Below, one piece after another: positions 1 through 64,000 of a DNA stretch of 64,000 nt. The notes under the pieces are model-generated. The model was not told where the DNA came from. It saw only the letters and a list, made by a program, of their open reading frames with translations, and searched no databases. The stretch covers positions 3,293 to 67,292 of the forward strand of contig BJHF01000021.1 in assembly GCA_014191855.1 (NCBI GenBank), read 5' to 3'. The position numbers were made by a program, and so were the translations under genes. Position 1 is the first letter of the stretch; each line of letters starts with the position of its first letter. The DNA is from Deltaproteobacteria bacterium. GTDB taxonomy: Bacteria > Myxococcota_A > UBA796 > SXON01.

Positions 1-905
1 CATGGCCCGCTTCCGAGCGCCGCCTCCTCGACGAAAAGCGGGATCGTCGCGACGGCAGAGGCCCGTGCGGGCACGCGGAGCAACACGCTGGTGTTGCCGG
101 TGCCGTCGTCGGCGGCGCGGACGCGTGGCCGAAACGCGGGGTCGGGCGCGCCGTCGGGGCCGAGGATGCGAGAGCGCACGACGACATCCATCGGCGATGT
201 ACCCGTGTTTTCGAGGTGGATCGCGGTCCAGGCCCAGGCCGTGAACTCGTCGCGGGCGCGCACGCCCAGCGCGCTGCGGTCGAGCACGGCGCGCCACCAG
301 GGCGAGGGCAGCGTCACCCGACCGGTTGGCCGGACCAGATCGGCGATCCCGGTTTCGGTGGCCGGGAAACCGATGTCGGAGACGACAAGCTGCCGGGCCG
401 CCGCCGCCAACGTGAGTCGATCCACCGAGACTCCGAATATAGGTCCGTCGGAGAGGCCGTTTTGCATCAACAACGCGGCGCCGGTTCCGCCGACCTCGAA
501 CGAGCCCGTCGCGTCTCCGTGCCGGTAGCGCGCCCAGGTCGTCGCCCCTTCAATCAGGGTGACCCGCGCCATCTCACCGGGGCGAACATGCTGCGGCGGC
601 GCACCCAGCGGCACCTCGATCTCTACGGTGGCCTCCGGATCGCCCACGTCAACCTGCACATCCGCCCACGCGCCCCCCGCGACGACGTGGACGGTCACCG
701 CTCCGACGGTACCGGGCGGAAGGGCGACGGTCGTAGTGTCCGCCGCGGCCGCACCCCGGGCGAGCGGCACCCCGGCAGCATCCAGCAACTCCACGGAGAA
801 GCCGGGGCGCGAGGCGGCGATCGTGACGGTCCGACCGTTGAGTTCAGCGGTGGCAGTGAGCGGGGCGGGCGCGCAGGCGGCGAGGAGAATGAAGACAGGG
901 TTCAC
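1..905 (-). CDS. lipoprotein of unknown function (C-terminal part lies beyond window start)
   Basis: Not in the ORF track because there is no stop in the window. Manual minus-strand translation from GTG 905 gives VNPVFILLAACAPAPLTATAELNGRTV... (lipobox LLAAC). It stays open to position 1 with strongly G/C-biased third positions. GTGA start/stop overlap with the upstream CDS. Confidence 0.6.
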   Translation of the reverse strand, partial: MNPVFILLAACAPAPLTATAELNGRTVTIAASRPGFSVELLDAAGVPLARGAAAADTTTVALPPGTVGAVTVHVVAGGAWADVQVDVGDPEATVEIEVPLGAPPQHVRPGEMARVTLIEGATTWARYRHGDATGSFEVGGTGAALLMQNGLSDGPIFGVSVDRLTLAAAARQLVVSDIGFPATETGIADLVRPTGRVTLPSPWWRAVLDRSALGVRARDEFTAWAWTAIHLENTGTSPMDVVVRSRILGPDGAPDPAFRPRVRAADDGTGNTSVLLRVPARASAVATIPLFVEEAALGSGP

Positions 906-2434
906 CGAAACAACCCCACCCGATACGCCCCGGCCACCCCGCCATCGCCCGTCGGGTAGGGCGACTCCGCCAGCGCGATCACCCCTTCGACCGAGACCGC
1001 CTGCCGAAAAAACACCGGCCCCTCCGTCGAGCACGTCGCGAGCAGGCGAGCCTCCCCTCCCCGCGCCTCCCCGCCGAGATCAAAGATCAACGCCCCATAC
1101 AGGTCGCGCCGGTTGTCGGTCATCCGCTCGCCCGCGCCCACGACCAGCGTGCGACCGTCGGGCGCCAGCGTGAGCCCCTGAACCGCCCATGGCCCGTGAA
1201 AACTCCAGCGCGGAGTGCCGTCGAGGCCCACCACCCACAAACCGTTCTCATTCGGGTGCGCGGTGGGGGGGCGGAGGTCGGGCGCAGCGGCGCCCCAGGG
1301 GATGTTGGTGCCAGAGGTCAGGTACACCGCCTCATCTTCGCGGAGAAAGCCGTGGCCAACACTGGCCGCGATCGGCACGTCGCCGGCCAGCACCGGCGAA
1401 CCGCCCGCCAGGGTGATCCGCACCGTCCCATCCAGCCCGCCGAACACCACCCGCCCGTCTCCAAGGCCGAGCATCACCGTGTCGTGGGCCACGTCGACAT
1501 CCTGCGCCTGCCACACGTAGGTCGTCGTAAACCAGGGTGTGAGCGGCGAAACCACCAGCGACCCTGCGGGTGCGAGGGAATCGAGCGCCAGGAGTTGGAG
1601 CCCCCCGATGGGCAGTCCGGCGGGGTCGGGTCCCGACGCGCTCCGCGTCACCGGCACCGCAATGCGTTTGCCCGGGACGTCCACTTCGGGGTGCAGGATG
1701 ACCATGTCCCCGGGTTCGTCCGGCCAGGCCGCGCGGAGCGAGCCGTCCGCACCGAACCGAACGACTTGCGAGCGATTGGCCCGCGTTCCCGACGCATCCG
1801 TCCAGCCGTGCGCGGCGGCGACAAGCAAGTCACCCCCCGGCAACACGTCGAGCCCGTAGATGCCGGGCAGGGTGTACACGCCATAGAGGTCTTCGCCGGC
1901 CGGCAGCGCGGAATGTCCCACCCGATCGGCAAGATCGACCGTCCACCGATCGACGAGCGTCCCGGAATCGAGCGCGTGCAACGTCGCGTCCGGAGACTGC
2001 TCCCCTGCGTAGAGCGTCGCGCCGTCCTCCGACCACGCCACCCGCCGCACCATCGCCTCCGCGAGCTGCCGTCGCGCCACAACAGCCCGCGTCGCGACGT
2101 CCACCACGACCACCTCACCGCCGAAGCTGCCGATCGCCAGTCGCGACCCGTCGGGCGAAAAGGCGAGGTCCGTGTCTGGCGCCGGTGCCCCGGCCACGAC
2201 CATGCGCGACATGTCGCCGAGCGGGACTGAACCCAATGCGACACACTCCGCCAACTTGGGCGCCACCGTGGTCACGCCCGCCACCGTCACCGATTCACCA
2301 GGTTTCCATTCCATCTCAACGAGGTGTCCAGCCGCATCGAGCACCCCTCCGCGCACGAAATGCAAAGCCGCCGGAGCGCTGCCCGGCACCTCGTCAACCG
2401 CGCACGCCATCGTGAGCCAGACCAGCACGCTCAT
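902..2434 (-). CDS. beta-propeller (WD40/PD40-like) lipoprotein
   Basis: ORF 902..2461. Start moved to ATG 2434 (MSVLVWLTMAC lipobox; ATGA overlap with the upstream stop). Blade-like repeats: DGSRLAIGSFGGEVVVVD, WSEDGATLYAGE, LAPDGRTLVVGAGE. Confidence 0.75.
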   Translation of the reverse strand: MSVLVWLTMACAVDEVPGSAPAALHFVRGGVLDAAGHLVEMEWKPGESVTVAGVTTVAPKLAECVALGSVPLGDMSRMVVAGAPAPDTDLAFSPDGSRLAIGSFGGEVVVVDVATRAVVARRQLAEAMVRRVAWSEDGATLYAGEQSPDATLHALDSGTLVDRWTVDLADRVGHSALPAGEDLYGVYTLPGIYGLDVLPGGDLLVAAAHGWTDASGTRANRSQVVRFGADGSLRAAWPDEPGDMVILHPEVDVPGKRIAVPVTRSASGPDPAGLPIGGLQLLALDSLAPAGSLVVSPLTPWFTTTYVWQAQDVDVAHDTVMLGLGDGRVVFGGLDGTVRITLAGGSPVLAGDVPIAASVGHGFLREDEAVYLTSGTNIPWGAAAPDLRPPTAHPNENGLWVVGLDGTPRWSFHGPWAVQGLTLAPDGRTLVVGAGERMTDNRRDLYGALIFDLGGEARGGEARLLATCSTEGPVFFRQAVSVEGVIALAESPYPTGDGGVAGAYRVGLFR

Positions 2435-2765
2435 GGCGAGCCCCGCGAGTCCACGTCCCACGTCGGCGTGTTCCAGTCGATCGTTGTGTAGTCGTCACAC
2501 GTCGCTTCTTCCGCCGCGAACAGCGCGGCGCGTTCTTCACACACCGCGTCCGTCGCGCCCTCCTGCCCAGCCTCCACCTCAAGCTGGCGTTGCTCCCAGC
2601 TCCAGGTGGCGCAGGCGTCCAAAAAATCGTCCTCATCGGCATACGCGGCCGCTTCCCAGTCCGCACCCCACGTGGAGAGGCAGCCGCCGTACAAGTCGGC
2701 GGCCGCCTCACACATCGCAACGCACGGATCAGGGGCCGTCGCGCAGCCGAGGAGGAACCAAATCA

Positions 2766-2766
<1 letters not shown>
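2431..2766 (-). CDS. small acidic Cys-rich lipoprotein (111 aa)
   Basis: C-terminal 111 codons of ORF 2431..3255. GTG 2766 is the only in-frame start after the upstream TAG (TAGTG overlap). VIWFLLGCATAPDPC lipobox plus 6 further Cys. High GC3. Confidence 0.6.
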
Positions 2767-3935
<1,169 letters not shown>

Positions 3936-3970
3936 GGGATGGTCCTTGGGTTGGGTGTGAACGAATGCGC

Positions 3971-6205
3971 TCAAAGCTCCCAGCGCGCGCTGAACATCAG
4001 CGTGCGACCGGGAAGGGGGTAGCCAGCAAAATCGGTGACGGCGGAGACCGCGCGCGAAGTGTCGGTCGGATCGGCGGGGTTCCGTGGAACCACCTCGGTG
4101 ATCGTGTCGGTGAGGTTGAGCACGGCCACTTCCACGTTTGGCCACTTTGGGGTTGGCTGGGTGCGCACAAACAGCCCGTGGATTGACCTCGGCGCGCTCT
4201 GATACAGGTTGCCCGCATCCCAGTAGTTCGGCGCGGTGTAGCTGAAGGTATGCCCCACCCGCACCCGCTCCTGCCAATGTACCGAGGTGCTCTGCCAAAC
4301 CGCGAGCGGCGGCGTCCGGGGCAGCTCGTTGTTCACGGTGTTGGAGCCCACCGTCAGGTTGCGGGAAAGCTGCCAGGTCACGTTGGTCTCGCTGTCGAGC
4401 ACCGAGAAGGCGCCGAGCACCAGCGCCCCTTCAACCCCCTGAACCCACGTGTCCCCAAAATTGACCGGCGTGAAGGACTTCTGGCTGTTCTGCACCCATA
4501 CGATCCGGTCCTCGCTCACCAACCAGAACGCGGCGGCGTCGAACGTACCGGTGATCGCCCAGGAAGTGGGCGCTTCGATCCGCGTGCCGACGTCGGCTTG
4601 CCAGCCAGTCTCCGGAAGCAGCTCCGAATTGCCCTCCAACGTACCGTGGTTGCCGAACATCTCCACCAGATCGGGCGGGCGAAAATAGCGACCGCCGTTC
4701 CCCTTGAGCGCGAGCCATCGCGTGGGCCGGACGAGCACGCCCAGGCGCGGGTTCACGGCACCCACAAACGGAGCTGCGTCCGCGGCGGACCCGCTCTGAG
4801 ACGCAGAGGACCCGCCCAGCTCCCGATTGTCGATCCCTTCGAGCGCCACGACGGGCGAGAGCGTGAGCCGCTCTGCGAAGAGTCGGAGATCGGCGGACAA
4901 CGCCACGCTCCCCGCGAGCCTCGTTCGCTCGGGCTCGGACTGGTCGCCAGCCAGGTCGTTGATGGTGATGGACTCGCTCCGCACCCCGATCGTCGCATTC
5001 GGCTGGATCCACGCCGCCGGGGCCCAACCGGCGTTCAGCCGCATACCCGCCGTGCCCAGCTCGTCCAGCTCGTGGCGGTGGGTGCCGTCGAGCTGGCCGC
5101 TCTCGTCCACCAGCTCCTCGGCTCGCCAGAGGTGCCACAGCGTCGCCGTCCCGGCCCAGGTCGATCCGCAGCCTTCAAGCTGGGCCACGCTCAGATTTCT
5201 CGTCGTGGTGAGCCGCGCTTCGTCGGCCGGGAGGTTGGCGGTGCCCGGCAGCCCCTCGTCGCGGAACAAGGGCACGTCGGCCAGGGAGAGCCGCCAATCG
5301 CCAAGCACGGCCCGGCCCCGGGCGAACCCCGAGAATTGCAGCTTGTCGTTGTTCCCGCGCCGCTCAACGTGGTCGTCGAGCACGTTGTAGATGGTGCTGT
5401 TGTCCGCAAAATACTCGAAGTCGTCGCGAGTGCTGAGGGCGTCGAAGAAGAGCTGGCCAGAGAGGGGTCGTGTGCCCCCCTCCGGCCTTCGGCCACCTCC
5501 CCCCGCTTCGGCGGGGGGAGGAGAAAGCGCACCGGCCCCGTACACGTCCCCCCGGGCCGTGTCCCAGCTCCCGAAGGCCACACCGCCTCGACCGCCGCTC
5601 CCTTCGCGCGTCACCAGGTTCACCACGCCGCCTATCGGCGAGGCCCCGAAGCTCACGGGGGCGTTCCCCCGCCACACCTCGATCCGCGAGAAAGCGCCCA
5701 GCGGAAGCTCACTCAGGTTCACGACGTCCGCCCCGTCCGGGTTGAGCGGCACCCCGTCGAGGAACACTTCCACTTGCCGCAAACTCGCGCCACGGATGCT
5801 CACCGCCGCAAAGTCGCCCAGCCCTCCCAGCCGCTGCACGTTGGTACCGGCGGCGCTGTCGATCATTGCGGCAACATCAGCGCTCCCCGCGGTTCGAGCG
5901 TCGGGAGTCAACACCGTCACCGAAGCGCTGGTGGCCGACGGATTCGGCCCCGCCGGACGCTCCGCCGTTACGACGATTTCTTCGTTCGCGGGTACGGGCA
6001 CAGGCGGCGCGCCCACCGTCGCAAACGCGGGGTCGGCCGGAGGGACGGAATCCTCGGCGTAGGCGGCGGCGATGGCGAACAAGCAGAACACGGCGCTCCG
6101 AGGGAGCAGCCGGGGCGAATTCGCGCGGATCCGGGACGGGATCCAGGCGGACGCGGTATCCCGGCTCCGGGGATGGGGCGGTGAGGCCCCGAGCGTCCAT
6201 CCCAC
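3971..6205 (-). CDS. TonB-dependent outer-membrane receptor, BtuB-like (riboswitch-controlled)
   Basis: 744-aa ORF. TonB-box/plug region: EEIVVTAER, VTVLTPD, NVQRLGGLGDFAAVSIRGASLRQVEVFLDGVPLN, IEVWRGNAPVSFGASPIGGVVNLVT. Long beta-barrel body. GTG 6205 has GGGAGA 7 nt upstream, inside the B12 box of the riboswitch. The exact start is uncertain. Confidence 0.88.
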   Translation of the reverse strand: MGWTLGASPPHPRSRDTASAWIPSRIRANSPRLLPRSAVFCLFAIAAAYAEDSVPPADPAFATVGAPPVPVPANEEIVVTAERPAGPNPSATSASVTVLTPDARTAGSADVAAMIDSAAGTNVQRLGGLGDFAAVSIRGASLRQVEVFLDGVPLNPDGADVVNLSELPLGAFSRIEVWRGNAPVSFGASPIGGVVNLVTREGSGGRGGVAFGSWDTARGDVYGAGALSPPPAEAGGGGRRPEGGTRPLSGQLFFDALSTRDDFEYFADNSTIYNVLDDHVERRGNNDKLQFSGFARGRAVLGDWRLSLADVPLFRDEGLPGTANLPADEARLTTTRNLSVAQLEGCGSTWAGTATLWHLWRAEELVDESGQLDGTHRHELDELGTAGMRLNAGWAPAAWIQPNATIGVRSESITINDLAGDQSEPERTRLAGSVALSADLRLFAERLTLSPVVALEGIDNRELGGSSASQSGSAADAAPFVGAVNPRLGVLVRPTRWLALKGNGGRYFRPPDLVEMFGNHGTLEGNSELLPETGWQADVGTRIEAPTSWAITGTFDAAAFWLVSEDRIVWVQNSQKSFTPVNFGDTWVQGVEGALVLGAFSVLDSETNVTWQLSRNLTVGSNTVNNELPRTPPLAVWQSTSVHWQERVRVGHTFSYTAPNYWDAGNLYQSAPRSIHGLFVRTQPTPKWPNVEVAVLNLTDTITEVVPRNPADPTDTSRAVSAVTDFAGYPLPGRTLMFSARWEL
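5474..5522. repeat. GC-rich palindromic element, copy 1 (in frame inside the TonB receptor CDS)
   Basis: GCCCCCCTCCGGCCTTCGGCCACCTCCCCCCG (32 nt) is identical to 24079-24110. It is followed by the hairpin closure CCTCCCCCCGC-ttcg-GCGGGGGGAGG. Confidence 0.85.
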
Positions 6206-6350
6206 GATCCGGTCTCCCGGCTTACGGCCATTGTTCCTGCCACCTTCCCAGGTTTCCCCAGTGGTGTGTCGGCAGGACGTGGACCGATCACGGTTGCGGG
6301 CCAGCGCCGGAGTTTCACCGGCTTCCCTCGACCGTGGGTTGGTGAGCGGC
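6206..6350 (-). promoter_or_regulatory. cobalamin (B12) riboswitch
   Basis: The minus strand reads GGTCGAGGGAAGCCGGTGAAACTCCGGCGCTGGCCCGCAACCGTGA ... CACCACTGGGGAAACCTGGGAAGGTGG ... GTAAGCCGGGAGACCGG. This matches the conserved AGGGAA-GGTGAAA-TCC core, the CCACTG/GGGAAGG pairing and the B12 box (AGCCGGGAGACC at 6209-6223). It sits directly 5' of the TonB receptor start. Confidence 0.85.
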
Positions 6351-6410
6351 GGTTAGTCTGCCTGCGCCGGGCGGGCAAGCGTGCATCGGCGGATTTGGTG
6401 AGCCGGGCCG

Positions 6411-6569
6411 TCAGTCTCCGATGTACGACATCACCGAGAGCCCCCCGACGAGTACGGCTCCGGGCACAACCGGCAGCGCGGCCGGAACGCACACCCACAT
6501 CCACGGCCGTTCCGACCGCCGTCGCCCAACGAAGATGCCGATCCACATCCCAACGCGGAGGATGGCCAT
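6411..6569 (-). CDS. possible small membrane protein (52 aa)
   Basis: ATG 6569 inside ORF 6411..6713. MAILRVGMWIGIFVGRRRSERPWMWVCVPAALPVVPGAVLVGGLSVMSYIGD has two hydrophobic segments. GC3 is high; the upstream part of the ORF looks like Arg-rich shadow. No homology recognised. Confidence 0.3.
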   Translation of the reverse strand: MAILRVGMWIGIFVGRRRSERPWMWVCVPAALPVVPGAVLVGGLSVMSYIGD

Positions 6570-6604
6570 GGTGCGGGCGTAACGCTCCGTCCGTAGCGAT
6601 CTCC

Positions 6605-7432
6605 TCACCTCGGAAGCACGCGGCGGCGCTCTTCCCACGCGATCAGGCCGTCGCTCGCTTGGAACGGCACGTCGTCGCGCAACGGGCGAACGGCGCGCAC
6701 GTCGAGCTGGCACCTCAAGGCGGCGAGCAGCTTCGCGTCCGCCGACGCGGCTCGATGGCGACGCCCCGAGCTCAGCGCCACGCCAAGCAGGGCCGCGGCC
6801 TCCTCAGGCTCAAGCCCCACTTCGGCGGCGAGGTGCGCAGCCACGACGGTAACCTCGGTGGTGTCATGCTCGCGGCCCGCCAACCCCGACCGGGCGATCA
6901 CCGCGCTCGCGCTGTCGGCGAGGTGTTCGCGCAGGAGCGCCGGGGTCCGCTTCGTCTCCACGACGTCGCCCCATCCAGCGAGCTCGCGGAGATGATCTCC
7001 GTTGATCCGTGGCAACACTGCACGCACCCGCCCGGCGGTGGCGCTCCCGATCACGCGGGCGCCAAGGAGGTCGGGCAGGTTCGTGTTCTCACGCCACGGG
7101 TCCGGCGGGACGCCGTGACGCTGATCGTTACAAAGCACGTACTCAAACGCCGAGCTCAGGTGATCGCCGCCGTGGATGTCGGAGATGGAGGCGGAGGGAA
7201 GCCTGGCCCGCAGGGCGCGCCCCAGGGAGGCGGAAAGCGCCTGCGCCAAGCGGCCAGTCCGCGCCCGATTGGCGAGCAGGAGTAGGTGCACGTGGGTGTC
7301 CGAGATGTGGAAGGCGAGCAGCGCCGCGCCCGCAGTGGCGACGATCGCGCGCACGACGCGGCGAACCGTCGCCCGATCTCGGGGGAACACCGTGCGCCTG
7401 GGGCTGCGAAAAACAAGCTGGTATGCATCCAT
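6605..7432 (-). CDS. RAYT-like / IS200-type Y1 HUH transposase-domain protein with C-terminal extension
   Basis: ORF 6605..7501. HUH motif HISDTHVHLLL. Catalytic-Tyr region SSAFEYVLCNDQRHGV (compare YIxxNPxxxG of IS200/RAYT). Start moved to ATG 7432 (MDAYQLVFRS) because the 23 codons upstream have poor GC3 and ATG 7501 lies in a hairpin loop. No TnpB, no second copy and no IS ends were seen. Confidence 0.65.
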   Translation of the reverse strand: MDAYQLVFRSPRRTVFPRDRATVRRVVRAIVATAGAALLAFHISDTHVHLLLLANRARTGRLAQALSASLGRALRARLPSASISDIHGGDHLSSAFEYVLCNDQRHGVPPDPWRENTNLPDLLGARVIGSATAGRVRAVLPRINGDHLRELAGWGDVVETKRTPALLREHLADSASAVIARSGLAGREHDTTEVTVVAAHLAAEVGLEPEEAAALLGVALSSGRRHRAASADAKLLAALRCQLDVRAVRPLRDDVPFQASDGLIAWEERRRVLPR

Positions 7433-7548
7433 GCGCCGCCGTGGAGCAAGCGGCGTGCCATTGGATGAACCAGCTTTTTTCACCGCCGCAGTGACGGACA
7501 TCCGTCAGTGTCCGCCGACGTCCGTCAGTAGAGCCGCGTCAAGGGGGG

Positions 7549-7563
7549 TGGCACGTTTTTTGG
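7549..7563 (+). promoter_or_regulatory. sigma-54-like -24/-12 element pointing into the repeat array
   Basis: TGGCACGTTTTTTGG matches TGGCAC-N5-TTGC(A/T), with the final C replaced by G. The predicted start is near 7575, where the first (partial) repeat unit begins. Confidence 0.3.
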
Positions 7564-7569
7564 GCGGGG

Positions 7570-8755
7570 AGGGGCGCTCGTTGGCGAAGGCGCCGGCCTC
7601 CACGCGAGGTCGACGCCGTTTCAACCGCGAAACGGCCCCGGCCCACCGCGCAACCGCTCACAACGGGCAGGGCGACCGCGCCCCTCGGGCGTTGTGAGCG
7701 TTGGCCGACTGTGTCGCGACAGTAGAACGCGCGCACGCGACCCCAGGCGCCTGCGCCCAAGCGAGATCGACGCCGTTTCAACCGCGAAACGGCCCCGGAC
7801 CCCGTGAAAGGCCCCTTCCCCACCGCGAAACCGCTCACAACCGGCGGGGCGACCGCGCCCCTCGGGCGTTGTGAGCGTTGGCCGATTGTGTCGCGACACC
7901 AGAAGGCGCGCCGGCCGCCTCCGGCGCTGGCCTGCACGCGAGATCGAAGCCGTTTCAACCGCGAAACGGCCCCGCCCCACCGCGCAACCGCTCACAACGG
8001 GCAGGGCGACCGCGCCCCTCGGGCGTTGTGAGCGTTGGCCGACTGTGTCGCGACAGTAGAACGCGCGCACGCGACCCCAGGCGCCTGCGCCCAGCGAGAT
8101 CGAAGCCGTTTCAACCGCGAAACGGCCCCGCCCCACCGCGAAACGGCCCCGCCCCACCGCGAAACGGCCCCGCCCCACCGCGCAACCGCTCACAACCACG
8201 GGGGCGACCGCGCCCCTCAGGCGTTGTGAGCGTTGGCCGGCGGTGTCGCGACAATAGAACGCGCGCACGCGACCCCAGGCGCCTGCGCCCAAGCGAGATC
8301 GACGCCGTTTCAACCGCGAAACGGCCTCGGCCGCCGCGAAACGGCCCCGCCCCACCGCGAAACCGCTCACAACCGGCGGGGCGACCGCGCCCCTCGGGCG
8401 TTGTGAGCGTTGGCCGGCGGTGTCGCGACAATAGAACGCGCGCACGCGACCCCAGGCGCCTGCGCCCAAGCGAGATCGAAGCCGTTTCAACCGCGAAACG
8501 GCCCCGCCCCACCGCGCAACCGCTCACAACGGGCAGGGCGACCGCGCCCCTCGGGCGTTGTGAGCGTTGGCCGACTGTGTCGCGACAATAGAACGCGCGC
8601 CGGCCGCCTCCGGCGCTGGCCTGCACGCGAGATCGAAGCCGTTTCAACCGCGAAACGGCCCCGCCCCACCGCGCAACCGCTCACAACGGGCGGGGCGACC
8701 GCGCCCCTCGGGCGTTGTGAGCGTTGGCCGACGGTGTCGCGACAATAGAACGCCC
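7570..8755. repeat. tandem array of 7 composite 156-199 bp hairpin-rich repeats, plus a degenerate partial copy
   Basis: Unit starts are 7618, 7775, 7952, 8108, 8307, 8484 and 8641, each beginning GTTTCAACCGCGAAACGG. Each unit contains hairpin GCCGTTTC/GAAACGGC, long hairpin CGCTCACAACG/CGTTGTGAGCG, palindrome TGTCGCGACA, and one of two alternative tails. There is an internal 21-nt mini-repeat present 1-3x. Confidence 0.95.
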
Positions 8756-8766
8756 GGCCACGCCCC

Positions 8767-17652: not shown

Positions 17653-18468
17653 CTACGGCAGGCACAAGCACGCCATGTGCTCGTACCCGTACACGTCGGC
17701 CGCATCCGAGAGATCCTGCTCACAGGAATTGATCTTGATGTAGGTGCTGGGATCGCCCGAGCATACGTCGGGATCGGCGCTGAAGATCAGGCCGATCTGT
17801 TGGTCGCCGAGGTCCGGGCAGCCGCTGTACCCCTCCTTGGTGCAGAAGGTCTTGCAGGTCCGCTGCAAGTCGTTCGAGCAGTCGGCGGCCACAACGCACT
17901 GCCCTGCGGAGCACGTCGGCCCGCTCTCCTCCTTCTGTGAGCTGTTGTAGGCTTCGTACGCCTCGCACTGCACGCCGCAGCCGCCGCAATTCGCAGCATC
18001 TGTGGTGAAGTCGATGCACGCCCCGCCGCAGCTGGGCTCCCCGTCGCAGTGGAAGGTCACGGCGACGGTAGCAGGCGCGGACTCGCCGCCCGAGTTGTCC
18101 ACGAAGATCGCCTCGAAGGTGCGCTTGTCCTCGGAGTCGAAGTCGAGGGATCGCACGCCGCCGATGTCGTCCCAGGAGAGCGTGAGCTCCCAATTCTCAC
18201 CGTCGTTCTCGAAAATCCCGTAGGTGTCGCCCCCCTCGGCGTCGGTGAGCGTGCCGCCGGCGACATCCCCGGTGCCCTGCGGGTCGGTGACGAGCGCCGT
18301 GAAGGTGACCGTACCCCCATCGCTCAAGCGGTCGGTATCCGCGATGAACGTGGCGATCTCGGGGCCAGAAGGCTCGGCGGAGTCGGCGCCGAGGCCGGTG
18401 CAGGCGAGGGTGGCGAGGGTGGTGGCGAGGAGGAGGGAAACGCGGCGCATCCGGCGGAGGTAACGCAT
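17653..18468 (-). CDS. secreted Cys-rich lipoprotein
   Basis: ORF 17653..18501. Signal/lipobox MRYLRRMRRVSLLLATTLATLAC (start 18468 or 18450). The C-terminal half has many Cys (CGGACIDFTTDAANCGGCGVQCE). Confidence 0.7.
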   Translation of the reverse strand: MRYLRRMRRVSLLLATTLATLACTGLGADSAEPSGPEIATFIADTDRLSDGGTVTFTALVTDPQGTGDVAGGTLTDAEGGDTYGIFENDGENWELTLSWDDIGGVRSLDFDSEDKRTFEAIFVDNSGGESAPATVAVTFHCDGEPSCGGACIDFTTDAANCGGCGVQCEAYEAYNSSQKEESGPTCSAGQCVVAADCSNDLQRTCKTFCTKEGYSGCPDLGDQQIGLIFSADPDVCSGDPSTYIKINSCEQDLSDAADVYGYEHMACLCLP

Positions 18469-18520
18469 CGACGGGGCACCCAACGCGCAGCCCGCCGTCA
18501 ACCCCGCCTCCCCGCCGCCC

Positions 18521-19315
18521 TCACTTGACTTCGTACACCCCCGCGGAGCTCACCTTGATCGTGGGAATCACCCGTGTCTCCCGAAACTTCGCCTCCCCCG
18601 CGGCCAGCGTTTCCCAGAACGCGTTGTGCTGGGGAAACTCGTTACTCGCGATGAGCTTCGGCATGTCCCGGCTCGGGAAGATGTGCACCTGCACCGTGCG
18701 CTTCTGCTCCCGCACGGCGCTCGCGATCTGCCAGAGCTCCTCGATGCGCTCGTCACTCATCGCGAGGCAGCCGATCGAGACGCACGAACCATGGATCATG
18801 ATCGCGCCGCCCGGGCGCTTCGGGTCGCTGAAGTGGCGGTCGGCGGCGTTGGGGTAGCTCACGCGCATGGAGAGGTGGTAGTCGCTCACCGGATTGAACA
18901 GGTCGATCGTATAAAATCCCTCGGGCACCTGTTGGTCGCCCTCGTAGCGCTTGGGGCCCAGCTCCCCCGACTGGGCGCAGATTCCCCAGGTCGCGATCTG
19001 CGCAAGCGGACCGGCGTTCCCCGCCCACACCTCCAGCTCTCCCTGCGCCTTGAACACCCGCAGGAGCACCGACTGGGGTGGAAAGGTCACGCCTGCCGCG
19101 GAGAACAACGCCTCCACCGTTGGCTTTCGCTTGGCGGAGAGCGCGGTGCGCGCCGACCCGGAGAGCGCGCGAGAGGCGTGGTAGTCGGTCGGCTCGCGGA
19201 TGGCGGGGCGGGGCGGGGGTGCGGGCGCTTCCACCGGCGTCGGCATGAACGGCGTGACGGAGGCCGGCTCCTCTGCGGCGACGGAGCAGGCGAAGGCGAG
19301 GATGGCGATCATCAT
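18521..19315 (-). CDS. L,D-transpeptidase family (YafK-like) lipoprotein
   Basis: ORF 18521..19549. True start is ATG 19315 (MMIAILAFAC lipobox). Catalytic region GGAIMIHGSCVSIGCLAM. The N-terminal 78 codons of the track ORF are just the translated 51-bp repeats. Confidence 0.8.
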   Translation of the reverse strand: MMIAILAFACSVAAEEPASVTPFMPTPVEAPAPPPRPAIREPTDYHASRALSGSARTALSAKRKPTVEALFSAAGVTFPPQSVLLRVFKAQGELEVWAGNAGPLAQIATWGICAQSGELGPKRYEGDQQVPEGFYTIDLFNPVSDYHLSMRVSYPNAADRHFSDPKRPGGAIMIHGSCVSIGCLAMSDERIEELWQIASAVREQKRTVQVHIFPSRDMPKLIASNEFPQHNAFWETLAAGEAKFRETRVIPTIKVSSAGVYEVK

Positions 19316-19360
19316 CGGTAGTGTAGCGCGTGGCCGGGCGGCGCCGCCGAGCGATCGCCA

Positions 19361-19557
19361 CAACCGGGCTCGACCTACTCGCCGGAGTAACGGCACCCCG
19401 GTTGAACCTATCAACCGGGCTCGACCTACTCGCCGGAGTACGGGCACCCCGGTTGAACCTATCAACCGGGCTCGACCTACTCGCCGGAGTACGGGCACCC
19501 CGGTTGAACCTATCAACCGGGCTCGACCTACTCGCCGGAGTACGGGCACCCCGGTTG
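19361..19557. repeat. tandem array of 3.9 copies of a 51-bp REP-like palindromic unit
   Basis: Units at 19361, 19412, 19463 and 19514 (the last truncated at the upstream stop codon). Units 2-4 are identical and unit 1 has 2 substitutions. The unit is CAACCGGGCTCGACCTACTCGCCGGAGTACGGGCACCCCGGTTGAACCTAT, with nested inverted repeats. Confidence 0.95.
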
Positions 19558-20115
19558 CTACGGCGCCGTATAAACGTCCCCTCGCCCCTCGATCACCACC
19601 TCGTTCGAGCTGAGCGAGTCGTCAAAGGTGAACACCCCCGCCGCGCGGGGCCAAAGGTCGGCGCCGTCCGCGGCATCCACATCGTAGAACGCGATCACGC
19701 CGGTTTGAACGCTCCAGTCGCCGACGTTCACCGTGGCGCTGGTCGCGCCCTCGTCGATCACATCGCCGGCCGCCGCGCTCGTCGCGAACGTCTGGCCGCC
19801 CAATTCGCCACCAGCGCACAGCGCGGTGTTCATGGTGTTCACGGGCATGTCGAAGACGTACCAGTGGATCACCTTCACGTCGCTCGGCCCGAAGGCTTTG
19901 CCCGCGCTGTCCTTGCTGAGCCCGCTCCAGTCGAAGCTCAGCTCCGCACACTCGCACACGGCTTGCGACTGCATCACCTGGGCGAAACAATCGGTGTCGA
20001 AGGCAGAGGTGTCGCCCGCGCTGTCCGCCGCGGTGTCCGCCGTGTCGTCGGCGCCCGTGTCTTTGGCGGCGGTGTCGTCGACGGCGGGGCAGGCCAGGAA
20101 GATGGGGAGGAGCAT
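19558..20115 (-). CDS. lipoprotein of unknown function
   Basis: 185-aa ORF. MLLPIFLAC lipobox and an acidic Asp/Thr-rich linker. High GC3. Confidence 0.7.
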   Translation of the reverse strand: MLLPIFLACPAVDDTAAKDTGADDTADTAADSAGDTSAFDTDCFAQVMQSQAVCECAELSFDWSGLSKDSAGKAFGPSDVKVIHWYVFDMPVNTMNTALCAGGELGGQTFATSAAAGDVIDEGATSATVNVGDWSVQTGVIAFYDVDAADGADLWPRAAGVFTFDDSLSSNEVVIEGRGDVYTAP

Positions 20116-20158
20116 CGCGCCGCCTTATCCCGTCGCGCATCGGAGGTTAGCCTCCCCG

Positions 20159-20653
20159 ATGCCCGACCCCTGGAAGCCGTGCTCCGTGTGCAAGAAGCCC
20201 ATCTTTCCTGGGCAGAAGTGGTACAAGTGCAGCGTCTCGACGTGTAACTCCACGAGGTTGCCCCTGGTGTTCTGCTCGATGGGCTGCTGGGATGCCCACG
20301 TGCCGACGATGAACCACCGCAGCGGTGTGTGGGCCACAGATGAGCGGGCCCCCGCGGCCACGACCCCGACGCCGGCCGCCCCGAGCGCCCCCTCCGTCGT
20401 GACCGTGCACCGCCCGGGGGACGCGGAGCGGCGCATGATCCGCCCGGCCCCGGCGCCCGCGGAGCCGGACGAGGTGCTGATCATCGCGAGCCGCCTCAAG
20501 GACTTCGTGAAGGCGAAGGCGGACTACAACACGTCGGCAGATGTGATGGAGGCGCTGTCCGACATCGTGCGGGATGCGACGCTTCAGGCGATCGACCATG
20601 CCCGCAGCGAGGGGCGGCGCACCGTCATGGCCCGGGACTTCCGCCTTCGGTGA
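20159..20653 (+). CDS. zinc-finger (HIT/MYND-like Cys/His pattern) plus histone-fold (DUF1931-like) protein
   Basis: ATG 20159 within ORF 19733..20653. N-terminus is C-x2-C-x12-C-x4-C-x10-C-x3-C-x3-H-x4-H. Pro/Ala linker. C-terminus LIIASRLKDFVKAKADYNTSADVMEALSDIVRDATLQAIDHARSEGRRTVMARDF resembles single histone-fold DUF1931 proteins. Confidence 0.6.
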   Translation: MPDPWKPCSVCKKPIFPGQKWYKCSVSTCNSTRLPLVFCSMGCWDAHVPTMNHRSGVWATDERAPAATTPTPAAPSAPSVVTVHRPGDAERRMIRPAPAPAEPDEVLIIASRLKDFVKAKADYNTSADVMEALSDIVRDATLQAIDHARSEGRRTVMARDFRLR

Positions 20654-20763
20654 TCGCGCGGCGAGCCCAGGGCAGCGATGCGTCCGCCCGCCGCACCTTG
20701 CGTTGCGTCCAGGCTCAAGTTGGCCGATCGCCGGCCGACTCACCCGGCACACCCAGGCCCCGC

Positions 20764-22479
20764 ATGGCAAACGACACCACCCCCTCCCCCTCCGGAACGT
20801 CGGCCCCGGCCCGCAAGCGCATCGGCGAAGTGCTGGTTGAAGCAGGACTCGTGAGCGTGGAGCAGGTGGTGATGGCGCTCGCCTACCAGCGCGTCCATGG
20901 CGGCCGTATCGGCGCCGCCCTCGTCGCCCTCGGCATGCTCGACGCCGACCAGCTCAACGGCGGCCTCGCGGCCCAGCTTGGCATCGCCACCGCCGATCTC
21001 GAGTCACTGTCGCCCCCTGAAGACCTGATGGCGCTCCTCCCGGAGCCCTTCATCCGCGACCGCAAGGTCATCCCGCTCGCGGTCCAGAACCGGGCGTTGG
21101 TCCTTGGAATGGTGGACGCGCAGGACCAGAAGACCATCACCGAGGTCGGCCGCGCAACCGGCCACCGCAACATCGAGCCGCGCCTGATCACCGAGGGCAG
21201 CTTCGAGCGCTTCCTCGCCGGCCGCTTCACCACGCCCGAGGTCATCCAGGATCTGCGGACAGCGCTTGGTGAGAACGGCGCCGCCCTCTTCGAGAAGGGC
21301 GCCGCACTCGACGGCGCCCCCATCGTCTCCTTCGTGGAATGGCTGCTCCGCTACGCGGTAAAGCAAGGAGCGAGCGACATTCACATCGAGCCGTACGAGA
21401 GCTACGTCCGAATTCGGCTGCGTGTCGATGGTTCGCTCCGAGGCATCCTCACCCCGGCCGCCACCCTCGCCTCGCCGATCATCTCGCACATCAAGGTGAT
21501 GGCGCAGATGGACATCTCCGAGCGTCGCAAGCCGCAGGATGGCCACATCGAGATTCCCAGCGCCGAAGAGGAGCTTCATTTTCGCGTTTCGACGCTGCCC
21601 GTCGTCCACGGCGAAAAATGTGTGATCCGGCTCCTGCGCAAAGAAGGCCACCTCGCCGATCTCGCGCGCCTGGGCTTTGGCCGCGAACAATACAAGCTGA
21701 TCTGCGACACGGCGGCGCTTCCGCAGGGGCTGATCCTGGTCACCGGGCCCACCGGCTCTGGCAAAACGACGACGCTCCACGCCGTGCTCAACCACATCAA
21801 CGACCCCGACATCAACATCGTGACCATCGAAGATCCTGTCGAGCAGACGCTCCCCGGGATCAACCATGTGCAGGTGTCGGAGAAGGGTGGCGTGACGTTC
21901 AGCTCCGCCCTCCGGTCCATTCTTCGCCAGGACCCAGACATCGTGTTCGTCGGCGAGATGCGCGACCCGGAAGTGTCCGCAATCGCCGTGAAAGCGGCGC
22001 TCACCGGGCACCTCGTACTCTCCACGCTCCACACGAACGGCACGGCGGAAACCTTCGCCCGACTCGCCGATATGGGACTTCCCAGCTACCTCATCGCCAG
22101 CTCCGTGCAGCTCGTGGTGGCCCAGCGCCTGGTGCGCCGGGTATGTAGCTGCGCGATCATCGGCTCCGTGGACGCCGAGCTCGTGGATCGCTTTGGCCTC
22201 ACGGAGGCCCAGTTGGCCACGGCCGTGCTCAAGAAGCCAGTTGGATGCCCACGATGCCTGAACACCGGGTACAAGGGGCGCGTGGCGGTCTACGAGATGG
22301 TGGCGCCGAGCGCGAAGCTGCGCGAGGTGCTGCGGACCGGCGGCGGCGAAAGCGAGATCGTCGCGTGCATGAAGTCGGAGGGCGTGAAGTGGATGTGGGA
22401 TTCGGGCGTGGCCCGCGCGCTGGCGGGCGAAACGACGCTGGAAGAGGTGGCGCGAACGATCAATCCGCCGGCGAAGTAG
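20764..22479 (+). CDS. GspE/PilB-family secretion ATPase (orphan)
   Basis: ATG 20764 within ORF 20650..22479. N-terminal T2SSE_N/MshEN-like domain. Walker A GPTGSGKTTT. His box LVLSTLHTN. Tetracysteine CSC...CPRC. Confidence 0.88.
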   Translation: MANDTTPSPSGTSAPARKRIGEVLVEAGLVSVEQVVMALAYQRVHGGRIGAALVALGMLDADQLNGGLAAQLGIATADLESLSPPEDLMALLPEPFIRDRKVIPLAVQNRALVLGMVDAQDQKTITEVGRATGHRNIEPRLITEGSFERFLAGRFTTPEVIQDLRTALGENGAALFEKGAALDGAPIVSFVEWLLRYAVKQGASDIHIEPYESYVRIRLRVDGSLRGILTPAATLASPIISHIKVMAQMDISERRKPQDGHIEIPSAEEELHFRVSTLPVVHGEKCVIRLLRKEGHLADLARLGFGREQYKLICDTAALPQGLILVTGPTGSGKTTTLHAVLNHINDPDINIVTIEDPVEQTLPGINHVQVSEKGGVTFSSALRSILRQDPDIVFVGEMRDPEVSAIAVKAALTGHLVLSTLHTNGTAETFARLADMGLPSYLIASSVQLVVAQRLVRRVCSCAIIGSVDAELVDRFGLTEAQLATAVLKKPVGCPRCLNTGYKGRVAVYEMVAPSAKLREVLRTGGGESEIVACMKSEGVKWMWDSGVARALAGETTLEEVARTINPPAK

Positions 22480-22564
22480 GGGTATTGCCAGGCATGTAGG
22501 CGCCGGACCCTGTGCCGGCGGGACGGGAGCTGCGCGCTGCTGCGGCCTGGTAGCTGGGCCAGGC

Positions 22565-23980
22565 GTGGGTAGGAACGCAGCGCGCTTCGCCCACCACGCT
22601 AAGCTCCCCCCACTCCCCGTGCCCCTCCTCCTCGCCAGCCCCTACCACCTTCCCCTCGATCCCCAAGAGGTCGCCGCCGGCAAGCCATATCCGCCCCTCG
22701 GAACACTGGTTTCCGCGGCGGAGCTGCGCGCACAAGGCCACGAAGTCGCGTTCTACGACGCCACCTTCAACCACGACCCGACAACCTTCGCCGGTGCCCT
22801 TGATGGCCACCGCCCCGCCAAAGTGGCGATCGTCTCCGACCCGCACGCGGTGCCGGTGAAGATGTGCACGATCGCGCAGCGAACGGCCGCGCTCACGATG
22901 ATCGAGTCGGCAAAATCACGCGGCGCGGAAGTGCTCATCGCCGGCCCCGATGTCACGGACCACCCGGGGGTGTACGAGGCCGCCGGAGCCGATGTCATCG
23001 TGCTCGGCGAGCACGACGGCGCGTTGCCCGAATGGGCAAACGGCGCGCTACAAAGCGGGCGCACGAGCCGCCGAAAAAACCGACCCGACCTCGACACGCT
23101 CCCCGATCCCGCTTGGGACCTCGTGGACCTGCCCGCGTATGCCACCCGATGGCGGTCGCGACACGGGCGCTGGGAGCTGAATTTGTCTACGGCGCGCGGC
23201 TGCCCCTATCGCTGCAATTGGTGCGCGAAGCCAACGTGGGGGCGCAGCTATAACGTGGCGTCGCCCGCCCGTGTCGCGACAACGATTCGCAGTCTACGCG
23301 CCGCCCACGCCCCCGACTCCCTCTGGTTCACCGACGATATCTTCGCGGTGAAACCCTCGTGGCTCAGCGAGTTTCGCGCGCTCGTCGGCGAAAATCCCCT
23401 CCCCTTCCGCTGCAACACCCGCGCCGACCTCGTACGCGAGGGCGCCTACGTGCGCGACCTCGCCGCCGCCGGCTGTACCGAGGTGTGGATGGGTGCGGAG
23501 AGCGGCAGCGACCGCGTGCTCGCCGCCATGGAAAAGGACCAGACCCGCGCCGACGTGGACACCGCGGTCGCCCGCCTGCGCGACGCCGGCATCCGCGTCG
23601 GCTTCTTCCTCCAGCTCGGCTACCCTGGGGAGAAGCTGGCGGATGTACGCGCGACGGTCGAAATGGTGCGCCGCCTGAAGCCCGATGAGATCGGCGTGTC
23701 CGTGGCCTACCCGCTCCCCGGCACGCCGTTCCATGACCGCGTGAAAGCCGATCTCGAACGCGCCAACTGGACGTCGTCGATGGACAACGAGGTCCTCTTC
23801 GCCGGCGCCTACCCGCAGCCCTTCTACGACGCGGCCAGGGAGGTGCTGCGGGCCGAACATGCCTGGCTCACGTGGCGGCCAGAGCCCACCCGGCGGGGGC
23901 TTCGGCGCACAGCGGCGCTGCCGTACCACGCGGCGCGCTGGCCACTCCATCAGGCGAAGTTGGCCTGGTACGGGCGGTAA
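22565..23980 (+). CDS. B12-binding-domain radical SAM protein
   Basis: N-terminal cobalamin-binding-type Rossmann domain (PPLGTLVSAAELRAQGHEVAFYD). CPYRCNWC (CxxxCxxC) cluster motif. The start may instead be GTG 22619. Confidence 0.8.
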   Translation: MGRNAARFAHHAKLPPLPVPLLLASPYHLPLDPQEVAAGKPYPPLGTLVSAAELRAQGHEVAFYDATFNHDPTTFAGALDGHRPAKVAIVSDPHAVPVKMCTIAQRTAALTMIESAKSRGAEVLIAGPDVTDHPGVYEAAGADVIVLGEHDGALPEWANGALQSGRTSRRKNRPDLDTLPDPAWDLVDLPAYATRWRSRHGRWELNLSTARGCPYRCNWCAKPTWGRSYNVASPARVATTIRSLRAAHAPDSLWFTDDIFAVKPSWLSEFRALVGENPLPFRCNTRADLVREGAYVRDLAAAGCTEVWMGAESGSDRVLAAMEKDQTRADVDTAVARLRDAGIRVGFFLQLGYPGEKLADVRATVEMVRRLKPDEIGVSVAYPLPGTPFHDRVKADLERANWTSSMDNEVLFAGAYPQPFYDAAREVLRAEHAWLTWRPEPTRRGLRRTAALPYHAARWPLHQAKLAWYGR

Positions 23981-24078
23981 CGCGGACCCGACCCGTTTCT
24001 GCTCCCCCCTGCTGCGAAGCGGGTCCGCGAAGTGCGGTTGGGGGTGTCCCGCAGGGAGGGAGGCGGGAATTCTCGGCC

Positions 24079-24127
24079 GCCCCCCTCCGGCCTTCGGCCA
24101 CCTCCCCCCGGCAGGAGCCGGGGGAGG
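24079..24127. repeat. GC-rich palindromic element, copy 2 (intergenic)
   Basis: Same 32-nt core as 5474-5505. It is closed by CCTCCCCC(C)GG-caggag-CCGGGGGAGG. Confidence 0.85.
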
Positions 24128-24524
24128 ACTTGAGAGATCGCTCCGAATCAACGACCGTTCGTAAAACGCCCGGCTCTACGATCTCCGCTCGCCTCCGAAG
24201 GCCCGCGCGCCGCCACCGCCACCGCCGTGGCCACCGCCACCGCCACCAAGCCGTCGCAGCCAGCCTTAGCGGGATGCTCGGGTCTGCCTCCCTCTTCCTC
24301 GAGCCGCCGAACGGTTCGCCCTGGCCACTGCTGGGGCGGGTGACGGTGCAGGCCGTCGCCACCGAGCGGCGCTGCGACGCGAGCGTGGCGGCGGCCTGCG
24401 CCGGCAGGACCCAACACAAACCTGGGTTCGTCTCGTTCTTCGGCCGTGATTCCGGGTCGCCGCCCCGAGCCGTCCCGCCCCAACGGCGCCGCGTCCTGCA
24501 CGGCGATCCCGTACGGAGCCGCCG

Positions 24525-26258
24525 TCAGTGCCGCCGGTGCCGATGCCGCCGCGGCCGCGACCAAGGCTCGGGCGCATCCGCGTCGTCGCTCCAGGTGCCC
24601 GTGCTCGCGGGGGCTTCCTCCACGGTCGTGACCGACTCGTCAGCGGGCACCGCGGCGGCCTCTTCTTCGACGATGCACTCTTCCACGGCTTCTTCCACCG
24701 CTTCGGCCTCTTCCGATGCATCCGACGTGGGGAGCTCCTCCTCCACAACCGCTTCGGCCTCCTCCACAGCCACCGCCTCTTCCGCGTCCGGCTCTGCGGC
24801 CTCCGTCGTCACCGCCTCGCCAGTGTCCGCCACCGCAGCGTCGCCTTCCTCTGCCGCCGCCACCGCGCCGGTATCCGCGATCTCCGCCGCTTCTTCGCCG
24901 CAACCCGCGCCATCGTACACGCTCGCATCGCCGTCGTCGCAATCGCCTTCCAGGTAGGTCTGACCGTCCCCGTCGAGATCCCCCGCCACCGAGTCGATGT
25001 AGCTCGGGCTGGTCCACTCGTACTCAAGGGTGTCGAGACCGCCGTCGTCGCAACCAGCGGTGCCGTACCACAGGTCCCCGTCGATCTCCACCGCCGCGTA
25101 AACCCAGCCGCCCGCCTCGGCTTCCGTGATGGTGGTGTCAAACAGACCGCCCCCTTCATCTGTCATCGGGAACCGCCCTTCCGGCGTCACCAGGTCGACT
25201 GCGGTGACGTAGGCTGCAAGGTCGGCCGGCACCTCCACGTCCACGTCGAGGTCCTGATCGACAGGCAGGCCCAGCTCGTCTCCCAGCGTGCCCAACGCGG
25301 CGCCGCCGCTGGTGAAGGTGATCGCGACCGGCATCGAGGTGCCCGTGGTCGCGATCGTGCGGCGCTCCTGCATTGCATCGTAGATTTGTTCGCGATCAAA
25401 GCCGTCGGCCGTGGGGATCGCCACGAGCGTCAACCCCCCGCCGTAAGGGTGGTTGGGCATCTCGTCGTCCAACTCACACACGTCCCCAGGGCGTGAGTTG
25501 TGCTTGTCGGTGCCCGCGCCAAAGCCCAGCCGAAGCGCGCTAGCGTCCGGATCTATCGCCTCGTGGACGGTGCTGTCGGCCGCGTCCCCGCTCCACATGT
25601 CGTCGTAGCCGACGCTGTCCCCCATGCTGTTGCCGTGCTCCGAGTACACCTCGACCATCGGCTCGAACAGCTCGGAGTGGCAGTCCCAGTCGGTGGGCAT
25701 GGGCACCGAGGCGGCAGGGTGATGCGGCACGAGCAACACGTGGCCGAAGCTGGCCTCCAGGTTGGTCGCCCAGGTTTCCACGGCGCCGCACGTCACCACG
25801 TCCATGGCCGTACTGCCGATCGGCTGCGCGTCCGTGATGTCGAACGTGGCGAGATCGGCGTCCTCCCCGAACATCAGGAGCGTTTTGTGCCCGAGCTTCG
25901 CGCCCCCCTCCATCAGCCAAACCTCGGCCGCGGGGAGGGTAATGAAGCCCCCCACGACATCATTCTCAGCAATCGCGAGATCGACCAGGTCGGCGTAGTC
26001 GCTCGCGGAAGCCGGCACCTTCAAACCGTTGACGTGATCGGATACGGCCGCGAAGTCCAGACCGTTGTCCCGCGCGGTTTGGAAGATGTCCTCAAAATCT
26101 CCGCAATCAAAGCGGCATGTTCCCGTGAGATCGTTTGATCCGCCGTCCCCGGAAACGCCGGAGTGGGCGTGGATGTCCCCGAGGTAGTACGACGTGTCCC
26201 CCAGCGTGTCCGACCCGGACGCAGGAAGGGCAGCGAGCGTGAGAGCGAGGACAAGCAT
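24525..26258 (-). CDS. secreted PHP/DUF3604-like metal-dependent phosphoesterase with long acidic tail
   Basis: 577-aa ORF with a signal peptide (MLVLALTLAALPASG). His clusters DIHAHSG, VSDH, VPHHP, YSEHGN, GTDKHN. C-terminal ~110 aa are Glu/Ala/Val-rich and end in RPRRHRHRRH. Confidence 0.7.
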   Translation of the reverse strand: MLVLALTLAALPASGSDTLGDTSYYLGDIHAHSGVSGDGGSNDLTGTCRFDCGDFEDIFQTARDNGLDFAAVSDHVNGLKVPASASDYADLVDLAIAENDVVGGFITLPAAEVWLMEGGAKLGHKTLLMFGEDADLATFDITDAQPIGSTAMDVVTCGAVETWATNLEASFGHVLLVPHHPAASVPMPTDWDCHSELFEPMVEVYSEHGNSMGDSVGYDDMWSGDAADSTVHEAIDPDASALRLGFGAGTDKHNSRPGDVCELDDEMPNHPYGGGLTLVAIPTADGFDREQIYDAMQERRTIATTGTSMPVAITFTSGGAALGTLGDELGLPVDQDLDVDVEVPADLAAYVTAVDLVTPEGRFPMTDEGGGLFDTTITEAEAGGWVYAAVEIDGDLWYGTAGCDDGGLDTLEYEWTSPSYIDSVAGDLDGDGQTYLEGDCDDGDASVYDGAGCGEEAAEIADTGAVAAAEEGDAAVADTGEAVTTEAAEPDAEEAVAVEEAEAVVEEELPTSDASEEAEAVEEAVEECIVEEEAAAVPADESVTTVEEAPASTGTWSDDADAPEPWSRPRRHRHRRH

Positions 26259-26338
26259 CCGACCGTCATTCTAAGGGAGGCGTCAACGACCTGTAAAGGC
26301 GCCGTACCCCCTGCGAACACGAATTCGCGAACTTTTCC

Positions 26339-27301
26339 TCAAGTCTTCCGAACGGGCTTAGAACGTGGGTGAAATCGCTCAAGGACGCCGAGGTAGTCGA
26401 TCGGGTGCGGCGCGGTTGGGGGGCGATGCGCCCAGTCGTGGGCCAGCAGTCGCGCTGAACCCGTTGGGAGTGACGATAGTGCAGACCGAAGGCCTGCAAC
26501 ATCGGCATGACCCCGCGTCAGCACGTCCTCCAGCTCCCCGAGCGCGGCCTCGTCCGTGAGGCCGCTCCCGGCGAGGACGGGAGCCAGGGAGGAGGGTCGA
26601 AGCTCGCCGACGGAGACGAGGACCAGGGCGGCGGCGTACCACGTGCGGATGGGGATCACGCGGGCACCGAGGTCGGCGAACTCGGCGAAGGGTCGGCCCC
26701 GATCGAGGCGAATGAAGATTCGCTCGACGGCATCGGCGAGCGCCACCCGTCGCAACGACGCCAGCGTGGCGACGATGTCATCCCCGTAGGCGCCGCCTGC
26801 CTCCAGCACCCGCGAGAGCTCGACAGAGCCGATGCGCCCCGCGATGGCGTCGGCATACACGGAATACACGACGGCGTCGATCTCCGCGTCGTCGCCGAAC
26901 AGGCTCTCACGCACCGCGGCACCCAGCCCCACGCGACCGGCCACCAGCTCAGGCAGCTTGTAGCCAAACTGCGCCTTCACGGCCCGGAGCCGGCCCCTTC
27001 GCAGGTTGGAGAGGTTGTCCTTCAGCACCAGCGAGTCGTAGCGAACGCCGTCGATCCGCAGCTTGTCCTCCAACTTCTGCCGCATCTGCGTGGGCGAGCC
27101 GCTCACGATGCACACGCGGGGCCGCCAGCCCGGCCCCTCCCGGCCCAGCTCGCGCACGAGCGCCGTGGCCCCGGGGACCGCCTTCTTGGCCCAGGCTGGC
27201 TCAACGGCGGACCGAACGAGCCCGCGGATCGAGTCAAAATCGGTGAGCAGGTAGGTCTTGTCGAGGTCCCAGCGGTATACCCGCAGGCCGGGGTCGATCA
27301 C
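26339..27301 (-). CDS. HAD-superfamily (App1/DUF2183-like) phosphatase
   Basis: WDLDKTYLL (DxDxT), VSGSP, FGDDAEID. GTGA overlap with the upstream gene. Confidence 0.6.
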   Translation of the reverse strand: MIDPGLRVYRWDLDKTYLLTDFDSIRGLVRSAVEPAWAKKAVPGATALVRELGREGPGWRPRVCIVSGSPTQMRQKLEDKLRIDGVRYDSLVLKDNLSNLRRGRLRAVKAQFGYKLPELVAGRVGLGAAVRESLFGDDAEIDAVVYSVYADAIAGRIGSVELSRVLEAGGAYGDDIVATLASLRRVALADAVERIFIRLDRGRPFAEFADLGARVIPIRTWYAAALVLVSVGELRPSSLAPVLAGSGLTDEAALGELEDVLTRGHADVAGLRSALSSLPTGSARLLAHDWAHRPPTAPHPIDYLGVLERFHPRSKPVRKT

Positions 27302-28584
27302 GGCGCGCTCCCGATGCGGCGGAGCCCGCGGAGCGGCGCCGACACCCTGGGGGCGAGCGCGGCGGCGATGGCACCATCCTCCCCTGGTCGGCTCGCGACG
27401 CGAAAAGGCAGCGGCGAAAGCTCAGAGACCCGACTCTCCAGCACGCGCCCCGCCGGGCCCTGGAGCATGGAACCGCCGCACTCCACAGACTGCACACCCA
27501 CCAACAAGGTCGCCAGCTCCCGGATCACGCCGACCAGCGCCTCCGCCATCCGCTCCACCGTCGCGAGCCCGGCGGGTTCACCCTGTTCCAGCGCGTGCCG
27601 CAGCGCTCGACCCGACTCCCCCGGCTCCACCTTGACTCCGGCCTCGGCGAGCATGTGCGCGACGCCAACGTTGCTGAGGTACGTCCGCATCGCGCCGGCG
27701 ATCGGGAGGTAGGTGTGCGGGATCGCGTCTGGACCGACGTCGACGACGAGCCGGCCCATCTCGGTCGCGACCACCTCCCCGTCGGCGTCGATCCAACAGC
27801 CGCCGAAGCTGGTGCCGATCTGCACGCGAACCGTGCGCCGGGCACCCTGCGACGAGAGGTGGCGCCCGAGGTTGCTGAGATCGTTGAACAACGCAACGGG
27901 GCCCTCGACGAGATCGGCGGCCACGCGCTCGGCGAAGCCCTCGAACGCCGCCCCGTTGCCGACGCGCTGGCGCAGGATCGTGGAGAGCTCCAACACCTGC
28001 CCACCCACGCCGAGCGGCGCCGCGAGCCCGATGCCCAGCGAGCCGATCGGGCGACCAGCGGCCGCTTCGGTCACCAACGCCCGCGCCCGGGTAATCAGCG
28101 AGTCGATCCCTTGGGTTTCGCCCGGCCAGGTTGGCCCCCCGGCGCTGCCAACCACCGCCTCACCATCGAGCGCCACCACCTTCATGCTCGTGCCGCCGAT
28201 GTCGAGGCCGATGGCGAGCCCAGGCCCGGGCGCTTGCAGAACCGGCCGGTCCACGCTGGGAAGATCGAGGCGACGCCCGGGGATCACTGGCGCCGGCGCG
28301 ATGACGAAGGGCACGTTGTGGATGGAGCGCACCCGCCCCAGCACCGGCTCAAGGTCCGCCTCGGACACGGGCGCCACGAGCTCCACGGCCGCCGGGTTGA
28401 ACAACAGGCTCGCGTTGTGCGCCCGGGCGAGGACGGGCCAGACCGAGCGCCCCAATGCCGGCGCGAACACGACGAACTCCCGCACTGCTCCCGCCGCGCC
28501 CCACGTGGGATGCAGCCGCAAACGCCAGTCAACCGCGCGCGGATGGGCGCTGAGGTCGGCGAGCGCGTCGGCGAGGGCGCGCAC
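27298..28584 (-). CDS. ASKHA-fold (ROK/glucokinase-like) kinase with N-terminal unknown domain
   Basis: ORF 27298..28788. Start set to GTG 28584, one nt after the upstream TAG. LAIGLDIGGTSMKVV phosphate-1 motif and IGTSFGGCWIDADGEV. No ROK zinc CxCGxxGC motif was seen. Confidence 0.65.
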   Translation of the reverse strand: MRALADALADLSAHPRAVDWRLRLHPTWGAAGAVREFVVFAPALGRSVWPVLARAHNASLLFNPAAVELVAPVSEADLEPVLGRVRSIHNVPFVIAPAPVIPGRRLDLPSVDRPVLQAPGPGLAIGLDIGGTSMKVVALDGEAVVGSAGGPTWPGETQGIDSLITRARALVTEAAAGRPIGSLGIGLAAPLGVGGQVLELSTILRQRVGNGAAFEGFAERVAADLVEGPVALFNDLSNLGRHLSSQGARRTVRVQIGTSFGGCWIDADGEVVATEMGRLVVDVGPDAIPHTYLPIAGAMRTYLSNVGVAHMLAEAGVKVEPGESGRALRHALEQGEPAGLATVERMAEALVGVIRELATLLVGVQSVECGGSMLQGPAGRVLESRVSELSPLPFRVASRPGEDGAIAAALAPRVSAPLRGLRRIGSAP

Positions 28585-28585
28585 G

Positions 28586-31072
28586 CTACTTTCGATCCTC
28601 GATCCGATTGAGGCGGTCGCGCAGCTTGCGATTGTCTTCCGCCAATCCTTCGACTTCGCGACGCAACGTCGCGAGGCCCGCCTCGGTGGTGCGCCCCTCC
28701 CGGATCGTCGCCATCGCGTCGAACGCCAGGCGGCGGCATCGTGAGTCGCCAGCCGCTCGGTGGATGCGGGTGAGTACGCCGAGCGCACGCGGGTCCCGCA
28801 GCGACCCGAGCGCCCCGATCGAGGCCACCTGCACGCGATAGTTGGCGTCCTCCGCCAGCTCCGACAGGCGCTCCACCGCGCGGGTGCGCACGCTCTCCAC
28901 CTCGTCTCCCAAGCGCGCGAGCGCAGCGGCGGCGGCGGCGCGGGCCCGGGCGGGCTTCTCGACCTGCGTCCACGTCATGATCAACTCGGCCACTTCGGGA
29001 TCGCGCAGGGCGCCGAGGCCCTCCAGCGCGCGAGCGCGGAGCACCTCGCACCAGCTTGTCTCGGGCAACAGCGCCTCACACACCGCCCGGGCTTGCGGGG
29101 CTCGCAAGCGCCCCAACACCCGAGCACGCTCGCCGCGAACGTGGATCGAGGGATCGGGGCGCAAGGCCACGAGCGCGTCCACGACCTCGTCGCGACGGAA
29201 GCCCCCCAGTGCGGCCGTTACCCGACGGCGAACCCGGGGATCCGCGTCACCGAGGGCGCCGATGAGCGCGGCGACCGCCTCCGCGGCGCCCGTCGTCGCG
29301 AGCGCCTCCGCGATCTCTGCGCGAACGCACCAGCTCGAATCGGCCGTGAATGCCGCTACCAACGCGCGTACCGCCGCGACCGACCCCTCGGTGGCGAGCG
29401 CCCGCGCCGCGCGGATCCGAGCCACCACGCCGCGGGCCTGGGTGAGCATCGCGGTGAGCAACGCCACCGACCCGGTGAGCGTAATGTCCGCCAAAACGGC
29501 GAAGTCAGGGTCGATCCCGACAAGGCTCGGCGCCTGGGGGCACGGGAGGACGAACGTACGTTCGCGGGCGTCCACGGTCAGCGTCTGCCGCGCGCCGTCC
29601 ATCTCCACCACCAGCGGGATCGCAAAGGCGGACGCCACCTCGTCCCCCTCCTGCGTTTGTTTCACCACGACCTTGAGCTGCGCGTCCGACCAGGACACCT
29701 CCACCTTGAGCGCCGGGTGCCCCGCGCCCAACACATACTGGGCGAAGAACCGGTCGAGATGACGACCGGATGCCTCCTCGAACGCGCGTTGCAGGTGTCG
29801 GGTGTGAACGGTTCCGTTGCCGTGGCGCGAAAGGTAGAGGCGCGCGCCCGCCCAGAACGCCTCCTCTCCGAGGGTCGAGCGCAAGGTGTGCAGCACCAAC
29901 GCGCCCTTCTCGTAGAGGTGCCGGTCGAACATGTCGATGGGGTTCTTGAAGCGATACGACACGATCGGGCGCCGGTAGCGACCGCCATCTTCAGCAAGGT
30001 AGAGCTGAAGGTTCTCCCAGAGATGATACTCACCCTCGTCGCGACCGCGGGCGTGGTGGCACCACAGCGTCTCGGTGTAGGTGGCCCAGCCCTCGTTGAG
30101 CCAGCCCTGCGACCAGTCCTGGCACGTCACCAGATCGCCCCACCACTGGTGGCCCAGCTCGTGCACGACGAGCAGGTCCAGCTCCGAGTCGAGCGCCGCC
30201 ACATCGTCGACCAGCACCGCGTCGATCAGCGTGGTCGCTGCGAGGTTCTCCATGCCTCCGAAGATGAAGTCGTAGACGACGACCTGGTCGTACCGGGGCC
30301 AGGGGTAGGGGCCGTAAACCGACGCGAGGAATTCAACCATCGCGGGGGTCTTGCCGAAGGCGCGCTGCACGACTGCCCGCGGGGTGCCAGCCGGGACCGC
30401 GTAGTTTACGGGCAAAGAACCCGCGTGATCGTGGTGGATGTCCAGCCGCGCCACCACCGCCGAGAACAGGTACGCCGGCATGCGCGCGTCGACGATCCAC
30501 TGGTCACCCTCGCGACGACCGTTGCCGATCACGTCGAAGCCCGGCGGCGCGTGAATCGTGATCCGCCAGGGGTGCTTCACCGAGGGGTGGTCGAGACAAG
30601 GGAAGATGTAATGGGCATCTTCGTCCTGGCACTGCGTCCATGCCTGTAGGTCGCGATCTGGCTCGGCCGGCGTGGCGCCGACGAAGTAGAGCCCGCGACG
30701 GGGGACACCGTGCCAGCGCACAACAACCGAGTCCGCATGCGCGATATGCAGCTTCCCATCCTCCGCGTGGAAGGGGAGCGGCACCCCCTCCGGAGACTCC
30801 ACAGCGTCGGCCACCAGCTCGTCGAAGTCGAGCACCAGGTCCCCTCCGGCGCCTGCCAACCAACGCACGTCGATGCGCGCCTCGCCCCGCAGGGTGCGCG
30901 CCACCGGATCGATCCAAAGCTGCAGGGTGTAGGCCGTGATATCCACGGAACGATCGGGGCCGTAGTTGGCTTCGACGCCCGGCTCTGCGAATGCCCGACG
31001 CTCGAGCGCCCACCCCCCAAACGCGCTCTCGAGGAGGAGGGACTTGTCGGTGAACCCACGGCTCGACATCAA
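28586..31072 (-). CDS. M1-family zinc aminopeptidase (PepN-like) with C-terminal HEAT repeats
   Basis: GGMENL exopeptidase motif. HELGHQWWGD...WLNEGWATY (HExxH-E). C-terminal repeated DPRVRRRVTAALG-type HEAT/PBS-lyase repeats. Confidence 0.88.
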   Translation of the reverse strand: MMSSRGFTDKSLLLESAFGGWALERRAFAEPGVEANYGPDRSVDITAYTLQLWIDPVARTLRGEARIDVRWLAGAGGDLVLDFDELVADAVESPEGVPLPFHAEDGKLHIAHADSVVVRWHGVPRRGLYFVGATPAEPDRDLQAWTQCQDEDAHYIFPCLDHPSVKHPWRITIHAPPGFDVIGNGRREGDQWIVDARMPAYLFSAVVARLDIHHDHAGSLPVNYAVPAGTPRAVVQRAFGKTPAMVEFLASVYGPYPWPRYDQVVVYDFIFGGMENLAATTLIDAVLVDDVAALDSELDLLVVHELGHQWWGDLVTCQDWSQGWLNEGWATYTETLWCHHARGRDEGEYHLWENLQLYLAEDGGRYRRPIVSYRFKNPIDMFDRHLYEKGALVLHTLRSTLGEEAFWAGARLYLSRHGNGTVHTRHLQRAFEEASGRHLDRFFAQYVLGAGHPALKVEVSWSDAQLKVVVKQTQEGDEVASAFAIPLVVEMDGARQTLTVDARERTFVLPCPQAPSLVGIDPDFAVLADITLTGSVALLTAMLTQARGVVARIRAARALATEGSVAAVRALVAAFTADSSWCVRAEIAEALATTGAAEAVAALIGALGDADPRVRRRVTAALGGFRRDEVVDALVALRPDPSIHVRGERARVLGRLRAPQARAVCEALLPETSWCEVLRARALEGLGALRDPEVAELIMTWTQVEKPARARAAAAAALARLGDEVESVRTRAVERLSELAEDANYRVQVASIGALGSLRDPRALGVLTRIHRAAGDSRCRRLAFDAMATIREGRTTEAGLATLRREVEGLAEDNRKLRDRLNRIEDRK

Positions 31073-31242
31073 CGGCTCCGGTCTCGCCGCCGCTAACGCG
31101 ATCCCGCGGCAGCCGGGGAACGGTGGGATTCCCCCATGGCCCCCCTGTGCGATACCCCACGATTTGGCGCGCGCCGCCCCGGCGAAGGGGGATTTTCGGC
31201 TGGCACGGCGTGTGCAAGGACGTTGGGCAAGACAAGGATCCC

Positions 31243-31563
31243 ATGGACACCGCTCAACTCCGCGAGCACCTGCTCGCCCGCCGCGCGAACCTCACCCTGC
31301 GAAACGCCAAGATCGAGGCGCGCCTGCGCCGAAACGGTGTGGGTCTGGCCGTAGATTGGCCCGAGCAGGCCCAGGAGCGCGAGAATGACGAGGTGCTTGA
31401 GGGGCTCGATGGGGCGGGGCGTGCGGAAGTTCTCGCGATCGACGCCACGTTGTCACGCATCGAGTCCGGGACGTACGGGCTCTGCGCGGGCTGTGGCGAG
31501 CCCATCCCGGAGGGGCGACTCGCGGTGCTCCCCACCGCGACGCATTGCGTCGGCTGCGACTAA
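31243..31563 (+). CDS. DksA/TraR-family C4 zinc-finger protein
   Basis: ATG 31243 within ORF 31123..31563. Coiled-coil N-terminus. CAGCGEPIPEGRLAVLPTATHCVGC. Confidence 0.8.
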   Translation: MDTAQLREHLLARRANLTLRNAKIEARLRRNGVGLAVDWPEQAQERENDEVLEGLDGAGRAEVLAIDATLSRIESGTYGLCAGCGEPIPEGRLAVLPTATHCVGCD

Positions 31564-32300
31564 GCGCCCGCGAGGCGGCTCGGATCGGGGAGGAGGATGT
31601 AGCCGCGCTGCTGATCGCCGAGGTAGGCGCAGCCCTCCACGCCGTTCTCACCGAGCCAGGCGGCTACATAGGCCACGATCAACGCCTCGATGCGCTCCTC
31701 GAGCTCGCCCAGGCGGGTGCCGTTGAGATCGGGCAGGTGCGCCGTCATCAAACCCTCCAACGGCGGCGACATCAGCAGCTTCGGCGAGCCGGTGAACAAG
31801 CGCTCGGCGATCAGCTCGCGCAGTCTGGCCACCGACTCCTTTCGGCTGCCGATCGGACCGGTCTTCATCCGGACCGGGCGATCAACGCCGAACAACAACA
31901 CTTGCCCGGACTGGGTGTGCGTCTCCACGAGGCGCTCGTTGCCGGTGGACGCCGGATCCACGTCGAAGCCCATCCGCTGCAGCCCCTTCGCCATGGTGCG
32001 CGGGTGCGACGCGGACACGGTGTTGTTGGCGTACTCGTCGATCCGGTAGCGGTTGAAGTGCTCCTGCAACAAACGATCGCATGGGCGCGGCCCCGAGAGG
32101 TTCTCCACGATCACCGGCGCGTTTACGGCGAGGATACACCCGCCGCGACCACGATTACGGGTGATCCACCGAAGCGTGTCTTCGTGGGCGCGAAGGGAGT
32201 CGGCCGAGACGACGCGAACGCCGCCTTCTACCGGTTCGAGGACCACGCCACCGGAGCTGTCCCGGGGCGTCCAACCAAGATCAAGACCGAGATACCGCAT
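31560..32300 (-). CDS. DUF429-like / RNase H-fold protein (function uncertain)
   Basis: 246-aa ORF. MRYLGLDLGWTPRDSSGG N-terminus. Its stop codon overlaps the dksA-like stop (convergent). Family assignment is from memory of the DUF429 N-terminal pattern only. Confidence 0.5.
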   Translation of the reverse strand: MRYLGLDLGWTPRDSSGGVVLEPVEGGVRVVSADSLRAHEDTLRWITRNRGRGGCILAVNAPVIVENLSGPRPCDRLLQEHFNRYRIDEYANNTVSASHPRTMAKGLQRMGFDVDPASTGNERLVETHTQSGQVLLFGVDRPVRMKTGPIGSRKESVARLRELIAERLFTGSPKLLMSPPLEGLMTAHLPDLNGTRLGELEERIEALIVAYVAAWLGENGVEGCAYLGDQQRGYILLPDPSRLAGA

Positions 32301-32318
32301 CCTGCCACCCGTCCTTTT

Positions 32319-33857
32319 TCACGAGGATTTCCAACGGCCCAGAAGCCCACGCAGCGTCTTCTGAACGCCGGTGAGCTTTGCACCCCCCACCCGACCGACT
32401 TCGACGAGCCCTTCGGCCATCGTGGTGAGCGCGGGGGTGTAGGGGTACCACCACAGCTCTTTGTTTCCGCCGGAACGATCGACGACCACGGTTCGCGGGT
32501 GCACGAGGCCGTGCAGCGCCCACCGGGATCCCGTTACACCGTAGCCGCTCTGCTTGCGCCCGCCCCAGGCCGCGCCGCCCATCGGGCCGGAAAAACAACA
32601 GTTGTTGACGTAGCTCACTCCGCATCGGACACGACGCGCGAGCGCTTCTCCGCGCTTCACGTCCTTCGTCCACACGCTCACGCAGAGGCCGTACGCAGAG
32701 TCCTCCGCGGCGGCGATCGCCTCGTCTTCCGTGTCGAACGCCGCGATGGGCAGGATTGGCCCGAAGGTCTCCTCCGTCCACAGCGCGGCATCCTTCGGCA
32801 CGCCCGTGAGCACCGTGGCCGGGTAGAAGAAACCCTCGCCGGTAGGGGCGCCGCCGCAGTGCAAGGTGGCCCCGCGCGCGACCGCATCTTCCACCTGGGC
32901 ATGCACCTTCGCCACGGCCGCGGCGTTGATGAGCGGACCCACATCGGCGCCCACCCGCAGCTCACGCGCCCGGGCCACGAGCTGCTCCACAAAAGGCTCG
33001 AAGATCTTGCGGTCTACCAGCGCGCGCTCCACGCTCGCGCAGTCCTGCCCCGCGTTGTGGAATGCGCCCCACAACACGCCTTCCACCGCCCGACCCATCC
33101 GCGCATCCGCGAGTACGATCGCGGCGTCCTTGCTGCCTAGCTCCAGCGCGCACGGCACCAGGTGCTCCGCCGCTTGCGCCGCAACCTTCCGCCCGCCCGC
33201 CACGCTGCCGGTGAACACCACCTTGTCGACGCCTGCAGCGATCAACGCCGCCCCCTGCGCGGGTCCCCCGATCACCGTGACCACCAGGTTCTCCGGCAGG
33301 ATCGACGCCATGATCTCCGCGAGCAGCGCTCCGCACCTCGCCGCGTGCTCGCTCGGCTTGAACACCACCGCGTTCCCCGCCAGGAGGGCCGGCACGATCG
33401 TGCGCATCGGCAGGTGGATCGGGTAGTTCCACGGCATGATCAGGCCGATAACGCCCAGCGCCTCCGGCACGACTTCAATCCGCTTGCCCGGGTAGTTCAC
33501 GGGGTTGAGATCGAGCGCAACCGGCTCCAGCTCGTCTTCGATCACCTCAAGCCAGTGGTCGAAGAGCTCAGCCATCGTGACCACTTCGCTGGTCCACGCC
33601 TCGCCCGAGGGCTTCCCGATCTCGGCGCTCAGCGCCGCCACAAGGTCGGGCCCGCGCGCCAACAAGGCGTTCCCGAGCAGGCGAATCACGCCCATGCGCT
33701 CGTCGAGCGGCCGCGCCGCCCATGCACGGCCAGCCGCGCGCGCGGCCCCCACCCGCCCAGGGATGGCCTCGACGGGCGTGCACTCCATCGCGCCGACGGC
33801 TTCGCCGGTGCGTGGATCCAGCAGGGTCAGGGGGTTCGCCTCGTTGCTCGCCATCAC
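32319..33857 (-). CDS. NAD(P)-dependent aldehyde dehydrogenase
   Basis: FTGSVAGGRKV, ELGSKDA, catalytic Cys in NAGQDCAS, EETFGP. ATGA overlap with the kinase stop. Confidence 0.88.
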   Translation of the reverse strand: MMASNEANPLTLLDPRTGEAVGAMECTPVEAIPGRVGAARAAGRAWAARPLDERMGVIRLLGNALLARGPDLVAALSAEIGKPSGEAWTSEVVTMAELFDHWLEVIEDELEPVALDLNPVNYPGKRIEVVPEALGVIGLIMPWNYPIHLPMRTIVPALLAGNAVVFKPSEHAARCGALLAEIMASILPENLVVTVIGGPAQGAALIAAGVDKVVFTGSVAGGRKVAAQAAEHLVPCALELGSKDAAIVLADARMGRAVEGVLWGAFHNAGQDCASVERALVDRKIFEPFVEQLVARARELRVGADVGPLINAAAVAKVHAQVEDAVARGATLHCGGAPTGEGFFYPATVLTGVPKDAALWTEETFGPILPIAAFDTEDEAIAAAEDSAYGLCVSVWTKDVKRGEALARRVRCGVSYVNNCCFSGPMGGAAWGGRKQSGYGVTGSRWALHGLVHPRTVVVDRSGGNKELWWYPYTPALTTMAEGLVEVGRVGGAKLTGVQKTLRGLLGRWKSS

Positions 33858-36800
33858 GGGCTCTTATCGCGGAGCGGCCTCCCCGGCTCCTCCATCGCCC
33901 ATCGCACCGCCGGCAATCGCAGCATGCTCTCCTGCAGGTTCCCGACCGCCGCTTCCAGCAGGCCCCGCGCGAGCGAGCGCGCTTCTGCGCGGCGAGGCGC
34001 GGCGCGCACCGCGAAGAGCACTTCAAGCTGCAACGCCGGATCTTCCGAAAGCCTCGCCTCGGCCTCCGCTGCAACCAGCACATCGGGATCGCGACCCACC
34101 AACGCCCCCAGGAGGTAAAGCATCGCGAGGTGACGATGCGCGCCGAGCTGTCCGAGACGCGACACGGCTTCCGACACCAAGCGGGCGTTGGCGGTCAACA
34201 AGCCCGCCATCCCATCGTGGTAGTAGGCCCGAATCGGATCGTCGGCTGCGCGCGCAGCGTCCAGGCCGGCGAGGTGGGCGGCGAGTGAAGCGGGAGCATC
34301 CCCCCGTTGGCGCCGGGCCTCAGCCAGCACCTCAAAGTACAGCGAGCGCACCTCATAGGGAAGGCCGGAGCCCGCGCTCCCCGCTTCCCGCTCAAGCGCC
34401 GCTTCGCTTCCAGCCAGATCCCCCGCGCCCAGGAGGATCCACGCCCGCAGCACGTTCACGTACGCCCCATGCGCCCGAACGTCGCGACGACCCTGCGCCT
34501 CCGAAGCCAGATCCACGCTCGACATCGCGCGAGAGAACTGGCCGCGAAGGCGCTGCGCCCGCGCGAGCGCCAGGTAGGCGTCTGCGAGCAGGGAGCGCCG
34601 GTCCCGCCCGCGCAGCTCCCGCACCAGGCCGAACAAGCGACGCTCCGCTTCCGCCGTTTCACCGCCGTACATCCGCACCATCGCCTGACCGATTCGGGCG
34701 CGCGTCGCGATCCGATCTGTCGGCCCCGACGCGGCTGCCACCGCCGCCGCAAGCAGCGCATCGGCCGTGGCGAGCTGGCCACGAATGGCCGCGAGCTCCC
34801 CGAGCGCGAGGAGCACCTCGGCGCGCCCATCCTCCATCCGGGAGCCGACACGCTCCACGAGTGTTTCGCTGGGCTGCGCGCCCATCGCGACCGTCAACTC
34901 CAGCTCCAACGCCTCGATTCGGCCGATCCACTCCGCCTCGGCCACCTCAGGCAACAGCGGGGCCGCGGCGGCCAACGCGTCCCGGGACTCGGACAGGCGT
35001 CCGGCCGTGCGGAGCGCCACCGCGCGGGCGATCGCTCGGCGGGCCAGGAACACCGCCGGGGTATCCGCGAGCATCTCCATCTGATCGAGCAGGTGCAAGG
35101 CGGTCATCGGACGGCCAGCGTGGGCCAGGCTCTCCCCCAGCTCCACGAGCTGCGCCAGCGCCGCAGGCGTGCGCGTGCCGAGCGCTCGATGGAACACGGC
35201 GAAGCGTTGCTCCCACTCGCCGCCGGCACGATCGCCAAGTCCATCCGCCAGCGAGAGGTGCAGGTTCCGGCGCCGATCCATCGGAATGCTGTCCCGCAGA
35301 ACGCGCTCAATTGCGGCTCGACTCACGGCGATCCACTCTTCGCCGGCTTCGTTCCACGTCGCGACGAGGCCCTGGCGCAACAGCGGGGTCAGCTCGAAGC
35401 CGGAACGATCACCGCCCAGCAGGCGCAGCAAGAGATCCAGAGGAATCGCGTCGTCCGCCACGACGAGCAGCTCCAACGCGAGGCGCGCTTCCGGGCGGAG
35501 CCGGTCGATCAATCGCTCCAAAAGCCTTCGCGACCCCTCGCCAGGGATGAGCCCCGCAGACACGTCCCAACGCCAGGCCGGCTGCCCCCCCTCCGAGAGA
35601 CCCTCGCACCACAGGGTCCCAACGGCCACCTGCTCCCGAACGAGGGTGACGGCGTGCGCGGCCAGCCCGCCGGAGGAGGCGCGCAGGGCCACTTCGAGGC
35701 CAACGGGCACGCTCGCGCTGTCGAGCATGGACTGCAGCAACGCGCGGATCTCCCCAACGGTGAGCGGTCGGAGCACCACATGCCGTGAACCAGGCGTCTC
35801 GGGCAGGTCGGCGCCGACGTGGAGCACCGTGAGCCCCGGGGCGCGGCTCACCGCCTCCAGCACCGACCGCGCTGCGGCTCCCAGCGCGTCCACGTCCTCC
35901 ACCAGCAACATGACGCCGCCCTCGGCCGCGAGATCCGCCAGCAGGCGGATGAGGTGGGAGGTGTCCTCCGCGATTGGCAACCCGAAGCGCGTGAGCTCGT
36001 GGCCGATCTGGCGAACCACGTCATCCCCGGTAAGGCGCGTGCGGCCGCGCATCCCGATCACCTCCATCCGCGCGCCCGCCGCCACCGTGCGCGCCATCCG
36101 CGCCACCGGGCCGAACCCGGAGCCCAACGGCCCGGTAATCACCAACCAACCTCCGGAGTCGACCACCGCCTCGATGGCGCCGCGGGCACCCTCACGCCCG
36201 ATGAGCTCCGGCCGATGGAGGTCGCGCCGCATGCCGGCCGTTCCGGTGAGCATCGCGAGCGCAACGGCGGCCGTGGCCGGGCGGGCCGCCGGATCCCGCG
36301 CCATCAGCCGGTCTACCAGGCCAGCGAGACGCACGGGGATCCCCGACGCCACCTCCACGAGCGGGATTGCAGCTCCGCTGCGGTGCGCGGCCAACCAGCC
36401 GGCGGCGCCGCGGGCGGCGTAGGGACGCGTGCCACACACGGCCTCATAGAGCGTCACCCCCAGGCTGTACAGGTCGCACCGGTGGTCACTATCGGCACCC
36501 GCTATCTGTTCGGGGGCCATGTACGCATAGGTGCCGAGCACATCGCCGAGAGTGGTCGTGATGGGGTCGATCGGATCCGCTGCGAGGCCAAGATCCATCA
36601 AAATGATCCGGTTGTCGCTCGCGCAGTAGATGTTCGACGCCTTCACGTCGCGATGCACGATGCCGTGATCGTGAAGGTACTGCAGCACGCGCAACACGGT
36701 GCCGGCGAGGTGCATGGCCTCGTCGCCATCGAGCGGCTGCCTGGCGATGCGCTCGTCGAGCGGGAGGCCCACGAGCAGGTCCAGAACCAGCGCCGGAGAC

Positions 36801-37027
36801 TCCCCGTCGAACGCGGCGAGGCAGCGCACGAGCCCCGGGTGATCGAGGCGCTGGAGCAGCCTCCCCTCGCGAAGAAAGCGCCGCCGCATCGAGGCCCGGT
36901 CCGTGTCGCGCAGCACTTTGAGCGCGACCTCGCGCCCCTCGTACTCGGAGCGAAACACATCTGCGATGCCGCCCTCCCCGATGCGCTCGATGAGGGGGCA
37001 GCCGTGTAGCTCGCTGATCAGCGCCAC
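33854..37027 (-). CDS. Ser/Thr protein kinase fused to STAND/AAA_16-type NTPase and TPR-like superhelical domain
   Basis: Kinase motifs GEGGIADVF, ALKVL, HRDVKASNI, DLGLA, YMAPEQ. The central NTPase has a degenerate P-loop GPLGSGFG but an intact Walker B MLLVEDVDAL. About 600 aa of helical repeats follow. Confidence 0.88.
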   Translation of the reverse strand: MALISELHGCPLIERIGEGGIADVFRSEYEGREVALKVLRDTDRASMRRRFLREGRLLQRLDHPGLVRCLAAFDGESPALVLDLLVGLPLDERIARQPLDGDEAMHLAGTVLRVLQYLHDHGIVHRDVKASNIYCASDNRIILMDLGLAADPIDPITTTLGDVLGTYAYMAPEQIAGADSDHRCDLYSLGVTLYEAVCGTRPYAARGAAGWLAAHRSGAAIPLVEVASGIPVRLAGLVDRLMARDPAARPATAAVALAMLTGTAGMRRDLHRPELIGREGARGAIEAVVDSGGWLVITGPLGSGFGPVARMARTVAAGARMEVIGMRGRTRLTGDDVVRQIGHELTRFGLPIAEDTSHLIRLLADLAAEGGVMLLVEDVDALGAAARSVLEAVSRAPGLTVLHVGADLPETPGSRHVVLRPLTVGEIRALLQSMLDSASVPVGLEVALRASSGGLAAHAVTLVREQVAVGTLWCEGLSEGGQPAWRWDVSAGLIPGEGSRRLLERLIDRLRPEARLALELLVVADDAIPLDLLLRLLGGDRSGFELTPLLRQGLVATWNEAGEEWIAVSRAAIERVLRDSIPMDRRRNLHLSLADGLGDRAGGEWEQRFAVFHRALGTRTPAALAQLVELGESLAHAGRPMTALHLLDQMEMLADTPAVFLARRAIARAVALRTAGRLSESRDALAAAAPLLPEVAEAEWIGRIEALELELTVAMGAQPSETLVERVGSRMEDGRAEVLLALGELAAIRGQLATADALLAAAVAAASGPTDRIATRARIGQAMVRMYGGETAEAERRLFGLVRELRGRDRRSLLADAYLALARAQRLRGQFSRAMSSVDLASEAQGRRDVRAHGAYVNVLRAWILLGAGDLAGSEAALEREAGSAGSGLPYEVRSLYFEVLAEARRQRGDAPASLAAHLAGLDAARAADDPIRAYYHDGMAGLLTANARLVSEAVSRLGQLGAHRHLAMLYLLGALVGRDPDVLVAAEAEARLSEDPALQLEVLFAVRAAPRRAEARSLARGLLEAAVGNLQESMLRLPAVRWAMEEPGRPLRDKSP

Positions 37028-38047
37028 TCAGCGGCTCCCAAGCCACGAGAGGATGGGCGACCACACGTGTTTCGGCGCCACCTTTCCGCTGATCATGTCG
37101 AGGTGGCCCCAGTGGTGGCCGGTGCTCCAGGGCTCGAGCTCAAGCAACGTTCGGTCCAGGGATCCCGACTCGTCGAAGGCCTCGCGTGCCTCCACCGGGG
37201 GCATGAGGTGATCGAGGTCGCCGGTGATGACGAAGAGCGGTACGTCGGTTGTGCGCCACGCCGCTTCGTATTCCAGCTCCGCGCCAGAGGCCCAGCGCGC
37301 CATATCCAGCCACACGTGCAGCGAGGTCCAGTCGAAGCCGCGCTCCAGGCGCTCGGCCAACAACGGAGCTTCTACGCTGCCGGGCGCCCAGCCGCTCACG
37401 GGGAAGGCGTAGCCGGCGATGTCGGTGATGCCGTAGAGCTTGCCGAGGAGCTGCCCGGCGATACGCGTGCGCACGTTCACCGCGCCGAGCGCACCGCGCG
37501 CGTTCGCCAGATGGGAGGCCCGCGCGAGCCAGTGAATCACCCGATTCGTCTGGCCAAAGCGGTACACCGCCCCGATGCCGACGATCCCGCGGACCGCAGC
37601 GCGGGTGGCAAGGGCATAGCTCACCGCGCCCCCCAGCGAATGTCCAACCCAGAACGCCGGCTCTCCGAGCGCGGAGGCAACCGACTCGGCATCCGCGATG
37701 TAATCGGCGAAGCTGTCGGGAGAACCCGTGGCCCTGGAGTTTCCATGGCCCCGAAGCTCCAGAACATACACATCGAAGCCCTTGCTCGCGAGCCAGGCGC
37801 TCATGGAGCGGCCGGTGGAGTGCCACGTGTAGCGGTTCTGGGCGAAGCCGTGGACCAATACCACCTTGGGCCCCGTGACACACGCCATCCGCTTGCGCAC
37901 CACGGCGAGGCGCCCATCGAGCATCAACCTCGTCTTCTGCAGCCGAACCGACTCGCCCGGCACCGACACCTGATCCACGGACTCGTCGGATTCGACGGTC
38001 CACCGCACCGGATCGGGCGCCTGCGCCGCGCCGACGCGCCGACTCAT
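37028..38047 (-). CDS. alpha/beta-fold hydrolase
   Basis: ORF 37028..38383. Start is ATG 38047 (ATGA overlap with the fbp stop). VVLVHGF, nucleophile elbow GHSLGG. Confidence 0.8.
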   Translation of the reverse strand: MSRRVGAAQAPDPVRWTVESDESVDQVSVPGESVRLQKTRLMLDGRLAVVRKRMACVTGPKVVLVHGFAQNRYTWHSTGRSMSAWLASKGFDVYVLELRGHGNSRATGSPDSFADYIADAESVASALGEPAFWVGHSLGGAVSYALATRAAVRGIVGIGAVYRFGQTNRVIHWLARASHLANARGALGAVNVRTRIAGQLLGKLYGITDIAGYAFPVSGWAPGSVEAPLLAERLERGFDWTSLHVWLDMARWASGAELEYEAAWRTTDVPLFVITGDLDHLMPPVEAREAFDESGSLDRTLLELEPWSTGHHWGHLDMISGKVAPKHVWSPILSWLGSR

Positions 38048-39036
38048 GTGCGGAGCACCTCGACCAGCTCGGCCACGTTGTCGCGGTTGCCGATGAACAG
38101 CGGCGTGCGCTCGTGCAACGAGGTCGGCACCTTGTCCAGGATGGCCATACTCCCGTCGCTCGCCGCGCCGCCCGCCGCTTCCGCGAGGAACGCCAGGGGC
38201 TGGGCTTCGTAGAGCATCCGAAGCTTGCCGTTCTTCGCCTTGGCGGTGGGCGGGTAGAAGAACACGCCGCCCTTCACGAGGTTGCGGTGGAAGTCCCCCA
38301 CCAGACTCCCGATGTAGCGGGCCGACCAGCCCAGCGCCGGATCCTTCACCCGGGCGATCCAGCCCTGCAGCCGCGGATCCCACTGCGCGGAATAGGCCTC
38401 GTTGCAGCTATAGGACTTCGAGGTGGGCTCAAGGCGCACGTTCTGGTGCGACAGGAAGAACTCGCCGACGCTCGGATCGAGCGTGAAGCCGTGCACCCCC
38501 TCCCCCGTGGAGATCATCAACACGGTCCCCGCGCCGTAGACCACGTAGCCCGCGCACACCAAGTCGCGACCGCACCGAAGCACGTCGGCGGCGACGCCAT
38601 CCCGGCCTTCGCTCACGCGGCGATGTACGGCGAAGATCGTGCCGATCGATGCGTTCGTGTCGATGTTGCTGGATCCATCCAGCGGGTCCATCGAAAATAC
38701 GTACTCGCCCACGTCGAACGCAGGGGGAATCTGCACGATCCCGTCGTCTTCCTCGCTCACGATCATGCACAGGACGCCGGCGTGCTCCAGCGCGCGCTTG
38801 AACGTCTCGTTCGCGTAGAGGTCGAGCTTCTGGACGAACTCGCCCTGGATGTTCATGCCCCCGGCCGCGCCGAGCATGCCGAGCAGCCCCGCGCGCTGAA
38901 CCCGCGCGCTCACCAACTTCCCGGCTAGCGCCACCTGTTTGAGCAGGGTGAGCAATTGCCCGGTTGCGCCGGGGTGCGCCCGCATCGTCTCCATGAGGAA
39001 GCGGTCGAGGGTGGTGCCTTCTTCGAAGTGGGCCAT
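38044..39036 (-). CDS. fbp: fructose-1,6-bisphosphatase class 1
   Basis: ORF 38044..39264. Start is ATG 39036 (MAHFEEGTTLDRFLMETMRAHPGATGQLLTLL, colinear with E. coli Fbp). IVSEEDD, DPLDGSSNID, YGSATM-like region. Confidence 0.9.
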   Translation of the reverse strand: MAHFEEGTTLDRFLMETMRAHPGATGQLLTLLKQVALAGKLVSARVQRAGLLGMLGAAGGMNIQGEFVQKLDLYANETFKRALEHAGVLCMIVSEEDDGIVQIPPAFDVGEYVFSMDPLDGSSNIDTNASIGTIFAVHRRVSEGRDGVAADVLRCGRDLVCAGYVVYGAGTVLMISTGEGVHGFTLDPSVGEFFLSHQNVRLEPTSKSYSCNEAYSAQWDPRLQGWIARVKDPALGWSARYIGSLVGDFHRNLVKGGVFFYPPTAKAKNGKLRMLYEAQPLAFLAEAAGGAASDGSMAILDKVPTSLHERTPLFIGNRDNVAELVEVLRT

Positions 39037-39079
39037 GGTGCCGGCCAACGTATCCAGTCTGCCGGCCCCGCGACCGCGA

Positions 39080-39628
39080 TCACCGGGGGGCAGCTGCCCA
39101 GCGCCGGATGATGTCGTGCTGGTCAGGCGCCTGCGGTGCCCGCTGCCCAACGAGGTAGTCGTCGTGAGCGCGCGCGGCGCGAATGTGGGTGAGCGCTTCA
39201 TCCGCCGACAAGCCGGCCTCCCGCAGCCAACATCCGGCGACCGTGGCCGTTCGGCCGTGGCCACCCCAGCAGTGAACGTAGGTCACGCCCGGATGGGCGT
39301 GGAGGCGAGCGAGCACCGCGCGCATCGTCTCGTCGGGGGGTGCGGTTACGTCGCGAACGGGGAAGCGCGCCCAGAACACCGACGTGCCGCGCTCTGCCGC
39401 GAGCGCCGCCAGCCGGGGATAATAGTCGGCGAAGGGTTGTTTGTCGTGGCCGAGCTCGTTCGCCTCCTGGAGACAGATCACCTGGGTAACGCCGACGTCG
39501 AGCAGGCCCCGCAGCCGAGGATCCACCTCATCCGGCTTGGTCGAACCTGGATATCCACCACCGAGCACCCTCCCGGGGGTGATCCACCAGGTCCGCGAGA
39601 AGGGGTACGCGAGCTGCGAATCGCTCAC
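39080..39628 (-). CDS. dual-specificity / Cys-based protein tyrosine phosphatase
   Basis: ORF 39080..39874. Start set to GTG 39628, which overlaps the stop of the upstream small ORF. Active site VHCWGGHGRTATV (C-x5-R). Confidence 0.75.
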   Translation of the reverse strand: MSDSQLAYPFSRTWWITPGRVLGGGYPGSTKPDEVDPRLRGLLDVGVTQVICLQEANELGHDKQPFADYYPRLAALAAERGTSVFWARFPVRDVTAPPDETMRAVLARLHAHPGVTYVHCWGGHGRTATVAGCWLREAGLSADEALTHIRAARAHDDYLVGQRAPQAPDQHDIIRRWAAAPR

Positions 39629-39735
39629 GGCGCTTCCAGGGGCGGCAACGCGGCCGCGGCCTCGGGCTCCACGCGTTCGGACTCGATCCGCAGCTTCGGA
39701 TCCGCCTCTGCCAACGGCTTCAGGACCTTCTTCAT
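39625..39735 (-). CDS. small ORF (36 aa) translationally coupled to the phosphatase
   Basis: Below the ORF-track size cut-off. ATG 39735 is preceded by GAGG at a 6-nt spacing. MKKVLKPLAEADPKLRIESERVEPEAAAALPPLEAP. About 32 of 36 third positions are G/C. Its TGA overlaps GTG 39628 (GTGA). Confidence 0.45.
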   Translation of the reverse strand: MKKVLKPLAEADPKLRIESERVEPEAAAALPPLEAP

Positions 39736-39913
39736 GGAAAACCTCGCTGGGCCATTTCACCCAGACCGAGAATTCCGGCAAGGGCGATCCCGCAGGCCCG
39801 GGTGCGGGGCCAAGGGGCGTTGCCCGGGATCGCGGGCGATCGGAGCTCACCTCCCGGCCCGGCCCGCCCGCCACGTCCAGCGCGCTCGGCGACGCAACCC
39901 AGGCAACGCTGGC

Positions 39914-40285
39914 TCAGGGGGCGGGGACATCGGCCTGCCCGGATCTGTTGTCCCCCCAACACGCCCCTGCGCCCTCGGCCCCGACCGCGCACGCGAATCG
40001 GTACCCAACGCTGATGGAAGAAAACGCTCCCTCCGGAGGCAGGGTTTCGCCCGCCGTGTCGGTTCCCCAACACGCGATCTCTCCGGTCGTTCGCAGGCCG
40101 CACGCAAAGTCCCACGCCATGCTGATCCGAGACCAGGTACCCGCCGGCGGTTGAGGGAACGGTGCGTTGGCGCCATCCACCGTCTGGGCGAGGTAGCCCC
40201 AACATTCAGCGGATTGGTCCGGGAGGATGCCGCATCCGGCGTGGTAGCCGATGTCGACCTCAAGGTAGGAGGGCGAGGGCGCGTC
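39914..40285 (-). pseudogene. RCC1-like repeat segment (3 blades) in frame behind the TAG of the vWA gene, with no start codon of its own
   Basis: Track ORF 39914..40180 is extended manually. The 35 codons between TAG 40286-40288 and GTG 40180 are open, in the same frame and GC3-rich, and encode a third blade. The blades are VDIGYHAGCGILPDQSAECWG, ISMAWDFACGLRTTGEIACWG and ISVGYRFACAVGAEGAGACWGDNRSGQ. Confidence 0.5.
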
Positions 40286-41257
40286 CTAAGGGAGCGCAGC
40301 ATCGGCCAGCAGCTCCGCCATCGCCGCCGCCACGTCGTTGCTCGCACAGCCGTTGGCGGGGTCACGCAGCTCGGCGTACGCGCCGCCCGTCTCTGACGCG
40401 GCGTTCTGGTAGCGCTCGACGCCCCAGGTTTGCGCGCCGTCGAGGCAGCTCCCGTCGGAGCCGTCGAAGGCGGGGCCGAGGACGTAGAGGCGAAAGTCGG
40501 CCGACAACCAATCGAGCAGGTCGAGGTACAGGCCCGCGTCGTCGTCGGCAGAAGGGACCCGACGCGAACCGTCGCCCTCGTCGGAGATGATCACGGCGCG
40601 GGGCAGCGCGTCGGCTCGCCAGAAGTCGGCGTTTGCCTCCGCTTGGGCGCTGGTGATGGAGCTTTCGGCGTCGAAGCACCCCTCCGGCACCTCGCCGCCG
40701 CGTTCGCAGAGCGCGGCAGCCACCACCTCCAGCCCCTCCTCGGTGCCCGCGCCCTCTGACTCGTTCCAGCCAGCGGGACACACACACTCCAGGTATTCCC
40801 TTGGCACTTCGTCGCCGGCGGGGAGCGGGCACGAACCGTCCGCGGCCGCGGCGTAGCTCGGGTCGGACAGCAGATCGCTGTCCTTCCAGTAGATGGTGTT
40901 GCAAGCCAGAATCGCTCGAAGCGCATCGTCCGCGCCCGTGCCCGCCGTGACCGGATCGCCCGCCAGCGTGCCGGCTTCGCCCGGGTCGATCCCGGGCGTA
41001 AGCCCGTGCCCGTAGTCGGCGCTCGTCGTCATGACGCCGATGCGCCAGTCACTGTCGCCAAGCGCATCGATCACCTCGCTCGCGCCCAACAACACGGCGG
41101 ACGACTCCTCCTTCATGCTGCCGCTGGTGTCGATGACGAGCAGCAAGTCGATCTGCGGCGGGGCGGCCGGCGCGGCGCTGTCGGCGCCGGAATCCGCTTC
41201 ACCGGTGAAAAAACATCCGACGAGCGCGAGCGGGAGCAGCACAGCGGGGAGGCGCAT
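40286..41257 (-). CDS. von Willebrand factor A (vWA) domain lipoprotein
   Basis: ORF 40286..41341. Start is ATG 41257 (MRLPAVLLPLALVGC lipobox). MIDAS motif DLLLVIDTSGSM. Confidence 0.8.
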   Translation of the reverse strand: MRLPAVLLPLALVGCFFTGEADSGADSAAPAAPPQIDLLLVIDTSGSMKEESSAVLLGASEVIDALGDSDWRIGVMTTSADYGHGLTPGIDPGEAGTLAGDPVTAGTGADDALRAILACNTIYWKDSDLLSDPSYAAAADGSCPLPAGDEVPREYLECVCPAGWNESEGAGTEEGLEVVAAALCERGGEVPEGCFDAESSITSAQAEANADFWRADALPRAVIISDEGDGSRRVPSADDDAGLYLDLLDWLSADFRLYVLGPAFDGSDGSCLDGAQTWGVERYQNAASETGGAYAELRDPANGCASNDVAAAMAELLADAALP

Positions 41258-41749
41258 CCGGGAACGTAGCCCGTCGCTGCGGCGCCGCGATGAGGAGAAA
41301 CGCCCGCGCGGCCGGGAGATCGGGCCTGCCTCATCGCCCACCCCAGGATTTTTCTAATCCGACTGAACAACCCGACACCTCGCGGGTATCCCCTTCCGAG
41401 CGGCGTCGCGGCCTCGCAAGTGGCGGGCACTTCCACGGGGGTGATCTACGTGCGGGTTGCGGCAGTTGGGACGGGCGGCGCGGGTGGGGCGGGGTGGTAT
41501 CCCCCATAAAACGCGACACACGGGGTACCCATCCCCGGCAAAATGCGACGACTTCGCCATGTAGAGGCGCGATTCCCGCGGTCGGCGATCACCCACCGAC
41601 CGAAACCCGGCGTTGCCCCGTGGTGGAGGCCGCGTGCCGACGGCGACGGCCTCCTGGTCGTCGCAATTCCGAGGGGATGCCTGGCGAGTTGTCGCAAATC
41701 GGGGGGGATACCTCTTCACAGCAGCGGCGCCGCGCCGGCCCCGCCGGCG

Positions 41750-43114
41750 TCACCCCAATTCCAAAACCCCTCGCCACCCCACATACCGCGCTTTCGCCCG
41801 CGCCCACGCCACCGCATCGCGCCGCTGCCTCGCCCGCCGCACCGCCTCGTCTGCCCACAACATCCGCTGCGCCGCATCGTAGAAGCGCGGCGAATACGCC
41901 ATATCGAAGGTGAGCCTTCCGCCGCTCTGGCCGGAAACGCGCCCCTTCACTGTTTCATAAAAGGCGGTCCCCTTCATGGGGTGCGCCACGGACACCAGCG
42001 TAACGGCCGGGTCGAGATCGCGCATGAGGTCGCGGGTGGCGAGCACATCGGGCCGCGTTTCGCCAGGATACCCAAGCATCACAAACGCGCCCATCTCGAT
42101 GCCGGCCTCCCGCAACATCCGACCTGCCGCGCGAAGCTCCGCCACCGTCGTGCCCTTCTTCATCGCCTCCAACACATGATCGGCCCCGCTCTCCGCGCTG
42201 ACATACATCCGATAGCAGCCGGCCGCGCGCAGACGATCCAGTTGTGTTGGCTCGAGCGTCTCCGCCCGCCCGATCACGTAGAACGGCGTGACGGCCTCGC
42301 GCTCGACCATTCGGGTGGCGAAGCGCTCCACCCAGGTTTTGTTCAGCGTGAACATGTCGTCCACGAACCAGATCTGATCGGGGTTGAACTCCGCCTTGAT
42401 CGAGAGCAGCTCGTCGATGACCGCGTCTGGATCGCGCCGCCGAAACGTGTCCCCATACACCTGCTTGCTGCACCACGTACAATGGTAAGGGCAGCCCCGG
42501 CTCGTCGTCATCGACATCGCGGTTTCACCGTGTCGTTTGCGCCAGGCGGCAAAATAGCTCTCGAGATCGCGCCGCTCCCTGGCCGGCCAGGGCAGCGAGT
42601 CCAGCGGACGGATCAGCGCCCGCGACCCCGTTCGTACCACCCGCTCGCCCACCCGGAATACGATGCCGGCTACGCGTTCCAGCGCGTCAAAATCCCAGCG
42701 CCCTCCGTTGGCCACGCAGTGGGCAACCAGCTCGGCCATCGTGGCCTCCCCTTCCCCCACCACGATCACCTCCACGCCCATCGCAAGGTACTCGTTCACG
42801 TACTGAACCGGGTCGGGGCCGCCCGCAACGACGCGCAGCCCGCGCCCGAGGGCCTCCCTCACCAGCCCGGCGGTGACCGGCCGGGTGATCGTGTGCCCGT
42901 AGAAGCCGACGATCGCCGGCTTCGTATCGTCCAGGACCGCGCCGAACGCGGCCGGCCCGGGATGCCACGTGCTGTCCCACCACTCCGCAGCCACGCCCGC
43001 GCGCCGGAGATAGGCCACCAGATACTGGAGCCCCAACGGTGGGAATGGACGCATGAGCTCCGCTTCATGCGGATCATCCGCCAGGAAGTAGGCATGGGTC
43101 AACAGCACGTCCAC
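41750..43114 (-). CDS. B12-binding-domain radical SAM protein (second paralogue)
   Basis: MDVLLTHAYFL...PPLGLQYLVAYLRRAGV is a B12-binding-type N-terminal domain. CPYHCTWC cluster motif. Confidence 0.85.
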   Translation of the reverse strand: MDVLLTHAYFLADDPHEAELMRPFPPLGLQYLVAYLRRAGVAAEWWDSTWHPGPAAFGAVLDDTKPAIVGFYGHTITRPVTAGLVREALGRGLRVVAGGPDPVQYVNEYLAMGVEVIVVGEGEATMAELVAHCVANGGRWDFDALERVAGIVFRVGERVVRTGSRALIRPLDSLPWPARERRDLESYFAAWRKRHGETAMSMTTSRGCPYHCTWCSKQVYGDTFRRRDPDAVIDELLSIKAEFNPDQIWFVDDMFTLNKTWVERFATRMVEREAVTPFYVIGRAETLEPTQLDRLRAAGCYRMYVSAESGADHVLEAMKKGTTVAELRAAGRMLREAGIEMGAFVMLGYPGETRPDVLATRDLMRDLDPAVTLVSVAHPMKGTAFYETVKGRVSGQSGGRLTFDMAYSPRFYDAAQRMLWADEAVRRARQRRDAVAWARAKARYVGWRGVLELG

Positions 43115-43149
43115 GGCGCGAAGGTAGCGCGCGGCGGCAAAGGTGGGTA

Positions 43150-44808
43150 ATGCGCCGCCCCTTCGGAGTCGTGATGCGCTCGATGCTCCTCGTCCTCACC
43201 CTGACTGGCTGCTCCGGCGATTTCTGGGGCACGGGCACCGACCCCAACGCCGACAAGCCGCACGATAACGATACGGGTAACGCCGACTCTGGGGGTGGCG
43301 GTGACACCGACACCGACACGGGTGGCGACACCGACACGGACAGCGCGGGCGACACGGACACGGGCGGCGACACCGACCCGGAGCAGGTGGACGACGACGG
43401 GGACGGCGTAACGGAGGCCGAGGGCGACTGCGACGACACGGATGGCGACGTATCCCCCGACGAAAGCGAGACCCCGTACAACGGTGCCGACGATGACTGC
43501 GATCCCGCCACGGCGGACGACGATCTCGACAACGACGGCTACGACCTCGCAGATGACTGCGACGACACCGACAACGGCATCAGCCCGGAGCAGACCGAGC
43601 ACCCTTACAATGGGGACGACGACGACTGCGATCCCCGCACCCCCGACGACGATGTGGACGGGGACGGGTACGAGCGCGTAGACGATTGCGACGACAAAGA
43701 CGCGGACGCGAACCCAGACGCCGCCGAGGTCACTACAGACGGTGTAGACAACGACTGCGACGGCGACACGGACGAGGCGTTCGAAGTCGCGACGGTGGAT
43801 GTGACGGGAGACATGGGAAATCCCTCCGCGATTGGCGTCGACACCACGGGCACGGTGCACCTCGTGTACCGGGATGGCGACCTCGGCACCCTTCGGTACC
43901 TCGCAGACGACGGAAGCGGCTGGTCCGCCGCGACCGAGATCATTTCGGACACGGAGGTCGGCGAGTCCCTGGATCTCGTGGTGGATGGCGCCGATCAGCT
44001 CCAGATCGCCTACACCTGGCGGAGTGGAAGCTACACCGACTTGTGGTTCGGATGGATGGACGCTGCAGGCGTTTGGGACACCGGGTATTACGTCGATGGG
44101 TATTCTTCGAGCGCCTCCGCGAGCATCGGGCACTATGTCAGCATCGACGTAGACAGCGACAACCTGCCTTCCTTCGCGTATTATGACGCGACCTATCTCG
44201 TCCCCGTGCTCGCTGACTACACCAGCTTCGGCGTGGCGATCTACACCGACATCGACGTGTGGTGGTACTGGACCTACGCCACCGGCTACTTCACCACCCT
44301 GGCGATCGACTCCGAGGATTACGACCACGTCGCATGGTTTGACGACAATGCGCTCGGCTCGGAAGCCCAATACTCCGATTTCAACGAGAGCACGGTCAAC
44401 GAGACGATCGCCGCCGACGGCTGGTACACCTCGCTTGCGCTGCAGAGCGATGACACCGCGTGTGTCGCCTATCAGGACTCCACCCGGGCCGACCTGATCT
44501 ATGCGTGTCGGGACGCGGCGAGCCAGACGTGGTCGCCGACGACGATCGACAGCACCGGCAGCGTGGGGAGCTACGCCCAGCTCGCCTACGACAGCGCCGA
44601 TCAGCCGTGGATCGCCTATTACGACGCATCGAATGGGGACTTGAAGGTCGCGACGCTTGAGGCGGGAACGTGGGCGACGTGGACCGTGGACTCCGATGGT
44701 GACGTGGGCGTCGCTCCCTCCATCGCGGTCGGCCCGAGCGACGAAGTGGTCGTGAGCTACTACGACGTGACGAACGGCGCACTCAAGGTCGCGACGGCGA
44801 ACGAATAG
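43150..44808 (+). CDS. lipoprotein with MopE-like metal-binding (DxDxDG...DCDDxD) repeats and a beta-propeller-like C-terminal domain
   Basis: Signal/lipobox MRSMLLVLTLTGC. Four repeats of the type DDDGDGVTEAEGDCDDTDGDVSP. The C-terminal half has repeated YYD/AYYD...G.LKVAT blades. Confidence 0.8.
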   Translation: MRRPFGVVMRSMLLVLTLTGCSGDFWGTGTDPNADKPHDNDTGNADSGGGGDTDTDTGGDTDTDSAGDTDTGGDTDPEQVDDDGDGVTEAEGDCDDTDGDVSPDESETPYNGADDDCDPATADDDLDNDGYDLADDCDDTDNGISPEQTEHPYNGDDDDCDPRTPDDDVDGDGYERVDDCDDKDADANPDAAEVTTDGVDNDCDGDTDEAFEVATVDVTGDMGNPSAIGVDTTGTVHLVYRDGDLGTLRYLADDGSGWSAATEIISDTEVGESLDLVVDGADQLQIAYTWRSGSYTDLWFGWMDAAGVWDTGYYVDGYSSSASASIGHYVSIDVDSDNLPSFAYYDATYLVPVLADYTSFGVAIYTDIDVWWYWTYATGYFTTLAIDSEDYDHVAWFDDNALGSEAQYSDFNESTVNETIAADGWYTSLALQSDDTACVAYQDSTRADLIYACRDAASQTWSPTTIDSTGSVGSYAQLAYDSADQPWIAYYDASNGDLKVATLEAGTWATWTVDSDGDVGVAPSIAVGPSDEVVVSYYDVTNGALKVATANE

Positions 44809-44866
44809 GGCGGGTTCACCCGGGCGCGCTGGACGGAGGTGATGACGTGGATAGCTTCGCGCCGCC

Positions 44867-46009
44867 ATGAACCGGGACCTCCACCCCGCCCGTCGTGTCT
44901 CCTTCGCGGAGCTTGCCGCCGCGCTGGAGCTGCGCGTGCGCTCCGGGGCCGTGGCGCGCGTCAGAAAAGGGGCGTTGAGCCTCTATGTCTACACCAACCG
45001 CTGCGTGTACGACGCGATGTGGGACGATGTTTCCGTGCTCGCGCGCGGGCTCGTACTCGACCACGAAGCAGCCGTCGTGCGCGCCACGCCCTTCCCCAAG
45101 TTCTTTAATTTCGGCGAGCGCGGTGCCGGCCCCGACGCGGCAAGCCTGCCCAACGAACCCTTCGAGGCCTACGAGAAGCTCGACGGGTCACTGGCGATCC
45201 TGTTCTTCGACGGCGAAGGGTGGCGCGTCGTCACCAAGGGCGCGTTCGACTCCGCGCAGGCCGCCTGGGCGGCCGCATGGCTGCGCCCCCGCGCACTACA
45301 CGCGCTCGACCGTGACTCGACCTACCTCTTTGAGGCGCTCTACCCTGAGAATCGCATCGTCGTGCGCTACGATCGCGCCGAGCTGGTGCTGCTTGGTGCC
45401 TACTCGGGCGCGGGCGTAGAGCTGAGCCGCGCGGAGCTGGCCGGTGTCGCGACGCAGCTCGGCTGCGCGCTCGTGACGGCGCACAACGTCGCCACCATCC
45501 ACGAGCTCGTGGCGCTGACGGCGGAGCTGGATCGCAACCGCGAAGGGTTCGTGATCCGGTACGCCTCTGGTCTGCGCCTCAAGCTGAAGGGGGCCGCGTA
45601 CCGTCGTATCCACGCGATGCTCTCCGATGTCACCCCCCTGGGGCTTTGGCGCGCGCTGGAGGCGAACGACGATCTGGAAGCCTTCCGGAGGGAGATCCCC
45701 GAGGAGTTCTGGGCCGACTTCGATTGCATCCGCGGCCTGCTGAACGCTCGACTCGCGGCGATCCAGGCCGAGGTGGATGCGGCGTTCCTGGCCCATCGGG
45801 GGGTTTCCGATGCCGACCTGGGCCGCAGCCTCGACCGCCTCACCCCGACCGTACGCCCGTTCCTCTTCGCGCGCCGCAAACGCGGCGAAAACTACGTCGC
45901 CGACCCCTCGCTCCGGCGCACGCTGTACCGCCTCATCCGCCCCGACGGAAACGTGCTCGCAGGCTACGCGCCCTCCACCCACCTGCTCGGCGCCCGCGAC
46001 GACGGTTAG
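44867..46009 (+). CDS. ATP-dependent RNA ligase, T4 Rnl1 (RnlA)-like
   Basis: Nucleotidyltransferase motifs in order: I YEKLDGSLAILF (KxDG), III YLFEALYPENRIVV, IV REGFVIRYASG (EGhV), V RLKLKGAAY. The N-terminal segment ARGLVLD...ATPFPKFFNFGE parallels T4 Rnl1 CRGIMFE...RPMEKFFNLNE (recalled from memory). Confidence 0.75.
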   Translation: MNRDLHPARRVSFAELAAALELRVRSGAVARVRKGALSLYVYTNRCVYDAMWDDVSVLARGLVLDHEAAVVRATPFPKFFNFGERGAGPDAASLPNEPFEAYEKLDGSLAILFFDGEGWRVVTKGAFDSAQAAWAAAWLRPRALHALDRDSTYLFEALYPENRIVVRYDRAELVLLGAYSGAGVELSRAELAGVATQLGCALVTAHNVATIHELVALTAELDRNREGFVIRYASGLRLKLKGAAYRRIHAMLSDVTPLGLWRALEANDDLEAFRREIPEEFWADFDCIRGLLNARLAAIQAEVDAAFLAHRGVSDADLGRSLDRLTPTVRPFLFARRKRGENYVADPSLRRTLYRLIRPDGNVLAGYAPSTHLLGARDDG

Positions 46010-46018
46010 GGATCCCGG

Positions 46019-46561
46019 ATGAACGAACTCCAAGATGCGTGGCTCGACGCGTGGCGCTTCGCGGCGCGCGCCCACGGGGCGCAAGCGACCCCGGGCGAGC
46101 CCTTCCCCTACCTCATGCACCTCGGCGCGGTGGGGATGGAGGTGCTCGTCGCGCACCAAATCTCCCCGTTTGACGACCCGATCCTCGCGATTCAGTGCGC
46201 GCTGTTGCACGACACCCTGGAGGACACCGCCACCCGCGAGGAAGGCCTGGTTTCGCGCTTCGGGCCTCGCGTGGCGGCGGGCGTTCGCGCGCTCGCCAAG
46301 GACGCCTCGTTGCCCACCAAGGCGGAGAAGATGGCGGACAGCCTCGCGCGCATCCGCGTCCAGCCGCGTGAAGTTTGGGCCGTGAAGCTGGCGGATCGCA
46401 TCACCAACCTCGCGCCGCCGCCGTACACATGGAGCGCGGAGAAGATCGTGACGTACCGCGAGGAATCCAGGCTGATCCTGGCGGCGCTGGGCGAGGCGCA
46501 TGGCCCGCTCGCGGAGAGATTAGCCAGTCGAATCGAGGCGTATCCGCCGGTGGATCGGTGA
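46019..46561 (+). CDS. HD-domain phosphohydrolase of the RelA/SpoT (Mesh1/SAH-like) type
   Basis: YLMHLGAVGMEV (His), ALLHDTLEDT (HD...ED), VKLADRITNL. 180 aa with no synthetase domain. Confidence 0.75.
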   Translation: MNELQDAWLDAWRFAARAHGAQATPGEPFPYLMHLGAVGMEVLVAHQISPFDDPILAIQCALLHDTLEDTATREEGLVSRFGPRVAAGVRALAKDASLPTKAEKMADSLARIRVQPREVWAVKLADRITNLAPPPYTWSAEKIVTYREESRLILAALGEAHGPLAERLASRIEAYPPVDR

Positions 46562-46569
46562 CGTAGGGC

Positions 46570-47322
46570 TCACGCCCCGTACCACCGCCCGATCCACCGC
46601 CGCTCCAACCATCCGGTGACCGCGCCGATTGCCAGCGCCAGCGCCCCCGCGACGAGGATGGCGGCGAACGCCACCTCGCTCCGCGCGCTCCGGCTCGCGA
46701 ACAGCACGGTGTAGCCGAGGGTGGGCGGGGAGCCATTGCTCCCGATGAACTCGCCCACGATCGCGCCGATCACCGCCAGGCCGCCGGCCGTCCGCAGGCC
46801 CGAGAACAGGGCAGGCAAGGCGGCCCAGGCGCGCAGACCGAGCAGCTCCTGCAGTCGCGACGCGCCGAGGAGTCGGTACAGGTCCACAAGATCGGTGGAG
46901 GGGGCGACGAGGCCCGTCTGCGCAGCGGAGTAGATCGGGTAGAACGAGGCGATCGCGGCCGTACTGAGTGCGACGCCGCGGCCATACCCAAGCCATACTA
47001 CCAACATCGGCGCGATGGCGACGATCGGCACGATCTGCACGAGCACGGTGTACGGCAACACCGCCAAGCGGAGCGCGCGGCTCCACCAGGCCGCCGCAGC
47101 GGCGAGCACGCCGAACACGCTCGCGACGGCGAGCCCGCCGAGCGCGGCGATGCCCGTTTCCAGCGCCGCGCGCTCGAGCTTCAGCCGCTCGTCCCACAGC
47201 GCGAGGAGCACCGCGCCCGGCGTCGGGAGCAGGAGCGGACCCGCTCGGTGCGCCACCAACGCCCAAAGCAACACGCCGCCCGCGAGGGAGCCAGCGACAA
47301 CCAGCCGTTCCCGACCGGTCAC
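46570..47322 (-). CDS. ABC transporter permease (NitT/TauT-type)
   Basis: 250 aa with about 6 TM segments. ATGA overlap with the upstream ATPase gene. Confidence 0.75.
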   Translation of the reverse strand: MTGRERLVVAGSLAGGVLLWALVAHRAGPLLLPTPGAVLLALWDERLKLERAALETGIAALGGLAVASVFGVLAAAAAWWSRALRLAVLPYTVLVQIVPIVAIAPMLVVWLGYGRGVALSTAAIASFYPIYSAAQTGLVAPSTDLVDLYRLLGASRLQELLGLRAWAALPALFSGLRTAGGLAVIGAIVGEFIGSNGSPPTLGYTVLFASRSARSEVAFAAILVAGALALAIGAVTGWLERRWIGRWYGA

Positions 47323-47987
47323 GGCTCGACTTCCTGCACAAGCGCGGCGACGTCCGCCGCGGAGCGGGGCCTCGGCGCCTCGATCTGCACGTTCCGGACT
47401 ACGCGGAGCGGCGGACCATCCACGACGACCACCCGGTCGGCGAGGCGCGCAGCGTCGGCGAGATCGTGCGTAACCAACACGATCGTGCAGCCCAGCTCGG
47501 CGTGGGCGCGCAGTACCAGTTCGGTCATCTCGGCCCGGGTCGCCACGTCCAACGCGCCGAAGGGCTCGTCGAGCAGGAGCAGCTCGGGGCGGGACACCAG
47601 CGCGCGGGCCAGGCTGGCGCGCATGCGCTGGCCACCAGAGAGCGCCGCGGGGAGCTTGTGGGCCTGCTCCGCCAATCCCACCTGCGTCAGCGCCCGCTCG
47701 ATGTCCGCCACCCGGCCAAACTCACCGGGTAAGCTCACGTTCTCCCGCACGGTGCGCCAAGGCAACAACGCCGGATCCTGGAATACGAAGCTCAGTCTCG
47801 TCGCGCCGCGCTCCACTTCGCCCCCATCGAGCGCTCGGAGCCCCGCGAGGACCCTGAGCAGCGAAGACTTGCCACACCCGGAGCGGCCAAGGATCGCGGT
47901 GATCCGGCGTTCTTCCAGGGAGAGCGAGAACCGGTCGAGCACCACCACGCCGGCCGGGCGCCAGGAAACCTCGCGAAGCTCGGTCAA
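47319..47987 (-). CDS. ABC transporter ATP-binding protein
   Basis: Walker A GRSGCGKSS, signature LSGGQRMR, Walker B LLLLDEPFGALD. Confidence 0.9.
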   Translation of the reverse strand: MTELREVSWRPAGVVVLDRFSLSLEERRITAILGRSGCGKSSLLRVLAGLRALDGGEVERGATRLSFVFQDPALLPWRTVRENVSLPGEFGRVADIERALTQVGLAEQAHKLPAALSGGQRMRASLARALVSRPELLLLDEPFGALDVATRAEMTELVLRAHAELGCTIVLVTHDLADAARLADRVVVVDGPPLRVVRNVQIEAPRPRSAADVAALVQEVEP

Positions 47988-48496
47988 AAGGCGCCGTCGC
48001 GCGTGGCCCCACCCCGCCGCGCGAAGGTTTCGATCTCACCCGTCGACTCCGCGCCGCGCATCTCCATGCAGAGCTGACGGGCGCGCAACCGCACGCTCAC
48101 CGGGCCGCCCAGTTGTGCGTGGAGGTAATCGGCGAGCTGGGCACCGAGGCGCTCCTGGAGCTGCGGCTGACGGGAGAAGTGCTGCAGCGCGCGGGCGATC
48201 GCGCCCAGCCCCGCGATTCGGCCCACCGAACCGTACACGATCTCGGCCTCGCCGAAGAACGGCAACAGATGATGAGCGCACAGGCTGTGGAACGGGAGGC
48301 GACGCAACCGCACTTCGTCGCAAGAAGGGGCAACGAACGTCTCGAACGCCGGAATCGGCTGCCCGGGACGGTATGCCTCCAGCACGCTGAGCCAGCGCGA
48401 GGCGGTGCCGACGCACTCCGGATCTCCGTCGAAGCCCAGGTGGGTGAGGCTGTCGTTGAAGGCCGTGACGTGCGCCGGAAGCACCTTCGCGCTCAT
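47984..48496 (-). CDS. folE: GTP cyclohydrolase I (FolE type I)-like, short form
   Basis: ORF 47984..48907. Start is ATG 48496 (ATGA overlap). FHSLCAHHLLPFFG (CEHH motif with E replaced by A), SRQPQLQERL, RQLCMEMRG. Confidence 0.7.
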   Translation of the reverse strand: MSAKVLPAHVTAFNDSLTHLGFDGDPECVGTASRWLSVLEAYRPGQPIPAFETFVAPSCDEVRLRRLPFHSLCAHHLLPFFGEAEIVYGSVGRIAGLGAIARALQHFSRQPQLQERLGAQLADYLHAQLGGPVSVRLRARQLCMEMRGAESTGEIETFARRGGATRDGAF

Positions 48497-49023
48497 GGCC
48501 GCGACTCCACCACGATCGCATCTCCCACCGCCACTCGGCCGGACCGCAGCACACGCAAGTGCACGCCTCGCAGGTTCTGCGGCTTCCATTCGGGCGTCCT
48601 GGTGAGGGCGAGCGCATCCGCCCCGACGCGGCGTGAGAACTTGTGGCAGCCGGTGTGCGGTTTCGGTGTCACCTCGCACTCCACCACGCCGACCCGAATG
48701 CGCGTGCCGGGAGGCAGGTTCGAGGCAGAGGTATCGAGCTCGACGAAGAGGTTGTCTCCGAGCACCTCGTACTCGCCGCCGCGGCACATCACGGAGGCGA
48801 CGTCGGCCCGCATCACCGTTACCTGAGCTTCGGGGTTCGCTTTTCCGGCGGCCCACTGATCGCCGATCAGGCCCCGATCCGCATCCAACACGACCGATTC
48901 GGGGCACTCCCGCCCCTCCGCGGGCAGGCGGCGCACCAGCTTCCGCACCACGCCGATGTCCCGAGGCGGGGCGGAAAGGCTACGCAATTCGCGCTCCAAC
49001 ACGTCGAACGAGAGAGGGACCAT
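48493..49023 (-). CDS. MOSC-domain protein (YiiM-like)
   Basis: 176 aa with a beta-barrel MOSC pattern: GDNLFVELDTS...PPGTRIRVG...EVTPKPHTGCHKF... Confidence 0.7.
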   Translation of the reverse strand: MVPLSFDVLERELRSLSAPPRDIGVVRKLVRRLPAEGRECPESVVLDADRGLIGDQWAAGKANPEAQVTVMRADVASVMCRGGEYEVLGDNLFVELDTSASNLPPGTRIRVGVVECEVTPKPHTGCHKFSRRVGADALALTRTPEWKPQNLRGVHLRVLRSGRVAVGDAIVVESRP

Positions 49024-49059
49024 CCCGGCAGGTTAACCGCGGGCTCCCCGGGAGGCCGC

Positions 49060-50319
49060 GTGTCTGAAGCAGGCGAGGGCGCACGCGCCCTGCACGAAGC
49101 GATGTCGATGCTCCAACGCGGTGACATGGCGGGGGCGTATGCCCAGGCGTTCGTCGCGCTGGAGGCGTTCACGGCCGCCAACGATCGCACCGGGGCCGCG
49201 GCGGCCCATCAGGTGGCCGCGATCGCGTGCGTCGGCGCCAACCGGCTCGCCGATGCCCTCGGGCACGTGGACTCGGGGATCGCGCTCCGCGAGAGCACAG
49301 GCGACCTTGAAGGCGTGGCGTCACTCTGGCAGGAGCGCATGGAGCTTTGCCTGCGCACGGGCGATCTGGCGGCGGCGCGCGATGCGGCTGAAGCCCAGGT
49401 TGAAGCCTGGTCACGCACCAGCGAGAGCGAAGGGCTGGCCCACGCCCGCCACCAGTTGGCGCAGATGCTATTGGAGCTGGGGGACGATGGCCGGGCAGAG
49501 GCCACGGTACAGGAGGCACTCTACGCGCTCGATCCGACGGCGCACGCGCGGGCCCGATCGGCCTTGCACCTGCTCTACAGCAACATCTGGATCTCCCGGG
49601 GCGATCATGAGCGCGCAGTTGGGCAGGCGCGGCAAGGGCTTGAGATGGCGCGGGCAGCCAAGAACCGCGCCGCCGAGATCGACGCGCTGCAGCAGTGCGG
49701 CGTGGCCCACGCGGCGGCGAACGAGCTGCAGCCGGCCCGTCGCGCGCTTCAAGAGGCGCTGGTCGGGCGCGAGCTCCTGAAGGATCTGCCGGGTCGCGCC
49801 TCGGTGCTTCGCGAGCTGGCGGCGGTGGAGCTGGGCGAAGGCGATGTGGAGGGGGCGATCGATCACCTGGGCTACGCCGCGCGCACGCTCAAGGAGGTCG
49901 GGAACGTGGCGGGGGAGATCGCCATGCTCCAGGCGCTCGCGGAAGCGGCGGACAACGCGGGGAAGACCGACGCCTCCCTCGCTGCCGCCACCGACCTGTG
50001 CGACGCCGCGCGGCGCACCGGGGACCGCGAGGCGGAGGCGGGAGCCTGGTTCATGCTGGCAACCCGCGCCGCGGGCGCCGGTGAGCTCGACCGGGCGGGG
50101 AAGGCGTTCAAGATGGCGAACGACATCCAGGAGATCCTCGGGCTCGCCCACGAAGCGGCCGTGAGCCAGGGCATGCTCGGGCAGGTGGTCGCGGCCTCCG
50201 GGGACGTCGTGAGCGGGCGCGCGCTGCTCCAGGCCAGCCTTGTGCGCCTGGAAGCCCTCAACAGCGAAGCGGCCGAGACGGTTCGCGAGGTGCTCGCCGA
50301 GTTGGAAGGGGTCACATGA
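49060..50319 (+). CDS. TPR-like helical repeat protein
   Basis: Part of ORF 48643..50319. GTG 49060 is preceded by GGAGG. Repetitive Ala/Leu-rich 34-40-aa helical pairs. Confidence 0.65.
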   Translation: MSEAGEGARALHEAMSMLQRGDMAGAYAQAFVALEAFTAANDRTGAAAAHQVAAIACVGANRLADALGHVDSGIALRESTGDLEGVASLWQERMELCLRTGDLAAARDAAEAQVEAWSRTSESEGLAHARHQLAQMLLELGDDGRAEATVQEALYALDPTAHARARSALHLLYSNIWISRGDHERAVGQARQGLEMARAAKNRAAEIDALQQCGVAHAAANELQPARRALQEALVGRELLKDLPGRASVLRELAAVELGEGDVEGAIDHLGYAARTLKEVGNVAGEIAMLQALAEAADNAGKTDASLAAATDLCDAARRTGDREAEAGAWFMLATRAAGAGELDRAGKAFKMANDIQEILGLAHEAAVSQGMLGQVVAASGDVVSGRALLQASLVRLEALNSEAAETVREVLAELEGVT

Positions 50320-51065
50320 GCGGCCGGGGATATCGCCCGTTCGACTGGGACGCCGACAGCGCCGAGCGGCTCGAAACCGTGGTGGAGCGCGTGCGCCACC
50401 TGCGGCGAGCCCACATCGCCGTGGTCGTGGGCTTTGACCTCGACGGGTGTTTGTTCGACACGCGGCCGAGCCAGGTTCACATCGTCCGCGAGATCGCGGC
50501 GATGCACGGGTGGGAAACGCTTTGCCGCCTTCAGGCGGAGCACTTCGTGGACTGGTCGCTGCGGCGGACGATGTTGAACGCAGGGGTGGACCCGGCCTGG
50601 ATCGACACGAACGAGGCCTCGATCCGCGATCAGTGGAACGCCCGATTCTTCCACAGCGACTATCAGGTGCACGACCACGCCATGCCCGGCGCTCCGGCGT
50701 TTGTGCGGGAGATCCGTGCGGCCGGGGCCCAGATTGTCTACCTCACGGGTCGCGACCACTCGATGCGCGCCGGCACGGAGCTGGCGCTGCGGCGGTTCGG
50801 GTTCCCGTACGACGCGCCGGACGCGATGTTGGTCACGAAGCCCAGCCCCGAGCTGGACGACACCGCGTTCAAGGAAGCGGCGCTGGAGCAGATCGCCGAG
50901 ATGGGGCGGGTGGCCGCCTACTTCGACAACGAGCCGGCGAACGTGAACGTGTTCCGCGAGCACCACCCGGACGCGATGGTGGTGTTCCTCGACACCGACC
51001 ACTCCCCGCGCCCGATCGTCCCCGACCCGGGAATCCCGTGGATCCGCAGCTTCCTGCGCTCATAA
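50316..51065 (+). CDS. HAD-superfamily phosphatase-like protein
   Basis: VVVGFDLDGCLFDT (motif I with Cys in place of Thr/Val), YLTGR, YFDNEP. ATGA overlap with the TPR gene. Confidence 0.65.
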   Translation: MSGRGYRPFDWDADSAERLETVVERVRHLRRAHIAVVVGFDLDGCLFDTRPSQVHIVREIAAMHGWETLCRLQAEHFVDWSLRRTMLNAGVDPAWIDTNEASIRDQWNARFFHSDYQVHDHAMPGAPAFVREIRAAGAQIVYLTGRDHSMRAGTELALRRFGFPYDAPDAMLVTKPSPELDDTAFKEAALEQIAEMGRVAAYFDNEPANVNVFREHHPDAMVVFLDTDHSPRPIVPDPGIPWIRSFLRS

Positions 51066-51673
51066 CGGCCGGGGCGACCCGGAATCCGGTCGACGCGATC
51101 CGCTACCTCAGCGCGAACGCGACGGGGGCCACAGGCGTCGTGATCGCACAGGCCCTGGCCCTACGCTTTGCCGTGCGCCTTCTCGGGAGCACGGAGGCCT
51201 GTTTGAGGGCGAAGCTGGCGGATGGTTCGCTCGCGACTCGGGAGTACACGTCGACGCGCGATCTCATGGCGAAGATGGAGGAGGAGCTGCGAGCGCGCCC
51301 GGGCGGCGTGCTCATCCACAGCGCGGCGGTCGGCGATTACGAAGCGCAGCCGGCGGCGACGAAGTTGCCCAGCGGGCAGCCCGAGCTGGTGCTGCGCTTG
51401 ACTCCAGGCCCGAAGATCGTCGACCACGTACGCGAGTGGGATCCCGACGTGTTCCTCGTGAGCTTCAAGGCTGGGAACCCCGAGTGGGACGAGGCGAAGC
51501 TGGAGGCCGTGGCCCGGGCGCAGCTGGCGCGCACCCGGAGCGATCTGGTGTTCGCGAACCGGCTGGGGGCGTTGGCGACGAGCTGTTTGATCGTTTCAGA
51601 AACCACGACGGAGCGCTTCGGCTCGCGCGACGCTGCGATCGGCGCGCTGGTCGACCGGTGCCGCGGCAGGTAG
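51038..51673 (+). CDS. stand-alone CoaB (DFP C-terminal domain)-like protein, divergent
   Basis: C-terminal part of ORF 50447..51673, with GTG 51038 as the proposed start. LITAGATRNPVDAIRYLSANATGATG parallels the CoaB ITAGPTxExIDPVRxIxNxSSGKMG motif but lacks the Lys. VSFKAG...FANRL. Confidence 0.55.
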   Translation: MDPQLPALITAGATRNPVDAIRYLSANATGATGVVIAQALALRFAVRLLGSTEACLRAKLADGSLATREYTSTRDLMAKMEEELRARPGGVLIHSAAVGDYEAQPAATKLPSGQPELVLRLTPGPKIVDHVREWDPDVFLVSFKAGNPEWDEAKLEAVARAQLARTRSDLVFANRLGALATSCLIVSETTTERFGSRDAAIGALVDRCRGR

Positions 51674-51685
51674 CCAGCGCGCGCC

Positions 51686-52753
51686 CTACCGCGCCGGCGC
51701 CCCCACCCCGCCGGCGGCCGGGGCCGTCAACCCCGTCGGCGCCACCATCCCCGCCCGGTGCGCCGCTTCCCACGCCGCGTGCTCCGCCTGCCACGCCCCA
51801 AATTCGTCCATGTGCCAGTGACTCTGGAAACCAACCACGGCCGAACCCCAGTGGTCCATGGCGGCCGGGAGCGCCTCGTTCAGGTCCACGATCAGGGCGT
51901 TGAACGCGTCGACATCGGCCTGCGAGCGCATCCCCCTCGCTTCGGCCCGCACCATGCGCAGGACCGTGCCTCGGAGCATCTCGATTGACTGGGTCTCGAG
52001 CTCCGTCATTCCGACGAGCAGGGTGTCGTCGCCCAGCCAGTCCCCGCGCGACGCCGTCGTGACCGCGAGCGCCTCGATCCGCTCGAGGCTTGCCAAGCGC
52101 GCCGCGTCCAAGCCCTCGCCGCCCGAGCTCGTGACGACGAGGTTCATGGCGTCTACCAATGCGTTCGCATCTTCAACGAACCCGTTGTAGTAGGCGACGG
52201 TCTTCCCCGCGATCCAGCCAGCAGGGAGCGTGATTCCGGCGGGTACGATCTCCGGGCACTCAAACTCGGGGCCCCGCGCCACCTCGGGCGGCGGCTCCGT
52301 CGCAACCAGCGTCAGATGATGCCGCGCAGCGAAGTCGGCTTGCGCCTTGTGCAACGCGGCATCGCTGGCCGCGGCGCCGTCCATCATGGCCCGATACGCA
52401 ACGTCGGCGGCGCCGACGTCCTCGGACTTCGCCGCAGGCGCGGCGCTCAGCTCAAGGAAGGTCCGCGTCGGGTGATCCACGAGGTCCACCAGCGTCTGGG
52501 CCTGTGACACGAGGGCATCGCGAAAGGAGGAGTCGCCTTCGAACGCCGGTAGTGCCGCGCTCTCGTCGCGAAAGCCGACCAGGATGGTGCGAAGCCCGAG
52601 GCGGTATGGCTCCAAGTCGGCGGGGTTCGCCGGCGGAGCCACGCGCTGGAGCTGCTGGGTCTGCTCCAGGATTCGCTGCGTCTCGGCCACCAATCGGTCG
52701 TTGTACGCGACCACGCCTTCGCCGGCCCAAGCCAGGGTCAAACACCACCACAT
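51686..52753 (-). CDS. hypothetical protein
   Basis: 355-aa ORF with high GC3. ATG 52753 is preceded by GGAGGTG. Mainly helical, with no motif recognised. Confidence 0.6.
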   Translation of the reverse strand: MWWCLTLAWAGEGVVAYNDRLVAETQRILEQTQQLQRVAPPANPADLEPYRLGLRTILVGFRDESAALPAFEGDSSFRDALVSQAQTLVDLVDHPTRTFLELSAAPAAKSEDVGAADVAYRAMMDGAAASDAALHKAQADFAARHHLTLVATEPPPEVARGPEFECPEIVPAGITLPAGWIAGKTVAYYNGFVEDANALVDAMNLVVTSSGGEGLDAARLASLERIEALAVTTASRGDWLGDDTLLVGMTELETQSIEMLRGTVLRMVRAEARGMRSQADVDAFNALIVDLNEALPAAMDHWGSAVVGFQSHWHMDEFGAWQAEHAAWEAAHRAGMVAPTGLTAPAAGGVGAPAR

Positions 52754-52804
52754 CCGGCCACCTCCGTCGCGAGAGTAGCACGAACGCCTGACGCCGTGGG
52801 GCGC

Positions 52805-53416
52805 TCAGAGCTTGATCACGCCCTTCGCCGCCAGCTCTTCGAGGATCTGCATGGCGCACTCATCGACCGTGCGGTCGGCCGTCTTGATCACCATCTCGGC
52901 GCTCAGCGGCTCCTCGTAGGGGGCGCTGATCCCGGTGAACTCGGGGATCTGGCCGGCGCGAGCCTTCTTGTAGAGCCCCTTCGGGTCGCGACCCTCGCAC
53001 ACTTCCACGCTCGCCTCCACGTAGGCCTCGAAGAAGGTGCCGGCCGGCGTGATGGCGCGCACGCTGTCCCGGTCGGCCCGATACGGCGAGATGAACGCGG
53101 TGATGGTGATCACGCAGGCGTCGGCGAAGAGCTTCGCCACCTCGCCGATGCGGCGGATGTTCTCCGTGCGATCGGCGGGGGAGAAGCCGAGATCCTTGTT
53201 CAGACCGAAGCGGATGTTGTCGCCGTCGAGCACGTAGGCCGTGTGCCCGCGCTCGAGGAGGAGCTGCTCGGCGCGGCGGGCGATCGTGCTTTTCCCGGAG
53301 GCGCTCAGGCCGGTGAGCCAAACCACCGCCCCTTTCTGGCCGACGGTCGCTTCGCGCTCCTCGGGGGTAACGATGGCGCCGTGGAAGGTGATGTTGGTGC
53401 TCTTGGGCTCAGACAT
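52805..53416 (-). CDS. cysC: adenylylsulfate (APS) kinase
   Basis: ATG 53416 within ORF 52805..53467. P-loop [34 protein letters not shown]. Confidence 0.9.
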
Positions 53417-53469
53417 TCGGGACTCCAGAAGGGGCGCCTGCCTACTCCCCGGAGCGCCTCGCCGCAAGG

Positions 53470-54930
53470 GTGGGCGCGCCGCGATACTCGCGCGGCGTGC
53501 GGCACCTGACGCTCCTCGTGGCCCCCCTGCTCTCGGCCGCGCTCACGCTCCTGCTGCTCGATCGCGGGTTCGCGGCGGATGCGGCGGCGATCTTCGATGG
53601 TCATGGGTTGGTCGCCTGGCTGGCTTCGACGCTGGCCGCGCGGCTCGGCGAGCCGACCGCCTTGCGGGTGCTCTTCGGGATCGGCTCGGCCCTCTCCACG
53701 GCCTGCCTGATCCGGGCGTTGAAGACGCCATACCTTTGGTTGGTGGCGGTGTTTGCCGCGCCCGTTTCGACGGGGATGCTTCATGGGGATGTCGCCTCGT
53801 TGTGCGTGGGCCCCGCCGCGCTCGGCCTCCTCACCTGGCAGCGCTCCACCTCGTTGGGCTCCCTTGCGACGGTGTGCCTCGCCGCCGTGTCGCCGGTCGC
53901 CGCCGCCGCCCTCGCCGTGGCCGCGTTTGTACGCCGCCCAAACGTTGCGGCGCTGCTGATCGCGCCCCTTGTCGCGACGCTCGGCGAGCGAGGCGCCGTC
54001 GATGTGATCGGGCTCTCCGCCGCGCGATCCCTCATGGCTGGCCACGCCCCCGGGGCGACGGCCGGCGTGTGCCTGACGGTCGCGCTGGTGGTTGTAGGGG
54101 GCCCGCTTCGACTGCGCCTCGCGGGGCTGGCGGCTGCGGCGCTGGCGCTGGGCCCCGTGATCGCGCTACGCGGGGACCACGACCATCTGATCGCGCTCCC
54201 ATTACCCGCGTTCCTCCTGGCAAGCTTCGGCGCGGAGACGGGCTGGAGCGGTGCCGGCGCGGTGTCCGCGGCCGCGCTCGCGCTCGCCGCCGCAAACGCC
54301 CCCGCCTGGCGCGCAAGGCTCCTGCTCGCCCTGGTGCTGCTCGAGGGCGCGGGGCTCTCGCTCCGCACCCCCACCCCCCTGCCAAACACCCCGCCCGAAG
54401 CGGTGATCTCCCTCAGTGAACGCAAGGGTACGGTGCTGCACCTGCCCGTCGCGCGCTCCTCCCTGGGTGAGCCCCCCCGGGCCGCGCTGTGGCGGCACCA
54501 GGCCCTCATTCACCGACGCCCGCTCTACGCCGAAGCTCGCGCCGTGCACGACGACGACCCGGTTTTGGGCGAGCCGGGCGTGGTTGCCATCGTCGGGCTG
54601 CTCGAACCGGAAGCGGGCTGGCTTGTGCCGCCAACCGATTCTGGGATGGTGCTCCGGGCTCTGGGCGTGACCGAGCTCGTTCTGGATCGTGCCGCCTTGT
54701 CAGCCGAGAACCTGGCACAATTAGACCCGGTGCTGGCGCGGCTCTACGGCCCCCCGCAGCGCGACAACGCCGCCGGGATCGACCTTTGGCGCATCCCGTC
54801 GCTGGGGGCCAGGCGGCTCTCCACCTCCCCTCACCTTCGCCGCGAGCATGAGCCCGGCACCGAGCGCTGGCGCACGCTTGAGGAGCTGCTGGCGGCCGGT
54901 CGGGAGCCCGTTCCGGTCGAACCGGGATAA
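53470..54930 (+). CDS. polytopic membrane protein of unknown function
   Basis: 486-aa ORF. About 9-10 hydrophobic helices in the N-terminal ~300 aa, followed by a soluble C-terminal domain. The start is uncertain. Confidence 0.6.
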
Positions 54931-54939
54931 GCCCCCCCC

Positions 54940-55758
54940 ATGGACGACACCGAGACCCGCCTCGCCCGCATCGACGCCGCTGCGGGCCGCCTTCGCGCCA
55001 CCTTCGGCGATCCCGTGGACGTGGTGATCGTGCTCGGGAGCGGCCTCGGGGACGTAGCCCAAAGGGTGGCCGATGCCGTCGCGGTGAACGCGAACGAGGT
55101 CGGCCTGCCGGGCAGCGGCGTCGGCGGGCACGCCGGTCGGTTGGTGTGCGGCCGACTGGGTGGAAAGCGCGTTCTCTTGTTACAAGGCCGCGTTCATGTG
55201 TATGAGGGCCATGAGCTCGACACCGTGGTGCTCGCCGTTCGCGCGTGTGCCCGGTGGGGCGTGAAGGGCCTCGTGCTCACGAGCGCGGTGGGCGGCGTGG
55301 ATCCGGCGCTCGGCCCCGGCAGTGTGATGATCGTGGCAGATCACCTGAACCTCTCGGGCGAAAACCCACTGCGGGGCCCGAACATCGACGCGCTGGGGCC
55401 CCGATTCCCCGACCTGACACACCTCTACTCCCCTCGCCTCCGCGGCATCGCCCAGGCGGCCAGTCCCGAGCCGCTGCCGGAGGGCGTGTACGCGGCGATG
55501 CTCGGTCCAAGCTACGAAACCCCCGCCGAGATTCGGATGCTCAGCAAGCTCGGCGCCAATGTCGTCGGCATGAGCATGGTGCACGAGTCGATCGCGGCGC
55601 GCCACGCCGGGATGGAGGTGCTCGCGTTCGCCGTGGTATCAAACGCAGCGGCCGGATTGTCCACGTCTGAGCTCACGCACAGCGAGGTCACGGAGGCCTG
55701 CCGCCAGGCCGCTGGCCGGCTGGGTGCCCTCCTCGCGCGGGTGGTGGAGCGGTGGTAA
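54940..55758 (+). CDS. punA: purine nucleoside phosphorylase (trimeric PNP type)
   Basis: VIVLGSGLG, VHVYEGH, LTSAVGG, YETPAEIRML, VGMSMVHE, VSNAAAG. Confidence 0.88.
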   Translation: MDDTETRLARIDAAAGRLRATFGDPVDVVIVLGSGLGDVAQRVADAVAVNANEVGLPGSGVGGHAGRLVCGRLGGKRVLLLQGRVHVYEGHELDTVVLAVRACARWGVKGLVLTSAVGGVDPALGPGSVMIVADHLNLSGENPLRGPNIDALGPRFPDLTHLYSPRLRGIAQAASPEPLPEGVYAAMLGPSYETPAEIRMLSKLGANVVGMSMVHESIAARHAGMEVLAFAVVSNAAAGLSTSELTHSEVTEACRQAAGRLGALLARVVERW

Positions 55759-56150
55759 GCGACGCGGAGCTGATCGCGCTCGCCACTGAGGCTCGCGACA
55801 ACGCCTACGCCCCCTACAGCAAGTTCAAGGTCGGGGCCGCCCTCGTGGCCAGCTCGGGTAAGGTGTACGTCGGCTGCAACGTCGAGAACGCCAGTTATCC
55901 CCTCACGGTTTGCGCCGAGCGTACGGCGATCGGCACGGCCGTGGCGGCCGGGGAAACGGAGATCGTGCGCATCGCCGTTATCGCCGACTCCGATCCCCCC
56001 GCGAGCCCCTGCGGCGGCTGTCGCCAGGTCATCTTCGAGTTCGGCCCCGATGCGGTCGTCGTGATCGCCAGCACAGCCGGCCACGTGCATACCACGGACA
56101 TCCGCACGTTGTTGCCCGATGGCTTCGACGGAGCCGCGCTCAGGCGGTAG
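55752..56150 (+). CDS. cdd: cytidine deaminase
   Basis: YAPYSKFKVGAAL, zinc motifs CAERTA and PCGGCRQ. Confidence 0.9.
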   Translation: MVSDAELIALATEARDNAYAPYSKFKVGAALVASSGKVYVGCNVENASYPLTVCAERTAIGTAVAAGETEIVRIAVIADSDPPASPCGGCRQVIFEFGPDAVVVIASTAGHVHTTDIRTLLPDGFDGAALRR

Positions 56151-57432
56151 GCGCGTCTTCCGTTGCTTCGGCGCTCACGGAGGGCTCAGCCATGTCTTTC
56201 CGATCGCCGCGCCGGCGCCGACGCCGCCGAGCGGGTGGGGACTCGTCCACCGGGTCCGTCGAATCGCCCTGCCGCTCGGGGCCGAGCACGTCGTCGATCA
56301 CTGCGAGCCACAAGTCGCCGTAGGTTTGAACCTGCCAACGCCGAAGATCGGGGACCAACGCCAGGGCCTCCCTCGAACGCGGCGCGACCCGAACCAGCTC
56401 CTTCAGCACGTTGTTCGAGACGACGGCAATGGGCGGAACGCCGCGCTGCTCCACCTCGCGGTTGCGCCAGTCCTTGAGCGCGCCCATCAACCGCTCCGCC
56501 CGCTGCCCGCGCAGGCCCGGCTCTCGTTTCACGGGCTCCGCCATCGTCGGCAGCGGCGCCTCGCTCGATACACCGGCTGCGATCGCGGCCAGGAGTCCTT
56601 CCCCATACCGCCGAATGAACGGCGCGCCGCGGCGAAAGAGGCCCACCATCTCGTCCATCGTCGCCGGGCGGCGAGCGGCCAGCTCCAGGAGGATGTCGTC
56701 GGGCAGCACCTTGAAGGAAGGTCGATCCTGCTCTTCCGCCCGAGCGTCCCGGTAGCGGTACACCGCCGAGAGCACGTGGAGCCCGCGCTCGTCGAGCTGG
56801 CGCGCTCCCTTCACCCGGTAGAAGTCGGCCGGATCGTGCCGGGGGCGCTGCCATTCGCGCTCCTGCAGCGCCTCGCACTCCTCGATCACGTGCTCCAGAC
56901 GCCCAGCCTTCGCGAGGCGCATCAGGAACAGGTCCCGCATCGCGGGCAGCCAGTGGCTGTCGCCCCGGGCGTAGTCGAGGTGCTCGTCGAGCAGTGGACG
57001 GGCCGCCCAGTCGTGGCGCTGCCACTTCTTGTCGATGGTCCAGCCCCACCACTTGTGGATGAGGTCGGCCAGGCCGAACTTCGGGAAACCGAGGAACTGA
57101 GCGGACACCATCGTGTCAAAGATACCACGCATGGTGAAGCCGAAGTCGCGCTTCAAGCACACCACGTCGTAGTCCGCCCCGTGGAACACCTTCACGATGT
57201 CCGGATTGGCGAAGATCGGGTTCAGAAGGGAGAGATCGGGGACCTTCAGCGGGTCGATCACAAAGTCGGTGTGTGCGTCGCTCACCTGGATGAGGCACAC
57301 CTTCTCCCGATAGTGGTGGAAGCTGTCGGATTCGGTATCGACGCCGATGACGCGCGCACGCGAGAGTTGGGCGGCACACTCGGCAAGCTCCTCGGGGGTC
57401 TCCACGAGGACGAGGGGGGTTTCTCCAAACAT
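56140..57432 (-). CDS. rnd: ribonuclease D
   Basis: ATG 57432 within ORF 56140..57492. DEDD motifs VDTESD, HGADYD. HRDC-like region. Arg-rich C-terminal tail. Confidence 0.85.
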   Translation of the reverse strand: MFGETPLVLVETPEELAECAAQLSRARVIGVDTESDSFHHYREKVCLIQVSDAHTDFVIDPLKVPDLSLLNPIFANPDIVKVFHGADYDVVCLKRDFGFTMRGIFDTMVSAQFLGFPKFGLADLIHKWWGWTIDKKWQRHDWAARPLLDEHLDYARGDSHWLPAMRDLFLMRLAKAGRLEHVIEECEALQEREWQRPRHDPADFYRVKGARQLDERGLHVLSAVYRYRDARAEEQDRPSFKVLPDDILLELAARRPATMDEMVGLFRRGAPFIRRYGEGLLAAIAAGVSSEAPLPTMAEPVKREPGLRGQRAERLMGALKDWRNREVEQRGVPPIAVVSNNVLKELVRVAPRSREALALVPDLRRWQVQTYGDLWLAVIDDVLGPERQGDSTDPVDESPPARRRRRRRGDRKDMAEPSVSAEATEDAPTA

Positions 57433-57445
57433 TTCGCCGCGGAGC

Positions 57446-57865
57446 CTAACTCGGGTTGGACCACGACGCGTCGGATGTGACCGTTCCCTCACTCACGGCA
57501 GCAACGCAATCGATCTCCACCTTCACGTCCCGCGGCAGGCCGGCGACGGCCACCGTGGCCCGCGCCGGACGCGTTTCACCGAAGAACTCGGCGTAGACCC
57601 CGTTCATCGCGTTGAAGTCGGCCATATCTCGCAGGAACACGGTCGTGCGGATGACACGCGCACGGCTGCTCTCGGCGGCGACCAACACGGCGTCAAGGTT
57701 CTTGAGCACCTGTCGCGTCTGGGCGGCAACATCCGCGCCGACGACGAGGCCCGAGGCCGGATCGAGCGCGATCTGGCCTGAACAGTACACCACGCCGCCG
57801 TGCACGATGGCCTGGCTGTACGGGCCGATCGCGGCGGGGGCGCGGGAGGTAGCGATGGTCTTCAT
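57446..57865 (-). CDS. ridA: RidA/YjgF-family reactive intermediate deaminase
   Basis: APAAIGPYSQAI...YCSGQIALDP...ARATVAVAGLPRDVKVEID. Confidence 0.9.
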   Translation of the reverse strand: MKTIATSRAPAAIGPYSQAIVHGGVVYCSGQIALDPASGLVVGADVAAQTRQVLKNLDAVLVAAESSRARVIRTTVFLRDMADFNAMNGVYAEFFGETRPARATVAVAGLPRDVKVEIDCVAAVSEGTVTSDASWSNPS

Positions 57866-57873
57866 TCGGGCTC

Positions 57874-58395
57874 CTACGGAACGTACACCGCAACATACGG
57901 CAGGTTTCGATACAGCTCTCCCAGGTCGAGCCCGTAGCCCACAACGAACTCGTCGGGGATGGTGAACCCGACGTAGTCCACCGGAACGTCGATCTCGCGG
58001 TTGCTCGGCTTGTCGAGCAGGGTGGCGATGCGAACGGACTTCGGTCCGCGCACCGCGAGCGTGCGCAGCAGATAGTCCATCGTAAGACCGGTATCCACGA
58101 TATCCTCGACGATCAGGCAGGCCTGACCCTCAATGTTCGCACGAAGATCCTGCGTGATCTGGACGGCGCCGCTGGATGACGTGCCGCCGTGGTAACTGGC
58201 GACCCCGAGGAACTCGATGCGCACATCTCCCGGGATGGCGCGCGCCAGATCCGCCAGGAACAAGAAGCTGCCTTTGAGCACGGCGATCACCACGATGGTT
58301 TCATCGGGATGGTCGGCACGGATTTGGCGACCCAGCTCGGCGACCCGGGTGGCGATGCGCTCGGCGGAGATCAGCTCACGAAGATTCGCGGACAT
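57874..58395 (-). CDS. hpt: hypoxanthine-guanine phosphoribosyltransferase
   Basis: IAVLKGSFLFLADL, PRPP motif LIVEDIVDTGLT. Confidence 0.9.
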   Translation of the reverse strand: MSANLRELISAERIATRVAELGRQIRADHPDETIVVIAVLKGSFLFLADLARAIPGDVRIEFLGVASYHGGTSSSGAVQITQDLRANIEGQACLIVEDIVDTGLTMDYLLRTLAVRGPKSVRIATLLDKPSNREIDVPVDYVGFTIPDEFVVGYGLDLGELYRNLPYVAVYVP

Positions 58396-58398
58396 GGT

Positions 58399-59214
58399 TC
58401 ATACCCAGGAGTTGTTGAGCACTTCGCCGAGGCCGCCGGCGCCGGGGACGATGTACTGGTGGTCGTCGAGCCCGCTCTCCTCGTCGGGCCGGCTACCCGA
58501 GGGCAACGCAAGCGCGGCAGCGGACGAAAAGGCACGGTCGAGGCGTAGGGCATGGATCCGCACGTCGGGATGCCTCGCGTGTACGTTCTTCACGTACTCG
58601 GGGGTGACGATCAGGTGCACGAACACGACCCGGGAGGGGCGCCCGTACCCCGCGCGCAGGTAGTGGTCGAGCACCTCGCACAGCGAGCCGCCGGTGGCGC
58701 CCATGGGGTCGGGGATGACGAGCACCGCGCCCTCCACGGTGCCGCCGATCTTCGCGCCAGCCACCGCGCTGCCCGTAACGCTACCGGCAGCGTCCGTTAC
58801 CCGGCTTACAAACATGTGATCCTGCCGAACCCCGAGCGGGTCCAGCAGCTCGTTGAAGCGATCGTAGAAGAGCTGCGACGAGAGGATCCCCGCGCGCGCC
58901 ACGTCCACGACAACCACCGGTTGATCCGTCGGGATCACCACGCCTTCATAGGATTCGTCGGGGTGCTTCGCGGTCATGCGCGTGGCGACGCGGTCGACAC
59001 GCGTTTGGAGCTCGCAGCTCGCCACCTTGGAGAACAGGAACTCAAAGAGTCGCGTTGCGATGCGACCGACCTCTGGCTGGTGCGTGTCGGGGTGCCCCAG
59101 CCGCGCCAGGAGGGTGAGCGGCCAGGGCTCGCCATGGAGGAACAGGTTGTCGCCCCACGCGTGTGGGGTGGCCGAGCGCGGACGCACCGGGGTGGTCCAA
59201 GAGGAGTCAGACAT
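58399..59214 (-). CDS. upp: uracil phosphoribosyltransferase-family protein (long form)
   Basis: ATG 59214 within ORF 58399..59268. VIPDPMGATGGS PRPP loop and IVPGAGGLGE. It carries more insertions than the E. coli Upp. Confidence 0.7.
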   Translation of the reverse strand: MSDSSWTTPVRPRSATPHAWGDNLFLHGEPWPLTLLARLGHPDTHQPEVGRIATRLFEFLFSKVASCELQTRVDRVATRMTAKHPDESYEGVVIPTDQPVVVVDVARAGILSSQLFYDRFNELLDPLGVRQDHMFVSRVTDAAGSVTGSAVAGAKIGGTVEGAVLVIPDPMGATGGSLCEVLDHYLRAGYGRPSRVVFVHLIVTPEYVKNVHARHPDVRIHALRLDRAFSSAAALALPSGSRPDEESGLDDHQYIVPGAGGLGEVLNNSWV

Positions 59215-61096
59215 CGGAGTCTCCGAGGAGCGGGCGGAACAAAGCGAGGGTGTCCCAGAGCTGGCCAACGGTGCCGCCCACGTAGAGCTGGGCGATCCAG
59301 GGCAGGGGGCCGATGCGGGTGAGCTCCGTGTTCACCAGAGCACTCTGGAGCGCATCGTTCTCCACGAGCTCAAGGGCGGGGCGCACGACGGACGGATCCT
59401 CGATGAGCGTGGCGGTGGACGTGAGCCAGGCCAGCTCAGGATCGGCGTTCAAGGTGTCGTAGAGCAGCACCAACGTGTCGGCGGTGGTGGTACCTTGCTG
59501 CGTAAGCAGGTGCTGGCTGTTCGCAACCGCCTCCCACGTGGAAGGGTTCGCGACCACGGTTTCCACGATCGGCGACAACGTACGCCAGGTGCCGGCGTCG
59601 GCGACCGCCACGAGCAGCTCGCACATGGCGCCCATGTCGACCGGCCGAACGCCGCTGGGAAAGGCGCTGGCCGCCTGCCGACCGTCGGGATCAACGAGCG
59701 CGGGAACCGCGGCGAGCAGGCTCCTCAGCGTGGAGGTTCCTGCCAGATCGTAGAGGACCTCCTCCAAAGGATCCACGAGCGCGTGCTCGTGGAGCTGTCC
59801 CGCCACGTCCGCCACGGCGTCGATGTGATCGTCCGCTGCGGCGAGGAACCCCAGTAACGAGCGCAACAACCCCTCGGAGGAGGGATCCGAAAGGCGGTCG
59901 ATAGACTCAAGGTCGGCGACCAACTGCTCGTCGATCACCGGGCACACGCCGCTTTCGGCCACGCTGTCGAGCACCGCGGTCGTGAGCGGGTACCCCAGGG
60001 TATCCCCGAGGAGGTCCACGCCGCTGGCCGCGGTGTCCGGGTCTACAGCGGAGAGGTTCTGAAGGATCGCGACGGCCAGGTTCCCAAGATCAACCTCCAG
60101 ATCGGTGACCCACAGGTCGAGCGTGCAGGTGATGGGCTGATTCGCATCGTGAAACAGCCGCACGAGCGACACCAGCGCGGTGTCGGCTCCGGCGCTCGCG
60201 ACGTTTCCTTCCCGATCTACCGAGGCCAGGTAGAGCAAACCGTCGTCGAGATCGGTCCACCGCCCCGCGTGGTCTTCGTCGATCACCCAACCCGCCAATT
60301 GATCGCGGGTGAACTCGTCTTCGAGGAGCGGCGCGGCAGCCGCCACCACGTCGACCAGCGCTTCGTCCGAGGTGAGGGCCACCACCCCGTCGCGCAGCGA
60401 ATTGCCCGTCGCACCAGGGTTCTCGTCGTTGCTCGTGTCTGCCGTTCGGTCCACGACCGCAGCCACGACCGCTGGCCACTCCTCGGCGAGCGCCGCGAGG
60501 TCATCGTCGGGCGCCTGATCAAGGAGCGCGAACGTCCACAACCAGCGGGGCGTGGCATCGGAGCGCAGGGCGGAGGAGACCGGTGCGAGCGCCGTGAGGT
60601 CGTCGTTGAGCACGGCAGTCGCGGTGGCAGACGCTACGTCGTAGAGCGGTACCAACAAGCCATTATCGAGGGAGGCACTGCTGTTGATCGAAACCGCCCC
60701 GCCCAGCTCCTCCACGCTGGAGGCATAGGCGAGCTCTACGGCGAGACGGAGCCACCGCTCGGTGGCCGCGCGATCGTCGAACGCGCCGAGCAGGCCGCTC
60801 AAGATCCCCGCGGCGGAGCCGGACTGGGCGCTGGCCAGCCCCGACAACACGTCCACAAGCGCGCCGCCAACGTTCCCGCTGCGCGTGGGCGCATCGAGGG
60901 CAACATCCACCGGGACAAGCGGCTCCACCATTCCCTGCCGGTTGAGACAGGCAAACGCGGCGTGCAGCTCGGCGTTATCGCCAGGGACCACCCCATCCAC
61001 GAGGTTGAACGCGTAACACGGCCCGGATGGCGAGAGCTGAGCCGACCAGTCCGCACCCGACTGGGTAAACGTGCAGCCGGCGAGGAGGGCCAGCAC
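59207..61096 (-). CDS. large lipoprotein of unknown function
   Basis: 629-aa ORF. GTG 61096, MLALLAGC lipobox. Helical Leu/Ala/Asp-rich sequence with high GC3. Confidence 0.7.
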   Translation of the reverse strand: MLALLAGCTFTQSGADWSAQLSPSGPCYAFNLVDGVVPGDNAELHAAFACLNRQGMVEPLVPVDVALDAPTRSGNVGGALVDVLSGLASAQSGSAAGILSGLLGAFDDRAATERWLRLAVELAYASSVEELGGAVSINSSASLDNGLLVPLYDVASATATAVLNDDLTALAPVSSALRSDATPRWLWTFALLDQAPDDDLAALAEEWPAVVAAVVDRTADTSNDENPGATGNSLRDGVVALTSDEALVDVVAAAAPLLEDEFTRDQLAGWVIDEDHAGRWTDLDDGLLYLASVDREGNVASAGADTALVSLVRLFHDANQPITCTLDLWVTDLEVDLGNLAVAILQNLSAVDPDTAASGVDLLGDTLGYPLTTAVLDSVAESGVCPVIDEQLVADLESIDRLSDPSSEGLLRSLLGFLAAADDHIDAVADVAGQLHEHALVDPLEEVLYDLAGTSTLRSLLAAVPALVDPDGRQAASAFPSGVRPVDMGAMCELLVAVADAGTWRTLSPIVETVVANPSTWEAVANSQHLLTQQGTTTADTLVLLYDTLNADPELAWLTSTATLIEDPSVVRPALELVENDALQSALVNTELTRIGPLPWIAQLYVGGTVGQLWDTLALFRPLLGDSDV

Positions 61097-61100
61097 CGCG

Positions 61101-61679
61101 TTAGTCGAACAGGTACCGCAGCCCGGCGCTGGCGTTCACCGTCGGGTACAGCCGCTTGCGGTACCGGATTCCCCCATCCACCTCGGCGTGGGCCTGGAAG
61201 TGTCGGGCGAACGTGTACGTGACCCCGACGCCGGCCTGGGCCTGAAGGAACTCGGTTTGGTCCTCCGTCATCACCGCGGAGCCCAGCAGGCCGATAAGGC
61301 AAAGCTGGAATCGCTCGGGCTCGCCCACGAGGCCGAACTGCAGCCCAGCGTCCACCACACCCAGCGGGCGCCACTCTTCGGTACGAAGGTTGAACGTGTA
61401 CTGATCCGCGTCGGGAGGAGCGGTTACCGGGGCATCGGCGAGGAAATAGAACCGGAAGAACCCGTTGATCTTGTAGTCCTTGTCTCCCAGGATCAGCTCG
61501 AGGCCGCCGCCGCCGTTGCTGTTGATCTCATCGAGGGGCGCCTGCTGCTCGGCCTCACCGATGGAGTTCTCGGCGTAGTAATAGACGCGATCGCCGTGAA
61601 CGCCACCGGTGCCGAAAAGACCGAAGCCGCCGGCGAAGGAGGGGGAGGCAGAAAGCAGGAGCGCAAGGGTGGAGAACAT
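61101..61679 (-). CDS. small outer-membrane beta-barrel-like protein
   Basis: ATG 61679 within ORF 61101..61772. Signal peptide MFSTLALLLSASPSFAGG. Alternating beta-strand pattern. C-terminus LRYLFD. Confidence 0.65.
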   Translation of the reverse strand: MFSTLALLLSASPSFAGGFGLFGTGGVHGDRVYYYAENSIGEAEQQAPLDEINSNGGGGLELILGDKDYKINGFFRFYFLADAPVTAPPDADQYTFNLRTEEWRPLGVVDAGLQFGLVGEPERFQLCLIGLLGSAVMTEDQTEFLQAQAGVGVTYTFARHFQAHAEVDGGIRYRKRLYPTVNASAGLRYLFD

Positions 61680-61895
61680 CTGGCGTGCTCCCGGGGGGGA
61701 AGGAGGGACCGCCATCCTTATCGCGTGCAGGCAGGTGAGGCAACCGTGACAGCGCCGCCAACCACCGCGCAATCGCGTCGGACGAGTATGTGAGCCTGGC
61801 TACAGAATTGCGGATGCCTTGACGGAGCAACAGCACGCATCCACCCACCCGCCCGACCTCCGCGTAAGGCAGGTAGGGGCCGCGTTTTGAGAATT

Positions 61896-61923
61896 TTGAC
61901 TTACAACTATCTGATATTACAGT
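61896..61923 (+). promoter_or_regulatory. sigma-70-like promoter in an AT-rich island upstream of HU
   Basis: TTGACT (61896-61901), 16-nt spacer, TACAGT (61918-61923). This is the only markedly AT-rich stretch in the window. It implies a leader of about 170 nt before ATG 62101. Confidence 0.4.
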
Positions 61924-62100
61924 CATTTAGGAATTGTGATTATCAGAACCACGAGCCCCACCCCCTCATCTACCCGGTAGCAGGCTGCTCTCCGTGGGCT
62001 CGGCCCCCTTGCAGCGGTTGATCGTTTTTGGTAATCGAGCCGGGCTGGACGGCGTCAATCTGCCGCAGCATCGACCGGCGACAACCCACACGGAGCACCC

Positions 62101-62394
62101 ATGAACAAGAAAGAGATGATTGCCAAGCTCGCGAAGCACACTGGACTCTCCCAAACCAAGGCCAGCGAAGTGCTCAACGCGCTCTTCGACGCCGAGAGCG
62201 GCAAGGGGATCATCGCGGTTGAGCTCGATGCGGGCAACAAGGTCACCATCCCCGGCTTCGGCACGTTTGGGAGCAAGAAGCGTCCCGCGCGCCCGGGCAC
62301 GAACCCCGCGAACGGGAAGAAGATCTCCATCGCCGCAAAGACGTACGCCTACTTCAAGCCGGGCAAGACCCTGCGCGAGCGCGTTTCGAAGTAG
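62101..62394 (+). CDS. hup: HU/IHF-family nucleoid-associated DNA-binding protein
   Basis: MNKKEMIAKLAKHTGLSQTKASEVLNALFD...IPGFGTFGSKKRPARPGTNPANGKKISIAAK is the canonical HU fold signature. Confidence 0.92.
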   Translation: MNKKEMIAKLAKHTGLSQTKASEVLNALFDAESGKGIIAVELDAGNKVTIPGFGTFGSKKRPARPGTNPANGKKISIAAKTYAYFKPGKTLRERVSK

Positions 62395-62607
62395 GGCGGT
62401 CCGAACCCCTTGATCCCGCCCACGGCGCCGTGCAATACGCGGCGCCGTCACTGCGGGCACCTCGCGGGACGATGGAAGCGGGCGGCCGCAGGAGAAAGGA
62501 CCAGGGTTGGCGCCGGGTCCTGCCGGCGCGGGCCGACGTCGTGCCCGCACCGGGCCGCGCTTGTCCCGATCACGCACGGACTGTGCCATGCCGGACGGGG
62601 CGCGCGG

Positions 62608-63063
62608 CTAAAGCGCCGTGTCGCCCGTGTCGCCCGTGTCGGTGCCCGTGTCCGCCGCCGCCTCCACGACGGTGAACGCCACCGGGGCCGAGGCGGCGTG
62701 CAGGTTCGTGATGGTGACCGTCGTCGCCCCCAGGGCCACCTCGGGCACCACGAACGACACCGTCTCCACGCACGCGGCGCAGTCGGTGATGCACTCGTCG
62801 CACTCCAGGCACACGTTGCACTCCGCCGCGGCCACGCACTCGTCGCACGCATCGCAATCCTGGCGCGTCACCACCACGCCCGATGCCGGGGTACTCCCAA
62901 CGGAAACCGTGGTGTCCCAGCTCTCGGTGAGCGGCCCGGTGATGGCGACCACGGTTTCCCCCACCGCCGCTTCGGTCGGAGAAAGAGCCGGCGCCGCGAG
63001 ATCGCACGTAAGACTCAACGACGACGACGTGGTCGTACACCCAAGGACCAACCACAAGAACAT
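62608..63063 (-). CDS. Cys-rich lipoprotein
   Basis: ATG 63063 within ORF 62608..63384 (ATGA overlap with the PBP stop). MFLWLVLGC lipobox. CDACDECVAAAECNVCLECDECITDCAAC cluster. (Asp-Thr-Gly)n tail. Confidence 0.7.
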   Translation of the reverse strand: MFLWLVLGCTTTSSSLSLTCDLAAPALSPTEAAVGETVVAITGPLTESWDTTVSVGSTPASGVVVTRQDCDACDECVAAAECNVCLECDECITDCAACVETVSFVVPEVALGATTVTITNLHAASAPVAFTVVEAAADTGTDTGDTGDTAL

Positions 63064-64000
63064 CACCACTCCGTCGTCAACAGGTCTTCCGAAGTCTTCT
63101 GGCCGGCTTCCGCAGCCACCCCGCCGGGAACCGTACCCGGCAAGAACGGCATCGACCGCCCCGCGGCGCTGGGCCGGCCACTCGCCTCGTCGATGGTCGC
63201 AAACACCACGCTGCCGCCCGACTTGAACGGACGATCCTGGTCTTTCGGGGCCGCCTTCTCCATGTACTGCATCCAGATGGGGAGCGCCGTGTGGCCCCCG
63301 GTGGCTTGCCCGCCGAGCGACTTCGGGCGGTCGTAGCCGACCCACACCGCCGTGAGGACGGTCGGCGTATAGCCCACGAACCACGCATCGCGGTTGTCAT
63401 TCGTCGTCCCGGTCTTGCCGCCGATGTGCAGCCCGAGCTTCTGTGACTTCGCCGCGGTGCCGCTGGTGGCCACCTCGATCAGCATCCAGTTCATGATCGT
63501 GGCGACGGACGGATCGAGCACTTGTTCGAACTCGACGGGCTGGTAGGACTCCAACGTCACCCCGTCGCGATCCACGACCTTCTGAATATAGTGAGGTTCC
63601 ACCTTGTGACCGACCGTCGCAAACGCGCTGTAGGCTCGCGCGACCTCCGGCATCGTGAGCGAAGCGGATCCGAGCCCCATCGAGAGGTCTACGTCCATGT
63701 GGCTCGTGATCCCGAGCTTCCGGGAGAGGGCGACCACCGGGTCCAGCCCGATCACGTCCAGCACTCGTACGGTTACGACGTTGCGCGAAAGCGCGAGCGC
63801 CTTTCGCAGCGTGATGTCCCCCAGGTAGTCTTCCCCGTAGTTCGCCGGCTTCCAGAGTTGGTTGCGCAGGGTGTTGAAGACCAGCGGTGCGTCCTGCACG
63901 ATGGTGCCGGTGGTGAACTTCTTGGACTCGATCGCTGCGGCGTACACGATGGGCTTGAAGGTGCTGCCGACCTGCCGTTCCGCTTGTGTCGCCCGGTTGA
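63063..64000 (-). CDS. mrcA: class A penicillin-binding protein (PBP1A), C-terminal transpeptidase part; N-terminus lies beyond the window end
   Basis: ORF 63063..63947 continues open to 64000. SRNVVTV (SxN) and GGKTGTTND (KTG) motifs. Confidence 0.88.
   Translation of the reverse strand, partial: NRATQAERQVGSTFKPIVYAAAIESKKFTTGTIVQDAPLVFNTLRNQLWKPANYGEDYLGDITLRKALALSRNVVTVRVLDVIGLDPVVALSRKLGITSHMDVDLSMGLGSASLTMPEVARAYSAFATVGHKVEPHYIQKVVDRDGVTLESYQPVEFEQVLDPSVATIMNWMLIEVATSGTAAKSQKLGLHIGGKTGTTNDNRDAWFVGYTPTVLTAVWVGYDRPKSLGGQATGGHTALPIWMQYMEKAAPKDQDRPFKSGGSVVFATIDEASGRPSAAGRSMPFLPGTVPGGVAAEAGQKTSEDLLTTEW

Follow-up and report, generated by a model that had tools for sequence, protein, structure and literature searches.

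Between a permease gene and a gene for a Y1-HUH-like protein lies a tandem array of seven hairpin-rich units, arranged head to tail over about 1.2 kb (7615–8759) of the 64-kb stretch of DNA analysed here (the window). We favour, with a probability of roughly 55%, the interpretation that this array is a DNA-level REPtron-like block of the adjacent gene, and that the encoded protein is a very divergent Y1-HUH nuclease/transferase of the IS200/RAYT type fused to an HTH domain. The evidence consists of the array itself, the fold and motifs of the protein, and the co-occurrence, across the protein family, of the gene with private hairpin arrays. Since such private arrays are also present beside the genes of relatives, the locus would be a new variant of REP/RAYT pairing, the standard example of a domesticated transposase that has a repeat family of its own. 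The locus comprises the following features.

6605–7432, minus strand: gene for the 275-aa Y1-HUH-like protein with a C-terminal HTH-like domain (NCBI hypothetical protein LBMAG42_18520)
7445–7460, minus strand: putative sigma-54-type -24/-12 promoter TGGCACGCCGCTTGCT, ending 13 nt before the ATG at 7432
7492–7529: palindrome pair with consensus TGACGGACGTCCGTCA, one copy at 7492–7507 with 1 mismatch and a half-conserved copy at about 7514–7529
7570–7614: degenerate partial unit at the gene-proximal array edge, read directly as half of the tail-B hairpin plus the ...GAGGTCGAC junction
7615–7771: unit 1, 157 bp; hairpin hp1, one linker, long hairpin in the AGGGCG apical form, TGTCGCGACA followed by GTAG, tail A
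7772–7948: unit 2, 177 bp; hp1, divergent extra linker, long hairpin, TGTCGCGACA followed by CCAG, tail B
7949–8104: unit 3, 156 bp, the reference unit; hp1 at 7949–7970, long hairpin at 7989–8034, palindrome at 8046–8055, tail-A palindrome at 8078–8087
8105–8303: unit 4, 199 bp; 21-nt mini-repeat three times (8116–8178), tail A
8304–8480: unit 5, 177 bp; mini-repeat twice (one divergent), tail A
8481–8637: unit 6, 157 bp; tail B
8638–8759: unit 7, 122 bp, truncated after TGTCGCGACA and ATAG at about 8759, 8 nt from the permease stop codon
8767–10569, minus strand: permease ORF with AA_permease_2 and Usp domains (domain search)

The seven-unit array described by the first-pass annotation was confirmed with all of its modules, and the unit starts given there form the same series as ours, which are anchored on the exact 22-mer GCCGTTTCAACCGCGAAACGGC, with a 3-nt shift. 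Its unit lengths, module order, one to three mini-repeats per unit and split between tails A and B were likewise recovered by 22-mer anchoring and by Tandem Repeats Finder, which called an array at 7624–8520 with a period of 177 (periods of 157 and 198 were also reported) and the 21-bp mini-repeat at 8114–8186 (3.5 copies, 98% matches). The array contains seven copies of the long hairpin CGCTCACAAC...GTTGTGAGCG, where 100 shuffles give an expectation of 0.00, and one TGTCGCGACA palindrome per unit. The tail-A palindrome CAGGCGCCTG is found in units 1, 3, 4 and 5 and the tail-B hairpin GCGCCGGCCGCCTCCGGCGC in units 2 and 6; the partial copy reported at the gene-proximal edge is present, but it retains only half of that hairpin. 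The tetranucleotides GTAG, ATAG and CCAG follow the TGTCGCGACA palindrome in the units in which they had been read, GTAG in two of the seven (1 and 3) and not at a hairpin foot. The two apical-helix variants were found in the units to which they had been assigned, and the GGGGCG form extends to unit 4 as well. The units are mosaic, with pairwise identities of 58–98% (units 1 and 3 being 98% identical), and they abut without unique spacers, in agreement with the earlier conclusion that this is not a CRISPR. The 150-nt core of unit 3 folds as DNA better than its shuffles (z of -2.6 on the plus and -2.3 on the minus strand), as does its long hairpin (z of -3.8 and -4.3, respectively).

The longest exact internal repeat of the array is 118 bp, so that reads or k-mers longer than 118 bp can resolve it. 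In three other, independent short-read assemblies of this organism both array edges are exactly the same, with the interior broken or N-gapped; the partial unit at 7570–7614 is identical in all three, and the edge at unit 7 is identical in L001. The edges are thus confirmed, and the count of seven rests on the present assembly. Neither the remaining 62.8 kb of the window nor about 152 kb of DNA flanking the homologues contained a copy of any array module. The window contains a second tandem hairpin array, with 51-bp units, at 19361–19557, with no gene of the Y1-HUH family nearby and no relation found to the family arrays, which indicates that tandem hairpin arrays are not exclusive to the Y1-HUH gene.

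The product of 6605–7432 is annotated solely as a hypothetical protein, in a Lake Biwa Deltaproteobacteria MAG. Its AlphaFold (AF2) model is confident (pLDDT 87, pTM 0.85) and reveals a Y1-HUH fold in the N-terminal half with the HUH-plus-Tyr core of RAYT proteins: the HUH motif is H47-V-H49 on a beta strand, and Tyr98 lies within FEYVLCND in the helix 89–100. Foldseek places the complex of the E. coli RAYT with a REP hairpin (4er8_A) closest among the relevant solved structures, with a probability of 1.00, a target TM of 0.44 and an rmsd of 4.0 over 116 columns. The transposases of ISDra2, IS608 and IS200 match as well, and the Foldseek E-values are only about 7e-3. Residues H47, H49, Y98 and H106 are invariant in 80 diverse family members, the first three also in a 14-sequence set, and the 80 members share the consensus YVLRQxxxH with a Y-x3-Q signature. 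Pfam Y1_Tnp is the sole N-terminal match of the window protein, below cut-off (E 0.0015), and reaches E <=0.01 in only one of the 80 members. A search of PDB sequences for solved Y1 transposases gave nothing significant, even with a profile of the 80 sequences; NCBIfam, PADLOC and PHROGs hold no family for the protein, and the plasmid and viral collections no homologue. At the C-terminus, HTH_23 is matched in 20 of the 80 members (best E 2.7e-5) and an Xre-like HTH in 10, the window protein itself reaching E 0.1, and the consensus AxxLGxSxRTVxRLR is HTH-like in appearance. The family comprises about 1,200 clusters at 50% identity, has no Pfam model, and includes two paralogues, 56% identical, in the same MAG. 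The first-pass label of RAYT-like stands only at the level of the fold; the Y1_Tnp match stays below cut-off, and the short GTAG-tagged hairpins and genome-wide dispersal of RAYT systems were not found in the DNA covered here.

The association of gene and array was examined in 75 metagenomic loci that had been retrieved through the protein alone, an array being defined as a tandem repeat with a period of at least 35. A tandem array lies within 700 bp upstream in 24 of the 59 loci with enough upstream DNA and downstream in 10 of 52, and only 4 arrays were present in 184 kb of farther flanks, a comparison in which the near flanks are intergenic DNA and the far ones mostly coding. Additional single units follow the stop codon directly in L131, L133, L150, L151 and L168. 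The 200 nt upstream of the gene have a median fold z of -2.05 where Tandem Repeats Finder called an array and of -1.81 where it did not, against +0.33 in far windows (p = 9e-10 and 8e-8, respectively, the far windows being mostly coding). Contigs often stop 88–205 nt before the gene, as expected at repeats. Some close homologues (P0007, L005–L008) have no array. Flanking tandem hairpin arrays, each of a sequence of its own, extend to homologues with as little as 30–45% identity; in some loci of relatives both flanks are occupied, mostly by units in direct orientation. The apparent copy number differs between related loci (about 6.5 units in L012, 3.5 in L013 and 1.5 in L015; L177 and L178 also differ). 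The period is 51–54 or 62–64 bp in 29 of 36 family arrays, and both classes are scattered over the protein tree; L111 and L116, for example, encode sister proteins but have periods of 52 and 63.

A 77%-identical orthologue (L016) has a homologous array in which TGTCGCGACA, AACGCTCACAACGC/GGTTGTGAGCGGT and the GTTTCGCGG mini-repeat are kept, but not the sequence of the apical hairpin; the TonB receptor gene is still found downstream, and the upstream neighbour has changed. The array thus goes with the Y1-HUH gene and not with the permease. In L092, L022/L023 and L010 the stems are GCTCACAAC...GTTGTGAGC or CGCACAAC...GTTGTGCG with different interiors, and the CTCACAAC-type stems of these loci are related. 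The most conserved element of the clade is a pair of 11-bp stems with 24–27 nt of variable, self-pairing sequence between them. More distant lineages have unrelated stems in the same architecture, and the repeat sequence hence changes in step with the protein lineage. The idea that the hairpins keep one orientation relative to the gene was considered and rejected: the strand favoured by folding is antisense in 18 of 25 family arrays, and the G-rich strand is sense here and antisense in most loci. A family-wide foot motif (CCCCGAGTT..., or GGGG plus a hairpin) was likewise rejected since its k-mer enrichment was no better than in shuffles, and a family-wide TGACSG dyad showed a modest excess only.

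The sigma-54 consensus TGGCAC-N5-TTGCW has a perfect match at 7445–7460 on the minus strand, the sole one in the window, and the same motif with the same 13-nt spacing precedes the homologues in L004, L005, L016 and L017, in a weaker form also in L009. Scores of at least 9/10 were obtained in 8 of 68 family loci (about 12%) against 8 of 750 background windows. The Y1-HUH gene would accordingly be expressed from this predicted promoter, and since the putative site lies between the array and the ATG, the array would not be the leader of the gene. The TGACGGACGTCCGTCA palindromes, located between the array and the promoter and also present upstream of the homologues in L004, L005, L016, L017 and L009, are candidate double-stranded sites for an activator or for the HTH of the protein itself. 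A promoter scan found no sigma-70 site. Between 6000 and 11000, tail B of unit 6 is the sole terminator-like site on the minus strand; it is weak, and such sites are fewer than in shuffles. The only Rfam match at gathering thresholds is a cobalamin riboswitch at 6189–6351. Downstream of the gene, 253 nt are unstructured (z of +0.5 and +1.1), and neither terminal inverted repeats bracketing the gene nor a downstream unit was found in the window, the array being upstream only.

The annotation had proposed that the array is a REPtron-type substrate of the neighbouring protein. The Y1-HUH fold, the invariant motifs and the homologues' own arrays support the pairing of array and protein, and binding and cleavage by the protein, like any benefit to the host, are inferred. 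In such a system the HTH would bind the loop-less perfect palindromes on duplex DNA, namely TGTCGCGACA in each unit and TGACGGACGTCCGTCA near the promoter. Replication or supercoiling would extrude the short hp1 hairpins and the long imperfect ones, CGCTCACAACG...CGTTGTGAGCG, or expose them as single strands, and the HUH domain might then recognise, cut and rejoin them. Cutting and rejoining between adjacent units could add, delete and shuffle units, which would explain the mosaic of tails A and B, the one to three mini-repeats and the variable copy number.

Among known systems, REPtrons are the closest in arrangement, with RAYT/TnpA-REP genes flanked by clusters of REP/BIME hairpins (Nunvar 2010, PMC2817692; Ton-Hoang 2012, PMC3333891; Messing 2012, PMC3479197; Bertels & Rainey 2011, PMC3116915), and they have been reported even without a dispersed REP family (PMC3733652). 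As in REPtrons, a single-copy Y1-HUH gene adjoins clustered hairpin repeats whose sequence tracks the protein lineage, and REP clusters too can be regularly spaced tandem arrays. The present protein differs in its length of 275 aa with an HTH-like tail, in escaping Pfam Y1_Tnp at cut-off, and in a catalytic helix of the form Y-x3-Q/N...H instead of the RAYT motif. Its hairpins are 46 nt long within composite units of 156–199 bp (51–64 bp in relatives), whereas REPs measure 20–40 nt and carry a 5' GT[AG]G tetranucleotide, a foot absent here; no k-mer is shared across the family arrays above chance. Flanking copies in the family are mostly direct, in contrast to the typically inverted repeats on both sides of REPtrons, and a search of 62.8 kb of window sequence and about 152 kb of flanks gave no sign of dispersal.

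The TnpA-Y1 proteins of subclass 2.1, or TIRYT, have a C-terminal HTH (Bac_DnaA_C, HTH_23, HTH_28; Quentin et al. 2018, PMC6006769; Di Nocera et al. 2013, PMC3733652), and the present family resembles them in having a Y1-HUH core followed by an apparent C-terminal HTH with weak HTH_23/HTH_28 matches and in being among the longest of the superfamily. Subclass 2.1 has no REP-like hairpins nearby but long terminal inverted repeats with GGGG[AT][CG]A[CG] (PMC6006769, PMC3733652), whereas the gene of the window is flanked by no inverted repeats and has a hairpin array instead; moreover, Pfam Y1_Tnp detects subclass 2.1, and only one of 80 members reaches E 0.01 here. TnpA-Y1 class 3, described as intermediate between IS and REPtron, is a rare class known from Planctomycetes, Acidobacteria and Proteobacteria, represented by 24 proteins and with CnGA-footed hairpins in up to about 600 copies per genome (Quentin et al. 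2018, PMC6006769). Compared by description, it differs from our family, in which neither the CnGA foot nor a high copy number was seen and about 1,200 clusters stand against 24 proteins.

Several other explanations of the array were weighed. It is rather unlikely, in our judgement, that the array consists of phased double-stranded sites (enhancer, operator or scaffold) for the HTH of the protein or for a sigma-54 activator, serving the control of gene expression or the assembly of a nucleoprotein complex, with incidental hairpins. Perfect palindromes unable to form hairpins (TGTCGCGACA, CAGGCGCCTG) occur at least once per unit, the TGACGGACGTCCGTCA dyads lie between the array and a putative promoter of a type that needs a distant activator, and the C-terminus is HTH-like, all of which would suit such sites. 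The same can be said of lengths apparently quantised near whole helical turns, both here (the 21-bp mini-repeat and units of 156/157, 177 and 199 bp) and in the 51–54 and 62–64 bp classes that account for 29 of the 36 family arrays and are interspersed in the protein tree. However, arrays also occur downstream of genes, a position unlikely for an enhancer, only about 12% of the family loci have the sigma-54 motif, the conserved 11-bp stems with their 24–27 nt interior have the design of a hairpin or cruciform and not of a dimer operator, and the invariance of the HUH and Tyr residues is left unexplained. Duplex sites can coexist with the REPtron-like arrangement. We consider it improbable that the gene and its flanking units form a present or recent IS200/IS605-like element whose end hairpins were tandemly amplified. 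IS200/IS605 elements have the Y1-HUH fold, with subterminal hairpins on one strand at both ends, and are multi-copy and mobile, with single end hairpins, a transposase of about 130–150 aa without HTH and often tnpB. The fold is shared with ISDra2, IS608 and IS200, the Y-x3-Q signature is that of IS-type transposases, several loci have same-orientation units on both sides like left- and right-end hairpins, the genomic neighbourhoods of distant homologues differ, and one MAG holds two paralogues. These paralogues are only 56% identical, though, and no near-identical second copy was seen; synteny with the TonB receptor gene is preserved at 77% protein identity, the 275-aa protein has its HTH-like tail, and we found no tnpB in the flanks, no plasmid or viral match and no unit downstream of the gene in the window.

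It appears very improbable that the array is transcribed and functions as RNA, be it a multi-hairpin structured non-coding RNA, an array of sRNAs or a 3' end that stabilises or terminates the permease mRNA, and the earlier suggestion of a multi-module structured RNA gained little from our analysis. Both strands fold strongly, the minus (gene-sense) strand more so (-691 against -581 kcal/mol over the array with RNA parameters); the apical variant of units 1, 3 and 6, an A-C mismatch when read on the plus strand, becomes a G-U/G-T wobble on the minus strand, where tail B is also terminator-like, and the action of REP/BIME elements on mRNA stability offers a precedent. On the other hand, Rfam gave no family in 7400–8900 even at E up to 10 (best E 0.15, a 27-nt palindrome match), and a tRNA/tmRNA search of the array found nothing. 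No promoter-like site was detected in the array, terminator-like sites are below shuffle level, and the array is upstream of the gene's putative promoter. The upstream neighbour varies from locus to locus and is divergently oriented in L012, changes in the internal loop between units are uncompensated, and the better folding of the antisense strand in 18 of 25 family arrays indicates no consistent transcribed sense. That the array is a functionless ordinary minisatellite (VNTR) placed beside the gene by chance we regard as highly improbable: the mosaic units, the copy-number variation among assemblies of related loci (L012/L013/L015; L177/L178) and the unrelated second array in the window agree with it, but the same hairpin design recurs with unrelated sequences beside homologues throughout the family, and stems are kept between orthologues while interiors change.

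The locus points to a sizeable family, missed by sequence models and annotated everywhere as hypothetical protein, in which an HUH core is combined with a probable HTH and with tandem hairpin arrays bound to the locus. We tentatively suggest, as a possibility that may well prove wrong, that this large (about 1,200 clusters) unannotated Y1-HUH/HTH family keeps private tandem arrays at its own locus instead of dispersing them, with unit lengths of about 5 or 6 helical turns, or multiples of turns as here, and that the present locus is the first described example. It would then be a self-contained array-keeping HUH system, in which the HTH reads duplex palindromes and the HUH domain processes extruded hairpins; instead of being selfish dispersed DNA, the array would form a regulated nucleoprotein or recombination structure. 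Two traits are unexpected for the superfamily, namely the apparent quantisation of unit length (51–54 or 62–64 bp, switching between sister lineages) and the conserved putative sigma-54 promoter abutting the start codon. Repeats and enzyme lie within 2 kb, and the system is therefore small enough to be rebuilt on a plasmid, where the part of a Y1 enzyme in creating, resizing or reading its repeat array could be tested directly.

In practical terms, such arrays break short-read assemblies and can drop the gene from MAGs. A scan of GTDB genomes with the pattern GCTCACAACN{20,32}GTTGTGAGC returned at least 80 loci, mostly unrelated hairpins (e.g. Runella repeats), and among the matches listed, which did not include LBMAG42, only L022/L023 and L092 were relevant. 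L022/L023 was considered as an orphan array, a reading that was dropped because relatives carry units on both sides of the gene and a gene contig of 1–2 kb between two arrays would escape binning; L022 and L023 are probably the two flanks of one gene-bearing locus.

A tandem array fills the interval separating a permease gene's stop codon from the beginning of a 275-codon gene. Its seven exact copies of the 22-mer GCCGTTTCAACCGCGAAACGGC (starting at 7615, 7772, 7949, 8105, 8304, 8481 and 8638) are the only ones in the window. The units delimited by this 22-mer measure 157, 177, 156, 199, 177 and 157 bp, and the last one is truncated to 122 bp. The features of the region are:

3971-6205, minus strand: TonB-dependent receptor gene, with the riboswitch directly upstream
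6189-6351, minus strand: cobalamin riboswitch (Rfam RF00174, 80 bits)
6605-7432, minus strand: 275-codon gene
7445-7460, minus strand: sigma-54-type promoter TGGCACGCCGCTTGCT, perfect match
7570-7614: degenerate partial unit
Modules of the array units: hp1, the short hairpin opening each unit; long hairpin CGCTCACAACG...CGTTGTGAGCG; palindrome TGTCGCGACA, then GTAG, ATAG or CCAG; mini-repeat in 1-3 copies; tail A or tail B as alternative ends
8767-10569, minus strand: permease ORF with AA_permease_2 and Usp domains
19361-19557: second tandem hairpin array, unrelated to the first, 51-bp unit CAACCGGGCTCGACCTACTCGCCGGAGTACGGGCACCCCGGTTGAACCTAT, 3.9 copies, 98% identity

Direct reading of the window recovered, each in its place, all the modules described by the first-pass annotation, and its exclusion of a CRISPR holds, since unique spacers are absent from the array. 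Tandem Repeats Finder (TRF) detects both the array and the 21-bp mini-repeat, whose addition accounts for the growth of the units from 156/157 to 177 and 199 bp; overall, the units are mosaics of common modules with pairwise identities of 58-98%. The long-hairpin pattern occurs seven times against 0.00 in shuffles and, folded as DNA, reaches z-scores of -3.8 to -4.3 relative to shuffled sequence, the unit core reaching -2.3 to -2.6. On the minus strand the mini-repeats (8116-8178 and 8335-8355) read GGTGGGGCGGGGCCGTTTCGCG, so that units 4 and 5 contain at least four consecutive G4-5 runs there, which might form a G-quadruplex.

The longest exact repeat inside the array is 118 bp, which makes the array assemblable. 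Both edges recur in three further assemblies of this organism, whose interiors are broken or N-filled, so the figure of seven copies rests on a single assembly. In the array beside another homologue (P0013) the 53-bp unit is present in about 6.5, 3.5 and 1.5 copies in assemblies L012, L013 and L015 of one locus from different samples, and L177 and L178, likewise one locus, show a 106-bp array difference together with N-gaps; these differences may be either real copy-number variation or short-read assembly collapse.

The product of the 275-codon gene is annotated as hypothetical protein LBMAG42_18520 (Deltaproteobacteria bacterium LBMAG42), and the listed members of its family, where a source names them, are likewise 'hypothetical protein'. 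Its N-terminus matches Pfam Y1_Tnp below the cut-off (E 0.0015, 19 bits vs 23), and NCBIfam, PADLOC and PHROGs returned no match. An AlphaFold model built from an alignment of 14 homologues is confident (pLDDT 87, pTM 0.85) and follows the beta-alpha-beta-beta-alpha-beta-alpha order seen in Y1 transposases, H47-V-H49 lying on a strand and Tyr98 on the next helix. Foldseek searches of the PDB gave Y1 matches with a probability of about 1.0, yet with weak E-values (about 7e-3 to 0.1); among them were E. coli RAYT with its REP hairpin (4er8_A; target TM 0.44, rmsd 4.0, 116 columns) and the ISDra2, IS608 and IS200 transposases. H47, H49, Y98, H106 and R126 do not vary across 80 diverse members, in which the tyrosine lies in the consensus YVLRQxxxH and the C-terminus has the consensus AxxLGxSxRTVxRLR, where HTH_23 is matched in 20 members and an Xre-like HTH in 10. 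Sequence searches against solved structures gave nothing significant, so that fold, topology and invariant residues are the basis of the HUH assignment. In a full HMMER scan over 1.8 billion representatives the family amounted to 1,228 clusters at E <=1e-3 (582 at E <=1e-30), the best 150 of which are mostly 250-300 aa long and cover nearly the full profile.

The comparative evidence from relatives is the decisive part of the case for a putative pairing of gene and array. In 75 further loci picked by protein alone, we recorded arrays with a period of at least 35 and took 700 bp as the upstream zone. A tandem array was found there in 24 of the 59 loci whose upstream DNA extended to 300 bp or more; 41% of upstream regions is far above the usual intergenic level. 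Downstream arrays occur at 10 of 52 loci, and the more distant flanks hold only 4 arrays in 184 kb. Additionally, five loci carry a single extra unit directly 3' of the stop codon, mostly in direct orientation. Folding is significantly better than in shuffles for about half of the consensus units, and upstream DNA without a TRF array has a median folding z of -1.81 against +0.33 in distant windows (p = 8e-8), a contrast that is partly one of intergenic versus genic DNA, as distant windows are mostly coding.

Among close relatives, at the locus of a 77%-identical orthologue (L016) there is a homologous array, likewise gapped in assembly; it retains TGTCGCGACA, the basal stem formed by AACGCTCACAACGC/GGTTGTGAGCGGT and the GTTTCGCGG mini-repeat, while the apical part of the hairpin differs in sequence and can still pair. 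This locus keeps the downstream TonB receptor gene and has an upstream neighbour other than the permease, indicating that the array travels with the HUH gene. At a 37%-identical homologue (L009/L010), 2.5 or more units of about 154 bp lie upstream, each containing two CGCACAAC...GTTGTGCG hairpins, and a further unit lies downstream. In a MAG located by pattern scan (L022/L023), an array of 156-bp period is 75-79% identical to that of L010, and both arms of its stems GCTCACAAC...GTTGTGAGC have changed as a pair. Two GCGCTCACAAC...GTTGTGAGCGC hairpins lie directly 3' of the stop codon of the homologue at L092, and upstream repeats of its own, together with a hairpin GTTGTGAGAG/CTCTCATAAC, accompany the paralogue in the same MAG as the window (L004).

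These data point, with a probability of roughly 0.55, to a REPtron-like pairing, in which a very divergent Y1-HUH protein bearing an HTH tail goes with lineage-specific hairpin repeats of its own, arrayed in tandem on the flanks of its gene. By analogy with the IS608/ISDra2 TnpA and E. coli TnpA-REP (PMC3333891, PMC3479197), from which this division of labour is inferred, the HTH would read duplex palindromes that lack a loop, and extruded or single-stranded hairpins would be the target of the HUH domain; gain, loss and shuffling of units would be a by-product or the function. Several features do not fit a simple REP picture, namely the sigma-54 promoter, palindromes near it, quantised unit lengths, orientation (the G-rich strand is gene-sense in the window and L016, antisense in most relatives), members devoid of an array, such as P0007 (L005-L008), and the second window array. 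The promoter is the only perfect sigma-54-type match in the window, and its -12 element ends 13 nt 5' of the ATG here as in L004, L005, L016, L017 and, more weakly, L009. With this spacing, transcription would begin at the start codon or no more than about 2 nt from it, and a leaderless or near leaderless transcript is predicted. A motif score of at least 9/10 was obtained at 8 of 68 family loci against 8 of 750 background windows, which makes the motif a clade trait. Two palindrome copies (consensus TGACGGACGTCCGTCA) lie between array and promoter and are common to close relatives.

An array of phased duplex binding sites, compatible with the REPtron-like pairing, is a possible but doubtful alternative. 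Among 36 arrays beside family genes, periods fall at 51-54 bp in 18 and at 62-64 bp in 11, with others resembling sums of the two (102, 115, 124). Unit lengths in window and family lie near whole helical turns, which may reflect constraint or ancestry, and a step of about 10.5-11 bp hints at helical phasing. In the protein tree the two classes are intermixed; in the sisters L111 and L116, for example, the periods (52 vs 63) differ by the extent of the hairpin interior. A mobile IS-like element whose ends were amplified is unlikely, family homologues being absent from the plasmid and viral collections. A structured RNA is less probable again; no Rfam family matches the array (the riboswitch is the sole match in the window), we found no tRNA genes and, by promoter scan, no sigma-70-like promoters, and terminator-like sites are rarer than in shuffles. 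Lowest of all we place a neutral minisatellite.

The closest known systems are REPtrons, TIRYT/subclass 2.1 and an atypical group, class 3 (Quentin et al. 2018, PMC6006769). The locus would work like a REPtron, but short GTAG-tagged REPs are not seen, array modules do not recur in the remaining 62.8 kb of the window, and no solitary units were found in about 152 kb of homologue flanks. It shares the Y1+HTH domain order with TIRYT/subclass 2.1 but has no terminal inverted repeats, and the Y-x3-Q signature with class 3 but neither its CnGA foot nor its high copy number. As defining features of each are lacking, the locus looks like a variant distinct from these three systems. Neither 51-64-bp nor 156-199-bp tandem arrays are described as a cognate structure in the open-access full texts consulted.

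The second array is flanked by two minus-strand genes and sits upstream of one for a YkuD L,D-transpeptidase; each of its units is a long hairpin CAACCGGG...CCCGGTTG with inner stem TACTC/GAGTA. There is no HUH-family gene nearby and no similarity to any of the arrays compared; the last of its units closes with a near sigma-54-like motif, GGGCACCCCGGTTGCT. The riboswitch and TonB receptor gene are an ordinary B12-uptake arrangement and set the downstream limit of the HUH gene locus. In a Candidatus Schekmanbacteria contig (L175 10001-14397; JACPHN010000203.1), the family gene follows a NERD/protein-kinase gene and runs 4 nt into the start of a 1,202-aa MmeI/Eco57I-type restriction-modification gene, a defence-island-like setting; three diverged long hairpins GATCATAACGCG...CGCGTTATGATC lie upstream, absent from the TRF output. 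Adjoining the permease-Usp gene and divergent from it, the 10698-13330 region holds a KdpD-like sensor kinase gene (DUF4118, HisKA, HATPase_c) and an ORF that, judging by its translated sequence, would encode an OmpR-type response regulator; in assembly L001 the kinase is called as two genes.
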